NCBI GenBank assembly: GCA_963805975.1 | Contig: CAWDVR010000003.1 | Span: 800,001-864,000, forward strand | From: an uncultured Acidobacteriota bacterium | GTDB taxonomy: Bacteria; Acidobacteriota; Thermoanaerobaculia; Multivoradales; SZUA-115 | Length of the DNA: 64,000 nucleotides | Direction of reading: 5' to 3' | Shown here: positions 1-64,000 of the stretch, piece after piece | How positions within the stretch are numbered: position 1 is the first letter of the stretch | Layout: each line of letters starts with the position of its first letter | The notes under the pieces: generated by a model | Databases searched by the model: none | Seen by the model: only the letters and a program-made list of their open reading frames with translations | What the model was told of the DNA's origin: nothing | Position numbers and translations under genes: made by a program

Positions 1-2
1 AG

Positions 3-19
3 ACTGTGCGGAACACAGT
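3..19. promoter_or_regulatory. Inverted repeat ACTGTG-N5-CACAGT, probable PadR operator
   Basis: Perfect 6-bp arms directly upstream of the PadR gene; the right arm touches a TAGTGT -10-like hexamer at 19-24. Confidence 0.6.
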
Positions 20-31
20 AGTGTGCGCGGC

Positions 32-373
32 ATGGTTGACGCAGACGCTTTCGGTAAGTTGGAGCTCGAGCTGCGACGCGGGGTGGTGGTGTTGGCCACG
101 CTCTCGCAACTGCGCACTCCGCGCTACGGGTATGAGCTGCGGCAGGCATTGGCGGACAAGGGAATGCCGATCGAAGAGGGCACGCTGTATCCGTTGCTGC
201 GCCGCCTGGAAGCGCAGGGTTTGCTGAAAAGCGAGTGGAAGATCGAGGATGGGCCGCCGCGGCGTTACTACTCACTGAATGCGGACGGCCGAAAGTTGCT
301 CAAGAAGCTCACCGAGTCATGGCAGGGCATGAACGACGCAATGGATCGACTCTTGAAAGAAGGCTCACAATGA
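32..373 (+). CDS. PadR family transcriptional regulator
   Basis: wHTH motifs YGYEL, EEGTLYPLLRRLE, PRRYYSL; ATG at 32 lies 7 nt after a TAnnnT hexamer. Confidence 0.93.
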   Translation: MVDADAFGKLELELRRGVVVLATLSQLRTPRYGYELRQALADKGMPIEEGTLYPLLRRLEAQGLLKSEWKIEDGPPRRYYSLNADGRKLLKKLTESWQGMNDAMDRLLKEGSQ

Positions 374-1314
374 ACGCGAATGACTTGATCGAATCCTACG
401 TCACCGACGTCGCCGTGCAGTTGCCCTGCAAGCAACGCAACGATGTGGCGTTCGAATTGCGCGCACTGCTCAAGGAAGAGTTGCAGGCCAAAGCCGAAGC
501 CGCCGGGCGCGGCGTCGATGCAGCCATGGCAACCGAGTTTTTACATGCCTTTGGTCGGCCCATGGAGGTGGCCGCGCGCTATCGTCCAACGCTGACCATC
601 ATCGATCCCGCGGACGGCCCCAGATTTCTGCGTGCGGCTGTCATCGGCCTGGCGGTGATCTGGTGCATGGGGCTGTTGATGAGCCTGCGGCCCATCGATT
701 CCGGATGGGACCTTCTCAGCGTTCTTGGCCCGTGGTGGGTAGGCACAGTGATTCCTTCCCTGTGGTGGCCAGGTGTGTTGGTCGTGTACTTCGGTATAGC
801 CTCGTGGGTCCGCCGCCGATGGCCGCAAACCTCAGAGTGGAAGCCGCGTGCGGGGGATCTCTCTCACGGCAGCCGCGCAGGGATGGCGATGGGACTCGTC
901 GGCATCGTATGCGGGGTCTTCGTGCTCATCGATCCCAGTTGGTTGTTGGATGTCTTTTGGGGCGGTCGAGCGGCGCCTTCGGCGTATGAGGCGCTCACTT
1001 ACACCGATACGTTTCTCCAGCGACAAGCGCCTTGGCTGCTGGTGCTTCTCGTGCTCAATATTCCCCTGTTCATCGCCGTCATTGTAAAAGGTCGCCGGTC
1101 GGCCCTGATGCAACGCCTTGAAACGGGACTGAGCCTGGTCCTCTGTGCGGTGATGGCGTGGACCGTCCTGGATGGTCCGGTATTCATGGCGCCAAGCAGC
1201 GATCGAACGGTCAAGTTTTTTCTGGTGCTCATCACCGTCTTCACGCTCGTGATTCTCGCCATCCAACTGCACCGGAGCGTCAGGCCAGCTCCGAACCAAC
1301 AGATTCGAGCCTAG
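370..1314 (+). CDS. PadR-associated membrane protein (N-terminal HAAS-like helical domain plus several TM helices)
   Basis: ATGA overlap with padR stop; LIESYVTDVA..RNDVAFELRALL..FGRP N-terminus, then multiple hydrophobic segments. Confidence 0.78.
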   Translation: MNANDLIESYVTDVAVQLPCKQRNDVAFELRALLKEELQAKAEAAGRGVDAAMATEFLHAFGRPMEVAARYRPTLTIIDPADGPRFLRAAVIGLAVIWCMGLLMSLRPIDSGWDLLSVLGPWWVGTVIPSLWWPGVLVVYFGIASWVRRRWPQTSEWKPRAGDLSHGSRAGMAMGLVGIVCGVFVLIDPSWLLDVFWGGRAAPSAYEALTYTDTFLQRQAPWLLVLLVLNIPLFIAVIVKGRRSALMQRLETGLSLVLCAVMAWTVLDGPVFMAPSSDRTVKFFLVLITVFTLVILAIQLHRSVRPAPNQQIRA

Positions 1315-1318
1315 TCCA

Positions 1319-3109
1319 TCAAGAGAGTCCCCCCGGCCCTGCCGGGGGATAGTTACCGAGCGGCGACGGCTTGGCGATCGCGGTCCGCAGCTCGGCGAGC
1401 GGCAGGGTGTTGAGCACGTCCGCTGGCTCGAGCCAGGCGCGGCGCGCCTGCTCGATGCCGTAGCGGGCGAGCGCCAAGTCCTGGGCGAGGTGGGAGTCGG
1501 TCGAGATGGTGATCTTGACCCCCAGCTTCTTCGCCAGCATGAGGTGCGTGTCCTTCAGGTCCAGGCGCTCCGGGTGGCTGTTGAGCTCCACCGCCACCCG
1601 GTGCTGGGCGCAGGCGTGGAGCACCTCGTCGAGGTCGAACTCGAAGGGCTTGCGCTTGCCGATCAGGCGGCCGGTGGGATGGGCGAGGACTTGCACCCGC
1701 GGGTGCTCCACGGCTTTCAGGATGCGGCGCGTCTGCTCGGCCGCCGGCAGCTCGAAGCGCGAGTGGACCGAGACCAGCACCAGGTCCAGCTTCTCGATCA
1801 TTTTCTCCTCGAGGTCGAGGCTGCCGTCGGCCAGGATGTCGATCTCCATGCTCTTGAGGAGGGTGATCTCCGGGTGGCGCGCCTGCACCTCGTCGATCTC
1901 CACCCACTGGCGGGCGAGCTTCTCGGCGTTCATGCCGCCGGTCATGGCCAGTGACTTGCTGTGGTCGGTGAGCGCGAAGTACTCGTAGCCGCGCGCCGCG
2001 CAGGCCAGGAGCATCTCCTCGACCGAGTTCCGGCCGTCCGACCAGGTGGAGTGCATCTGGAGGTCACCGCGCAGGTCGCGCTCGGTGATCAGCCACGGCA
2101 GGCGGCCGAGAGCGGCGGCCTCGATCTCGCCGCGGTCCTCGCGCAGCTCGGGCGGGATCCACGGCAGGCCGACGGCGTCGTAGATCTCCGCCTCCTCGCG
2201 CCCGCACACCCAGCCGGGGCCGCCGGGAGCGGTCACGAATTCGGTGCCGGCGGCGAAGATGCCGTACTCGTTGAGCTTCACGTCGCGCGCCAGGGCCCGC
2301 TGGCGCAGCTTCACGTTGTGGTCCTTGGAGCCCGTGAAGTAGACCAGCGCCGCGCCGTAGCTGTCGCGCGGCACCACCCGCAGGTCCACCTGGAGGCCCG
2401 AGCCGAGCACGATCGACGAGCGCGTGTCGCCCGCGTTCTCGACCCGCGCCGCCATGGCGCAGGAGGTGAAGGCCGCCATCACCGGGCCCGGGTTCGAGGC
2501 CACGGCCAGGAGGTCGATGTCGCCCACCGTCTCACGGCGCCGGCGCCAGCTCCCCGCCACCTCCAGGCGCTCCACCTCGGGCAGGCCCTTGAGCAGCTCG
2601 ACCAGCGGCAGCACCAGGCGGTCGGCGTAGTCGATCCGGAAGCGGCCGGTGTGCTTCTTGTAGTCGGCGAGGCCCTGGAGGATCTTCTGCTGGCTCTTCT
2701 CGCCGAAGCCCGCGAGCGCCGCCACCCGGCCCTCGGTGGCGGCGGCCTCCAGCTCGCCGACGGAGGTGACCCCCAGCTCTTCCCAAAGCCGCTTGGCCTT
2801 CTTGGGGCCCACGGAAGGCAGGCGCATCAGCTCGAGGAGACCGCGGGGCACGGTGGCGGCCAGGTCTTCGAGGATCGACAGCCGCCCGGTGGCGACCATC
2901 TCGGCGATGTGCGCCGCCATCTCCTTGCCGATGCCCGGCAGCTCGGTCAGCTCGCGGCCCTCGGCAATCCAGCGCGCGCAGGGCGTGGTCAGCACCTCCA
3001 CGGTGCTCGCCGCCTTGCGATAGGCGCGCACCCGGAACGGGTTGGCGGCCGAGATCTCGAGCAGATCGGCCACCTCGTCGAGCCGGTGCTGGATCTCGGC
3101 GTTGTCCAT
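1319..3109 (-). CDS. polX: DNA polymerase X family / PHP 3'-5' exonuclease
   Basis: NPFRVRAY, HhH motifs (LPGIG, LPSVGPK), GSWRR..GDIDLL, VDLR, YFTGSK; C-terminal PHP (QMHS, TDH, AHPTGR, TDSH). Confidence 0.95.
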   Translation of the reverse strand: MDNAEIQHRLDEVADLLEISAANPFRVRAYRKAASTVEVLTTPCARWIAEGRELTELPGIGKEMAAHIAEMVATGRLSILEDLAATVPRGLLELMRLPSVGPKKAKRLWEELGVTSVGELEAAATEGRVAALAGFGEKSQQKILQGLADYKKHTGRFRIDYADRLVLPLVELLKGLPEVERLEVAGSWRRRRETVGDIDLLAVASNPGPVMAAFTSCAMAARVENAGDTRSSIVLGSGLQVDLRVVPRDSYGAALVYFTGSKDHNVKLRQRALARDVKLNEYGIFAAGTEFVTAPGGPGWVCGREEAEIYDAVGLPWIPPELREDRGEIEAAALGRLPWLITERDLRGDLQMHSTWSDGRNSVEEMLLACAARGYEYFALTDHSKSLAMTGGMNAEKLARQWVEIDEVQARHPEITLLKSMEIDILADGSLDLEEKMIEKLDLVLVSVHSRFELPAAEQTRRILKAVEHPRVQVLAHPTGRLIGKRKPFEFDLDEVLHACAQHRVAVELNSHPERLDLKDTHLMLAKKLGVKITISTDSHLAQDLALARYGIEQARRAWLEPADVLNTLPLAELRTAIAKPSPLGNYPPAGPGGLS

Positions 3110-3261
3110 GGGAGAAAGGCTATCTCAGAAGAGCGGGGAGCTTTTCTGGCCAGGAGAGTCCGAGCAGGGCGCTTCACCCCGCCACGAGCCCTCCGGTGAG
3201 GGCCGCCTGCGCTGGAGAGGAGTAGAGTCCGGGACTGGGAGAGAACACCGAGGAGGTTGCC

Positions 3262-5821
<2,560 letters not shown>

Positions 5822-5847
5822 CTAGCATGGCGCCAAGGCCGGGCCCT

Positions 5848-5875
5848 GGGGCCTTCTCTCTCGCGAGAAGGCCCC
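5848..5875 (-). terminator. Stem-loop after the 5896-6786 gene
   Basis: GGGGCCTTCTC-N6-GAGAAGGCCCC perfect 11-bp stem 20 nt past the stop; no clear U-tract. Confidence 0.5.
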
Positions 5876-5895
5876 GCCGCTCTCGCCTCCTTACC

Positions 5896-6786
5896 TCACG
5901 GGCAAGGGTTGCCGGACGGCCAGCACTGGCCGTCGCACACACCGCCGATGACCACTCCGCAGCACTTCTTCCCGCTGGGGCAGGCCGATGCCGGCGGAGG
6001 GGTGTAGATCGGTCGCGGGTTGCCGCAGGTCCAGCCCGGAGGGTTCCTGATCCGGTTGGCCATGCGGCTGTTCGACTCGCTCTTGGCGGCGTTGGTGATG
6101 GCGACCGGCACCCACCATTCGGCGAACTCGGACAGGTCACAGAGGTACTCGATCTGGATCTGGTTCATCGAATGCTTGTGGCCGGCGAGCGAGCCGTACG
6201 AGTACTGCCCCAGCAGGTGGTTGAGCCAGTCGTCCGTGCAGTCCTCCGAGCAGTTGCTCCCCGGGTTGTTCGCGCCGTGGCTGAACCGCCAGTACGTGAT
6301 GTGCGTCGCTTCGTGCACCATGGTCCCGGCTCGCAGGCCGGCGATCCGGTTGTTGAAGCTCAGGCACTGCATCTCCACGCGGTTGGTCTGATACCAGCCG
6401 GCGAAGGCGCTGGCGAAGACGTCGTTGGCGTCCTCCGGCTCGAACCGGAAGTCGTGCTGCGAGCCCCCGGCCCAGCGGTAGTAGTCCACGTCGCTGTGCC
6501 AAGGGCCGAGCGTGCTGTCGCGCAGCCCGTAGGTCAGCAGGATGCCCGAGTCCATCATCTTGGTGAAGGCGTTCGTGGTGTCGCAGGTGTCCCAGCCCCA
6601 GCTCCCGCCCCAATGGCCGGACTGGAGGTTGAAGTAGGAGCGGAACCAGGTGCGGAAGTCTTGCCAGCAGCCGTGTACGTCGAAGAGAGCCTGCTCGGCA
6701 GTCTCCGTGGAGTTGGTGCATACCGCTATCGCGCTCGTGGGCGCGAAGGTAAAGGCGAGTACGAGAAGGGTGGCGATTGTGCGCAT
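5896..6786 (-). CDS. Secreted HEXXH zinc-metalloprotease-like protein with C-terminal 6-Cys module
   Basis: Signal peptide ending AIA; GTMVHEATH; Trp/Cys-rich; Pro linker then CPSGKKCCGVVIGGVCDGQCWPSGNPCP. Confidence 0.75.
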   Translation of the reverse strand: MRTIATLLVLAFTFAPTSAIAVCTNSTETAEQALFDVHGCWQDFRTWFRSYFNLQSGHWGGSWGWDTCDTTNAFTKMMDSGILLTYGLRDSTLGPWHSDVDYYRWAGGSQHDFRFEPEDANDVFASAFAGWYQTNRVEMQCLSFNNRIAGLRAGTMVHEATHITYWRFSHGANNPGSNCSEDCTDDWLNHLLGQYSYGSLAGHKHSMNQIQIEYLCDLSEFAEWWVPVAITNAAKSESNSRMANRIRNPPGWTCGNPRPIYTPPPASACPSGKKCCGVVIGGVCDGQCWPSGNPCP

Positions 6787-6852
6787 GGTCTTCCTATGTG
6801 GAGCTGGATGGTTGGTTTTCTCGGGTGGTGAAGCCGGCTGCTCCGCGGCTCC

Positions 6853-7689
6853 TCAGGGCTTGGCAGAGGCCCACTTCGCCTGCCAGGCACCGAGGCGCTC
6901 CGCGAATGCCTTGGCGTCCATGCCGGGGTGGAAGCGGGGCCGCTCGACGTACGGGTGCAGCTCCGAGGGCAGCAGCGCGTAGAGCTCCTTGGCGGCCTCG
7001 GCGCTGTCGCCGTGGTTCCACATGTAGGCGTCGATCGCCGTCGCGCGGACGTGGGTCGAGGGGTGCTTGAGCATCACTTCTTTCGCCGCCGCATCCGCAT
7101 CTGCCGTGGCCACGAAGGCGATGCCTTCCACGGCCTTCACCTGGACCATCTCTTCGATCTCGCGTGGGCTCAGCCGCTCGCCGCTCCCTTCCTTGGCCGG
7201 CAATGGCGTCCAGACGACCTCTTTCAAGAAAGGGATGGCGTCGGGCCGCCGTAGCTCGCCGACCATCCCGAGGGTGAGGAGGCGCTCCTGCAACGCCTCG
7301 GGGCGCAGCTGCTTGTAGCTCTCGGCGAAGGCGGCCACGATCCGCGGCTGCTGGCTGAGCGCCGCGAGCGTCTCGGTGAGCGCCGGGAGGTCCTCCGAGT
7401 TCGCCCGGAAGAGCTGGGGCAGAAGGCTCTGGAGCGCCCGGCCCAGGTCGGCGGCGGAGGCATCCTTGGAAAGGCCGGCCAGGGTCGAGCGGACGCTCGC
7501 GGCCTCGATGGCGGGAGCTGGCGCCTGGTTCGCTCCCGGGCGCTCCGGAGGAGCCTGCTCGGCTGGCGCCGTCCCGGAGCCCGCGGGTCGTGGCTCGGCC
7601 GCGCTCGCGGCGACCGCCCACGCGCCCAATAGGAGTGAGGCCGTTAAAAATCCCAATGGCGAAAGGTTCTTTTCTCTGGTCATCGTCAT
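6853..7689 (-). CDS. Secreted alpha-helical (HEAT-like) hypothetical protein
   Basis: Signal peptide ending ASA, Pro/Ala linker, HEAT-like segments (LGMVGELRRPDAIPFL, HPSTHVRATAIDA); start 7689 or 7683. Confidence 0.72.
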   Translation of the reverse strand: MTMTREKNLSPLGFLTASLLLGAWAVAASAAEPRPAGSGTAPAEQAPPERPGANQAPAPAIEAASVRSTLAGLSKDASAADLGRALQSLLPQLFRANSEDLPALTETLAALSQQPRIVAAFAESYKQLRPEALQERLLTLGMVGELRRPDAIPFLKEVVWTPLPAKEGSGERLSPREIEEMVQVKAVEGIAFVATADADAAAKEVMLKHPSTHVRATAIDAYMWNHGDSAEAAKELYALLPSELHPYVERPRFHPGMDAKAFAERLGAWQAKWASAKP

Positions 7690-7859
7690 GTTTGCATCAA
7701 TTAGGAATGTAAATAGACATCGCATGCCACGGGCATGCCTCATCTCGGCTTCGGAGGCGGGCCATCCGCGGCCCGTCCTGCCCCGCCGAGCCTTGCTCGT
7801 CGTTGGCCTACTTTTCTAACACGGCGCTCGAAAGCTGCGCAACCCCGCCGTGGGGGCGC

Positions 7860-9446
7860 TTACGCGCAGGTTTGCACGCAGCTCTGCCAGGTGCCCCCGA
7901 AGTCCGCCGGGTCGAGGCAGCGGAGGCTGCCCGGCACCGCTTCACCGCTGCAGCAATCGGTGCTCCGGAGCGTGTCGTCCACGCCGCCGGGAGGGATGCA
8001 GGAGACTGGCCGCGTGCCGCAGATGTGGCGGCAGCTCTCCCAGCTGGTGCCGAAGTCGGCGGCCACCTCGCAGACCGTGCTGCCGAACACCGCGACTCCG
8101 CTGCAGCAGTGGGTGCTCCGGAGCGTGTCGTCCACGCTGCCGTCCGGAACGCAGCGCTGCCCGTCGAGCGGCCCCGGGCCCGGTCCGGGTTGCCGGTGGC
8201 CCACCGAGGCCACCGTCCCCCAGCCCAGGACCGTGAGCAGCAGGGCAGCCGCCGAGCCCAGCGCGAGCGGCCGCCGCCGGGCGCGATGGAAGACGCCGGC
8301 GCGCCGCGGGCCCACGGGCCGCCCGGCGAGATGGCGGCGGACCTCGGCCGCGAGCTCGCCGGCCGTGGCAGGGCGGCGTGCGGGGTCCCTGGCGAGCGCT
8401 CTCGTCACCATGCCGTCCAGGTCGCCGGCGAGGTAGCGCGAGAGCGCGGCCGGGGAGAGGCCGCGAAGCCCGGCGAGCGCCGTTCGCTCGGCCTCGGTTC
8501 CCGCCCGGCGGGCGGCGGCGCTCGGTCGCGGCGGCGGCGCCTCGCGGAGCACCCGGGCGACCTCCTCGAGCGAACCGGACGGCGCGCTGTGAGGAAGCCG
8601 CCCGGTGAGCAGGCGGTAGAGCAGCACGCCCAGGGAGAAGACGTCGCTCGCCGGGGTGATCGCCCGGCCCTCGACCTGCTCCGGGCTCGCGTACTGCGGC
8701 GTCAGCACCCGCACCCAGGTGCCGGTGGTCTCGGCCTGGGTGAGCGCCTCGGGGTCGAGCAGCTTGGCGATTCCGAAGTCGAGCAGCTTGGGCACGCCGG
8801 CGGGGGTCACAAGGATGTTGGCGGGTTTGAGGTCGCGGTGCACGATGCCGCGCCGGTGGGCGTGCTCGACGGCGTCGCAGACCGTGGCGAAGAGCCGTAG
8901 CCGCGCCGCGAGGGAGAGCCGCCGGTCGTCGCAGTGGCGGTCGAGCGGCACTCCTTCCACGGGCTCCATGACGAAGTACGGAGTGCCCCTCGCCGTGCCC
9001 ACGTCGTACAGCCGGGCCACGTTCGGGTGCTCGAGGCTGGCCAGGATCCGCCATTCGGTTCGGAACCGCCGTTCGAGCACCCAGGCGCAAGGGGCCTGGC
9101 GGAGCATCTTGAGGGCCACCTCCGGCGCGCAGGGGAGGTCGGAGCGGCGAGCCAGGAACACGTACCCGCTGCCGCCGCGGCCGAGCTCCCGCAGGATCTC
9201 GTAGGGCCCCACCCGCTCGCCGGGGCGCGGTTCGGGGGCGGACCGGACGTGAAGCTCGCCCAGGAAAGCGCCGCAGCCGGCGTCCGCGGCGAGCAGCTCT
9301 TCGACCTCGCGCCGCAGGCCACCGCTTTCGCCACCGGCACGGTTCTCGCCGCAGGCACGGTCGAGGGCCGCGGCCCGCTCCTCGTCCGGCAGGCCCAGGA
9401 TCTCCTCGAAGATCAGCGCGGCCTGGCGGGCCTGTTCAGGCGTCAC
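7860..9446 (-). CDS. Membrane Ser/Thr protein kinase with two C-terminal 6-Cys repeats
   Basis: LGRGGSG, VALK, HRDLKPAN, DFG, YASPEQ; TM helix PLALGSAAALLLTVLGWG; GTG start overlaps the sigma gene 3' end. Confidence 0.92.
   Translation of the reverse strand: MTPEQARQAALIFEEILGLPDEERAAALDRACGENRAGGESGGLRREVEELLAADAGCGAFLGELHVRSAPEPRPGERVGPYEILRELGRGGSGYVFLARRSDLPCAPEVALKMLRQAPCAWVLERRFRTEWRILASLEHPNVARLYDVGTARGTPYFVMEPVEGVPLDRHCDDRRLSLAARLRLFATVCDAVEHAHRRGIVHRDLKPANILVTPAGVPKLLDFGIAKLLDPEALTQAETTGTWVRVLTPQYASPEQVEGRAITPASDVFSLGVLLYRLLTGRLPHSAPSGSLEEVARVLREAPPPRPSAAARRAGTEAERTALAGLRGLSPAALSRYLAGDLDGMVTRALARDPARRPATAGELAAEVRRHLAGRPVGPRRAGVFHRARRRPLALGSAAALLLTVLGWGTVASVGHRQPGPGPGPLDGQRCVPDGSVDDTLRSTHCCSGVAVFGSTVCEVAADFGTSWESCRHICGTRPVSCIPPGGVDDTLRSTDCCSGEAVPGSLRCLDPADFGGTWQSCVQTCA
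7863..8153 (-). repeat. Two tandem 46-aa six-cysteine repeats in the kinase ectodomain
   Basis: CVPDGSVDDTLRSTHCCSG..SCRHICG and CIPPGGVDDTLRSTDCCSG..SCVQTCA; 153-nt period. Confidence 0.92.
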
Positions 9447-10008
9447 GCCGGGGCTCCGCCGCGAGGAATCGGAACAGCCAGGCACGGGCGGCCCGCCAGC
9501 GGCGGGTGACCGTGGGCACCGAGACGCCGAGCGCCTCGCCGATCTCCTCGGCCGAGAAGCCGGCGAAGACGCGGAGCTCCACCACCCGCGCCTGGTCGGG
9601 TGCCACGCTGGCCAGGCGTTCGAGCGCTTGGTCCAGCTCGAGGAGGCCGGCCCGTGGCGGGCTCGAAGGCAGCCGTGCCTCTTCGAGCGGGACGGCCGCT
9701 CGGGCGGCGCCCCGCTTCTGGTAGCCGCGGGTCCGGGCGTGGTCGACCAGCACCCGCCGCATGGTGGTGGCGGCGATGGCGAAGAACTGGCCGCGGCTGT
9801 GGCACTCCACGCTGTGCTGCCGCGCCAGACGCAGGTAGACCTCGTGGACCAGCGCCGCGGTCTCGAGCGTGTGATCACCGCGCTCGCGCCGCAGGTGGCC
9901 GTGCGCCAGGCGCCGCAGCTCGGCGTAGAGCAGGGGCACGACCCGGGGGAGGGCGCCGGGCTCGCCGTCGCTCCAGAGATCCAACAGCAGAGAGGCTTCG
10001 GAGCCCAT
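9436..10008 (-). CDS. ECF-type sigma-70 factor, kinase-associated (TIGR02999-like)
   Basis: LYAELRRLA..HTLETAALVHEVYLRL, MRRVLVDHAR..KRG, region 4 VVELRVFAGFSAEEIG..TVTRRW. Confidence 0.92.
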   Translation of the reverse strand: MGSEASLLLDLWSDGEPGALPRVVPLLYAELRRLAHGHLRRERGDHTLETAALVHEVYLRLARQHSVECHSRGQFFAIAATTMRRVLVDHARTRGYQKRGAARAAVPLEEARLPSSPPRAGLLELDQALERLASVAPDQARVVELRVFAGFSAEEIGEALGVSVPTVTRRWRAARAWLFRFLAAEPRRDA

Positions 10009-10124
10009 GGGCTTCTTCAAGGCAGAGTGTCGCCCGCCCTGGAAAGGGTGGCAGAGGCTGCCGGGCACCCGGTTGATCAGATCCGCCGCCGGTTGTCGCC
10101 ACGAGCGGAAGACGACCAAGGAGG

Positions 10125-19176: not shown

Positions 19177-20799
19177 GTGAGCTGGAAGCCCCCGGTCTAC
19201 CCTCCGCGCGCCCTGGTCTCCCCCCTGCGCGCGCTGGTCCGGCGGCTGCGCCGCGCCACGGCCTCGATCTCGATCCGCCTGGCGGCCTTCAACCTGCTGC
19301 TGGTGTTCCTGCCTGCCGCCGGCTTCCTCTATCTCGACACCTACGAGGAGCGGCTGCTGGCGGCACAGGAGCGCTCGATGGTGCAGCAGGGCAGAATCCT
19401 GGCTGCGGCGCTCTCCGGCCGCGCGGCGCTCGACTCCATCGAAGCCGCGCGCGTGCTGGTCGAGCTCGGCCAGCGCACCACCTCGCGGCTGCGGGTCTTC
19501 GACGCCGGCGGCACGGTGATCGCCGACTCGAGCCTCCTCGGGCCGCGGCGCGAGCCGGACGAGGAGCCGAGCGATGCGCCGACCGTGCGTGCCAACTGGC
19601 TCTACCGGGTGGGGGCGGGGGTCTTCGTGCTCGCCAACCGCCTGCTGGGGCGGGACGATCCGGAGGCGGAGCGCAGCCTGGACGCAGTACCCGCGTCACC
19701 GCCGGCAGACTACGGAGTGGAGGCGGCGCTCGCCGGACGCTACGGCGCCGTCACCCGCAAGTCCCCGGGCCAGCGCTCGGTGACGCTCTACAGCGCCATT
19801 CCGATCGCGAGCGGCGAGCAGGTGGTGGGCGCGGTGCAGGTCTCGCAGTCCACGCTCCGCCTGCTGCGCGACCTCTACGAAGTGCGCCTCGCCGTCTTCC
19901 AGGCCTTCCTGGTCTCGGTGCTGGTGGCGATCGTGCTCTCGGTCTTCGTCTCCGGCACCATCGCCCGGCCGCTCAAGCGGCTGCGGCGCGAGGCGAGCGA
20001 GCTGCTCGACCGGCGCGGGCGCCTCAAGGGCCGCTTCACCGGCTCGAAGCGGCTCGACGAGATCGGCGACCTGGCGCGCACGCTGGCCGAGCTCTCGCGC
20101 CGGCTGGGCGAGCATCTCTCGTTCACCGAGTCCTTCGCCGCCGACGTCTCGCACGAGTTCAAGAACCCGCTGGCTTCGATCCGCACCGCTACCGAGATGC
20201 TCTCCGAGAGCGAGTCGCCGGAGGACCGGCGGCGGTTCCAGTTGATGGTCGAAGCCGAGGTGGCGCGGCTCCAGAAGCTCCTCTCGACGGTGCGCGAGAT
20301 CACCCAGATCGACTCGCAGATCGACGCCGAGGCGCCGGTGGGAGTGGCCCTGCCGCGGCTGCTCACCGATCTCGTGGACAGCTTCCGCCTGCGGGCGGGC
20401 AAGCGCAGCGTGCGCTTCCTGCTCGACACGCCGCCCGACCCGCTCACCGTGCTCGGCTCGCCCGACCGCCTGGCCCAGGCCTTCGAGAACGTGCTCGACA
20501 ACGCCTTCTCCTTCGCGTCCGAGGGCTCGATCGTGTGGGTGAGCCTGGGCCAGGAGACCGGCGAGGCCGTGCTCCGCGTCGCGGACCAGGGGCCGGGCAT
20601 CCCGCCCGAGCACCTGGCGCGGATCTTCGACCGCTTCTTCAGCTACCGGCCCCACGACTTGGTGGCCCGCCGCGACCACGCCGGCCTGGGCCTCGCCATC
20701 GTCAAGGCGATCGTCGAGGGCTACGGCGGCACCGTCACCGCCGCCAACGGCACCGCCGGCGGCGCCGTGATCACCATCCGCCTGCCGCTGGCGGGGTAG
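19177..20799 (+). CDS. Sensor histidine kinase (ChvG/CreC-like)
   Basis: Two TM segments, HAMP (DEIGDL), H-box HEFKNPL, ENVLDNA, DQGPGI, GLGL. Confidence 0.93.
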   Translation: MSWKPPVYPPRALVSPLRALVRRLRRATASISIRLAAFNLLLVFLPAAGFLYLDTYEERLLAAQERSMVQQGRILAAALSGRAALDSIEAARVLVELGQRTTSRLRVFDAGGTVIADSSLLGPRREPDEEPSDAPTVRANWLYRVGAGVFVLANRLLGRDDPEAERSLDAVPASPPADYGVEAALAGRYGAVTRKSPGQRSVTLYSAIPIASGEQVVGAVQVSQSTLRLLRDLYEVRLAVFQAFLVSVLVAIVLSVFVSGTIARPLKRLRREASELLDRRGRLKGRFTGSKRLDEIGDLARTLAELSRRLGEHLSFTESFAADVSHEFKNPLASIRTATEMLSESESPEDRRRFQLMVEAEVARLQKLLSTVREITQIDSQIDAEAPVGVALPRLLTDLVDSFRLRAGKRSVRFLLDTPPDPLTVLGSPDRLAQAFENVLDNAFSFASEGSIVWVSLGQETGEAVLRVADQGPGIPPEHLARIFDRFFSYRPHDLVARRDHAGLGLAIVKAIVEGYGGTVTAANGTAGGAVITIRLPLAG

Positions 20800-20825
20800 G
20801 GTGCGGGCGGCACTGCTGATCCACC

Positions 20826-21614
20826 ATGGAGCCCTGCATGAGCACATCCAGAGCGCACCGATCTCGTGTCTGCATCGCGATGGTCCTCGCCATCGTGTCC
20901 CTGACCCTCTCTCCAGCCAGCAGGGCCGCTAGCAAGAAGAAAGAACGACTCAGTGCCCGGGTGAGCGAGTCGGTGCAGGATCACCTGCAGCGCATCGAAG
21001 CGCACCTCGCCGAGGAGGAGTGGCCGGACGCGCTGAGCAGCAGCAAAGTCCTGCTGCGGGACTTCTCCGCCAAGGTCACGGGCGGCGAAGCTGCCGGGCC
21101 CCTGCTCGGCATGGCGCTGCTCTTGCGAGCGGTCGCCGAGTCCGGGCTCGGACGGACCGAGGCCGCGTTGTGGGATTGGCACTCTGCCGTAACCCTGTTC
21201 CCGGGGTTGCTCACCGCGGACCTGGCGAAGTACGGAGCCGCCGGGAAGCTGCTCGAAGAGAACAAGCCCATCCCCCGGGATCCATCGCCAATCCCGGGCG
21301 TGGAGACGCCGGCAGGGTCCTCATACCCGGACGAGGTCACTCCCCCGAAAATGCTCCACGCCAGACCGCCGGCCTACCCGAAGGGCCTGCTGCTTTCGTG
21401 CGGCGAAGGCCGGGTGGTGATCGGAAGCGTGATCGATGAGCAGGGACGGCCTACGAAGCCCGTGATCCTGGAAGCGCCGGGTGGTCCGGTAGCTGCCTAC
21501 GCCGCTCTCGAAGCCCTACAAGGTTGGCGCTTCAGGCCGGCCAGCCTCGCAGGAAAGCCAGTGGCCGTCTACTACACGCTGACCGTGAGCTTCTCGATAC
21601 CCGATTGCGGGTAG
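20826..21614 (+). CDS. TonB C-terminal domain protein with helical N-terminal region
   Basis: Signal/anchor, PPAYP..GRV..VIDEQG..AALEALQGWRFRPA..GKPV; start may be 20838. Confidence 0.8.
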   Translation: MEPCMSTSRAHRSRVCIAMVLAIVSLTLSPASRAASKKKERLSARVSESVQDHLQRIEAHLAEEEWPDALSSSKVLLRDFSAKVTGGEAAGPLLGMALLLRAVAESGLGRTEAALWDWHSAVTLFPGLLTADLAKYGAAGKLLEENKPIPRDPSPIPGVETPAGSSYPDEVTPPKMLHARPPAYPKGLLLSCGEGRVVIGSVIDEQGRPTKPVILEAPGGPVAAYAALEALQGWRFRPASLAGKPVAVYYTLTVSFSIPDCG

Positions 21615-21836
21615 GAGATCGCCACGGACCTGCGCACTGACGCTGGGCGAGTCGCTTTCCGCCCGACCGGTGGCGGCTTCGATGGCCTATTGCGAGGCGG
21701 CCTCGTGGCGGCGCACTCTGCGCACCAGCGCCGGCTCAGCTGCGATAGAGTGGCAGGCGCATCCAGCAGAGGAATGAATGCGGGAAGGGTCATGACAGGC
21801 CCTTCCCATTCCCAGGGAAGGATCAGGAGGAAGACT

Positions 21837-22250
21837 ATGCGCAAGGCAATCGTCGTTTTCGCCCTCGCCCTCGCCGTGCTCGGCGTTTCGATGGCGCGCG
21901 CCCAGGGCCCCACCACCCAGCCCGGGCTGTTCTTCACCATCGTGAACCAGTGCCCGTCGCCGGTCCGGGGCTTCGCCGTGGGCGACACGCTGTGCCTGCT
22001 CAAGATCAACACGGCGACTTTCACCCGGGCGATCTTCCAGGGCGACATGGTGGCCGGCGAGAAGAAGTCCGCCATGGCCTGCACGGGCGCCGACGGCCAG
22101 GCCGTGGTGCTGTTCGTACCCTCGGTCTCGATGCCGGTGCAGGCGGTCAAGGTGAACGTCAAGCCCGGTCAGGCAGTGCCCATCCCCAGCACTTTCTGTG
22201 GCAAGGCGGTGGGCGACGAGGCTCCGGGCAGCCAGTTCAAGACTGAATAG
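21837..22250 (+). CDS. Small secreted hypothetical protein (4 Cys, beta-rich)
   Basis: RBS AGGAGG; signal peptide MRKAIVVFALALAVLGVSMARA; GC3-biased codons. Confidence 0.72.
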   Translation: MRKAIVVFALALAVLGVSMARAQGPTTQPGLFFTIVNQCPSPVRGFAVGDTLCLLKINTATFTRAIFQGDMVAGEKKSAMACTGADGQAVVLFVPSVSMPVQAVKVNVKPGQAVPIPSTFCGKAVGDEAPGSQFKTE

Positions 22251-23646
22251 CGGGTGCCTCCCGGAACTCGAGCCGGCGCCAGTCGAGGCGCCGGGTGAGG
22301 AACATCACCAGGCCGAGGATCGCGAAGAGGCCGATCGCGCCCATCAGCAGCGCGTAGTCCTCGGCCTGGAGCAGCAGGTAGAGGTAGCCGTAGAGTGTCG
22401 CCAGGCAGGCGAGAAGCAGCCCGGCCCAGCTGGCGCTGCGCAGCAGGCTCTTCGCGTAGCCGGCGATCAATCCTGAGCAGCCTGCCGCGGCCAGCGCGTA
22501 GGCCAGGCCGAAGCCCAGGTGCTCCGAGAGCGCGAGCAGCAGCAGGTAGAAGAGCACCAGCGCGAAGCCCACCAGCAGGTAGTGCATGGCGTAGAGACGC
22601 ACCGGGCTCACCAGCTCGATCAGGAAGAAGGTGAGTGTGGTGAGGAGTATGAAGAGCAGCGCGTACTTCACCGAGCGCTCGGTCTTCTGGTAGTCGTCCG
22701 CCGGCAGAAAGAGGCTCACCCCGAACGACGCGGCGCTGAGCTGGAAGGAGTTCACCTGCTCCCCGGCCCACTGCTGTGGCACCCCGCGGGCGAGGAAAGG
22801 AATCTTCCAGGTGGCCTCGAAGCCTTGCTCGGTGATCCGGTGCGAAGCCGGCAGGAAGGCGCCGCCGAAGCTGGGGGAGGCCCACGGCGAGGTCAGCGCG
22901 ACGCTCGTCTCCTCGCCGGCGGGGAAGAAGTGCAGGTCCCCCGAGCCGCGCAGCACCAGCTCGAAGGAGAACGGGACGAGGCCCTCGGCCCCGGCGCCCG
23001 CTAAGGCCGTGGGGGCGAGCGCGAGCGGCGCGTGCAGGCCGACCGGCAGGAGCTGGGTCTGCGTGGTGCCCGGCAGGAAGGGGTGGGGCTTCCCGGCCCA
23101 GGAGAGGACGGCGCGTTCCTGCAACCCTCGCACCTCGCTCAAGCCCACCACCAGCCGCGCCTGGTTCCACAGCACCTCGTCGTCCGGCTTGATCCCCAGG
23201 GCCGCGAGATCCGGCGCCGCGAACGTGCCTTCGACCGTGAGCCGTGTCTGGTACACCACCGCCTCGAAGATGCCGCGCTTCCTGATCTCGGGCTCGATCG
23301 TGCCTCGCCAGGCGATGGTCCGCGGCAGGAAGTAGCCGGTCCACGGCACGATCACCGGCTCGGGCAGCTCGCGACGGTCCTTGGCGGCGGCCTTCAGATC
23401 CTCCTCCGTGGGCTTGATGACCTCGCGGTAGGGAAGGACGAGGATCGGCCCGGTGAGAGCCTGCGCTCCTCCCCACACGCCGGCTACCTCGTCGGCCACT
23501 TCCGTTTTGCGCTGCGCGCGTTCGCGAATTAGGCCGGTGACCTGGGCCACCGGGATCAGCAGGGCCAGCACCACCAGCCCCAGCACCGCCAGCTTGATCG
23601 GCGTCGACTCGGTCCAGCGGCGGGGGACTTCGTGTGGAGTTTCCAT
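22237..23646 (-). CDS. creD: Cell envelope integrity inner membrane protein CreD
   Basis: W.SPSF.GAFLP, DYQKTERSVKYALLF, HYLLVG.ALVLFYLLLLALSEH, EDYALL.G, TRRLDW. Confidence 0.94.
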   Translation of the reverse strand: METPHEVPRRWTESTPIKLAVLGLVVLALLIPVAQVTGLIRERAQRKTEVADEVAGVWGGAQALTGPILVLPYREVIKPTEEDLKAAAKDRRELPEPVIVPWTGYFLPRTIAWRGTIEPEIRKRGIFEAVVYQTRLTVEGTFAAPDLAALGIKPDDEVLWNQARLVVGLSEVRGLQERAVLSWAGKPHPFLPGTTQTQLLPVGLHAPLALAPTALAGAGAEGLVPFSFELVLRGSGDLHFFPAGEETSVALTSPWASPSFGGAFLPASHRITEQGFEATWKIPFLARGVPQQWAGEQVNSFQLSAASFGVSLFLPADDYQKTERSVKYALLFILLTTLTFFLIELVSPVRLYAMHYLLVGFALVLFYLLLLALSEHLGFGLAYALAAAGCSGLIAGYAKSLLRSASWAGLLLACLATLYGYLYLLLQAEDYALLMGAIGLFAILGLVMFLTRRLDWRRLEFREAPAIQS

Positions 23647-23720
23647 GTCATTCCTCCTGGGAAGGGATCTCGATGGCGAGATTCCAAGCCGCTGCCGTGG
23701 CACGGATGCGGCGAGGATGA

Positions 23721-23755
23721 GGAAAGGTCGGGGAGGAATGTGGCCGCGGCGTGGC
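23721..23755 (-). promoter_or_regulatory. Second copy of the candidate regulator site, upstream of creD
   Basis: + strand GGAAAGGT-N8-AATGTGGC-N4-GCGTGGC. Confidence 0.7.
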
Positions 23756-23837
23756 CCGAAGACGAGCCGGGCGCCGGGCTCGGGGCGTACGAGGCTCGAG
23801 CGACTACAATTCCTCCCATGCCCTCCGAGCTGCCGCC

Positions 23838-25010
23838 GTGAGGGTTCTCCTCACCAACCACACTCTCGCCCACCGCGCGGGGAGCGAGCTCTGCGTGCGC
23901 GACCTGGCGCTGGCGCTCCTGGCGCGGGGGCATCAGCCGATCGCCTACAGCCGCCGCCTGGGCGCGGTGGGCGAGGAGCTGCGGCGGGCCACGGTGCCGG
24001 TGCTCGACGACCTGGGCCGCCTGCAGACGCCGCCGGACCTGATCCACGGTCAGAACCACCTCGAGACCATGACCGCGCTCGCCCGTTTCCCCGGAGTGCC
24101 GGCGATCCACGTTTGCCATGGCTGGCTGCCGCCCGAGGAAGCGCCGCCGCGGCACCCGCGGATCTATCGCCACGTGGTGGTGGACGAGCTGGGCCGGCAA
24201 CGGCTGGTGGAGGAGTGCGCGGTCCCGCCCGAGCGCGTGGTGACGATCCGCAACTGGGTGGACCTCGACCGCTTTCGCCCGCGCGAGCGGCCCCTGCCGC
24301 CGGCCCCGCAGCGGATCCTGCTGTTCAGCAACCTGATGGACGAATCCACGGGCGCGGGCGCGGTTCGCGAAGCCTGTCGAGCGGCCGGCCTGCCGCTCGA
24401 CAGGCTCGGTCTTGCGGCCGGCCGGCCCTGCGAGCGGCCCGAGGAGGTGCTCGGCGAGTACGACGTGGTGCTGGCCAAGGGGCGTGCCGCGCTCGAGGCC
24501 GCGGCCGTGGGGTGCGCCGTGATCCTCTGCGACACGGTGGGGCTGGGGCCGATGGTGACCGCTGCCGAGCTGCCGCACCTGCGCGCCTTCAACTTCGGCG
24601 TGCGGGTGCTCTCCGCGCCGATCACCGCCGCCGGCATCGCCCGCGAGCTGGCGCGCTACGAGCCCGCGGACGCGGCACAGGTCTCGCGGCAGGTGCGTGC
24701 CGAGGCCGGCCTGTCGGCGGCGGTCGATCAGTACCTGGCGCTCTACGCCGAGGTGCTCGCCGAGCATCACGCACGACCGCTGCCGGACCCCGAGGAAGAG
24801 GGCCGCGCCGTGGCCGCCTACCTGCGCCATGGCCCGCTCTCGGCCGGCGATTTCTTCCAGGCCGAGCGCGAGCGCCTGCTGGCCGAGGCCGCGAGGCTGC
24901 GCGCCGAGATCGGGTGGATGCAGGCGACCGCCGCTTGGCGCTGGCGCGAGCGGCTGGTGGGCCGGCGCTGGCTCCGGAGCCTCTACCGCGCCGTTTTCCG
25001 ACGGCAGTAG
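23838..25010 (+). CDS. Glycosyltransferase (GT-B fold, family 4-like)
   Basis: VLLTNH..GSEL..LA.AL..RGH, PDLIHG, IRNWVDLDRF, ALEAAAVGCAVI. Confidence 0.82.
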   Translation: MRVLLTNHTLAHRAGSELCVRDLALALLARGHQPIAYSRRLGAVGEELRRATVPVLDDLGRLQTPPDLIHGQNHLETMTALARFPGVPAIHVCHGWLPPEEAPPRHPRIYRHVVVDELGRQRLVEECAVPPERVVTIRNWVDLDRFRPRERPLPPAPQRILLFSNLMDESTGAGAVREACRAAGLPLDRLGLAAGRPCERPEEVLGEYDVVLAKGRAALEAAAVGCAVILCDTVGLGPMVTAAELPHLRAFNFGVRVLSAPITAAGIARELARYEPADAAQVSRQVRAEAGLSAAVDQYLALYAEVLAEHHARPLPDPEEEGRAVAAYLRHGPLSAGDFFQAERERLLAEAARLRAEIGWMQATAAWRWRERLVGRRWLRSLYRAVFRRQ

Positions 25011-25041
25011 CATCCGCCTGAGCCGTGCTACTCTGCCGCCG

Positions 25042-25305
25042 ATGCGCCGTCCGACCGCTTACGTCCTCCTTGCGCTGATTGCCGTGCTCCTCGCCGGCGC
25101 CGCGTGGGACGACTGTGAGGCCGACGAGGGTGGCTGCCCGCCGGGCTGCCATCTCGCCTGCGCCGACGGCTGCGGCGTCGCGCCCTCGCTCGAGCTGCCG
25201 GCGCCGCGCGTGACGCTGGTGCCGCTCGAAGCCGTCGGTCTCTCGGCCGACCTGCTCCCCGCCTCGTCCGCTCCCCGCCCCGAGATCGGCCCTCCGCGAG
25301 CCTAG
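25042..25305 (+). CDS. Small Cys-rich leader protein upstream of the metal efflux operon (DUF2946-like)
   Basis: Signal-like N-terminus, CPPGCHLACADGC, C-terminal EIGPPRA; extended -10 TGcTACTCT 7 nt before the ATG. Confidence 0.68.
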   Translation: MRRPTAYVLLALIAVLLAGAAWDDCEADEGGCPPGCHLACADGCGVAPSLELPAPRVTLVPLEAVGLSADLLPASSAPRPEIGPPRA

Positions 25306-25367
25306 AGAAGCGTCGTTCCGCCGACCGGCAGGTGCCGGCCGGCAACGCTTTTCTAGGCTTCAGGAGG
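25291..25367 (+). promoter_or_regulatory. Stem-loop that can sequester the Shine-Dalgarno of the TolC-family gene
   Basis: CCTCC(25291-95)/GGAGG(25363-67); AGCCTAGAGAAGCGT(25299-313)/ACGCTTTTCTAGGCT(25345-59); inner stem 25320-25343. Confidence 0.68.
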
Positions 25368-25372
25368 AGTGA

Positions 25373-26578
25373 ATGCACGCCCTTGCAGTGCTGGCGCTCG
25401 TCGTTGCGCTGGCGGCGGAGCTGCCGCCGGCCGTGACACTTTCCGATCTTCTGGCTCGCGCCCGGCCCTCGCCCGAGCTGTTGCAGGCCGAGGCGCGCAT
25501 CGCCGAGCTGGAGCGCGCGCTCGCCGAGACCGCCGGGCGGCTGCGCGAGGGGCCGACGGTCGCCTTGGCGGCCGGCCCGCGCCGCGCCGAGGGCTCGACC
25601 GAGCCGGACCTCGGCCTCGATCTCGAGCTGCCGCTCTTTTCCGGCGGCGGCACGAGGGAGAGGCTCGCGAGCCTGCTCCAGGCATCCTCCGCGGCCTGGC
25701 GGGCGGAGGCTCGGGCCCTCGCCGAGGCGCGCCTGCGATCGGCGTACCTCGCCGCGTGGGCTGCCGAGCGACGCCTTGCCCTGCGCCGCGACGAGCTGGC
25801 CACCGCGGAGCGCCTGCTCGGTGTGGCGCGGCGGCGGGTGGAGGCCGGCGCGGAGCCGCCCTACCAGTCCGTGCTCGCCGCGGCGGATCACGCCGTGGCC
25901 GGGATGGCGGTGGCCGAAGCCGAGGGCGAGCGCGCCCGTGCCTGGGCCGAGATCGCGGTGCTGGCGGAGCCGGGTACGGAAGGAGCGTTGGCCGACCCGG
26001 AACCGGACCGAGACGGGGCGAGGCCAGTGCCTTCGGACTCTGCAGGGCTCGATGCGACGGGGCTCCGCGAGCGGCTCGCGGCCGGCGCGCTCCGTGCCGC
26101 TGCCGTGGCGCGCGGGGAAGTGGCCGAAGCGCTGGCCCGCCTCGGCGCCGCCCGCGACGACTCGCGATGGAGCCTCGCCTCCGGCGTGGCACGCGAGGCG
26201 GACGAGCGCGTGGCGCGGGTCGGCGTCGCCTACCGCTTCGCGCGGCGCGGAGAGCGCGAGGCTCTCGTCCGCGCCACCGAGGCGGCGGCCCACGCCGCGC
26301 GCCGGGAGGCCGAGGTGGAGTCCGCCGGTCTCGCCGCCAGGCTCGACGCGGCCCTCGGCCGGCGCCGCGCCCTCGCGGCGTCACCGGCTCCGGTCGCGAC
26401 CGAGCCGGCGCTCGCCGCGCTCGAGCTGCGCCTCACCGAAGGCAAGTCCTCGCTCTCCGAAGTGCTGCTCCTCCGGCGCCAGCTCGTGGCCGCACGCGAG
26501 GCCACGCTCGACCGCCGCCTCGCGCTCCATCAGGTGGACGCCGAGATCCTTCTCCTGACTGCCGAGGTGACGCCATGA
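25373..26578 (+). CDS. TolC/CzcC-like outer membrane efflux protein
   Basis: Ala-rich coiled coils, LELPLF, ARRRVEAG, EGKSSLSEVL; first gene of an RND operon. Confidence 0.8.
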   Translation: MHALAVLALVVALAAELPPAVTLSDLLARARPSPELLQAEARIAELERALAETAGRLREGPTVALAAGPRRAEGSTEPDLGLDLELPLFSGGGTRERLASLLQASSAAWRAEARALAEARLRSAYLAAWAAERRLALRRDELATAERLLGVARRRVEAGAEPPYQSVLAAADHAVAGMAVAEAEGERARAWAEIAVLAEPGTEGALADPEPDRDGARPVPSDSAGLDATGLRERLAAGALRAAAVARGEVAEALARLGAARDDSRWSLASGVAREADERVARVGVAYRFARRGEREALVRATEAAAHAARREAEVESAGLAARLDAALGRRRALAASPAPVATEPALAALELRLTEGKSSLSEVLLLRRQLVAAREATLDRRLALHQVDAEILLLTAEVTP

Positions 26579-27738
26579 GGTTCTGCCGCGCTCTGCTCCC
26601 CTGGTTCTCGATCGTCGTCCTCGCCGCGGCCTGCGGCCGTGGGGCCTCCGATCCTGCGGAAGACGAGCACGCAGCGGCCGCCCACGAGCACGAGGAATCG
26701 GGCCACCAGGACTCACCCGGCGAGCACGGGACGCCGGGCCGGCTGCCCCTCGCCGGCGTGCGCGGCGTCTCGTTCGAGACCGTGGGCCAGCCGCAGCAGG
26801 AGTGGGTGTGGTACGCGGCCGAAGCGCTCGCCGAGGAAGGGGCCGTGGCCTCGCTCGCGGCGCCGGTGTCCGGCGTGATCGTCGCCCTGCACGCCTCCCC
26901 CGGCGAGCGGGTGGCGGCCGGCGCGCCGATCGTCGCCCTGCGCAGCCCGGAGGTCGCCGACCTCAAGGCCGTCTGGCTTTCGGCAGAGGCGCGCCGCGTG
27001 CGGGCCGAGAAGGAGGTCGAGCGGGAGAGGCGCCTCTACGCGGGACAGGCAACGTCCCAGCGCGACCTGGAGTCCGCCGAGGCCGATGCCGCGGTGGCGG
27101 CGGCCGACGAGGAGGCGGCGCGCCTGGCGCTCTCCGCGCGCGGGCTGTCGGTCCGGGAGGCCGGGGCGAGTGTCACCGTGCGCGCGCTGCGCGCCGGCAC
27201 CGTCGCCGCCCTGCCGGTGCGGCTCGGCCAGAACGTGGCGGCCGGCGAAGCGCTCGGAGAGCTGCTCACCGGGGCGGCGCGCCTGGCGCGGGTCGAGCTG
27301 CCGCTCCCGGCTCCCGAGGCGTGGGAAGCGGGAGCCGCCAGCGAGGTGCGGCGCTCGGACGGGCGCCGCTGGCCGGCCCGCGTGGAAGGCGTGCCGGCCG
27401 CGCTGACCAGCGACACCCGGCGCCTGGCCTACCGCCTGCGCCTGGAAGGTGACGACCTCCCGGTGCCCGGCACGCCGCTCGAGGCGCGCGTGCCGCTGGC
27501 GCGAGGGCTGGTGCTGCCGCAGACCGCCTTGCAGCAGATCGAAGGCGCCTGGGGCGTCTTCGTGCGCGACGGCGAAGAGGCCTCCTTCCGGCCGGTGCAG
27601 AAGGGAGCGGAGCTCGGCGGCGACGTGCTGGTGCTCGCGGGTTTGGAGCCTGGCGAGACCGTGGCCACGGACGGCGCCTACCTGCTCAAGGCCCTGCACC
27701 TGAAGCTCGCGGGCGGAGGGGGCGGCCATGACCACTGA
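26575..27738 (+). CDS. RND efflux periplasmic adaptor (CzcB/CusB-like lipoprotein)
   Basis: Lipobox LAAAC, His-rich N-terminus, lipoyl-like APVSG..GERV, GLEPGETVATDGAYLLK, terminal HDH. Confidence 0.9.
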   Translation: MRFCRALLPWFSIVVLAAACGRGASDPAEDEHAAAAHEHEESGHQDSPGEHGTPGRLPLAGVRGVSFETVGQPQQEWVWYAAEALAEEGAVASLAAPVSGVIVALHASPGERVAAGAPIVALRSPEVADLKAVWLSAEARRVRAEKEVERERRLYAGQATSQRDLESAEADAAVAAADEEAARLALSARGLSVREAGASVTVRALRAGTVAALPVRLGQNVAAGEALGELLTGAARLARVELPLPAPEAWEAGAASEVRRSDGRRWPARVEGVPAALTSDTRRLAYRLRLEGDDLPVPGTPLEARVPLARGLVLPQTALQQIEGAWGVFVRDGEEASFRPVQKGAELGGDVLVLAGLEPGETVATDGAYLLKALHLKLAGGGGGHDH

Positions 27739-30700
27739 GACCCATCGCGGCCTGAGGCGGTGGTTCGAGGGAGTGCTCCGCCACAAGGGATGGAGCGTGG
27801 CCCTCTCCCTCCTGCTGGGGGTCGCGGGAGGGCTCACCTTCTCGAGCCTGCGCCGGGACCTGTTCCCGGACCTGGCCCTGCCCACCATCCAGTTGCTGAT
27901 GCAGAGCCCCGGCCGCGCGCCCTCGGAGCTGGAGCTCGCCGTGGCCCAGCCCGTCGAGCAGGCGCTCAACGGCCTGCCCGGCGTACGGCGGGTCACCAGC
28001 ACCATCCAGGCCGGCGTGGTGCAGGTGATCGTCGCCTTCGAGAGCGGCGTCGATCCCTGGCGTTCGCGCCAGCTCGTGGCGGAGAAGCTCTCCGGCGTCG
28101 TGGGCGGCTTCCCCGAGGGCACCTCGGCGCCCCTGATGACCTCGGCCGCCGGGCGCCTGCAGGAGATCCAGGAGCTGGTGCTGCAGGGGCCGGTGGTGGA
28201 CCCGATGAAGCTGCGCGACCACGCGGTCAAGGTGCTCGTGCCGCGGCTGCAGTCGGTGCCCGGGGTGGCACGCATCGAGCTCCTGGGCGGCGAAGGGCGC
28301 CAGCTCCAGGTCTCGATCTCGCCCGAGCGCATGCGCCTCGCCGGGGTCTCCCTGGAGCAGATCATCGAAGCCCTCGAGGGCAGCGAGAAGGACTCTTCGG
28401 CAGGCGTTCTCGAGATCCGGGACAAGCAGTGGTACGTCACCGTCGGCACTCTGACCGAGACCCCCGAGGCGGCGCGGCGGCTCCCGGTCCACACGGCGCG
28501 CGGCCTGGTGGCGCTGGGGGACCTGGCCGAGGTGCGGGAGGCGCCCGAGTTCCGGCAGGGGCTCGCTCGCTACCAAGGGTTCGAGGCGGTGTCGATGCGG
28601 GTCATCAAGCAGCCCACGGCGGAGACCCTGGCGACGGCGGAGCGGGTGCGCCTGGCCTTGCCCGATCTGCGCAAGACCCTGCCGGAAGGCATGTCGCTCG
28701 ACCTCTTCTACGACCAGGGGCGCCTGGTCGAGCACGCCCTGGGCGGCGTGACGCAGGCGCTCCTGGTGGGCGCGATCTTCGTGGCGCTGGTGCTGGTGGT
28801 TCTGCTGGGCAGCCTGCGGGGCGCGCTGATCGTGCTCGTGGTGCTGCCCCTTGCCACGCTCGGCGCGGCGCTGCCGCTCAAGGCGCTCGGCCTGGGGCTC
28901 AACGCCATGACGCTCGGCGGGCTCGCCATCGCCGTGGGCCTGCTGGTGGATGCCGGGGTGATCATGGTGGAGAACCTTGTTCACCGGCTGCACGTTCTCG
29001 GGCCGGGCGCAACCCGATCCGCGGTCCTCGCTCGCGCGGCGGCGGAGGTGGCGGTGCCGATCGCCACTGCCGTGCTGGTGATCCTGGCGGTCTTCATTCC
29101 ACTGCTGGCCCTCGGCGGCGTGGCCGGGCGGCTCTATGCGCCGCTTTCCGTCTCCGTGGCGTCGGCGATGGCGATCTCGCTCGTCCTCTCGTTCACCCTG
29201 GTGCCGGTGCTGGTGGATCGGTTCCTGCCGCCGGGCACGCGGCTCGACGAGCCGCGCCTGGTGCGGGGGATCAAGAAGCTCTATCGGCCGGTGCTCGACC
29301 TGGTGCTGCGCCACGGGCTGGCGGCCCAGCTCATCGCCCTGGCCGTGGCGCTGCCCGCCCTCCTGCTGGCCGCTCGCCTGGGCTCGAACTTCCTCCCGGC
29401 GCTGGACGAGGGAGCGCTCATGGCCCAGACGCTCCTCACCTCGGACGCCAGCCTGCCGGCGATCGACGCGGCGAACGGACAGTTCGAGGAAGCGATCGCC
29501 AAGGTCCCCGGGGTCCGCGCCTCCTACCGCCGCACCGGCCGCGGCGAGGTGACGGAAGACCCGATGCCCACCTACCTGTCGGACATTCTCATCGTCCTCG
29601 AAGAGGGCGCGGAGCCGGGCGAGGTGGAACGAGAGCTGGTGGAGATCGGCGAGCACATGCCGTTCGCCGTCGAGCTGACGACGCCGATGAACATGCGCAT
29701 CTCGGAGGGCATCGGCGGCACGCCCGCGGACATCCAGGTCGAGCTCTTCAACCCGGACCTCGACGCGATCGCGCCGCGCATGACCGCCCTTCAAGAACAG
29801 ATCTCCGAGGTACCCGGCGTGGTGAGCGTGACCCCGGACACCGGGGCGTCGCTCCCCCGCTGGCGCCTCATCCCCGACGACGACGCCCTGCGCCTGCTCG
29901 ACGTGCCGCGCCCGGCGCTCCTGCGCACGGTGCAGGCGGCCCTCCAGGGCATCCCGCTCGAGCCGCGCTTCGACGGGCCGCAGCGCATAGAGCGCGCCGT
30001 GCGCTTTCCGAACGACGGCCGGCTCACCGCCGAGTCCATCAAGCGGCTGCCGATCGTGGTCGAGGAGGGGCGCATCGTCGAGGTCGGCCAGGTGTCGCGG
30101 CTGGTGGAAGAGACGATGCCGTCGATGATCCGGCGCAAGAACGGCCAGCGCCGGCTGGGCTTCAACGTCCGGACGGCGGGTGACCTGGGAGGGACGGCGC
30201 GCCGGCTGGAACAGGCGCTGGCCGGCATCGAGCTGCCGCCGGGGACCTCGGTGGCGCTGGCGGGCAAGATCGAGGAGGCGCGAGAGACCCAACGCCGGCT
30301 GCTCGCCGCGAGCGCCGTGGCGCTGGCGCTGGTGGTCTTCCTGCTGTTCCTGGCCCTCGGCCGCGTGCGCGAGGTCCTGGTGGTGGTGGGAACGCTGCCG
30401 CTCGCCTTCGCGGGCGGCCTCTACGCGCTCTGGCTGGCGGGGGAGACCTGGAACGCCAGCTCGATCGTCGGCATCATCGGCCTCTTCGGCGTGGCCGTCC
30501 AGAACAGCCTGGTGCTGATCTCCCAGACCCAGTCGCTGCTGGCCCAAGGTATGCCGTTCCGCGAAGCGCTGCGGGAAGCCTCCCTCGGCCGCGTGCGGCC
30601 CAAGCTGATGACCGCCGGCGCGGCGATCCTCGGCTTGGCCCCCATGCTGCTCGGCTTCGGCGGCTCCGAGCTCGAACGGCCGCTCGCGGTGGTGATGATC

Positions 30701-30790
30701 GGGGGCCTCGTCACCTCGACGCTCTTCACCTTGCTCGTGCTGCCCTCCGTTTACGCGAAGTTTGGCCAGGGGAGCGAGGCCTCGCCATGA
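27728..30790 (+). CDS. CusA/CzcA-family heavy-metal RND permease
   Basis: DLFPDL, NAMTLGGLAIAVGLLVDAGVIMVEN, FLPALDEG, RVRPKLMT, PLAVVMIGGL. Confidence 0.94.
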   Translation: MTTETHRGLRRWFEGVLRHKGWSVALSLLLGVAGGLTFSSLRRDLFPDLALPTIQLLMQSPGRAPSELELAVAQPVEQALNGLPGVRRVTSTIQAGVVQVIVAFESGVDPWRSRQLVAEKLSGVVGGFPEGTSAPLMTSAAGRLQEIQELVLQGPVVDPMKLRDHAVKVLVPRLQSVPGVARIELLGGEGRQLQVSISPERMRLAGVSLEQIIEALEGSEKDSSAGVLEIRDKQWYVTVGTLTETPEAARRLPVHTARGLVALGDLAEVREAPEFRQGLARYQGFEAVSMRVIKQPTAETLATAERVRLALPDLRKTLPEGMSLDLFYDQGRLVEHALGGVTQALLVGAIFVALVLVVLLGSLRGALIVLVVLPLATLGAALPLKALGLGLNAMTLGGLAIAVGLLVDAGVIMVENLVHRLHVLGPGATRSAVLARAAAEVAVPIATAVLVILAVFIPLLALGGVAGRLYAPLSVSVASAMAISLVLSFTLVPVLVDRFLPPGTRLDEPRLVRGIKKLYRPVLDLVLRHGLAAQLIALAVALPALLLAARLGSNFLPALDEGALMAQTLLTSDASLPAIDAANGQFEEAIAKVPGVRASYRRTGRGEVTEDPMPTYLSDILIVLEEGAEPGEVERELVEIGEHMPFAVELTTPMNMRISEGIGGTPADIQVELFNPDLDAIAPRMTALQEQISEVPGVVSVTPDTGASLPRWRLIPDDDALRLLDVPRPALLRTVQAALQGIPLEPRFDGPQRIERAVRFPNDGRLTAESIKRLPIVVEEGRIVEVGQVSRLVEETMPSMIRRKNGQRRLGFNVRTAGDLGGTARRLEQALAGIELPPGTSVALAGKIEEARETQRRLLAASAVALALVVFLLFLALGRVREVLVVVGTLPLAFAGGLYALWLAGETWNASSIVGIIGLFGVAVQNSLVLISQTQSLLAQGMPFREALREASLGRVRPKLMTAGAAILGLAPMLLGFGGSELERPLAVVMIGGLVTSTLFTLLVLPSVYAKFGQGSEASP

Positions 30791-32955
30791 GCGAGCGGCT
30801 GGCGTTCAAGATCCGCGGCATGGACTGCGCGGAGGAGATCGCCATCCTGAAGCGCGAGGTTGGGCCGCTGGTCGGCGGCGACGAGCATCTGGGCTTCGAC
30901 CTGCTCAAGGCGAAGATGACGGTCGCACCGCCGGCCGGCGGGCTCGACCCGCGGGAGATCGTGCGCGCGGTCGAGCGCACCGGGATGGGAGCCCAGGTAT
31001 GGGAGGACGCCGCCGCGCGCCTGGAGCCCGAGCGGTTCTGGCAACGCCGCGGCCGCACCGTGCTCACGGCGGCGAGCGGCGCCGCGGCGCTGGCCGGTTT
31101 CGTCACCCACGCCGCGCTGGCGGGCGGCATCGCCGCGGCGCTGGGCTCCGAAGGCCTGGGCCTTGCCGCCTGGGTGCCGCCCGTGTCACGCGCCCTGTAC
31201 ACGGTGGCGATCCTCACCGGCGCCTGGTTCGTCCTGCCCAAGGCCTGGTTCGCGCTCCGGCGCCTGCGGCCGGACATGAACCTGCTGATGACCCTCGCCG
31301 TGGTCGGCGCCGTCGCCATCGGCGAGTGGTTCGAGGCGGCCACCGTCTCCTTTCTCTTCAGCCTGTCGCTGGCTCTCGAGGCCTGGAGCGTGGCCCGGGC
31401 CCGGCGCGCGGTGGAGGCCCTGCTGGACCTGACGCCCCAGACGGCGCGGGTGCGGCAGCCCGACGGCCACGAGCTGGAGCTGCCGGCGGAAGCGGTGGCC
31501 GTCGGTTCCCGGCTGATCGTCAAGCCCGGCGAGCGCATCCCGCTCGACGGAAGGGTGGTCGCCGGTGCGAGCGCCGTCAACCAGGCGCCGATCACGGGCG
31601 AGAGCCTGCCCGTGGCCAAAGCTCCCGGTGACGAGGTCTTCGCCGGCACCATCAACGGCGACGGCGCCTTGGACCTTACGACCACCCGCGGGGCCGAGGA
31701 CACCACGCTCGCTCACATGATCCGCCTGGTCGACGAGGCGCAGTCGCGCCGCGCACCTTCGGAGCAGTGGGTGGAGCGCTTCGCGCGCGTCTACACCCCC
31801 GCGGTGATGGTCCTTGCCGTGGCGCTGCTGCTGATCCCGCCCCTGGTGCTCGGAGCTGCCTGGAGCGACTGGATCTATCGTGCCCTCGTCCTGCTGGTCA
31901 TCGCCTGTCCCTGTGCGCTGGTGATCTCGACGCCGGTGAGCGTGGTCGCGGCCCTGGCCGCCGCCGCGCGCCACGGCGTGCTGGTCAAGGGCGGTCTGTT
32001 CATCGAGGTGCCGGCCCGGCTCCGCGCCGTGGCGCTCGACAAGACCGGCACCTTGACCCAGGGGCGCCCGGCCGTGGTCGAGGTCGTGCCGCTCGCCGGG
32101 CACGACGAGCGGGAGCTGCTCGAGAGGGCCGCCGCCCTCGAAGCCAGGAGCGAGCACCCTCTGGCCCGCGCCATCCTCGCCTACGCCAGGGAGCGGGGAG
32201 TGGAGATGACGCCGGCGGAGGACTTCCGGATTCTCCAGGGCAAGGGTGCCACCGGCCGCTTCGACGGCCAGGAGTACTGGCTGGGCTCGCACCGCTACCT
32301 GGAGGAGCGGGGGCAGGAGACCGCGGAGGTCCACCAGCGGCTCGAAGCGATGTCCGGGGCCGGCCGCACGGCGGTGGTGGTCGGCACGGCAGGCCACGTC
32401 TGCGGCCTGATCGCGGTGGCCGATGCGGTGCGGCCGGAGGCGGCGAAAGCCGTGGCGGCGCTCAGGGCGGCTGGCATCCGCACCGTCGTCATGCTGACCG
32501 GAGACAATCGGGGCACCGCCGAAGCCATCGGCCGCGAGACCGGCGTCGACGAGGTCGAGGCCGAGCTCCTGCCGGCCGACAAGGTGGCCGCCATCGACCG
32601 CCTGCTGGCGCGCTACGGCCAGGTGGCGATGATCGGCGACGGCGTCAACGACGCGCCGGCGATGGCGCGGGCCACGCTCTCGGTGGCGATGGGCGCGGCC
32701 GGAAGCGACGCCGCCATCGAGACCGCCGACGTCGCCCTGATGTCCGACGACCTCTCGAAGCTCGCCTGGCTCGTCGGTCATTCGCGCCGGGCGGTGGCGA
32801 TCATCCGCCAGAACATCGGCTTTTCGCTGGCGGTCAAGGCGGTCTTCGTCCTGCTGACCTTCGCCGGCCACGCTTCCCTCTGGGCAGCCATCGCGGCCGA
32901 CATGGGTGCCTCGCTCCTGGTGATCGGCAACGGCCTGCGGCTGCTGCGGCGCTGA
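30787..32955 (+). CDS. Heavy-metal translocating P1B-type ATPase (Zn/Cd/Pb, CadA/ZntA-like)
   Basis: GMDCAEE, TGES, CPCALVISTP, DKTGT, SEHPL, GDGVNDAPA, ADMG. Confidence 0.95.
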   Translation: MSERLAFKIRGMDCAEEIAILKREVGPLVGGDEHLGFDLLKAKMTVAPPAGGLDPREIVRAVERTGMGAQVWEDAAARLEPERFWQRRGRTVLTAASGAAALAGFVTHAALAGGIAAALGSEGLGLAAWVPPVSRALYTVAILTGAWFVLPKAWFALRRLRPDMNLLMTLAVVGAVAIGEWFEAATVSFLFSLSLALEAWSVARARRAVEALLDLTPQTARVRQPDGHELELPAEAVAVGSRLIVKPGERIPLDGRVVAGASAVNQAPITGESLPVAKAPGDEVFAGTINGDGALDLTTTRGAEDTTLAHMIRLVDEAQSRRAPSEQWVERFARVYTPAVMVLAVALLLIPPLVLGAAWSDWIYRALVLLVIACPCALVISTPVSVVAALAAAARHGVLVKGGLFIEVPARLRAVALDKTGTLTQGRPAVVEVVPLAGHDERELLERAAALEARSEHPLARAILAYARERGVEMTPAEDFRILQGKGATGRFDGQEYWLGSHRYLEERGQETAEVHQRLEAMSGAGRTAVVVGTAGHVCGLIAVADAVRPEAAKAVAALRAAGIRTVVMLTGDNRGTAEAIGRETGVDEVEAELLPADKVAAIDRLLARYGQVAMIGDGVNDAPAMARATLSVAMGAAGSDAAIETADVALMSDDLSKLAWLVGHSRRAVAIIRQNIGFSLAVKAVFVLLTFAGHASLWAAIAADMGASLLVIGNGLRLLRR

Positions 32956-33070
32956 GCCTTTGTATCTCGGCCAGGCTTGCAGACCATCGCGTGCTCATGC
33001 CAGGATTCTCTCTCCATGAGGAATGCGCATGGGCTCATGCGCTCCTCGTCATTTCGAAAGGAGACTGGTG

Positions 33071-33343
33071 ATGAAGAACCGCGTGCTGATCAGCCTGGTG
33101 TTCGTGGCCGTCCTGATCGCCTCGATCTACGCCGTGCCGGAGCCGGTGCAGGCGCAGTCCGGCTGGGTGTTCTGGGGCTGCTGGTCGCCCTACCCGAGCT
33201 GCTCGTTCGCCTACGACATCTACCGCGATCCCCAGGGCCGCTACTGGCGCTGCGGCAACTGCGGCACCACCACCAACCCCAGCCCCTCGACCTGCAAGCA
33301 GGTGAGCTCCTCGATCGAGAACATTGGATATTGGTGCTCGTAG
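33071..33343 (+). CDS. Small secreted 6-Cys, Trp/Tyr-rich protein
   Basis: RBS AAGGAG; signal peptide ending VQA; strongly GC3-biased codons. Confidence 0.75.
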   Translation: MKNRVLISLVFVAVLIASIYAVPEPVQAQSGWVFWGCWSPYPSCSFAYDIYRDPQGRYWRCGNCGTTTNPSPSTCKQVSSSIENIGYWCS

Positions 33344-33348
33344 GGGAA

Positions 33349-33429
33349 AAGCGAGGGTGCCTCGCCTGCTGCGGTGCTCGAGCTCCCTCCGGGCGGCCTG
33401 CGCTCCTCGCAGGCGAGGCACCCTCGCTT
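33349..33429. repeat. 21-bp perfect inverted repeat (REP-like or terminator)
   Basis: AAGCGAGGGTGCCTCGCCTGC (33349-69) / GCAGGCGAGGCACCCTCGCTT (33409-29). Confidence 0.8.
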
Positions 33430-33513
33430 CGTAGTGTGAGGGCGCGTTCGCCAAGCTGAAAAGAAGCCCAAGTCCTCATCCGGTCCCCTCTCCCGCTGGC
33501 GGGCCTCTTTGCT

Positions 33514-33588
33514 CGTCATCCCCGCGAAAGCGGGGATCCATCTGGGTCTCGTCGCCCGCCCTGGATCCCCGCTTTCGCGGGGATGACG
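33514..33588. repeat. REP-like palindrome doublet (GTCAT.CCCGCGAA.GCGGG.ATCCA type)
   Basis: 27-bp perfect inverted arms at 33514-40 and 33562-88; each arm is itself a hairpin. Confidence 0.85.
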
Positions 33589-33642
33589 TCAGGAAGAGAA
33601 GAGCTCGATTGGAGGACAGTCGCTACGTGAACAGTATTAAGG

Positions 33643-35640
33643 CTAGGGTGAGGGCGCCTTCCCGCTCCCCACCGTCCGCCGCAGGAACTCGATGAACACC
33701 GCCTGCATGTAGTCCGTGTTGCTCTTCTTGCGGAAGCCGTGGCCCTCGTCGGCGGCCACCACGTACCACACCGGGGTCCCTCGCGCCTCGAGCGCCGCCA
33801 CGATCTGGTCCGACTCGGACTTCGGCACCCGCGGGTCGTTGGCGCCCTGCGCCACCAGCAGCGGCTTGTTGATGCGCTCCACCCGCGTGGCGGGGGAGAT
33901 CTCGGTCAGGAAGCGGCGCATCTCCGGGTCGCGCTCGTCGCCGTACTCCACCCGCCGCAGGTCGCGCCGGTAGTCCTCGGTGTTGGTGAGGAAGGTCACG
34001 AAGTTGCTGATCCCCACCGAGTCGTAGCCCCCGGCCAGCCGTTCGCCGTAGAGGGTGAGCGCGGCGAGCGTCATGTAGCCGCCGTAGGAGCCGCCCGCGA
34101 CCACCACCCGCGAGCTGTCGAGGTCCGGCTGGGTGGCGATCCAGTCGAGGAGAGCGCCCAGGTCGCGCACCGAGTCCTCGCGCTTCCTGCCGTCGTCGAG
34201 CGCCAGGTAGGCGCGGCCGTAGCCCGTCGAGCCGCGCACGTTGGGCTGCACCACCGCGATGCCCAGCTCGTTGACCATGAAGTTGAAGCTGGCGAGGAAG
34301 CTCGGGCGCGCCTGCCCCTCGGGCCCGCCGTGGATCGAGATCAGGACCGGCCGCCGGCCGGGGTGGAGCCCCGGGTCCGGGCGGTGGACGAAGGCCGGGA
34401 TGGTGCGCGGCGCGCCGGAGATCAGGCGGTCGAAGGTGGGAAAACGCACCAGCTCGGGCAGCACGAAGGTCGCGGCGTCGAGCCCGCCGATCTCGCTCGT
34501 GGTCCAGCGCTCGAGCTTGGCCGTGCCGGGATCGAAGCTGTAGACGTCGGTGGGAGAGCGCGCCCAGGAGAGGGTGAAGGCCACCTCGTGCGAGCCGGGC
34601 CGGAAGCTCGGTGGGCCGCCGACGCCGAGCGGCAGCTCGGGTGCCGACAGCTCGCGGCCGGTGGCAGTGTCCAGGAGGTGCGGGCGGCTGGCGCCGTCCT
34701 CGTTGGTGAAGAAGGCGAGGATCTTGCCGTCGTCCGACAGGTCGAGGTTCTCGACGTCCCAGTCGATGGCGGCGGAGAGCGTGGTCCAGCGGCCGGTCGC
34801 GAGGTCCAGGCGGGCGAGGCGCCGCAGGTCGCCGCCGCGGTTGGTGGCGGCGTAGACCGCGCGGCCGTCCGCCGACCAGCGAAGCGACGTGTAGGAGGCC
34901 GGCCCGTCGCTCTCCGGCACCAGGCGCGTCAGGCCGCCGGTCGCGAGATCGAGCGCGTGGGGCCAGGACTCATCGGCCGACACGAAGTGGAAGATCAGCA
35001 GGCGCCGGCCGTCCGTCGCCCAGTCGGCGATCTGCCAGGAGCCCTCGAGCTCGGCGGCGCGCCGCTCGCCGCCGGCGGTGTCGTCGGGCCGCTGCACGTA
35101 GACGTCGGTGTCGCGGCCGTTCCGGGCGTTGCTGGTGTAGGCGAGAGTGCTGCCGTCGGCCGACCAGAACAGGTTCTCGTAGCGATGTGTGCCGTCGGAC
35201 AAACGCCGCGTGCGGCCGTTCGTGCGGTCGAGAAGGTAGACCTGGAAATTCTCGTCACCACCGGTGTCGCGCCGGAGGGCGATCTCGTGCGGCCTGCCGG
35301 GACGGTATTTCGCTTCCGCCACCGGATCGCGGAAGAAGGTGAGCTGGCTGCGGTCGCCGCCCGGGAAGGCCACCTCGTGGAGCTGCCGGCTCTCCGCGAA
35401 GCGGGTGCCGATCAGCATCCGGCGCTCCGTCGGGTGCCAGGCCTCGAAGCGCGCCGCCCGCGAGCTCTGGTAGGGCTCGACGCCTTCGAGCGAGGCCGGG
35501 TCGATAGGCGGCACGTGGCGTGCGGTGATCGCCGCCGGCACCGGCAGCGCGGCGGCGGGGCCCGGCGCCTGGCCCTGGGCGGAATGTGGTTCTGCGGCGA
35601 GAAAGAGCAGGGCGGTCGAGACGGCGAGGGGCTTCCACAT
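33643..35640 (-). CDS. S9 family (prolyl oligopeptidase-like) peptidase
   Basis: Signal peptide, beta-propeller, IHGGPE, NVRGSTGYG, GGSYGG, NDPRVP, DEGHGF. Confidence 0.93.
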   Translation of the reverse strand: MWKPLAVSTALLFLAAEPHSAQGQAPGPAAALPVPAAITARHVPPIDPASLEGVEPYQSSRAARFEAWHPTERRMLIGTRFAESRQLHEVAFPGGDRSQLTFFRDPVAEAKYRPGRPHEIALRRDTGGDENFQVYLLDRTNGRTRRLSDGTHRYENLFWSADGSTLAYTSNARNGRDTDVYVQRPDDTAGGERRAAELEGSWQIADWATDGRRLLIFHFVSADESWPHALDLATGGLTRLVPESDGPASYTSLRWSADGRAVYAATNRGGDLRRLARLDLATGRWTTLSAAIDWDVENLDLSDDGKILAFFTNEDGASRPHLLDTATGRELSAPELPLGVGGPPSFRPGSHEVAFTLSWARSPTDVYSFDPGTAKLERWTTSEIGGLDAATFVLPELVRFPTFDRLISGAPRTIPAFVHRPDPGLHPGRRPVLISIHGGPEGQARPSFLASFNFMVNELGIAVVQPNVRGSTGYGRAYLALDDGRKREDSVRDLGALLDWIATQPDLDSSRVVVAGGSYGGYMTLAALTLYGERLAGGYDSVGISNFVTFLTNTEDYRRDLRRVEYGDERDPEMRRFLTEISPATRVERINKPLLVAQGANDPRVPKSESDQIVAALEARGTPVWYVVAADEGHGFRKKSNTDYMQAVFIEFLRRTVGSGKAPSP

Positions 35641-35694
35641 GCGACCGATCCTACCCGCTACGGTCGCGCGCTCGTACGGTAAGCTCCCGCCGCC

Positions 35695-37431
35695 GTGCTC
35701 CGCGAGCTCCACGTCAAGAACATCGCCGTCGTCGCCGAGGCCACGGTCGAGCTGGGCCCGGGCCTGAACGCCCTGACCGGCGAGACCGGCGCCGGCAAGT
35801 CGATCGTCGTCGATTCGCTCGCGCTCCTGGCCGGCGCCCGCGCCTCGGCCGAGCTGGTGCGCACCGGCGCCGAGAGCCTGACCGTCACCGGCGTCTTCGT
35901 GCCCGCGGGGGAAGCCTGGCGCGGCGTGCTCGAGGAGGCGGGCCTCGAGGCCGAGGGCGGCGAGCTCCTGGTGCGGCGCGAGATCGCGCGGAGCGGCAGG
36001 AACCGCGTCTTCGTCAACGACCAGCCGGCCACGGCGCGGCTGCTCGCGGACCTGGCGCCGCTCCTGCTGCGCATCCACGGCCAGCGCGACGAGCTGGGCC
36101 TCGCGACCCCGGACCTGCAGCGCGAGTGGCTGGATCTCTCGGGTGGCGGCGCTGCCGCGGAGCTCACCGCGCGCGTTGCCGCGGCCTTCGACAAGCACGC
36201 CCGCCTGGCGGCGCGGCTCGAGCGCCTGACCGGCGACGAGCGGGCGCGGCGCGACCGGCTCGAGCTGCTGCGGCGGGAGGCCCGCGAGATCGACGCCGCG
36301 CACCTCGAAGCGGGCGAGGAGGAGGGGCTCCGCGTCGAGCGCGACGGCCTGCGCCACCGCGAGGCGATCCTCGCCGCGGCCAGCGGCGCTTTTTCCCTGC
36401 TGATCGACGACGAGGACGCCGCGGCGCCGCGCGTGGCCCGGGCCCAGGGCCTCCTGGGCGAGCTCGGGGAGCTGGTTCCCGCGGCCCGTGAATGGGCGGC
36501 GGCGCTCGACGGGGCCCGCATCCAGCTCGAAGAGGTCGGCCGCGAGCTCTCGGCGCGCCTCGACGATGCCGAGGCCGAGCCCGGCCGGCTCGACGCGGTC
36601 GAGGAACGGCTGGCCCTGGTCGAGCGGCTGGGCCGCCGCTTCGCCGGCGCCGGGGCGCCGCTCACCACGGGCCAGCTCCTCGCTCTGCGCCAGGAGCTGG
36701 CCAGCGAGGTGGAGGAGCTCTCGGGCGACGCCCTCGGGCAGGACGAGCTCGCGGCGCTGGCCGCCGAGGCCCTGGAGGAGTACCGGCGGGCGGCGCTCGA
36801 GCTGTCGGCCGCGCGCGCCGCCTGGGGCGAGGCCCTGGCCCGGCGCATCGAGGCCGAGCTCGTGGATCTCGGGCTCGCCAAGGCCCGGCTCGCAGTGCGC
36901 CTCGCGCGGCGCAAGAAGAACGACAGCCCGCTCGTCCTCGCCGGCGAGCCGGTGGAGGTCGGGCGCTCGGGGGTCGATCACGTGGTCTTCGAGCTCGCCG
37001 CCAACCCCGGCGAGGAGCTGGGCCCGCTCTCGCGCCTGGCCTCCGGCGGCGAGCTGGCGCGCATCTATCTCGCCTTGCAGCTCGCGGTCGGCGCGGGCGA
37101 GGGTGGGCCGGCGCCGACCCTGGTCTTCGACGAGGTGGACGTCGGCGTGGGCGGCGCGCAGGCGGCGGCCCTCGGCCGGAAGCTCCAGCGGCTGGGCGCC
37201 GGCGGCCAGATCCTGGTGGTCACGCACCTGGCGCAGGTGGCGAGCCACGCCGACCGCCACTACCGGGTGTCGAAGAAGGAGCGCGGCGGGCGGACCTTCA
37301 CGCAGGTGGCGCCGCTGTCGGAGAAGGAGAGAGTGGAGGAGACCGCCCGCATGCTCGCCGGCAGCCGCGTCACCGACCTCTCGCGCTCGCACGCGAGCGA
37401 GCTCCTGGCGGGCTCGGCGCGGCGGCGATGA
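35695..37431 (+). CDS. recN: DNA repair protein RecN
   Basis: TGETGAGKS, IHGQ, ASGGELAR, FDEVDVGVGG, VTHLAQVA. Confidence 0.97.
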   Translation: MLRELHVKNIAVVAEATVELGPGLNALTGETGAGKSIVVDSLALLAGARASAELVRTGAESLTVTGVFVPAGEAWRGVLEEAGLEAEGGELLVRREIARSGRNRVFVNDQPATARLLADLAPLLLRIHGQRDELGLATPDLQREWLDLSGGGAAAELTARVAAAFDKHARLAARLERLTGDERARRDRLELLRREAREIDAAHLEAGEEEGLRVERDGLRHREAILAAASGAFSLLIDDEDAAAPRVARAQGLLGELGELVPAAREWAAALDGARIQLEEVGRELSARLDDAEAEPGRLDAVEERLALVERLGRRFAGAGAPLTTGQLLALRQELASEVEELSGDALGQDELAALAAEALEEYRRAALELSAARAAWGEALARRIEAELVDLGLAKARLAVRLARRKKNDSPLVLAGEPVEVGRSGVDHVVFELAANPGEELGPLSRLASGGELARIYLALQLAVGAGEGGPAPTLVFDEVDVGVGGAQAAALGRKLQRLGAGGQILVVTHLAQVASHADRHYRVSKKERGGRTFTQVAPLSEKERVEETARMLAGSRVTDLSRSHASELLAGSARRR

Positions 37432-38033
37432 ACCCGTCTCCCGCCCCGTTCTGGCGGCCGGGCGAGCCCCTGGCGCCGCTCGCCGCGCTGGTGGCGCGGG
37501 GTGGTATCCTCGCCTTCCCGACCGAGTCCAGCTACGGGCTGGGCGTCGATCCGCGCAGCACCGTCGGGGTCGCGGCGATCTATCGGCTGAAGAGCCGCGA
37601 AGCGGGGAAGCCGTTGCCGGTGGTGATCGCCGACCTCTCTCATCTCCCCCTCCTGGGGATCGACCCTGACAACCCGGTGGTGACGCGGCTCGCCGCGCTC
37701 TGGCCGGCGCCCCTCTCCTGCCTGCTGCCGAGCCGCCTGGATCTGCCCGCTGCCGCGGGAGCCCCCACGCTCGCCGTACGCGTGCCGGCGCACCGGCCGC
37801 TCCGCGAGCTGCTCGCCGGCCTCGGCACGCCGCTCACCGCCACCAGCGCCAACCGGAGCGGCGAGGAGCCGATCCTCGCTCCGGACGGCGCCGCGTCCCT
37901 GCTGGCAGGCTGGGACGCACTGGTGATGGACGGCGGCAGGCTCGCCGGCGGGCCGCCGTCGACCCTGGTGGAGCCGGCGCCGGAGGGTGGCTTCACCGTT
38001 CTCCGCCCCGGCCGCTTCCAGCTCAGCTCGTGA
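37428..38033 (+). CDS. tsaC: L-threonylcarbamoyladenylate synthase (YrdC/Sua5 family)
   Basis: FPTESSYGL, K.R..KPL, AVRVP, ATSANRSG, PSTLV; ATGA overlap with recN. Confidence 0.9.
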   Translation: MNPSPAPFWRPGEPLAPLAALVARGGILAFPTESSYGLGVDPRSTVGVAAIYRLKSREAGKPLPVVIADLSHLPLLGIDPDNPVVTRLAALWPAPLSCLLPSRLDLPAAAGAPTLAVRVPAHRPLRELLAGLGTPLTATSANRSGEEPILAPDGAASLLAGWDALVMDGGRLAGGPPSTLVEPAPEGGFTVLRPGRFQLSS

Positions 38034-38088
38034 GCCCACTCCCATCTCGCCCTTGCTCCCCACCGCGCGCACAACTTTGGAGTCCCCC

Positions 38089-40032
38089 ATGAGAGCTCGC
38101 CGCGCCCTGATCCTTCTCGCCTGCCTCGGCTTCTTCCTGCCCGGCCCGCCCTCGGCCGCGGCGCCTCCTTCGCCCGCACCTGCCACCACCATCTCGCCGG
38201 ACGAGGTGGAGCGCGGCCAGCGCGGCTACGGCCTGTCGGTCTTCGCCGGCACCGAGCCCGAGCGCTTCGAGGTCGAGGTGCTGGGGGTGATCCGCGGCCT
38301 CAACGCCGGGGTGAGCTACATCCTGGCCCGCCTGACCGGGCACGGCCTCGAAAGCGCGGGGGTGGTCGCGGGCATGAGCGGCAGCCCGGTCTACCTCGAC
38401 GGCAAGCTGGCCGGCGCCGTGGCTTTCGGCTGGGGCTTCTCCCGCGAGGCCATCGCCGGCATCACGCCGATCGCCGAGATGCGGCGGCTCTCCGCCGGCG
38501 GGGGAGAGCCGGCCGGAGCGCACCGTGCCGTGACCGGAGCGCCGTTCGGGGTCGAGACGCAGGCCCCTGACTTCGCGGTCGACTTCACGGCCCTCGCCTC
38601 GGGCCGCGTGCCGGCCGATCTCCTGGAGCGCGAGCTGGCGAAGCTCCGGCCGGTGTTGACCTCGGGTGCCACCTCCGCCGTGCAGTGGGCGGCGAGCGGC
38701 TTCGGCAGCGAGTCCGGCGGCATCCTGTCCCGCGCGCTGGGGCCCGTCACCATGGCCGGCAGGACCCGGGAGGCCCCCGGCGACCCCAGGCTCTCTTCGA
38801 CGATCCTCCAGCCCGGCCAGATGGTCGCCGCGGTGCTGGTCGACGGCGACCTCTCCCTCGCCGCCTCCGGCACCATCACCGACCGCACCGGCGACGAGCT
38901 GCTGGTCTTCGGGCACGCCTTCCTGGGCAGCGGCCCGGTGTCCTTCCCGCTCGCCACCGCCGAGGTCATCACCGTGGTCGACAACATGAACAGCTCGTTC
39001 AAGCTGTCGAACGTCGGCCCGGTGGTGGGCGCTTTCACCGAGGACCGGCGGGCCGGGCTCGCCGGCCGCATCGGCGCCGTGGCCCCCATGATCCCGCTCG
39101 CCATCCGCATCGAGGGCGAGAACCGCCGCGACTGCAACCTGCGGGTGGCCGAGGTGGACCGCTTCACCTCGGCGCTCCTCGCGAGCGGCGTCGTGGGCTG
39201 CCTCGAGGCCGCCTCCTGGCGCTCGGGGGACCAGGCCCTCGACCTCGAGGCCACCTTCCGGGTGCGCGGCCAGGGGCCGGTGACGGTGCGGCAGAGCTTC
39301 GACGGGCCGGTGGCGGGAACCGAGAGCGCCTCGTATCTCATGGCCACCGCCAGCTACCTGCTCGACAGCCAGCTCGAGGCCGGACGGCTGGATGGCGTCG
39401 AGGTCCGGTTGACGCAGAGCGCCACGGCCAGGAACGCCACCCTGGTGGCGGTCACCCCGGACCGCGCCGTGGTGCGCCCCGGCGACCGGGTGAAGCTGCA
39501 CCTCGACTTCACGGTCTTTCGCGGCGAGCCCTTCGAGCGCGACCTCGACTTCCTCCTGCCGCCCGACCTGCCGGCGGGCAAGGTGACGCTCCTGGTGGGC
39601 GACGGCGGCTCGATCGACGGCGCGCGCCAGACCCTCGAGCCGGTCGAGCCACGCACCTACCTCCAGGCCGTCGAGCTGCTCAAGTCCCTGCACTCGCGCC
39701 GCGAGCTGGCGGTGCTCGCCGTGCTGCCGGAGCGCGGGGTGGCGGTCGGTGGCCAGCCCATGCCGCGCCTGCCGGGCTCGGTTCGCACCCTGCTCAGCGC
39801 GGCGGCGCCCGGCGGCGCCACCCAGTTGCGCGCCGCCATCGCCGCCGAGAGCTACGAGAGTGTCGAGCGGCCGTTCACCGGCCTGCTGCGGTTGGACCTC
39901 ACCGTCGAGCGCCGCGAAGCCGCCCCAGAGCCGGGTGCCCCAAAGCCGGATGCCCCAAAGCCGGATGCCCCAGAGCCGGGCGCTCCGCCGGCCGCACCCG
40001 CCGGCGAGGCGCCGGGAAAGGCGCGCCCATGA
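38089..40032 (+). CDS. SpoIVB peptidase S55 domain protein
   Basis: Signal peptide; FEVEVLG, GVVAGMSGSPVYLDGKLAGAV, GITPI, FGHAF. Confidence 0.88.
   Translation: MRARRALILLACLGFFLPGPPSAAAPPSPAPATTISPDEVERGQRGYGLSVFAGTEPERFEVEVLGVIRGLNAGVSYILARLTGHGLESAGVVAGMSGSPVYLDGKLAGAVAFGWGFSREAIAGITPIAEMRRLSAGGGEPAGAHRAVTGAPFGVETQAPDFAVDFTALASGRVPADLLERELAKLRPVLTSGATSAVQWAASGFGSESGGILSRALGPVTMAGRTREAPGDPRLSSTILQPGQMVAAVLVDGDLSLAASGTITDRTGDELLVFGHAFLGSGPVSFPLATAEVITVVDNMNSSFKLSNVGPVVGAFTEDRRAGLAGRIGAVAPMIPLAIRIEGENRRDCNLRVAEVDRFTSALLASGVVGCLEAASWRSGDQALDLEATFRVRGQGPVTVRQSFDGPVAGTESASYLMATASYLLDSQLEAGRLDGVEVRLTQSATARNATLVAVTPDRAVVRPGDRVKLHLDFTVFRGEPFERDLDFLLPPDLPAGKVTLLVGDGGSIDGARQTLEPVEPRTYLQAVELLKSLHSRRELAVLAVLPERGVAVGGQPMPRLPGSVRTLLSAAAPGGATQLRAAIAAESYESVERPFTGLLRLDLTVERREAAPEPGAPKPDAPKPDAPEPGAPPAAPAGEAPGKARP
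39922..39981 (+). repeat. Four 15-bp tandem repeats encoding AP(E/K)P(G/D)
   Basis: GCCCCARAGCCGGRY x4 in the low-complexity tail of the S55 gene. Confidence 0.85.
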
Positions 40033-42251
40033 AGAGAGTCGAGAAGCGAAGGCACACGGCGTGGCTCTGCCTGCTGCTCTGCGGGCTGGCCCCGGCCGCC
40101 TCCCTATCCGCGGCCGAGGTGCGGCACTTCCGGGCCGACGGCCGCGAGGAGCTCGCCGCGGGCGAGCTCGACGGCATCAGCCTCGACCCGCTGGGGCGGC
40201 TGGCGCTCGCCGACCGCGTGGAGCGGGTGGCCGGCGTGGAGGAGCCCTTCCTGCTGGCGGCGGCGCGCCATCCCAAGGGCTGGGTGGTGGGGACCGGCAA
40301 CGCCGGCAAGGTGGTGCTGGTCGACGCCCGAGGCAACGTCTCGACGCTCTTCACCACGGCGGAGACGCAGGTCTTCGCCGTCCACGCCGAGGCGGACGGC
40401 ACGGTCTTCGCCGGCACCTCGCCGCACGGTAAGGTCTACCGCATCACGCCGGACGGCAAGGGAGAGGTCTTCTTCGACCCCGGCGAGACCTACATCTGGG
40501 CTCTCGAGCGCTCCGGCGGCGGCGGCCTGCTGGTGGCGACCGGCACCCAGGGCAAGCTCTTCGAGGTCGACGCCGCCGGCCGGGGCAAGGTGCTCTACGA
40601 CGGCGACGACACCCACCTGCGCTCGCTCGCCGTGCTCCCCGGCGGCGACCTCCTCGCCGGCACCGCCGACGAGGGGCTGATCCTCCGCATCCAGCCGAAC
40701 GGTGCGGTGCGCACGCTCTACGACGCCGCGACCCCCGAGGTGGTGGCGCTCGCCGTGGGCGAGGGCGGCGAGGCCTGGGCGGCGGTGGTCAACTCCGAGG
40801 CCAGCCTGGCCGAGCCCGAGGCCGCGGCCGGAACGGAAGCCGGCGCCCGCCGCGCACCGGTCCGCGTCCGCGAGAGCGACGGCGAGCCCACGCCCGTGGT
40901 CACGGTCAGCGAAGGCGCCGAGGTGCCGGCCGAGCCGGTCCGGCCGCGCGGCGGCCGCGGACCGCGCACCGAGATCCTGAAGATCTCCCCCTCCGGCCTC
41001 ACCGAGACGGTGTGGACCTTCTTCGAGGAAACGGCGTTCTCCCTTCTCTGGCAACGGGGCAGGCTCTGGGTGGGCACCGGCCTCGAGGGCAAGCTCTTCG
41101 CCTACGACGGCGCCTCGATGGTGCTCGAAAAGGACGCTCCCGAGCGGCAGATCGTGGCCCTGATGGCCGGCGATCCCGCACAGAAAGAGGTGGGGCCGAC
41201 CTTCGCCACCACCAACGCCGCCGCCCTCTTCCGCTTCGCCGGCGGCTCGGAACGCCGTGGCACCTACACCAGCCAGGCGCTGGACGCCGGCTCGGTCGCC
41301 GCCTTCGGCACCCTCCACTGGGAGGGCACGCTGCCCAAGGGAGCGGTGCTCTCCTTCTCGGCGCGGAGCGGCCTCTCCGCCGCTCCCGACCGCACCTGGT
41401 CGGAGTGGACGGCGCCCTCCTCCGGGCCGGAGATCCCGCTCACGGCGCTGCCGCGGGGCCGCTTCGTGCAGTGGCGGGCCGAGCTCTCGGCGGGCAACGG
41501 TGCGTCGCCACAGCTCTACGCCGTGGATCTCTCCTACCGGCAGGAGAACCTGAAGCCCATCATCCGCTCGCTCTCCGCTCTCGAGCCCGGCCAGGTGCTG
41601 GTGCCGGCCGGCTTCAACCCCGGCAACCAGGTCTTCGAGCCCGCGCACCCGGCCCGCGACGGCATCTTCACGCCCCTGGGCGAGGCCTCGTCCGGCGACG
41701 AAGGGCGGCAGAAGACGCTGTGGAAGAAGGGCTACCAGACGCTGCGCTGGGAGGCGAGCGACCCCAACGCCGACCCGCTCCGCTACCGGCTCGAGATCGC
41801 TCCGGCGGCGACAGACGCGGGTTGGCTGCCGGTGGCGGACGACCTCGAGGCCACTCAATACGGCTTCGACGCCACGGTGCTGCCGGACGGCATCTACCGC
41901 TTCCGCCTCTCGGCCTCGGACGGCGAAGGCAACGGCGGTGAGGGCCTCACCTCGACGCAGGTCTCCGAGCCGGTGACCGTGGATCACACGCCTCCGGCGC
42001 TGGTCTCGGCCGAGAGGAAAGGCGGCAAGCTGGTGGTGTCCGCGCGCGATCAGACGAGCCCGCTCACCGAGGCCGTGGTGAGCGTCGACGCCGGCTCGTG
42101 GGCGCCGGCCCCGGCGGCGGACGGCCTCACCGACGGGCGCCGCGAGAGCTTCGAGATCCCCGTGCCGGAGAAGGCCCGGATCGTCCTCCTGCGGCTGACC
42201 GACGCCGCGTACAATGTCGTCACCTTCGACCTGACCGACAAGCTCCGCTAG
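40029..42251 (+). CDS. Secreted beta-propeller protein with C-terminal Ig/FN3-like domains
   Basis: ATGA overlap with the S55 gene; repeated (V/A)GTG..GK(V/L) blades; WEASDPN.D, LPDGIYRFRL.ASD, VDHTPP. Confidence 0.8.
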   Translation: MKRVEKRRHTAWLCLLLCGLAPAASLSAAEVRHFRADGREELAAGELDGISLDPLGRLALADRVERVAGVEEPFLLAAARHPKGWVVGTGNAGKVVLVDARGNVSTLFTTAETQVFAVHAEADGTVFAGTSPHGKVYRITPDGKGEVFFDPGETYIWALERSGGGGLLVATGTQGKLFEVDAAGRGKVLYDGDDTHLRSLAVLPGGDLLAGTADEGLILRIQPNGAVRTLYDAATPEVVALAVGEGGEAWAAVVNSEASLAEPEAAAGTEAGARRAPVRVRESDGEPTPVVTVSEGAEVPAEPVRPRGGRGPRTEILKISPSGLTETVWTFFEETAFSLLWQRGRLWVGTGLEGKLFAYDGASMVLEKDAPERQIVALMAGDPAQKEVGPTFATTNAAALFRFAGGSERRGTYTSQALDAGSVAAFGTLHWEGTLPKGAVLSFSARSGLSAAPDRTWSEWTAPSSGPEIPLTALPRGRFVQWRAELSAGNGASPQLYAVDLSYRQENLKPIIRSLSALEPGQVLVPAGFNPGNQVFEPAHPARDGIFTPLGEASSGDEGRQKTLWKKGYQTLRWEASDPNADPLRYRLEIAPAATDAGWLPVADDLEATQYGFDATVLPDGIYRFRLSASDGEGNGGEGLTSTQVSEPVTVDHTPPALVSAERKGGKLVVSARDQTSPLTEAVVSVDAGSWAPAPAADGLTDGRRESFEIPVPEKARIVLLRLTDAAYNVVTFDLTDKLR

Positions 42252-42260
42252 CCGACCACC

Positions 42261-42764
42261 ATGAAAAAGCGGATCGCCGTCTACGCCGGCACTTTCGACC
42301 CGATGCACAACGGGCATCTCGACATCATCGACCGCTGCCTGCCGCTCTTTGAGGAGGTGCAGGTGGCGGTGCTCAACAACGAGGCCAAGAACCCGTGGTT
42401 CTCGAGCGAGGAGCGGATGGAGATGATCCAGGAGCTGGTGGCCGGCAAGAGCGCCGTCAAGGTGGTGAGCTTCTCCGGCCTGCTGGTCGACTTCATGGAA
42501 CGCATCGGCGCGCAGACCGTGGTGCGGGGCCTGCGCGCGGTGTCGGACTTCGAGTACGAGTTCCAGATGGCGCTGATGAACCGCCACCTGAACCCGCGCG
42601 TCGAGACCGTGTTCATGATGCCGAGCCAGGAGTACAGCTACCTGTCGAGCCGGCTAGTGAAAGAGGTCTTCACCTTCGGCGGCGATCTGACCGGCCTGGT
42701 GCCGGAGATGGTGGCCGCGCGGCTCGGCGAGCGTCTCGAGGAACGGACAGCGGGGAAGAAGTAG
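42261..42764 (+). CDS. coaD: Phosphopantetheine adenylyltransferase
   Basis: GTFDPMHNGHLDI, RGLRAVSDFEYEFQMA.MN, SSRLVKE. Confidence 0.97.
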   Translation: MKKRIAVYAGTFDPMHNGHLDIIDRCLPLFEEVQVAVLNNEAKNPWFSSEERMEMIQELVAGKSAVKVVSFSGLLVDFMERIGAQTVVRGLRAVSDFEYEFQMALMNRHLNPRVETVFMMPSQEYSYLSSRLVKEVFTFGGDLTGLVPEMVAARLGERLEERTAGKK

Positions 42765-42781
42765 GGGCAGGCCGCTGCCTG

Positions 42782-43834
42782 ATGGAAACCGAGAGCCCCC
42801 TCCGCTCCTTCCTCCTCGCCCTGCCCAAGGTCGAGCTCCACGTCCATCTCGAAGGCTCCATGCAGCCGGCCACGCTGCTGCGGCTGGCGCGGCGCCACGG
42901 CATCGAGCTGCCGGCGGCGGACGAGGCCGGGCTCGCGCGCTGGTTTACTTTTCGCGACTTCCCGCACTTCGTCGAGATCTATCTCACCCTCTCCCGCTGC
43001 CTGCGCGAGCCGGAGGACTTCTACGACCTGGCGCTCGGCTTCCTCGCCGAGCAGGCGCGGCAGAACGTGGTGTGGAGCGAGGTCCACTTCACCATCTCCA
43101 CCCACCAGGCGAACGGCGGCGAGGGCGAGGCCATCCGCCAGGCACTGCGCGCGGCGGCAGCCGAGGGCGAGCGGCGCCACGGCGTGCGCTGCGGGTGGAT
43201 CCCGGACATCGTGCGCAACGCGCCGCCCGAGCGGGCGGACTGGACGGTCGAGTGGGCGCTCGCAGACCGCGGGCTGCCGGCGGTTTCGAGCGGCGCGGTG
43301 GTGGCCCTGGGCCTCGCGGGCATGGAGGCGGGCCATCCGCCCGAGCCGTTCGCGCCGCACTTCGCGGCGGCGCGCCGCGGCGGTCTGCACGTGGTGGCGC
43401 ACGCCGGCGAGCACTCGGGGCCGGAGTCGGTGCGTGCGGCCGTCGAGGCCCTGGGAGCGGAGCGCATCGGCCACGGAGTGGCGGCGGCCCGCGACCCGGC
43501 GCTGACGGCCGAGCTCGCGCGGCAGCGCATCCCGCTCGAGGTCTGCCCGACCTCGAACGTCTGCCTGGGCGTGGCGCCGGACCTCGCGTCCCACCCCTTC
43601 GACCGCCTGCGCCGGGCAGGCATTGCCGTGTCCGTCAACTCCGACGACGCACCGCTCTTCGGCACCACTCTCCTCGACGAGTACCTGGCACTGGCCCGGA
43701 CCTTCGGCTACGGCCCCGCCGAGCTCAAGAGCTTGGTCCTCGCCGGCATCGAGCACTCGTTCCTGCCGGAGGGGGAGAGGGCTGCGCTCGCGGCAAGGGT
43801 GAGGGCGGTGGTGGAGGAGGAGGTGGGCGGGTAG
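42782..43834 (+). CDS. add: Adenosine/adenine deaminase
   Basis: LPKVELHVHLEGS, HAGE, ERIGHG, EVCPTSN, NSDD. Confidence 0.92.
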   Translation: METESPLRSFLLALPKVELHVHLEGSMQPATLLRLARRHGIELPAADEAGLARWFTFRDFPHFVEIYLTLSRCLREPEDFYDLALGFLAEQARQNVVWSEVHFTISTHQANGGEGEAIRQALRAAAAEGERRHGVRCGWIPDIVRNAPPERADWTVEWALADRGLPAVSSGAVVALGLAGMEAGHPPEPFAPHFAAARRGGLHVVAHAGEHSGPESVRAAVEALGAERIGHGVAAARDPALTAELARQRIPLEVCPTSNVCLGVAPDLASHPFDRLRRAGIAVSVNSDDAPLFGTTLLDEYLALARTFGYGPAELKSLVLAGIEHSFLPEGERAALAARVRAVVEEEVGG

Positions 43835-43895
43835 TGCGTAAGTTCGACCTCTGACTGGTGCGCCAAGGCGGTGAGCCGGGCCGCCTGCGGAGCCG

Positions 43896-44007
43896 GATGG
43901 ATTCCCGCGTTCGCGGGAATGACGGGTGCTGGCCGTCCGCAGAGTCGAGCTTGGGGGGCAGCGTTGCTGTTCCCCTTGTGTCATTCCCGCGAACGCGGGA
44001 ATCCATC
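43896..44007. repeat. REP-like palindrome doublet, same family as 33514-33588
   Basis: 28-bp perfect inverted arms GATGGATTCCCGCGTTCGCGGGAATGAC (43896-923) and 43980-44007. Confidence 0.85.
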
Positions 44008-44087
44008 TGGCCCATCCCACACTAGCCCGGTGCCGGTGGGCGGTCTGCCTGGACTCGGTGGTGTGACTGCTGGCACCATACCTGACC

Positions 44088-44492
44088 ATGCAAGTCTGGG
44101 AGCAGTTCTCGTATCGGGTTTTCTGGTCCGAGGAGGACCATGAGTTCATTGGGGTTTGCGCCGAACTGTCTGGGCTGAGCTGGCTCGCGAAGACTCCCGA
44201 GGAAGCGCTGCAAGGGATCCGTCGGGCGGCGCGCGACGGAGTGCGGCTCCTCGAACAGGAGGGCGATCCGGTTCCGCAGCCGATCGGCGCGCGGAGCTTC
44301 AGCGGCGTCTTCAAGGTCCGTGTGCCGTCCGAGCTGCACCGCCGGCTGGTGCTCGAAGCGACTGAGCAGAGAGTTTCGCTCAACCGCTTGGTGTCGGCCA
44401 AGCTCGCCGCTCCTGCCCTTGCGCCAACCCCGCGGAAGTCGACGACGAGTCGTAGAGCCCCTGCCAGTGCCACCCTCAGAGGCTCCAGCTAA
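44088..44492 (+). CDS. hicB: HicB-family antitoxin
   Basis: YRVFWSEED.EFIG.CAE..GLSWLA.TPEEAL; FSG.F.VRVPSELHRRL..EA....VSLN ribbon-helix-helix. Confidence 0.88.
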   Translation: MQVWEQFSYRVFWSEEDHEFIGVCAELSGLSWLAKTPEEALQGIRRAARDGVRLLEQEGDPVPQPIGARSFSGVFKVRVPSELHRRLVLEATEQRVSLNRLVSAKLAAPALAPTPRKSTTSRRAPASATLRGSS

Positions 44493-44538
44493 TTAACGCC
44501 GAACAACGCCGTCGGTCGTGCGGTAGCGAACGCCTCCG

Positions 44539-45891
44539 CTACCAGGTCCGCCGCAGCGGGTGCGCCTCGGTGTTGAAGACCACGACCTTCCGCAGGTCGA
44601 GGGTCTCGTCCGGAGCGAACAGTAGATAGAGGTACTTGAGGGTCTCGGCCAGGAAGTAGCTGGGCATCAAGTCACCCTTCTCCTTGCTCACCACGTCCTT
44701 CAAGGTGGTGTAGCCGGCGTCGGTGCGGCAGTGGGTGAGGAGCCCCTCGAAGAAGGTCCGTCCCATCTCCAGGTAGCGCGGGTCCTTGGTCAGCCGGTGG
44801 AGGTAGTAGGCCGACTCGATGATCTCCGGCCGCAACGGGTAGCCGGTGTGGATCGCCCGCATCTCTCGATAGTCGAGCACCTCGGGCTCGATGCCGTGCA
44901 GGTTCCACATCGAGAAGCACGAGTCCTGGAGGCGGCGTGCCCGGCGGAGGTCACCGCCGAGCGCGAGGACCGAAGGCAGGAAGGCGTGCAGGGCCCCGAA
45001 CTCCGTGCCCGTCCGTTTGCCGGTGCTCATGTCCACGGACCCGTACCAGAGGCCCGTGGGGGCCTTGTCGGCCAAGTGGCGGTCGAGCGCGCGCCGGCTG
45101 CGGCGCCACATGCGCTCACAGTCCCGGTCGCCGAAGAGGCGCGAGCACTTGAGGAGGTACTCGTAGTAGGAGTCGATGCCGCCGCCGACGTGGCTCACGG
45201 GGCTCACCCACTGGCCGGTCTCGACGTCGATCTCCTCGCCCACCAGGCCGAGCTTCGAGCGCCGCTCGTAGAGGGCCACCAGCGCCCGCTTTGCCTTGTC
45301 GAAGAAGACCGGCTTGCCGGTGAGCTTCGCGAGGGTGCCGAATTCCAGGATGAGCGTGCCGATCTCGGCGGGGTTGGTGCGCGCGCCGGATGTCTCGCCG
45401 GTCTTCAGGTTGACGAACATGTAGGGCATGCCGGTGGGGGAGTCGAAGACGGGGAGGAGCCGGGTGCCCAGATCCTCGGCGAGCTTCAGCAGGCGCGCGT
45501 CGCCGGTCATCTGGTAGCCCGAGAGCAGCCCGCCGAGGGTGCGGATGGTGATCTCGAAGTTCTTGACCGAGATGTCCTTGTCGAAGGAGAGCCGCTCGAC
45601 GATCAACGCCTTCGCCTTCTCGGCTTCCTCCGTCAGACCCATGAGGAGGAGCGTGTCGAGCGTGTCCACCGGCGTCATGAGCAGTGACTCGCCATGCCAG
45701 TCGTGGGCCGTCTTGCTCACCGGCCGGAGCTCGTCGTGCCCCCAGGCGTGCTGCTCGTAGGCTCGCCAGGCGAAGAGCAGCTCGGCGCGGACCCGCGCCG
45801 CCAGCTCGGGCCGGTTCACCGTGGCAGATTCGGCCTCTGCGCCAGATGCGGAGAGAGAGGCCAGAAGGAGGACGGTCCACCACACTTTCAT
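44539..45891 (-). CDS. Glycoside hydrolase family 47 (class I alpha-1,2-mannosidase)
   Basis: Signal peptide; AWGHDELRPVS, FEITIR.LGGLLS, DSYYEYLLK, LRPE.IES, SYFLAETLKYLYL, NTEAHP. Confidence 0.94.
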   Translation of the reverse strand: MKVWWTVLLLASLSASGAEAESATVNRPELAARVRAELLFAWRAYEQHAWGHDELRPVSKTAHDWHGESLLMTPVDTLDTLLLMGLTEEAEKAKALIVERLSFDKDISVKNFEITIRTLGGLLSGYQMTGDARLLKLAEDLGTRLLPVFDSPTGMPYMFVNLKTGETSGARTNPAEIGTLILEFGTLAKLTGKPVFFDKAKRALVALYERRSKLGLVGEEIDVETGQWVSPVSHVGGGIDSYYEYLLKCSRLFGDRDCERMWRRSRRALDRHLADKAPTGLWYGSVDMSTGKRTGTEFGALHAFLPSVLALGGDLRRARRLQDSCFSMWNLHGIEPEVLDYREMRAIHTGYPLRPEIIESAYYLHRLTKDPRYLEMGRTFFEGLLTHCRTDAGYTTLKDVVSKEKGDLMPSYFLAETLKYLYLLFAPDETLDLRKVVVFNTEAHPLRRTW

Positions 45892-46811
45892 TTCTTGCCT
45901 CCGTGGGTCAGGAGCACGGCGCCGACGACCATCACCGCCGCGAGCAGGGTGCGGCCGGTGATCACCTCGTCGCCTGCGGCCCAGGCGAGCAGGAGGGCGA
46001 TCACCGGGTTGACGAAGGCGTAGGTGCCCACCGCGGCCGGGGTCGTGACCCGAAGCAGCCAGGTGAAGGCAGCCATACCGAGCGCGGTACCGCAGAGGAT
46101 GAGAAAGGCCATCGCTGCGACGCCGCGGAAGGTCAGGCTTGCGAACGGCGAGCCGCCGAGCTCGCCGAAGGCGATGCTCGCGACCGCGACCACGATCGAA
46201 CCGGCCGCGAGCTGCATGGCCGTGGACTGCACGGCCGATTCCGTCCGGGCCCCGTGCCGGGCGATGAGCGAGCCCACGGCCCAGGAGGCGCCGCAGGCCA
46301 CCAGCGCCAGGCGGTCGGCGAGCGTGCCCCCCGTCTCGGCATGCTGCATCTCGGAATGTGGTGCGCTGCCGGTGGTGAGCACGGCGATGCCCAGAACGCC
46401 GAGGCCGAGCCCGGCCAGCACCCGCCATGACGGCGAGCGCCGTTCGCGGAGCGCGGTCAGCAGCACCAGCGACAGCGGGATCGAAGTGAGGTAGAGCGCC
46501 GCCTGGCCGGACGAGACGCGCTGCTCGGCCCAGGCCAGCACCCCGTGGCAGCCCAGGAAGAGGAAGACTCCCGCCAGCGCCGCCACCCGCCACTGCGCCG
46601 CCGTCGAGCGCTCCGGCCGCTCGCCCGCGAAGCGGGCGCTCGACAAGTACCAGGCGTAGAGCACGAGCGCGCCGCCCGCGCAGCGGATCGCGATCATCCA
46701 GAGCGGCGGCAGCTCGGCCACGGCGTAGCGGATCGCCAGGAAAGTACCACCCCAGAACAGATAGATCGCGGCAAAGGCCGCCACGATCCGGATGCGGGAC
46801 GGGTCGCTCAC
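45888..46811 (-). CDS. EamA/DMT family transporter
   Basis: IYLFWGGTFLAIR, YAFVNPVIALLL; about 10 TM segments. Confidence 0.9.
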   Translation of the reverse strand: MSDPSRIRIVAAFAAIYLFWGGTFLAIRYAVAELPPLWMIAIRCAGGALVLYAWYLSSARFAGERPERSTAAQWRVAALAGVFLFLGCHGVLAWAEQRVSSGQAALYLTSIPLSLVLLTALRERRSPSWRVLAGLGLGVLGIAVLTTGSAPHSEMQHAETGGTLADRLALVACGASWAVGSLIARHGARTESAVQSTAMQLAAGSIVVAVASIAFGELGGSPFASLTFRGVAAMAFLILCGTALGMAAFTWLLRVTTPAAVGTYAFVNPVIALLLAWAAGDEVITGRTLLAAVMVVGAVLLTHGGKK

Positions 46812-46909
46812 TTCTCCGGCAGATAGTTGCTGAAGTGCCACAGGTGGCCCTCGGGGCAGGGAAAGAGGTTGGGAGTGGAGGCCGCGAGCCGAGGCTACGC
46901 TGGCACCGA

Positions 46910-47407
46910 CTACACGCTCCGCGCGCGGACCTCTTCGGAGGTGAGGCCGTAGAGCGGTGGGCTTCCGACGCCGAGCATCGACAGGTAGGTGTAGATCTGC
47001 CCGCGGTGGTGCGCCTCGTGCTCGGCCATGGAGCGCAGCCACTTCCAGACCGGGAGCGAGGCGCCACCGGGGGTAACGCAGCGCCGTTGCAGGTCGCCGG
47101 GAGAGAGGCGAGCGAGGATCTCGACGGACTCCTCGTGCATGCGCGCCAGGAACGCGAAGACCTCGTCGTAGCCGTCCGCGAGCTCAGGCCCATGGCCGGG
47201 ATACCGGCTCGGCCTCAGCGCCGCGTTCTCGGCGAACATGTAGCGCTCGGTGGCGCCCAGATGGCGGAGCAGGTCCCCGAAGCTGAACTTGCCCTCGCGA
47301 TAGGACCACTCGAGGTGCTCGCGCGGGATCTGCCGGGCGACGTGGAGGGTCCGTTCGCGGACCTTTCCGAAGTAGGCGAGGAACGGCTGGATGGCAAGGA
47401 TCTCCAT
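46910..47407 (-). CDS. DinB family protein
   Basis: DLLRHL, EHEAHHRGQI histidine triad. Confidence 0.9.
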   Translation of the reverse strand: MEILAIQPFLAYFGKVRERTLHVARQIPREHLEWSYREGKFSFGDLLRHLGATERYMFAENAALRPSRYPGHGPELADGYDEVFAFLARMHEESVEILARLSPGDLQRRCVTPGGASLPVWKWLRSMAEHEAHHRGQIYTYLSMLGVGSPPLYGLTSEEVRARSV

Positions 47408-47410
47408 GTT

Positions 47411-49093
47411 TCACTTCGCCTCTGCCAGCGCTCGCTTCCGTGCCGCCTCGAACTCGTCGCCAGGGTTCCAGGCCGGCAGGACCGGCGTCTCGGTGACCGC
47501 CAGGCCGCAGAAGAGGCCGATGCGGGCGTCCTCCACCATGCCGTCGAGGTTCCAGTCCGGGCTCCACTCGTCGCTCGGCTGGTGGTACTGCACCTGGGTC
47601 CAGCGCTCGATCTGCTCTTTGCCCCAGCCGGCCGGCCGGCCGATGAAGTCCGTGCCCTCGTCGAAGTAGAGGGCCGGCACGCCGATCTTCGCCAGGTTGA
47701 ACTGGTCGGAGCGGTAGAAGAAGCCCTTGTCCGGGAACTGGTCGGGCTTCACCGTCCGTCCCGCGGCGGCGGCGAAGCCGGAGGCGACCTGGTCGAGGGA
47801 GGACTTGCCGGCGCCGATCAGGGTGATGTCCCGCGTCTTGCCCCAGATGTTGCCGCCGTCGAAGTTGACGATCGCGGCGATGCGGCCGGGCAGGAAGGTG
47901 GGGTGGGTGGCGTAGTAGTTGGAGCCCAGCAGGCCCTGCTCCTCGGCGGCAAAGAAGAGAAACAGAACCGAGCGCCGGGGCGGCTGGGGGAGGCTGGTGA
48001 TGGCCCTGGCGATGGCCAGCACTTGCGAGACGCCGGCGGCGTTGTCCACCGCCCCGTTGTAGATCACGTCCTTGTCGCCGTCCGGCTCGCCCTGCCCCAG
48101 GTGGTCGTGGTGGGCGGAGAAGATCACCACCTGATCCTTGAACCTTGGGTCCGACCCGGGCAGCAGGCCGAGCACGTTGGCGGTCTGCGTGCGGCTCACC
48201 TCGTTGGCCAGGGTGAGCGAGCTCCGGATGCCCAGCGGCACGGGCTGGAAGTCCTTCTGCCGGGCCGCGGCGAGGAGCTCGTCGAGGTTCTTGCCGGCCG
48301 CGGCGAGCAGGCGCCGCGTGGCCGCCTCCGTGGCCCACGCCTTCACCTGGATGCGCGGCTCTCCGGCCGGCGGGAGCTCGAACTGCGGGCCGGTCCAGGA
48401 GGTCTGCACCACCTGCCACGGATAGCCGGCCGAAGGCGTGGTGTGGATGATGATCGCGCCGGCCGCACCCTGGCGCGCCGCGCTCTCGTACTTGTAGACC
48501 CAGCGGCCGTAGTAGAGCCGCGTGGTGCCGGCGAAGAGCGCCGGGTCCCAGTCGGGGTCGTTGTTGAGCATCAGCAGGATCTTGCCCTTCAAGTCCACGC
48601 CCTTGAAGTCGTCCCAGCCGTATTCCGGCGCCTGGATGCCGTAGCCCACGAACACCACCTCGGCGCCGTCGATCTTCGCCTGCGCCTCCGGCACGCCGCT
48701 GCCGGCGATGTAGTCCTCGTGCCAGGCGAGGTCCACTTTCTTGCCGTCCGCCGCGAAGCTCCACACCTTGGGCGCCGAGGCACGGACGGAGAGCACCTCG
48801 ATCGGCTGCTCCCAGGAACCGTTCTGTCCGCCGGGGCGCAACCCGAGGAAGCCGAGCTGAGACGCGATGTATTTCCTGGCGAGAGCATCACCCCGGCTCG
48901 CGGGGCCGCGGCCCTCGAGCAGATCGTCGGCAAGGAAGCGGATTGGCCCCTCGAGCGCCGCGGGCGTGATCAGCGCCGCGGCCTCCTCGGCGCCGGCGGG
49001 GAGCGGGGGAGGGGCGGCCGTGAGGGGAAGGGCAAGGACCAAGGCCGTGAAGGCCGTGGCGAGGAGAGTGGGGATGGTCGGGGTCGGGCGCAT
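47411..49093 (-). CDS. M28 family metallopeptidase with PA domain
   Basis: LADDLLEGR, VFVGYGI, AHHDHLG, NGAVDNAAG, AEEQGLLGS, RSDQF, YHQPSD. Confidence 0.93.
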   Translation of the reverse strand: MRPTPTIPTLLATAFTALVLALPLTAAPPPLPAGAEEAAALITPAALEGPIRFLADDLLEGRGPASRGDALARKYIASQLGFLGLRPGGQNGSWEQPIEVLSVRASAPKVWSFAADGKKVDLAWHEDYIAGSGVPEAQAKIDGAEVVFVGYGIQAPEYGWDDFKGVDLKGKILLMLNNDPDWDPALFAGTTRLYYGRWVYKYESAARQGAAGAIIIHTTPSAGYPWQVVQTSWTGPQFELPPAGEPRIQVKAWATEAATRRLLAAAGKNLDELLAAARQKDFQPVPLGIRSSLTLANEVSRTQTANVLGLLPGSDPRFKDQVVIFSAHHDHLGQGEPDGDKDVIYNGAVDNAAGVSQVLAIARAITSLPQPPRRSVLFLFFAAEEQGLLGSNYYATHPTFLPGRIAAIVNFDGGNIWGKTRDITLIGAGKSSLDQVASGFAAAAGRTVKPDQFPDKGFFYRSDQFNLAKIGVPALYFDEGTDFIGRPAGWGKEQIERWTQVQYHQPSDEWSPDWNLDGMVEDARIGLFCGLAVTETPVLPAWNPGDEFEAARKRALAEAK

Positions 49094-49264
49094 TGATCCT
49101 CCGAAGCGTGTAGGTGGCCGGAGGGATCCTAGCGCGGTCTCGCGAGGGCCGCGAAGAGCGCGTGGCATCTGGCGAACCCGGGTTCCAAAAGACACGGCAC
49201 TGCCGGGCATGTCGAGGGCTCACGGCTGATAGCATCCGAGATCGCTCTTCCGACGGAGACCCCC

Positions 49265-50032
49265 ATGCTCACCACCCACGACCACGGCCCCATCCGCGAG
49301 CTCCGCCTCGACCGCCCGCCTGCCAATGCGCTCTCGCCGGAGCTGATCGCGGCGCTCCGGGCGGCGCTGGCCGAGGCGCCGGGGCAGGGGGCGGAGGCGA
49401 TCGTGATCTCCGGTGCGCCAGGGATGTTCTCGGCCGGGCTGGACGTGCCTTTGCTCCTCGGCCTCGACCGCGGCGGCATCCACGCCATGTGGCGGGACTT
49501 CTACGGCCTGCTGCACGAGCTCGCCGGCTCGCCGCTGCCGGTGGCGGCGGCGATCACCGGCCACGCACCCGCCGGCGGCGCGGTGATCGGCCTGTTCTGC
49601 GACCGCCGTTTCATGGCGGCGGCGCCGGAGGGCGGCAAGCCGTTCCGCATCGGCCTCAACGAGGTGAGGGTCGGCATCCCCATCCCGCCGGTCATCTACC
49701 GGGCGCTGGTGCTCCTGGTGGGCCCCTACCAGGCCGGCCGGCTGGTGACCGAGGGGCTGATGGTGCCGGCCGACGAGGCGCGGGCCCTGGGACTAGTCGA
49801 CGCCACGTTCCCGCAGGAGGGCGTGGTGGCGGGGACGGTGGCCTGGTGCGAGGGCCTGCTCAGGCTGCCGCGCCGCGCCATGGCCGAGACCCGCAAGCTC
49901 GCCCGGGCGGGTACCGTGGCCCTCTTCGAGCGCGGCTTCGCCGAGGTCGAGCACCTGGTGGGCATGTGGTTCGAGCCCGAGACCCAGGCGGGCCTCACGG
50001 CTTTGGTGGAGAGCCTGAGAAAGAAGGGGTAG
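49265..50032 (+). CDS. Enoyl-CoA hydratase/isomerase family protein
   Basis: FSAGLD, AAITGHAPAGG, IGLNEV.VG, A..LGLVD. Confidence 0.92.
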   Translation: MLTTHDHGPIRELRLDRPPANALSPELIAALRAALAEAPGQGAEAIVISGAPGMFSAGLDVPLLLGLDRGGIHAMWRDFYGLLHELAGSPLPVAAAITGHAPAGGAVIGLFCDRRFMAAAPEGGKPFRIGLNEVRVGIPIPPVIYRALVLLVGPYQAGRLVTEGLMVPADEARALGLVDATFPQEGVVAGTVAWCEGLLRLPRRAMAETRKLARAGTVALFERGFAEVEHLVGMWFEPETQAGLTALVESLRKKG

Positions 50033-50041
50033 GGCGCGCTG

Positions 50042-53000
50042 TTGCGTCGCGAAGCGGAGCGCAGCCCGACCTTCCTGTCGCGCGTGGCCGCCGCCATCCC
50101 GGCCCGCGCCCGGGATCGGGGAGAAGGGTATTTCCTCCACGACCTGGTCGAGCTCGAGCGGGTCGGCGAGGGCGTGGCCGAGGCCACGGTGCAGGGCACC
50201 CGGCCCTACGACGTGCGGCTCCGCAGGGTGGGCAAGCGCCTGGTCTGCTCCTGCACCTGCCCTTACTTCGAGCGTGAAGCCTCGGCGTGCAAGCACGTCT
50301 GGGCGCTCGTCCTGGCGCTCGACGAGGGTGGGCAGCTCGAAGGCTTCGACGACGGCCGGCCGGTGAGCCTGGAGGCGGTCGAGCCCGACGCAGGGTACGG
50401 GGAGGCCGCAGCGGAGATCGACCGGGACGGCGCCGGTGCCGATTCCCGGGCGCGTGCCAGGCCTGGCGCCGTGCGCAGCGGGGCCGCAGGCACCTGGCGC
50501 GAGGTGTTCGGGAACTTCCCGTCGCCCCGGCTCGATCCCTTCGCCGAGGACCGCCTCGCGCTGTGGATGCGCCGCGAGCTGCTCTACACGGTCAGCGCCC
50601 CGGAGACCCTCGACGGCAGGGGTCTCGCGCTGGCCGTGTCGATGCGCGAACCGCGACAGAACGGCACCTGGGGCAGGGCCCGGCAGCAGCGCATCCCCTT
50701 CGACGACCTGCCCCTCCTGCCCAGCCCTCAGGACCGGCAGATCCTGGCGGTGCTGGCGGGCGCCCACGACGGCTCCTACGGCGGGTACTCCTTCTCCTAC
50801 TCGCGCGAGATTCAACCGCGCAACCGGCTCCGCGGGCCCCTGGTCGACGTGGTGCTGCCGCTCGCGGCCGGCACCGGCCGGCTGCTCCTGCTGCCCCGAG
50901 ACGGCTCGCGGGAGCCGCTGCCGATCCGTCTGGACGAAGGAGGGCCCTGGGAGATCGCGTTGTCGCTACGGCCGGCGGACGATGCCGCGAGCTATCGCGT
51001 GGCCGGTGAGCTGGCGCGGGGCGCCGACCGGCTGCCGTTGGCCGCGGTGGAGCTGGCGCTCGCGGACGGCTGGTTCTTCACCCGCGGCGAGCTCTGCCGC
51101 TGGAGCTCCCCGGGAGCGTTCCCGTGGTTCTCGGCGCTGCGCAACCAGCCACCGATCTCGCTGCCGCGCGGCGAAGCCGCCGACTGGCTGGCCATGGTGC
51201 TGGCGCAACCGCACCTGCCGCGGCTCGAGCTGCCGCCCGATCTCGGGTTCGAGGTCGTGGCGGCCGCGCCCGCCCCGCGGCTCTCCATCCGCCCGGCGGC
51301 AGGCGCCAAGGGCCTCGCCGCCGAGCTTGCCTTCGACTACGGCGAGCGGACCGTGGCCTGGAGCGCGCCGAGCCAAGAGCTCTTCGACCGCGAGGCGCTC
51401 AAGCTCTGGCGGCGCGACTTGGCCGCGGAGCAGGCGGCCCGCGACCGGCTCACGGCCCTCGGCCTGCGCCCGGCGCCGGAGGATCCCGCGGCCCTGGCTC
51501 TTCCCGAGGGCGACCTGCCGCGGGTGGTGCGGGAGCTGGTGGCGGCCGGTTGGCGGGTGGAGGCGGAGGGCCGTCCGGTACGGCGCTCCGGCACCCTCAA
51601 CCTCGCGGTCTCCTCGGGGCTGGACTGGTTCGATCTCTCGGCCGAAGCGGTGTTCGAGGGCGAGACCGCGGCCCTGCCCGAGATCCTGGCGGCCCTCGAG
51701 CGCGGGCAGGGCTTCGTGCGGCTGGGGGACGGCAGCCTGGGGCTTCTGCCGGAGGACTGGCTCCGCCAGCGCGGCCTGCTGGGGGCGCTCGGCAAGCCGG
51801 CCGGCCGGGCCCTGCGGTTCGGCCGGGTGCAGATCGGCATGCTCGACGCGCTGCTCGCCGGCGAGCCGCAGCTCGAGGCCGACGCGGCCTTCGAGGAGGC
51901 GCGGCGCGAGCTCGCCCGGTTCGAAGGCGTCCGTCCGTCCGACCCGCCGGCCGGCTTTGCCGGCACGCTCCGCGAGTACCAGCGCCTGGGGCTCGGCTGG
52001 CTCCATTTCCTCCGCCGCTTCGGCTTCGGCGGCTGCCTGGCGGACGACATGGGCCTGGGCAAGACGGTGCAGGTGCTGGCGCTCCTGGCCGGGGAGGCGG
52101 GCGGGCCGCAGCCGTCGCTGGTGGTGGCCCCGCGCTCGGTGGTCTTCAACTGGCTGGCCGAGGCCCGGCGCTTCGCCCCGCATCTGCGGGTGGCGGCGCA
52201 TTCCGGCGCCGACCGCGCCCGCACCCCCACGTCCTTCGCCGCCTTGGACCTGGTGATCACCACCTACGGCCTGCTGCGCGAGGACACGGAGCTCCTCTCC
52301 CAGGTGCAGTGGAACTACGTCATCCTGGACGAGGCGCAGGCGATCAAGAACGCCGACAGCCAGACGGCCAGGGCGGCGAGGCTCCTCCCCGGCCGCCATC
52401 GCCTGGCTCTCTCGGGCACGCCGATCGAGAACCACCTGGGCGAGCTGTGGAGCCTGTTCGAGTTCCTGAACCCCGGCCTCCTGGGTCGCGCCTCGGCTTT
52501 CCAGAAGCGGAGCGCCCGGCCCGAGGCCGCCGAGCGGGCGCTGCTGGCCGGCGCGCTGCGCCCCTTCATCCTGCGCCGCACCAAGGAGCAGGTGCTGCCC
52601 GAGCTGCCGCCGAAAACGGAGCAGACGCTGTTCTGCGACCTCGAGCCCAAGGAGCGGCGGCGCTACGACGAGCTCAAGGGCTTCTATCAGGCCGCGCTCC
52701 GCACCAGCGTCGAGAAGCTGGGCTGGGCGCGGTCCAAGATCCACGTGCTCGAGGCTTTGCTGCGGCTGCGGCAGGCCGCGTGCCACCCGGGCCTGATCGA
52801 TGCCAAGAGCCTGCAGGAGCCGAGCGCCAAGCTCGAGGCCCTGCTGCCGCTCCTCGCCGAGGTGCTCGAAGGCGGGCACAAGGCGCTGGTGTTCTCCCAG
52901 TTCACCAGCCTCCTGGCCATCGTGCGCGACCGCCTCGACGCGGCGGGCACCGAGTACCTGTACCTGGACGGCCAGACCCGCGACCGCGAAGCCCTGGTGA

Positions 53001-53329
53001 CCCGCTTCCAGACCGACCCCGAGCGCCGGCTCTTCCTGATCAGCCTCAAGGCCGGCGGCCTGGGCCTCAACCTGACGGCGGCGGACTACGTCTTCCTGCT
53101 CGACCCGTGGTGGAACCCGGCGGTGGAAGCGCAGGCCATCGACCGCGCCCACCGCATCGGCCAGGAGCGCCACGTCTTCGCCTACCGCCTGGTGGCTCGC
53201 GACACGGTGGAGGAGAAGATCCTCGCGCTACAAGAGACCAAGCGCGACTTGGCGGACTCGATCATCAACCAGGACAACAGCCTCATCCGCCGCCTGACGC
53301 GGGAGGACCTGGAGCTGTTGTTGGGGTAG
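50042..53329 (+). CDS. SWIM zinc-finger SNF2 family helicase/ATPase
   Basis: SWIM CSCTCP..CKH; LADDMGLGKT, DEAQ, SGTPIEN, FSQF, GLNL, QAIDRAHRIGQ. Confidence 0.94.
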   Translation: MRREAERSPTFLSRVAAAIPARARDRGEGYFLHDLVELERVGEGVAEATVQGTRPYDVRLRRVGKRLVCSCTCPYFEREASACKHVWALVLALDEGGQLEGFDDGRPVSLEAVEPDAGYGEAAAEIDRDGAGADSRARARPGAVRSGAAGTWREVFGNFPSPRLDPFAEDRLALWMRRELLYTVSAPETLDGRGLALAVSMREPRQNGTWGRARQQRIPFDDLPLLPSPQDRQILAVLAGAHDGSYGGYSFSYSREIQPRNRLRGPLVDVVLPLAAGTGRLLLLPRDGSREPLPIRLDEGGPWEIALSLRPADDAASYRVAGELARGADRLPLAAVELALADGWFFTRGELCRWSSPGAFPWFSALRNQPPISLPRGEAADWLAMVLAQPHLPRLELPPDLGFEVVAAAPAPRLSIRPAAGAKGLAAELAFDYGERTVAWSAPSQELFDREALKLWRRDLAAEQAARDRLTALGLRPAPEDPAALALPEGDLPRVVRELVAAGWRVEAEGRPVRRSGTLNLAVSSGLDWFDLSAEAVFEGETAALPEILAALERGQGFVRLGDGSLGLLPEDWLRQRGLLGALGKPAGRALRFGRVQIGMLDALLAGEPQLEADAAFEEARRELARFEGVRPSDPPAGFAGTLREYQRLGLGWLHFLRRFGFGGCLADDMGLGKTVQVLALLAGEAGGPQPSLVVAPRSVVFNWLAEARRFAPHLRVAAHSGADRARTPTSFAALDLVITTYGLLREDTELLSQVQWNYVILDEAQAIKNADSQTARAARLLPGRHRLALSGTPIENHLGELWSLFEFLNPGLLGRASAFQKRSARPEAAERALLAGALRPFILRRTKEQVLPELPPKTEQTLFCDLEPKERRRYDELKGFYQAALRTSVEKLGWARSKIHVLEALLRLRQAACHPGLIDAKSLQEPSAKLEALLPLLAEVLEGGHKALVFSQFTSLLAIVRDRLDAAGTEYLYLDGQTRDREALVTRFQTDPERRLFLISLKAGGLGLNLTAADYVFLLDPWWNPAVEAQAIDRAHRIGQERHVFAYRLVARDTVEEKILALQETKRDLADSIINQDNSLIRRLTREDLELLLG

Positions 53330-53350
53330 TAGCGATGTTCCTCCGACCCC

Positions 53351-53379
53351 TGTCGTAGATTCGCCGACGACAATATAAT
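53351..53379 (+). promoter_or_regulatory. Putative sigma70 promoter with overlapping inverted repeat
   Basis: TATAAT at 53374-79 in GC-rich DNA; TGTCGT-N10-ACGACA at 53351-72. Confidence 0.5.
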
Positions 53380-53426
53380 TCCCGGTGGCCCGCTGGTTTT
53401 TTCACCTTCCGCAGGAGGATCGTCGC

Positions 53427-56400
53427 ATGCGCCCGCGCCGTGCCCGGCTTGTCTTCGCCCTCGCCGTCTCGTTCGTCTCCCTGCTCTTCGTTCCCGGCCT
53501 CGAAGCCGCCCGCGCCAAGCCCAAGGAGGCGCCGGCCGAGGCCAAGCCCGTCGTGGACCCGGCCCTCTTCTCGAGCCTCGACTGGCGCGAGGTCGGGCCC
53601 TACCGGGGTGGCAGGTCGGCAGCGGTGACCGGGGTGCCGGGCCAGCCCAACCTCTACTACTTCGGCTCGACCGGCGGCGGGGTGTGGAAGACGACGGACG
53701 GCGGCAACACCTGGAAGTGCGTCTCGGACGGCTTCTTCGGCGGCTCGATCGGCGCCGTGGCGGTCTCCGAGTGGGACCCCAACGTGATCTACGCCGGCAC
53801 CGGCGAGAAGACGGTGCGCGGCAACGTCTCCTCGGGCGACGGGATGTGGAAGTCGACCGACGCCGGCAAGACCTGGAAGCACGCCGGCCTCGCCGACTCG
53901 CGGCACATCCCCCGCGTGCGCATCCACCCCCGGAACCCGGAGCTGGTCTACGCGGCGGTCCTCGGCCATCTCTTCGGCCCCAACGAGGAGCGCGGCGTCT
54001 ACCGCTCAGAGGACGGCGGCAAGAGCTGGCAGCGGGTGCTGTTCGTCAACCCCGAGGTCGGCGCGGTGGATCTCGCGATGGACCCCACCAACCCGCGCGA
54101 TCCTCTATGCCACCACCTGGCGCGTGAAGCGCACGCCGTGGAGCCTCGAGAGCGGCGGCCCGGGCTCCGGCATCTGGAAGACCACGGACGGCGGCGACAC
54201 CTGGAACGAGCTGACCGCCAGCCCCAACCCCTCCAGCCCCAACCCGTCCAGTACCGGCCTGCCCAAGGGCCCGCTCGGCATCATCGGCATCACGGTCTCG
54301 CCCACCAACCCGGAGAACCTCTACGCCATCATCGAGGCCGAGGAGGGCGGCGTCTTCCGCTCGCAGGACGCCGGCAAGACCTGGGAACGGACCAACCAGA
54401 GCCGCGACCTGCGCCAGCGCGCCTGGTACTACACCCGCATCTACGCCGATCCCGCGGACCAGGAGAGCGTCTACGTGGTGAACGTGCGCTTCCACCGCTC
54501 GAAGGACGGCGGCAAGACGTTCAGCGCCAGCCGCACCCCGCACGGCGACAACCACGACCTGTGGATCGCGCCCGAGAACCCGTTGCGCATGATCGAGTCG
54601 AACGACGGCGGCGCCAACGTCTCGACCGACGGCGGCCGGACCTGGACCACCCAGAGCAACCAGCCCACCTCGCAGATCTACCGCGTGTCGACCGACAACG
54701 CCTTCCCCTACCGCCTGCTGGGCGGCCAGCAGGACAACACCGCGCTGCGCATCCGCTCGCGCTCGGTCAACGGCGGCGGCATCGGCGAGCAGGACTGGGA
54801 GGTCACGGCCGGCGGCGAGAGCGGCTTCGTGGTCGCCAAGCCGGACGAGCCGGACGTGGTCTACGGCGGCTCCTACGGCGGCCTGCTGGAGCGCCGGGAC
54901 CACCGCACGGGCCAGTCGCGGATGGTCAACGTCTGGCCGGACGACCCGATGGGCGCCGGCGCCGCGGACTTGAAGTACCGCTTCCAGTGGAACTTCCCGA
55001 TCTTCTTCTCGCCCCACGACGCCGACACGCTCTACGCCGCGGCCAACGTGCTGTTCCGGAGCCGCGACGGCGGCGAGCACTGGGAAGCGGTCTCCGGCGA
55101 CCTGACCAGGAACGACAAGTCGAAGCAGGGACCCTCGGGCGGCCCGATCACCAAGGACAACACCAGCGTCGAGTACTACAGCACGATCTTCGCGGCGCTC
55201 GAGTCGCCCCACGAGCCGGACGTGCTGTGGGCGGGCTCGGACGACGGCCTGGTGCACGTGACGCGCGACGGCGGCAAGACCTGGAAGAACGTCACCCCGC
55301 CGGGCCTCCCCGAGTGGTCGATGGTCAACGCGCTCGACGCCGATCCGTTCGAGAAGGGCGGGCTCTATCTCGCGGCCACCCGCTACAAGCTCGACGACGA
55401 CACGCCCTATCTCTTCAAGACCACGGACTACGGCGCCACCTGGAAGCGGATCGACGGCGGCATCGACCGCGGGCACTTCACCCGCGTGGTGCGCGCCGAC
55501 CCGGGCCGCCGCGGCCTGCTCTACGCCGGCACCGAGCGCGGGATGTACGCCTCGTTCGACGACGGTGCGCACTGGCAGTCGTTGCAGCTCAACCTGCCGC
55601 GCGTGCCGGTGACCGACCTGGCGGTGAAGAACGGCGACCTCGTCGCCGCCACCCAGGGGCGCGGCTTCTGGATCCTCGACGACCTGGGCGTGCTGCACCA
55701 GGCGAAGCCCGAGCTCGCCGCGCAGCCGGCCCATCTCTACCCGCCGCGTCCGGCGGACCGCGCCTCGGGCTTCCGTATCGAGGAGCCGCGCGGCATGGGC
55801 AAGAACCCTCACTCCGGCGTGGTGTTTCACTACCTCCTGCCGCAAGAGCTGCCCAAGGACCAGAAGCTCCAGCTCGAGATCCTCGACGACCGCGGCGAGC
55901 TCATCCAGACCTTCACCCGGAAAGCCGAGCCCGGGAAAGAGGAAGAGAAGGAAGAGGGAGGAGCCTGGAGCTACTTCGAAGCGCCGGAGACCCGGATCCT
56001 CACCGTCAAGAAGGGCGGCAACCGCGTGGCCTGGGACCTTCTCCTGCCGCCTGCCGAGCGCTTCCCGGGCCTCATCCTGTGGAACGACGCGCTCGACGGC
56101 CCGACGGTCGGGGCCGGCCGGTACCAGGCTCGCCTGACGGTGGGGGAGTGGAGCTCGACGGTGCCGTTCGAGGTGGTGCCCGACCCGCGCTCCATGGCCA
56201 CCGCCGCCGAGCGCCAGGCGCAGTTCGAGTTCGTGCGCGGGATACGCGACAAGCTCTCCGAGGCCCACCGCGAGATCGCCCGCCTGCGCGAGGTGCGCGA
56301 CCAGATCGACGGCCTGAAGAAGCGCCTGGGCAAGGACGAGAAGGCCAAGGCGGTGATCGAGGCCGGAGACGCGCTCAAGGCCAAGCTGGCGGCGATCGAG

Positions 56401-56691
56401 GAGGTGCTCTACCAGACCAAGAACAAGAGCGCCCAGGACCCGCTCAACTACCCCGTGCGCCTGAACGACAAGCTGGCCGGTGTGCTGGCCCTGGCGGCGG
56501 CGAGCGACGGCGCGCCGACCGCCTCGATGGTCGCCGTGCGCCAAGAGCTGACGGCGGCGATCGACGCCGAGCTCGCCAAGCTGGCGGCGATCTGGAAGGA
56601 CGACCTGGCCGCGTTCAACCGTCTGGCCCGGGAGTCCGAGGTGCCGGCCCTGGCGTTGCCGCCGGAGAAGAAGCCGGCGAGCAGCCCGTAG
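53427..56691 (+). pseudogene. VPS10/BNR-repeat (glycosyl-hydrolase-like) secreted protein split by a +1 frameshift near 54099
   Basis: Signal peptide, WREVGPYRGGRS and many (S/T).DGG.TW Asp-boxes continue across two frames; CCG CGC G ATC CTC TAT reads PRILY if one base is removed. Confidence 0.85.
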
Positions 56692-56711
56692 CGAGCGCCC
56701 CTCGACCCCTG

Positions 56712-56790
56712 CCCTCTCCCGCGGGAAGCGGGAGTGAGCGTCCAGACGTAGGGGCGACCGGCGGTCGCCCCTGGTCTTCGCGGGAGAGGG
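56712..56790. repeat. Nested palindromes: a GTAG-headed REP inside a CCCTCTCCC/GGGAGAGGG element
   Basis: CCCTCTCCCGCG(56712-23)/CGCGGGAGAGGG(56779-90) enclose GTAGGGGCGACC-GGC-GGTCGCCCCT (56748-72). Confidence 0.72.
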
Positions 56791-56869
56791 ACGAGGTGCC
56801 GGCCGTCGTCCTCGACACCTCCAACCTCCTCTGCTACCTTGGTCTCCCACTCACCACAGGGAGACCGGC

Positions 56870-57373
56870 ATGCTTTCCGGCCCGACCTCGAAAGCCGAGA
56901 CCAACCAACTGGCGGATCAGCTCGAGCGCACCTTCCGCGGCGGCGCCTGGCACGGGCCGGCCGTGGCCGAGGCGTTGGACGGAGTGACCGCCGCCGCCGC
57001 CTCGCTTCGCCCGGTGGCCGGCGGGCACACCATCTGGCAGATCGTCCACCACGTCGGGGTCTGGATCGACGTGGCGCGGCGCCGGATCGAGGGCGAGGCG
57101 TTGGAAGATGTGCCCGAGTCCGAGGACTGGCCGAGCCGCCTCGGCCCCTCGGCACCGGAATGGGAGGCGGAGGTGGAGGCTCTCGAGGAGGCGCACCGGC
57201 GGCTCTTCGCCACGGTGAAGGGCCTGGACGACTCCCGCCTGGGGGACCCGGTGGGGGGCTCCGACCCCACGGTGCGCGGCATGCTCTTCGGCGTGCTGCA
57301 GCACAATGCCTACCACGCCGGCCAGATCATGGTCCTGCGCAAGGCCGGCGAGGTCGCCGGGGGCGCCGGATGA
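56870..57373 (+). CDS. DinB family protein
   Basis: GGAWHGP, HTIWQIVHH, QHNAYHAGQI. Confidence 0.88.
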   Translation: MLSGPTSKAETNQLADQLERTFRGGAWHGPAVAEALDGVTAAAASLRPVAGGHTIWQIVHHVGVWIDVARRRIEGEALEDVPESEDWPSRLGPSAPEWEAEVEALEEAHRRLFATVKGLDDSRLGDPVGGSDPTVRGMLFGVLQHNAYHAGQIMVLRKAGEVAGGAG

Positions 57374-58371
57374 GTCCCGGCGAGGAGCGCCTGCGCGAGG
57401 TGCTGCGGTCGCGCCGCGACCGGCTCGCGGAGGCCGTGGCCGCGAGCCCGGAGGAGCGCATGGTCGAGCTCCTGCGCCGCGTGGACACGGCCCTCGGCCG
57501 CGAGGTCGCGGAGTGGAGCCTCTGCCGGGTGTGCGGGGAGGCGATGTCCCCCGCGCACTTGGCGGCCCACCCGCCGGTCGCCGATCCTTTGCTCGCCGAT
57601 CCTCTGGTGAGGGTCTGCCTCGAGTGCCTCTCGCCGGCCGAGCTGCGGGCTCTCGAGCTCGACCTGCAGAAGGCCGCCGGCGTGCAGCGGTCCCTCCTGC
57701 CGCCGCGCGAGCTGGCGCACTCCGGCTGGGAGGCCGCCTGGCTGTGGGAGCCGCGCGGTGCGGTCTCCGGCGACCACATCGACTTCCTCCTGCCGCAGAG
57801 GCCCGGGGAGCCGGTGCACCTGCTGCTGGGCGACGTCGCCGGCAAGGGAGTGGCGGCTTCGTTCCTCCAGTCCCATCTGCACGCGCTCTTTCGGGTGCTC
57901 GCCGGGCCCGACGTGGCCACACCGGAGCTGGTGAGGCGGGCCAACCTGCACTTCTACGAGGCCACCTCGGCCGCGAGCTACGCCACGCTGATCGCCGTCC
58001 GGCTCCATGCCGACGGCCGGGCCGAGATGACCAACGCCGGCCATCCCCGCCCGCTGCTGGCCGACCGGCGCGGCGTGCGGCCGGTCGAAGGCTCGGGGCT
58101 GCCGCTCGGCCTCTTCCGCGAGGCGGAGTTCGTGGGCCGCGAGGTGCGCATGGCGCGCGGAGACACGCTGCTCCTCTACTCGGACGGCCTCACCGAGGCG
58201 GAGGCCCAGGAGGAGGAATACGGCATCGGCCGGGCCGCGGCCGCCCTGCGCCGGGCCTTCCGCCTGCCGCTACCCGAGCTGCTGGCCGCCTGCCGGCAGG
58301 ACGTCGAGTCCTTCCTCGCCGGCGCGCCCCGCTCGGACGATCTCTCGCTCCTCGCCGTGCGCCGGGCCTGA
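57370..58371 (+). CDS. PP2C/SpoIIE-type phosphatase with N-terminal C4 zinc finger
   Basis: CRVC..CLEC; VQRSLLP, VSGD..D, GDVAGKG, NAGH, YSDGLTEA, SDDLSL. Confidence 0.9.
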   Translation: MSPGEERLREVLRSRRDRLAEAVAASPEERMVELLRRVDTALGREVAEWSLCRVCGEAMSPAHLAAHPPVADPLLADPLVRVCLECLSPAELRALELDLQKAAGVQRSLLPPRELAHSGWEAAWLWEPRGAVSGDHIDFLLPQRPGEPVHLLLGDVAGKGVAASFLQSHLHALFRVLAGPDVATPELVRRANLHFYEATSAASYATLIAVRLHADGRAEMTNAGHPRPLLADRRGVRPVEGSGLPLGLFREAEFVGREVRMARGDTLLLYSDGLTEAEAQEEEYGIGRAAAALRRAFRLPLPELLAACRQDVESFLAGAPRSDDLSLLAVRRA

Positions 58372-58402
58372 GAGCCTGCCCTGCGAGACTTGCCCTGGGC
58401 CG

Positions 58403-58427
58403 GGAACCGTCCGGGCCGTCGTTCGTA
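58403..58427 (+). promoter_or_regulatory. Possible ECF-type promoter
   Basis: GGAAC-N16-CGTA about 50 nt upstream of the permease ATG. Confidence 0.4.
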
Positions 58428-58478
58428 TACCAGGTATCCGACACCAGGCCGCGCTGCGCCGGCGCGGGAAGGAGAATC

Positions 58479-60920
58479 ATGGGCAGCTTCCTGCAAGACC
58501 TCCGTCACGGGCTCCGCAACCTGCTCACCCGGCCGGGCTTCGCCATCGCCGCGGTGCTGGCGCTCGGTCTCGGCCTGGGGGCGAGCACCGCCATCTTCAG
58601 CGTGGTGGACGCGGTGGTCTTGCGACCGCTTCCCTATGCCCAACCCAACGAGCTGGTCATGCTCTGGGAGACCAGCGCTCCGAAGGGCCTCGACCACGAG
58701 CGCCTGTCGCCGGTGAACTTCGGCGACTACCGGGCCGCCAAACAGGTGTTCGAGGATGCCGCCGCCTGGTGGCACCCCGAGATCAATCTGCTGGACGAGA
58801 TCGGCGAGCCCATCCGGGTGACCACGGTCGAGACCTCGCGCAATCTGTTCCAGGTGCTCGGCGTCGAGCCGGAGGTGGGCCGCAGCTTCACCACCCGCGG
58901 CGCCGACCTCTACTCCGAGGAGCCCGAGGTGGTGATCAGCCACGCGCTCTGGATACGCCGCTATGGTGCGCACCCCGGCCTGGTGGGCCGCACCGTGCAG
59001 TTGAACGGCCGCCCGCACGAGGTGGTGGGCGTGATGCCGCCGGGCTTCCACTTCCCCGGCGACACCGACGTCTGGCAGGGCCTCGCCTGGAACCTCGCCA
59101 ACCACTCGCGCTTCGCCCACTTCATGGAGTCCGTGGCACGCCTGGCGCCCGGCGTCACGCGCGAGCGGGCGGCGGCCGAGCTGGAGGCGATCTCCGCGCG
59201 CCTCGAGGCCGACCACCAGGACTCGAACAAAGACTGGCGGGCGCGCGCCGTGGGTCTGCAAACCGAGGTGGTGGGCGACTTCCGGCCGCGCCTCCTGACC
59301 CTGCTGGTGGCGGTCGGGCTGCTGCTTCTCCTGGCCTGCGCCAACGTGGCCAACCTGCTCCTGGCGCGGGCCAGCACGCGGGACCGCGAGGTGGCGCTGC
59401 GCTCGGCCCTGGGCGCCGGCCGCGGGCGCCTGCTCCGCCAGTTCCTGACCGAGAGCCTGCTCCTCGCCGCGGCCGGCGCCGTGGTCGGCCTGAGCCTGGC
59501 CTACGCCGCCGTGCGCGTGCTCTCGACCGCCTCACCGATCGACATCCCGCGTCTCGCCGAGGTGACGCTCGACGGCCGGGTGCTGCTGTTCTCGCTCGCC
59601 GCAACTCTCGTGACCGCGGTCCTCTTCGGCATGGCCCCGGCGCTCCAGATGTCGAGCCCGGCGCTCCACGCCGGATTGAAGGAGGGTGGGAGGGGCGCGG
59701 GCGCCAGCCGTGGCCGCCGCCTGCTGCGCGCCGGCCTGGTGGTGCTGGAGGTGGCGGTGGCGGTGGTGCTGCTGGTTGGCGCCGGCCTTCTCGGCCGGAG
59801 CTTCCTCGCCCTGCTGCAGGAGAAACCGGGCTTCGAGCCCGCGGGCCTGGTCACCGCCAACGTGGAGCTGCCGGGCACCACCTACGGCGAGTGGACCAAG
59901 GTGGCGCAGTTCTCGACCGAGATCGTCGACCGGCTGGCGGCGCACCCGGAAGTGGCGTCGGCAGGCGCCGCCGGCTTCCTGCCGCTCGAGGCCGGCTGGC
60001 GCCCCAACTACTCGCTGCCGGACCAGCCCACGCCGGAGCCGGGCGAGGAGCCCTGGGCGCAGCTCGTGACCGTGACCCCCGGCTTCTTCGAGACGCTCGG
60101 CATCCAACTGCTCGCTGGGCGCTCCTTCAATCGCTTCGACACCCAGGACGCGCCGGGGGTGATGGTGGTCAACCAGGCGATGGCGCGCCGCGCCTGGCCG
60201 AACGAGAACGCGGTGGGCAAGCGCCTGGTTTCCGCGGCGCGTGCCATCGGCCCCCTCGGCCGCTCGCTGCGCCAGAGCCAGGAGTACGAGGTGGTGGGTG
60301 TGGTCAATGACGTCAAGAACAACTCGCTCGCCAGCGCCGCCGAGCCCACCACCTACGTGGTCTCGACCCAGTTCCCGTACCGCGCCGTGAACCTGGTGCT
60401 GCGCGGCAAGCAGGGCGCCGGCCGCCTGGGCGAGGTGCTGCGCAGCGAGGTCGCGCGACTGGACCCGGGGCTCGCGCTCTCCGACGTGCGGAGCGGCGAG
60501 CAGATCCTCGCCGGCTCGACGGCGTCGTCCCGTTTCTCGATGGTGCTGATGGGCGGCTTCGCGGGCCTCGCCCTGCTGCTCGCCGCGGTCGGCATCTACG
60601 GCGTGCTCTCCTACACCGTGGCGCAGCGCCGCGGCGAGATCGGCGTGCGCCTGGCGCTCGGCGCGCCGCCGGAGAAGGTACGGCGGTTGGTGGTGGCCGA
60701 AGGCATGGCCCTCGCCGGCCTCGGCGCCGCGATCGGCAGCCTGGCGGCCCTCGGTCTCGCGCGGCTCATGGCCTCCCTGCTCTTCGGCATCCAGGTCACC
60801 GACCTGCCGACCTTCTCCTCGGTAGCGCTCCTCATCCTCGCCGTCTCCCTGACCGCCTGCTACCTGCCGGCGAGACGAGCGTCGGCGGTCGATCCTCTGG
60901 AGGCACTGCGGGCGGAGTAG
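58479..60920 (+). CDS. ADOP-family duplicated ABC permease (MacB/FtsX-like)
   Basis: QDLRHG.R.L..RPGF, AIFSVVDAV.LRPLPY, ACANVANLLLAR, EIGVRLALGA, PARRA..VDP..ALRAE. Confidence 0.94.
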   Translation: MGSFLQDLRHGLRNLLTRPGFAIAAVLALGLGLGASTAIFSVVDAVVLRPLPYAQPNELVMLWETSAPKGLDHERLSPVNFGDYRAAKQVFEDAAAWWHPEINLLDEIGEPIRVTTVETSRNLFQVLGVEPEVGRSFTTRGADLYSEEPEVVISHALWIRRYGAHPGLVGRTVQLNGRPHEVVGVMPPGFHFPGDTDVWQGLAWNLANHSRFAHFMESVARLAPGVTRERAAAELEAISARLEADHQDSNKDWRARAVGLQTEVVGDFRPRLLTLLVAVGLLLLLACANVANLLLARASTRDREVALRSALGAGRGRLLRQFLTESLLLAAAGAVVGLSLAYAAVRVLSTASPIDIPRLAEVTLDGRVLLFSLAATLVTAVLFGMAPALQMSSPALHAGLKEGGRGAGASRGRRLLRAGLVVLEVAVAVVLLVGAGLLGRSFLALLQEKPGFEPAGLVTANVELPGTTYGEWTKVAQFSTEIVDRLAAHPEVASAGAAGFLPLEAGWRPNYSLPDQPTPEPGEEPWAQLVTVTPGFFETLGIQLLAGRSFNRFDTQDAPGVMVVNQAMARRAWPNENAVGKRLVSAARAIGPLGRSLRQSQEYEVVGVVNDVKNNSLASAAEPTTYVVSTQFPYRAVNLVLRGKQGAGRLGEVLRSEVARLDPGLALSDVRSGEQILAGSTASSRFSMVLMGGFAGLALLLAAVGIYGVLSYTVAQRRGEIGVRLALGAPPEKVRRLVVAEGMALAGLGAAIGSLAALGLARLMASLLFGIQVTDLPTFSSVALLILAVSLTACYLPARRASAVDPLEALRAE

Positions 60921-60944
60921 GGGGGCGCTTGGTGGCGGTGCTAG

Positions 60945-61017
60945 GGTACTGTCCGACCAAAGGACTGGGGCGATGCCGAGGCTCTGCGCCGCCGCTTTCG
61001 GCTTGGAGGACGAGTGA
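60945..61017 (+). pseudogene. Possible 3' remnant of a lost nucleotidyltransferase-like gene
   Basis: Reads GTVRPKDWGDAEALRRR, then (one extra T) FGLEDE*; its TGA overlaps the next ATG. Confidence 0.4.
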
Positions 61018-61298
61018 TGCCGGTGCGGAAGATCCGCGACCTTCACCAGATGGAAGACGCGCTCTGGCGCGAGCCGGGCGATCCGCAGCTCCCGAAGGCG
61101 ATCGCCTCTGTCTGGAGCTTCGCTGCCCGCACTTGTCCGCGGAGCTTCCCTCCGGGCGTATACCGGCACCGGACGATCGAAGATGCAAAGCGCCTGCGGG
61201 AGCAGTGGGACGAGGCCAACTTCCGGGCGCTCTGGGCTCGCCGCGGGGTGCGGCCTGAAGATGTGGTGGGCTCACCGCCCTGGTCCCCACCTCGCTGA
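61017..61298 (+). CDS. Small hypothetical protein
   Basis: RBS GGAGG; MPVRKIR..FPPGVYRHRTIE. Confidence 0.68.
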   Translation: MPVRKIRDLHQMEDALWREPGDPQLPKAIASVWSFAARTCPRSFPPGVYRHRTIEDAKRLREQWDEANFRALWARRGVRPEDVVGSPPWSPPR

Positions 61299-61445
61299 CC
61301 ACGAAGCGCCAGAGTGCTAATACGCCGCTGGCGCGGCTCCGGATGGTTCTTCCCGGAGTTCCATCCGCCCTCCGAAGGGCTCCGTAGACCCAGCGAACGG
61401 TCTCCCACCGAGACCATCACCTGGTAAGAGAAAGGACTCTCGGAT

Positions 61446-61997
61446 ATGACGACTCGCAAGAGCCTCTTGGCGTTCCTCTGCACGCTCGCGCTGGCCACGG
61501 CGGCCTTTGCCGCTTCCAATCCCATGGTCGGCGGCAAGGAGATGTTCCCGAGCAAGGACATCATCGACAACGCGGTCAACTCCGCGGATCACACCACCCT
61601 GGTCGCCGCCGTCAAGGCCGCCGGGCTGGTCGACACCCTGAAGGGCCCCGGCCCGTTCACCGTCTTCGCGCCCACCAACGCGGCGTTCGCGAAGCTGCCG
61701 GCCGGCACCGTCGACTCGCTGCTCAAGCCGGAGAACAAGGGCACCCTCACCAAGGTTCTGACCTACCACGTGGTGCCCGGCAAGATGAGCGCCGCCGACC
61801 TCTCGAAGGCCATCAAGGCCGGCAAGGGCACCGCGACGCTCAAGACGGTCGCCGGCGGCTCGCTGTGGGCGATGGAGAAGGACGGCAAGATCTGGCTGAA
61901 GGACGAGAAGGGCGGCATGGCGTCCGTGACCATTGCGGACGTGAACCAGTCGAACGGCGTGATCCACGTCGTCGACACGGTGGTGATGCCCAACTGA
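61446..61997 (+). CDS. Fasciclin (FAS1) domain protein
   Basis: [45 protein letters not shown]. Confidence 0.95.
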
Positions 61998-62031
61998 AGC
62001 AGCGACGGGCGCGCCCTGGTGAGAAGGTCGG

Positions 62032-62062
62032 GGGCTCGGTCCGCTGGGACCGGGCCCTCTTT
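62032..62062 (+). terminator. Putative intrinsic terminator after the fasciclin gene
   Basis: GGGCTCGGTCC-GCTG-GGACCGGGCCC followed by TCTTT. Confidence 0.55.
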
Positions 62063-62129
62063 GCGTCCGGCGGGCCGCGAGCCGCTATGCTTGAGGAAAG
62101 GCGGCACACAGAGAGAAAGGCGCGGCTCG

Positions 62130-63689
62130 ATGCGGGCTTTCGTGCGGGGGGACGTCGACGGCTTCTTCGGGCTGGCGCTCGACAACCTGGTGCAGCTCCT
62201 GCTGATCGATGCCCTGTGCCGCACGGTGCTGGGCTTCTCCGACGAGCTGCTCTACGCGCGGGTGCTGCCGGCGGCGGCGGTGTCGCTGGTGGTGGGCAAC
62301 GTCTTCTACGCGCGGCAGGCGCTCCGCCTGGCGAGAGAGACGGGGCGGAGCGACGTCTGCGCCCTGCCCTACGGCATCAACACCGTGTCGCTCTTCGCCT
62401 ACGTGTTCCTGGTGATGCTGCCGGCCAAGCTCGCCGCCGAGGCGGCCGGTGCCGCGGACCCGGCACGGGTGGCCTGGCAGGCCGGCCTCGCCGCCTGCCT
62501 GGGCTCCGGGCTGATCGAGCTCGGCGGGGCCTTCGTGGCGGAGCGCCTGCGCCGCGCCACACCGCGCGCGGCCCTGCTCTCGACGCTCGCCGGCATCGCC
62601 CTGACCTTCATCGCCATCGGCTTCCTGTTCCGCACCTACGCCCGGCCGTTGATCGGCTTCACCACCCTGGCGGTGATCCTCCTGACCTATTTCGGCAAGG
62701 TGCGTTTCAAGGGCGGCCTGCCGGGCGGCCTGGTGGCGGTGGCGCTGGGCACGTTGCTCGCCTGGCTGACCGGCGTGGCGCCCGCCGGAGCGGCCCCGGC
62801 CGGCCAGATCGGGTTCTTCCCGCCGGTCCTGGTGCTGGGCGACCTGTGGGCGTCGGTGGCGCGCGGCGACCTCGCCACGTACCTCTCGGTGATCCTGCCC
62901 ATGGGCCTCTTCAACCTGGTGGGCTCGCTCCAGAACCTCGAGTCCGCGGCGGCAGCCGGCGACACCTACCCGACCGCGCCCTCACTCGCCGCCAACGGCA
63001 TCGGCACGCTCGCCGCGGCGCTCTTCGGCTCCTGCTTTCCGACCACGATCTACATCGGCCACCCGGGCTGGAAGGCGCTCGGCGCGCGTGCCGGCTACTC
63101 GACGGCGAACGCGGTGTTCTTCGCCCTCGTGGGCCTGACCGGCACGCTGGGCCTCATCGCCTGGGCCATCCCCGTGGACGCCGGCATGGCGATCGTGCTG
63201 TGGATCGGCCTGGTGATCACCGCGCAGGCCTTCCAGGCCACGCCCCGCGAGCACGCGCCGGCGGTGGTGGTGGGGCTCTTGCCCGGCGTCGCCGCCTGGG
63301 GCGCGCTGATGGCCAAGAACGGCCTGCGCGCCGCCGGCTATGGCGCGCCCGGCGGACCGGCGTTGTCCGAAGATCTGATTCCCAAGTTCCTGGCCTCGGA
63401 CACCTGGATCCACGGCGTCTTCGCCCTGGAGCAGGGCTTCATCTTCACCGCCATGATCCTCTCCGCCGTCACCGTCGCCATCCTGCGCCGCCGCTTCAAC
63501 GTGGCCGCCGGCTGGTGCCTCGCCGCCGCGGCGCTCTCCGCTGCCGGCCTGCTGCACTCCTACCAGTTCACCCCGGCCGACACCGTGGTCTCGCTCACCC
63601 CGGCTTGGCCCTGGGCCGCGGGCTACGCGGTGATGGCGGTGCTGTTTCTTGCCGCGAAGTGGATCACGGTGGAGACGGAGGGGCACTGA
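62130..63689 (+). CDS. NCS2/AzgA-like nucleobase permease
   Basis: [47 protein letters not shown]. Confidence 0.88.
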
Positions 63690-63704
63690 GGCCTGGCACG
63701 GCCG

Positions 63705-63998
63705 CTAGCGGCCGGCGCGGAAGGCGTAGCCGCTGAGCGCGGCGCTGGCCCCGCCCGCCTCGACGCCCGCCACCTCGAGCCGGTAGTCGCCGGGCGCGAA
63801 GAAGCGCGCCGGGAAGGTGAGCATCAGCACCTCGAGGGCGTTCGGTTGCAGGCCGGCGCGCCGCAGCAGCACCTTGCCCGCAGCGTCGCGCACGGTGCCC
63901 TCCGCGTAACGCACCGTCAGCGTGTAGCTCGAATAGGCGGGGCCGGCGCCCACGTCCACGGCGAGAGCCACCGGCTTCCCGGCATCGATCGAAGGCGG
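63705..63998 (-). CDS. 3' end of a hypothetical protein (truncated by the window edge)
   Basis: Open GC3-biased frame running off the window; ends in a beta-rich segment PGDYRLEV.G..YAFR. Confidence 0.55.
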   Translation of the reverse strand, partial: PPSIDAGKPVALAVDVGAGPAYSSYTLTVRYAEGTVRDAAGKVLLRRAGLQPNALEVLMLTFPARFFAPGDYRLEVAGVEAGGASAALSGYAFRAGR

Positions 63999-64000
63999 CT

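What the first reader, a model, noticed from the sequence alone, without database searches (positions are those of the whole stretch)
25042..25375. Metal-sensing leader whose Pro-Pro codons form the anti-Shine-Dalgarno of an efflux operon
Seen: an 87-aa ORF with a signal-like N-terminus, CEADEGGCPPGCHLACADGC and C-terminal GPPRA. CCTCC from its CCT-CCG codons can pair with the GGAGG SD of the TolC gene, closing a long hairpin whose 15-bp stem covers the leader's stop codon. Known: DUF2946 leaders (CruR, CutF) use Cys motifs and Pro-rich C-terminal stalling to control copper genes. Inference: a related stalling switch controls a TolC-MFP-RND plus P1B-ATPase operon that has no adjacent metalloregulator, with a 5-Cys/His site that may sense Zn/Cd.
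Basis: partly seen in the sequence, partly recalled or inferred. Interest (0 to 1): 0.72.

Follow-up and report, generated by a model that had tools for sequence, protein, structure and literature searches.

The report
Cysteine leader gating metal-pump translation
A small cysteine-rich gene sits in front of a metal-efflux pump operon, and its last codons are predicted to pair with the pump's ribosome-binding site, so it likely works as a known type of stall-operated metal switch, here in a protein family that has no database name.

Summary
The 87-aa ORF, the Cys cluster, a 16-bp stem over the stop codon and the CCTCC/GGAGG pairing are present (z -4.4; pair probability about 0.97). A similar leader precedes the TolC gene in 37 of 39 related loci. 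It has a fixed Cys-to-Pro spacing (38-43 aa) and is apparently leaderless (-10 box in 32 of 35). Its last codons mask the downstream SD more than ordinary gene ends (13/22 lineages versus 16/151) and more than synonymous recodings (17/22). The design is known: CutF-like leaders, whose commonest neighbour is a CusC/CzcC gene. This scan has reported similar leaders on other DNA several times. Corrections: (1) Pro-Pro codons are only one of several anti-SD registers, and about half the relatives end in HVP, not PP; (2) the tail is IGPP, not RAPP/RGPP; (3) there is no DUF2946 match; (4) Zn/Cd sensing is unsupported, because the P1B ATPase is accessory and copper is about as plausible. Stalling and metal sensing are inferred, not shown. 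New here are an unnamed family (305 clusters at 50% identity) with a dominant HVP tail, and predicted leaderless translation.

The parts
25026..25034 (+). Predicted extended -10 promoter (TG-n-TACTCT) ending 7 nt before the leader ATG, implying a leaderless mRNA
   Evidence: TAnnnT lies 5-9 nt before the start in 32 of 35 leaders versus 12 of 1347 other ATG/GTG in the same loci; SD-like words in 2 of 35. No -35/-10 consensus hit. TSS not measured.
25042..25305 (+). Leader ORF, 87 aa, CutF-like; no Pfam or NCBIfam family
   Evidence: Third-codon-position changes are the most frequent class in 10 of 10 same-length leader pairs.
25042..25101 (+). Signal-peptide-like N-terminus (MRR, hydrophobic core, possible A-G-A cleavage site)
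   Evidence: Hydropathy; AlphaFold helix 3-23 at pLDDT about 90. No SignalP available; cleavage site by eye.
25114..25173 (+). Cys/His cluster C25-x6-C32xxxC36HxxC40xxxC44, putative metal or redox sensor
   Evidence: C36 is invariant, and C32 and C40 are at least 90% conserved, in 35 leaders. The last Cys lies 39 residues before Pro84; relatives 38-43.
25291..25295 (+). Anti-SD CCTCC from the Pro84-Pro85 codons (CCT CCG)
   Evidence: Pair probabilities; synonymous test.
25298..25360 (+). 16-bp stem (25298-25313 with 25345-25360) covering the leader stop codon, capped by an inner hairpin at 25320-25343
   Evidence: Not an intrinsic terminator; no Rfam family at gathering score.
25362..25367 (+). 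Shine-Dalgarno AGGAGG of the TolC-like gene
   Evidence: Sequence.
25373..26578 (+). Outer-membrane efflux protein (OEP, PF02321; CusC/CzcC-like)
26575..27738 (+). Membrane-fusion protein (HlyD_3/HlyD_D23) with a His-rich N-terminal stretch
27728..30790 (+). Heavy-metal-type RND permease with a CusA-like TM4 motif (AIAVGLLVDAGVIMVEN)
   Evidence: Best NCBIfam hit TIGR00914 CusA/CzcA, below its cut-off; CusA E 4.5e-104, ZneA E 1.7e-92.
30787..32955 (+). P1B ATPase of the ZntA/CadA type (GMDCAEE, CPC, TM7 Lys, TM8 Asp); accessory, not part of the conserved core
   Evidence: TIGR01512 517 bits against cut-off 313.5; motifs; distribution.

Best explanation
[quoted passage not shown] Steps: (1) an extended -10 promoter is predicted to make a leaderless mRNA that starts at the leader's AUG. 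(2) The signal-like N-terminus would take the nascent chain into Sec. (3) The fixed Cys-to-Pro spacing of about 40 residues would put the Cys cluster at the periplasmic mouth of SecY when the prolines reach the peptidyl-transferase centre. (4) Without metal, the ribosome would finish, the hairpin would re-form and the SD would stay masked. (5) With metal, the dwell time would lengthen, the footprint would cover CCTCC and the 5' arm of the 16-bp stem, and tolC and the overlapping genes behind it would be translated. Shown here: the anatomy, its conservation, the codon bias and the computed SD masking. Inferred from CutF/SecM: export, stalling, metal dependence and direction. The metal is open (Cu, or Zn/Cd/Co).
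For: A leader precedes 37 of 39 distinct TolC loci (35 whole, 2 cut by contig ends). Last-Cys-to-Pro spacing is 38-43 aa in all 35 (two script values of 68 are a cluster-picking artefact, 41 by hand from the printed positions), close to the 45 of CutF and CruR. Masking the leader's end lowers SD opening energy by 1.4 kcal/mol or more in 13 of 22 lineages versus 16 of 151 ordinary gene pairs of this genome (median 3.9 versus 0.0); in this window it falls from 9.6 to 3.2. Native last-10-codon sequences pair with the SD better than synonymous recodings in 17 of 22 lineages (Wilcoxon p 4e-4), while three upstream control windows do not (14/21, 10/21, 11/21). The rare codon CCT is in the terminal PP of 15 of 17 PP-type leaders versus 4 of 35 other PP pairs in leaders and 14% of PP pairs genome-wide. 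CutF-like leaders most often precede OEP genes (PMC9973294 section 11), and CutF works through an SD-shielding stem-loop.
Against: There are no expression, stalling or metal data. The tail is IGPP and lacks the Arg of RAPP/RGPP, which supports robust arrest (PMC12992588 section 8). 9 of 22 lineages (11 of 37 loci) show no masking of 1.4 kcal/mol. Swap tests for partner-specific covariation are weak (13/22, p 0.09; 16/22, p 0.013). CCT matters for masking in only 6 of 17 loci, so slow-codon selection may contribute (PMC8129111). With the footprint fixed on the whole transcript, the SD still costs 4.5-7.8 kcal/mol to open because it re-pairs elsewhere. The background gene pairs come from one genome and are probably less C-rich. 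Lineages are kin, so the p-values overstate.
Confidence: 0.6

Rival explanations
1. Metal-independent translational coupling or secretion/redox monitoring. Every ribosome that crosses the leader's end opens the hairpin briefly, so tolC translation follows leader translation, Sec activity or disulfide state rather than a metal.
For: Opening energies with the P-site at Pro84-Ala87 and at the stop codon are similar (RBS 14-18 versus 15.6 kcal/mol), so geometry cannot separate stalling from run-through. An arrest-defective leader is assumed to disrupt such a stem transiently in PMC10987492. The CutF model itself invokes disulfides.
Against: It does not explain the tight Cys-to-Pro spacing or the consistent link to heavy-metal RND genes with P1B, CDF or multicopper-oxidase neighbours.
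Confidence: 0.17
2. CruR-like transcription control. A stalled ribosome hides a C-rich rut site at the leader's end and sets Rho-dependent termination before tolC, and the SD pairing is secondary.
For: The last 60 nt of the leader are C-rich (C33/G15 here; C>G in 35 of 35). CruR works this way (PMC9426467).
Against: C-richness follows from Pro codons. The region is strongly paired rather than unstructured. The spacer is 67 nt here versus 162 for cruR. Synonymous bias favours SD pairing. Relief of stalling by metal would switch an exporter off.
Confidence: 0.1
3. The product is a small periplasmic metal-binding accessory protein that acts in trans (CzcI-like position). The SD pairing is a by-product of Pro codons in GC-rich DNA, and metal control comes from a MerR/ArsR protein encoded elsewhere.
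For: The genome has 3 MerR_1 and 8 HTH_5 matches. CzcI heads czcCBA without a terminal PP (PMC9973294 discussion). Single-locus recoding p-values are mostly not significant (this window p 0.13).
Against: The 40-residue linker is unconserved and predicted unstructured yet fixed in length. The C-terminal motif and the CCT bias are what a cis-acting stalling leader predicts.
Confidence: 0.1
4. Cysteine-availability attenuator, like the leaderless poly-Cys ORFs of mycobacteria. Ribosomes pause at Cys codons when Cys-tRNA is scarce and so change downstream expression.
For: The ORF is leaderless and Cys-rich; such attenuators are described (10.1101/834739, seen as search listing only).
Against: The Cys codons are not consecutive and lie about 120 nt upstream of the anti-SD. 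Footprints at codons 60-78 do not change SD opening (8.2-9.9 versus 9.0 kcal/mol); the Cys codons themselves lie further upstream and were not modelled.
Confidence: 0.03

Closest known systems
CutF-cutO of Rhodobacter capsulatus and the rule-defined CutF-like proteins (PMC9973294; bioRxiv 10.1101/2025.02.05.636593)
   Same: Small ORF with an export signal, CxxxC, a terminal proline motif, a Cys-to-Pro distance near 45 and an SD-shielding stem-loop. OEP (CusC/CzcC/SilC) genes are the commonest neighbours of CutF-like genes.
   Different: No DUF2946 HMM match. Here the anti-SD lies inside the last codons or across the stop, whereas the papers describe the CutF stem-loop as between cutF and cutO. 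Predicted leaderless mRNA. Five Cys. Many relatives end in HVP, which the published PP filter would often miss.
CruR (Bp2923) of Bordetella pertussis, DUF2946/PF11162 (PMC9426467; arrest shown in PMC12992588)
   Same: Cys motif at a fixed distance from a C-terminal proline motif; first gene of a metal-transport operon.
   Different: CruR has CxxC and RAPP, a TSS 45 bp upstream and a 162-bp spacer, and it acts through Rho to switch an importer off. Here the tail is IGPP, the mRNA is probably leaderless, the spacer is 67 nt, the target is an exporter and the predicted control is SD masking.
SecM-secA and related monitoring arrest peptides (PMC10987492, PMC7897499)
   Same: Exported leader; a stalled ribosome disrupts a stem-loop that sequesters the downstream SD.
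   Different: They monitor Sec/YidC activity and use RAGP/RAPP-type cores. That the secM helix includes the last secM codons is my recollection and comes from no call.
CzcI of Cupriavidus metallidurans czcCBA (as described in PMC9973294)
   Same: Small exported protein heading a heavy-metal TolC-MFP-RND operon.
   Different: CzcI lacks a C-terminal proline motif per that paper; sequence similarity was not tested here.

Membership tests
DUF2946 (PF11162) | Match to the Pfam profile | tested here: not met
   No hit for the leader at E<=1; 0 of 35 leaders at E<=0.1; the PF11162 search of the genome does not list this locus; 0 of 73 distant homologues scanned, of 150 listed.
DUF2946 (PF11162) | CxxC plus C-terminal RAPP | tested here: not met
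   The window leader has CxxxC repeats and IGPP; RAPP/RGPP occurs in 0 of 149 homologue tails.
CutF-like proteins (rule set of PMC9973294) | Under 150 aa, PP within the last 15 residues, CxxxC | tested here: met
   87 aa, PP at 84-85, C32xxxC36 and C40xxxC44.
CutF-like proteins (rule set of PMC9973294) | Same-strand downstream gene within 1000 nt, typically metal homeostasis | tested here: met
   OEP gene 67 nt downstream.
CutF-like proteins (rule set of PMC9973294) | SPI-cleaved Sec signal by SignalP | tested here: inconclusive
   Basic n-region and hydrophobic helix present; SignalP not available.
CutF-like proteins (rule set of PMC9973294) | Reached by the jackhammer searches from CutF clusters | not testable with these tools
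   The cluster logos (Fig. S6) are pictures, and the protein list (File S1) was not among the held files.
CutF mechanism | Stem-loop shields the downstream SD and is opened by a ribosome at the leader's end | tested here: met
   In silico only.
CutF mechanism | Metal-induced stalling that needs the Cys motif, the prolines and export | not testable with these tools
   Needs toeprinting and fusions.
RAPP/RGPP arrest peptides | Arg two residues before the Pro-Pro | tested here: not met
   I82-G83-P84-P85; importance of the Arg from PMC12992588 section 8.
Known cis-regulatory RNA family (Rfam) | Match at gathering score | tested here: not met
   Only a plant miRNA precursor model at 25 bits against a cut-off of 66.

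The most novel reading that the evidence does not exclude
An unnamed family of leaderless, exported Cys-cluster leaders (305 clusters at 50% identity) uses a non-RAPP arrest core, mostly (I/L/F)HVP[KLIR] and sometimes PExxPP[RK], as a metal-gated stall. The same codons that stall the ribosome are under synonymous selection to be the anti-SD, so sensor, timer and RNA switch are written into one 30-nt stretch that replaces a transcriptional metalloregulator for heavy-metal RND pumps.
Probability: 0.3. Interest if true: 0.6.

Novelty: new variant of a known kind. Interest (0 to 1): 0.38.

Why it matters
The design (exported Cys leader, terminal prolines, SD-masking hairpin, metal pump) is published and recurs often in this scan, so the locus alone is not a discovery. 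It would matter in three ways. It extends nascent-peptide metal sensing to an RND exporter operon in Acidobacteriota-type bacteria, where no case was tested in the papers I read. It supplies an HVP tail as a candidate arrest motif outside the RAPP/RGPP and poly-Pro classes. And it gives clean synonymous mutations that separate the RNA switch from the peptide.

Tried and rejected
- Intrinsic terminator: none found. Rfam: nothing at gathering score.
- RNA runs: no RNA holder was listed; this is not evidence either way.
- Paralogues in this genome: only the locus itself matched.
- AlphaFold model: pTM 0.32, with only the N-terminal helix confident, so no fold search was run.
- ESM Atlas: not completed.
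- The DNA alignment of eight leader-end/spacer regions was too poor for column-wise covariation. I used alignment-free tests instead.
- MFE partner maps with 120 nt of leader were noisy, often pairing the SD far upstream; I did not rely on them.
- The synonymous test changed the wrong base (25294) and was redone at 25293.
- Rows dropped before counts: duplicate loci of one genome; loci without the TolC N-terminus (for example L016, L059); L012 (leader end missing); L015 (weak TolC match, no leader found).
- For neighbours, 89 of 135 unassigned ORFs went to Pfam, and none was MerR, ArsR, Fur or CsoR; the other 46 were not scanned.
- Rejected: 'the PP codons are the conserved anti-SD' and 'the P1B ATPase fixes the metal as Zn/Cd'.

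Full report
OBSERVATION. The ORF at 25042-25305 encodes 87 aa with a hydrophobic N-terminus, five Cys and one His between residues 25 and 44, and the end EIGPPRA. The stretch 25270-25390 folds at -60.4 kcal/mol, z -4.44 against 200 shuffles. In the full predicted transcript a 16-bp stem (25298-25313/25345-25360, two G-U) covers the stop codon. CCTCC from the codons CCT-CCG (25291-25295) pairs with GGAGG (25363-25367) at probability 0.71 for the outer pair and 0.96-0.97 for the others. Downstream lie OEP, MFP, RND and P1B-ATPase genes with overlapping ends.

CONSERVATION. The TolC family was found in 15 of 61 relatives, 31 of 300 genomes of the order and 10 of 401 sampled from the class. It was also found in 12 genome contigs and 4 metagenome contigs. 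Most of the titled genome records are Thermoanaerobaculia or other Acidobacteriota. After removing duplicates and loci lacking the TolC N-terminus, 39 loci remained. 35 have a complete upstream leader and 2 have one cut by the contig end. One (L012) has a leader whose end is missing, and one weak match (L015) has none. The leaders look protein-coding: third-position changes are the commonest class in 10 of 10 same-length pairs. Mean column identity is only 29%, yet the distance from the last Cys to the terminal-motif Pro is 38-43 residues in all 35 (L032 and L057 were recomputed by hand as 41). CutF and CruR have about 45 residues between the Cys motif and the proline motif. A profile of the 35 finds 305 clusters at 50% identity. 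Of the 149 best hits up to 210 aa, 117 end in H[VIL]P, 26 in another xPP, 4 in [HR]PP, 2 in neither, and none in RAPP/RGPP. The profile was half HVP-type, so this share is biased. One sampled hit is labelled Deltaproteobacteria, so the family is probably not confined to Acidobacteriota. The genomic context of these distant hits was not seen.

LEADERLESS START. TAnnnT ends 5-9 nt before the leader start in 32 of 35 loci (18 of 21 lineages), 17 of them with the extended TG. This compares with 1 of 37 TolC starts and 12 of 1347 other ATG/GTG. Only 2 of 35 leaders have an SD-like word. The box was used to rank alternative starts, which inflates the count somewhat but cannot create a contrast of this size. 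I infer leaderless mRNAs. CruR, by contrast, has a TSS 45 bp upstream.

IS THE ANTI-SD REAL? Four tests were run on 37 loci in 22 lineages (clustered at 55% TolC identity). (1) Removing the leader's end, as a ribosome four codons before the stop would, lowers SD opening energy by at least 1.4 kcal/mol in 13 of 22 lineages. By class this is 14 of 17 PP-type, 12 of 18 HVP-type and 0 of 2 PxPR loci. The background is 16 of 151 scored ordinary gene pairs of this genome (213 found). In the window the value falls from 9.6 to 3.2. (2) Native last-10-codon sequences pair with the SD better than synonymous recodings in 17 of 22 lineages (p 4e-4), and three control windows show no effect. Single loci are mostly not significant (window p 0.13). 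(3) CCT, 5% of Pro codons in this genome, occurs in the terminal PP of 15 of 17 PP-type leaders (10 of 12 lineages fully) versus 4 of 35 other leader PP pairs. In the window any other third base for Pro84 lowers SD opening to 5.5-6.4. Against this, the native PP codons add 1.4 kcal/mol or more in only 6 of 17 loci, and CCU is a slower codon in E. coli (PMC8129111 passages), so pausing may share the cause. (4) Swapping partners between lineages gives weak support for specific covariation (13/22, p 0.09; 16/22, p 0.013; controls null). The register moves between loci: terminal PP codons (window, L006, L033, L042), an upstream P-P-E or P-P-K (L050, L054, L055), Ala-Ser codons (L039, L040, up to 11 bp), or the stop codon plus CCTC (HVP group). 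In the P-P-E/K trio, an E-to-K change in L055 is matched on the SD side, while L050 breaks that pair. The conserved feature is therefore an anti-SD under the footprint of a ribosome at the leader's end, not Pro-Pro codons as such. The window's 16-bp stem is locus-specific in sequence. All energies are equilibrium predictions on GC-rich RNA, and kin are not independent.

WHICH METAL? The ATPase is ZntA/CadA-type (motif reading from general knowledge of P1B-2 ATPases). It follows the RND directly in only 2 of 20 fetched relative loci, several of which are cut by contig ends; three more distant loci have a P1B gene nearby. The same-genus locus has a multicopper oxidase in that place and two loci have a CDF transporter. 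The RND has a CusA-like TM4 and is closer to CusA than to ZneA among solved structures. The CusA Met in RIDML aligns to Glu here, so the CusA Met site (recalled) is not clearly kept. CxxxC is also CutF's copper motif. The metal is undetermined. No MerR, ArsR, Fur or CsoR family was among 89 of 135 neighbouring ORFs scanned, but such regulators exist elsewhere in this genome.

MECHANISM. The best reading (0.6) is a CutF-type switch: co-translational export, metal-prolonged dwell at the terminal prolines, melting of the anti-SD and stem, and translation of tolC and the coupled genes. The anatomy and the computed masking are shown; export, arrest, metal dependence and direction are inferred. The tail lacks the Arg of RAPP/RGPP, so a weak, EF-P-sensitive pause as in CutF is more likely than a robust arrest. 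The rivals are plain coupling or redox/secretion monitoring (0.17), Rho-dependent control (0.10), a trans-acting accessory protein (0.10) and cysteine attenuation (0.03).

COMPARISON AND NOVELTY. It works like CutF and meets the rule-based CutF-like definition as far as testable, but it is not a DUF2946 member by HMM. CutF-like genes before CusC/CzcC genes are published. Earlier notes of this scan describe the same design, including last codons pairing with the next RBS, in other genomes (unchecked AI notes). I did not find an HVP arrest motif or leaderless CutF-like genes in print in my searches. In one search none of the 15 papers listed, of 59, held the HVP terms. The library omits most subscription papers, and Fig. 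S6 (pictures) and File S1 of PMC9973294 could not be read and may bear on this. Papers seen: PMC9426467, part 2 of 7 and passages; PMC9973294, passages, sections 11, 13 (part 1 of 2) and 25, and the Fig. S6 legend; bioRxiv 2025.02.05.636593, part 1 of 6 and passages; PMC12992588, abstract, sections 8 and 13 and passages; PMC10987492, PMC7897499 and PMC8129111, passages only; 10.1101/834739, listing only.

VERDICT. The feature is real and well supported as a cis-regulatory leader. It is a new variant of a known kind, with interest 0.38.

Noticed in passing
window 33023-33343 (likely start near 33071); L081:3704-4012 and L081:10164-10430: A small secreted-looking protein with several Cys and Trp and no good Pfam match lies 67 nt or more behind the P1B gene. 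Two homologues (34% and 40%) flank a related leader-TolC-MFP-RND operon in another genome, so it may be a metal-related accessory protein.
   Followed up: partly
L012, upstream of the TolC match at 1501: Compared with its close relative L013, the leader's Pro-Pro end, stop codon and most of the spacer are missing between two short repeats, and the leader runs on out of frame over tolC. This is either a natural deletion of the switch or an assembly collapse.
   Followed up: no
L013, L014, L042: His-rich leaders (HxxHA...HEPEGDEHGCSGxFHLCxCHH) ending [FYL]RPPxx head more distant RND operons that look CzcA-type where fetched, with the same 41-42 residue Cys-to-Pro spacing. They may be a divalent-metal subfamily.
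   Followed up: partly
L010 (G027:C159): The leader-TolC unit lies directly behind another RND gene, and the same genome has a second leader-TolC copy (L017), suggesting tandem metal-efflux islands.
   Followed up: no
window 26575-26760: The MFP has a His/Glu-rich stretch (EDEHAAAAHEHEESGHQD) after a lipoprotein-like signal, a possible metal-capture segment.
   Followed up: no
window 18375-23703 (minus strand): A response-regulator/sensor-kinase-like pair (by inspection), a TonB-C-terminal-like protein and a CreD inner-membrane protein lie 1.3-6.7 kb upstream on the opposite strand; probably an envelope-stress unit unrelated to the operon.
   Followed up: no
L073:5308-8214; G439:C15: The RND gene of L073 and the TolC gene of G439 appear in two pieces; these could be frameshifts or sequencing errors.
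   Followed up: no
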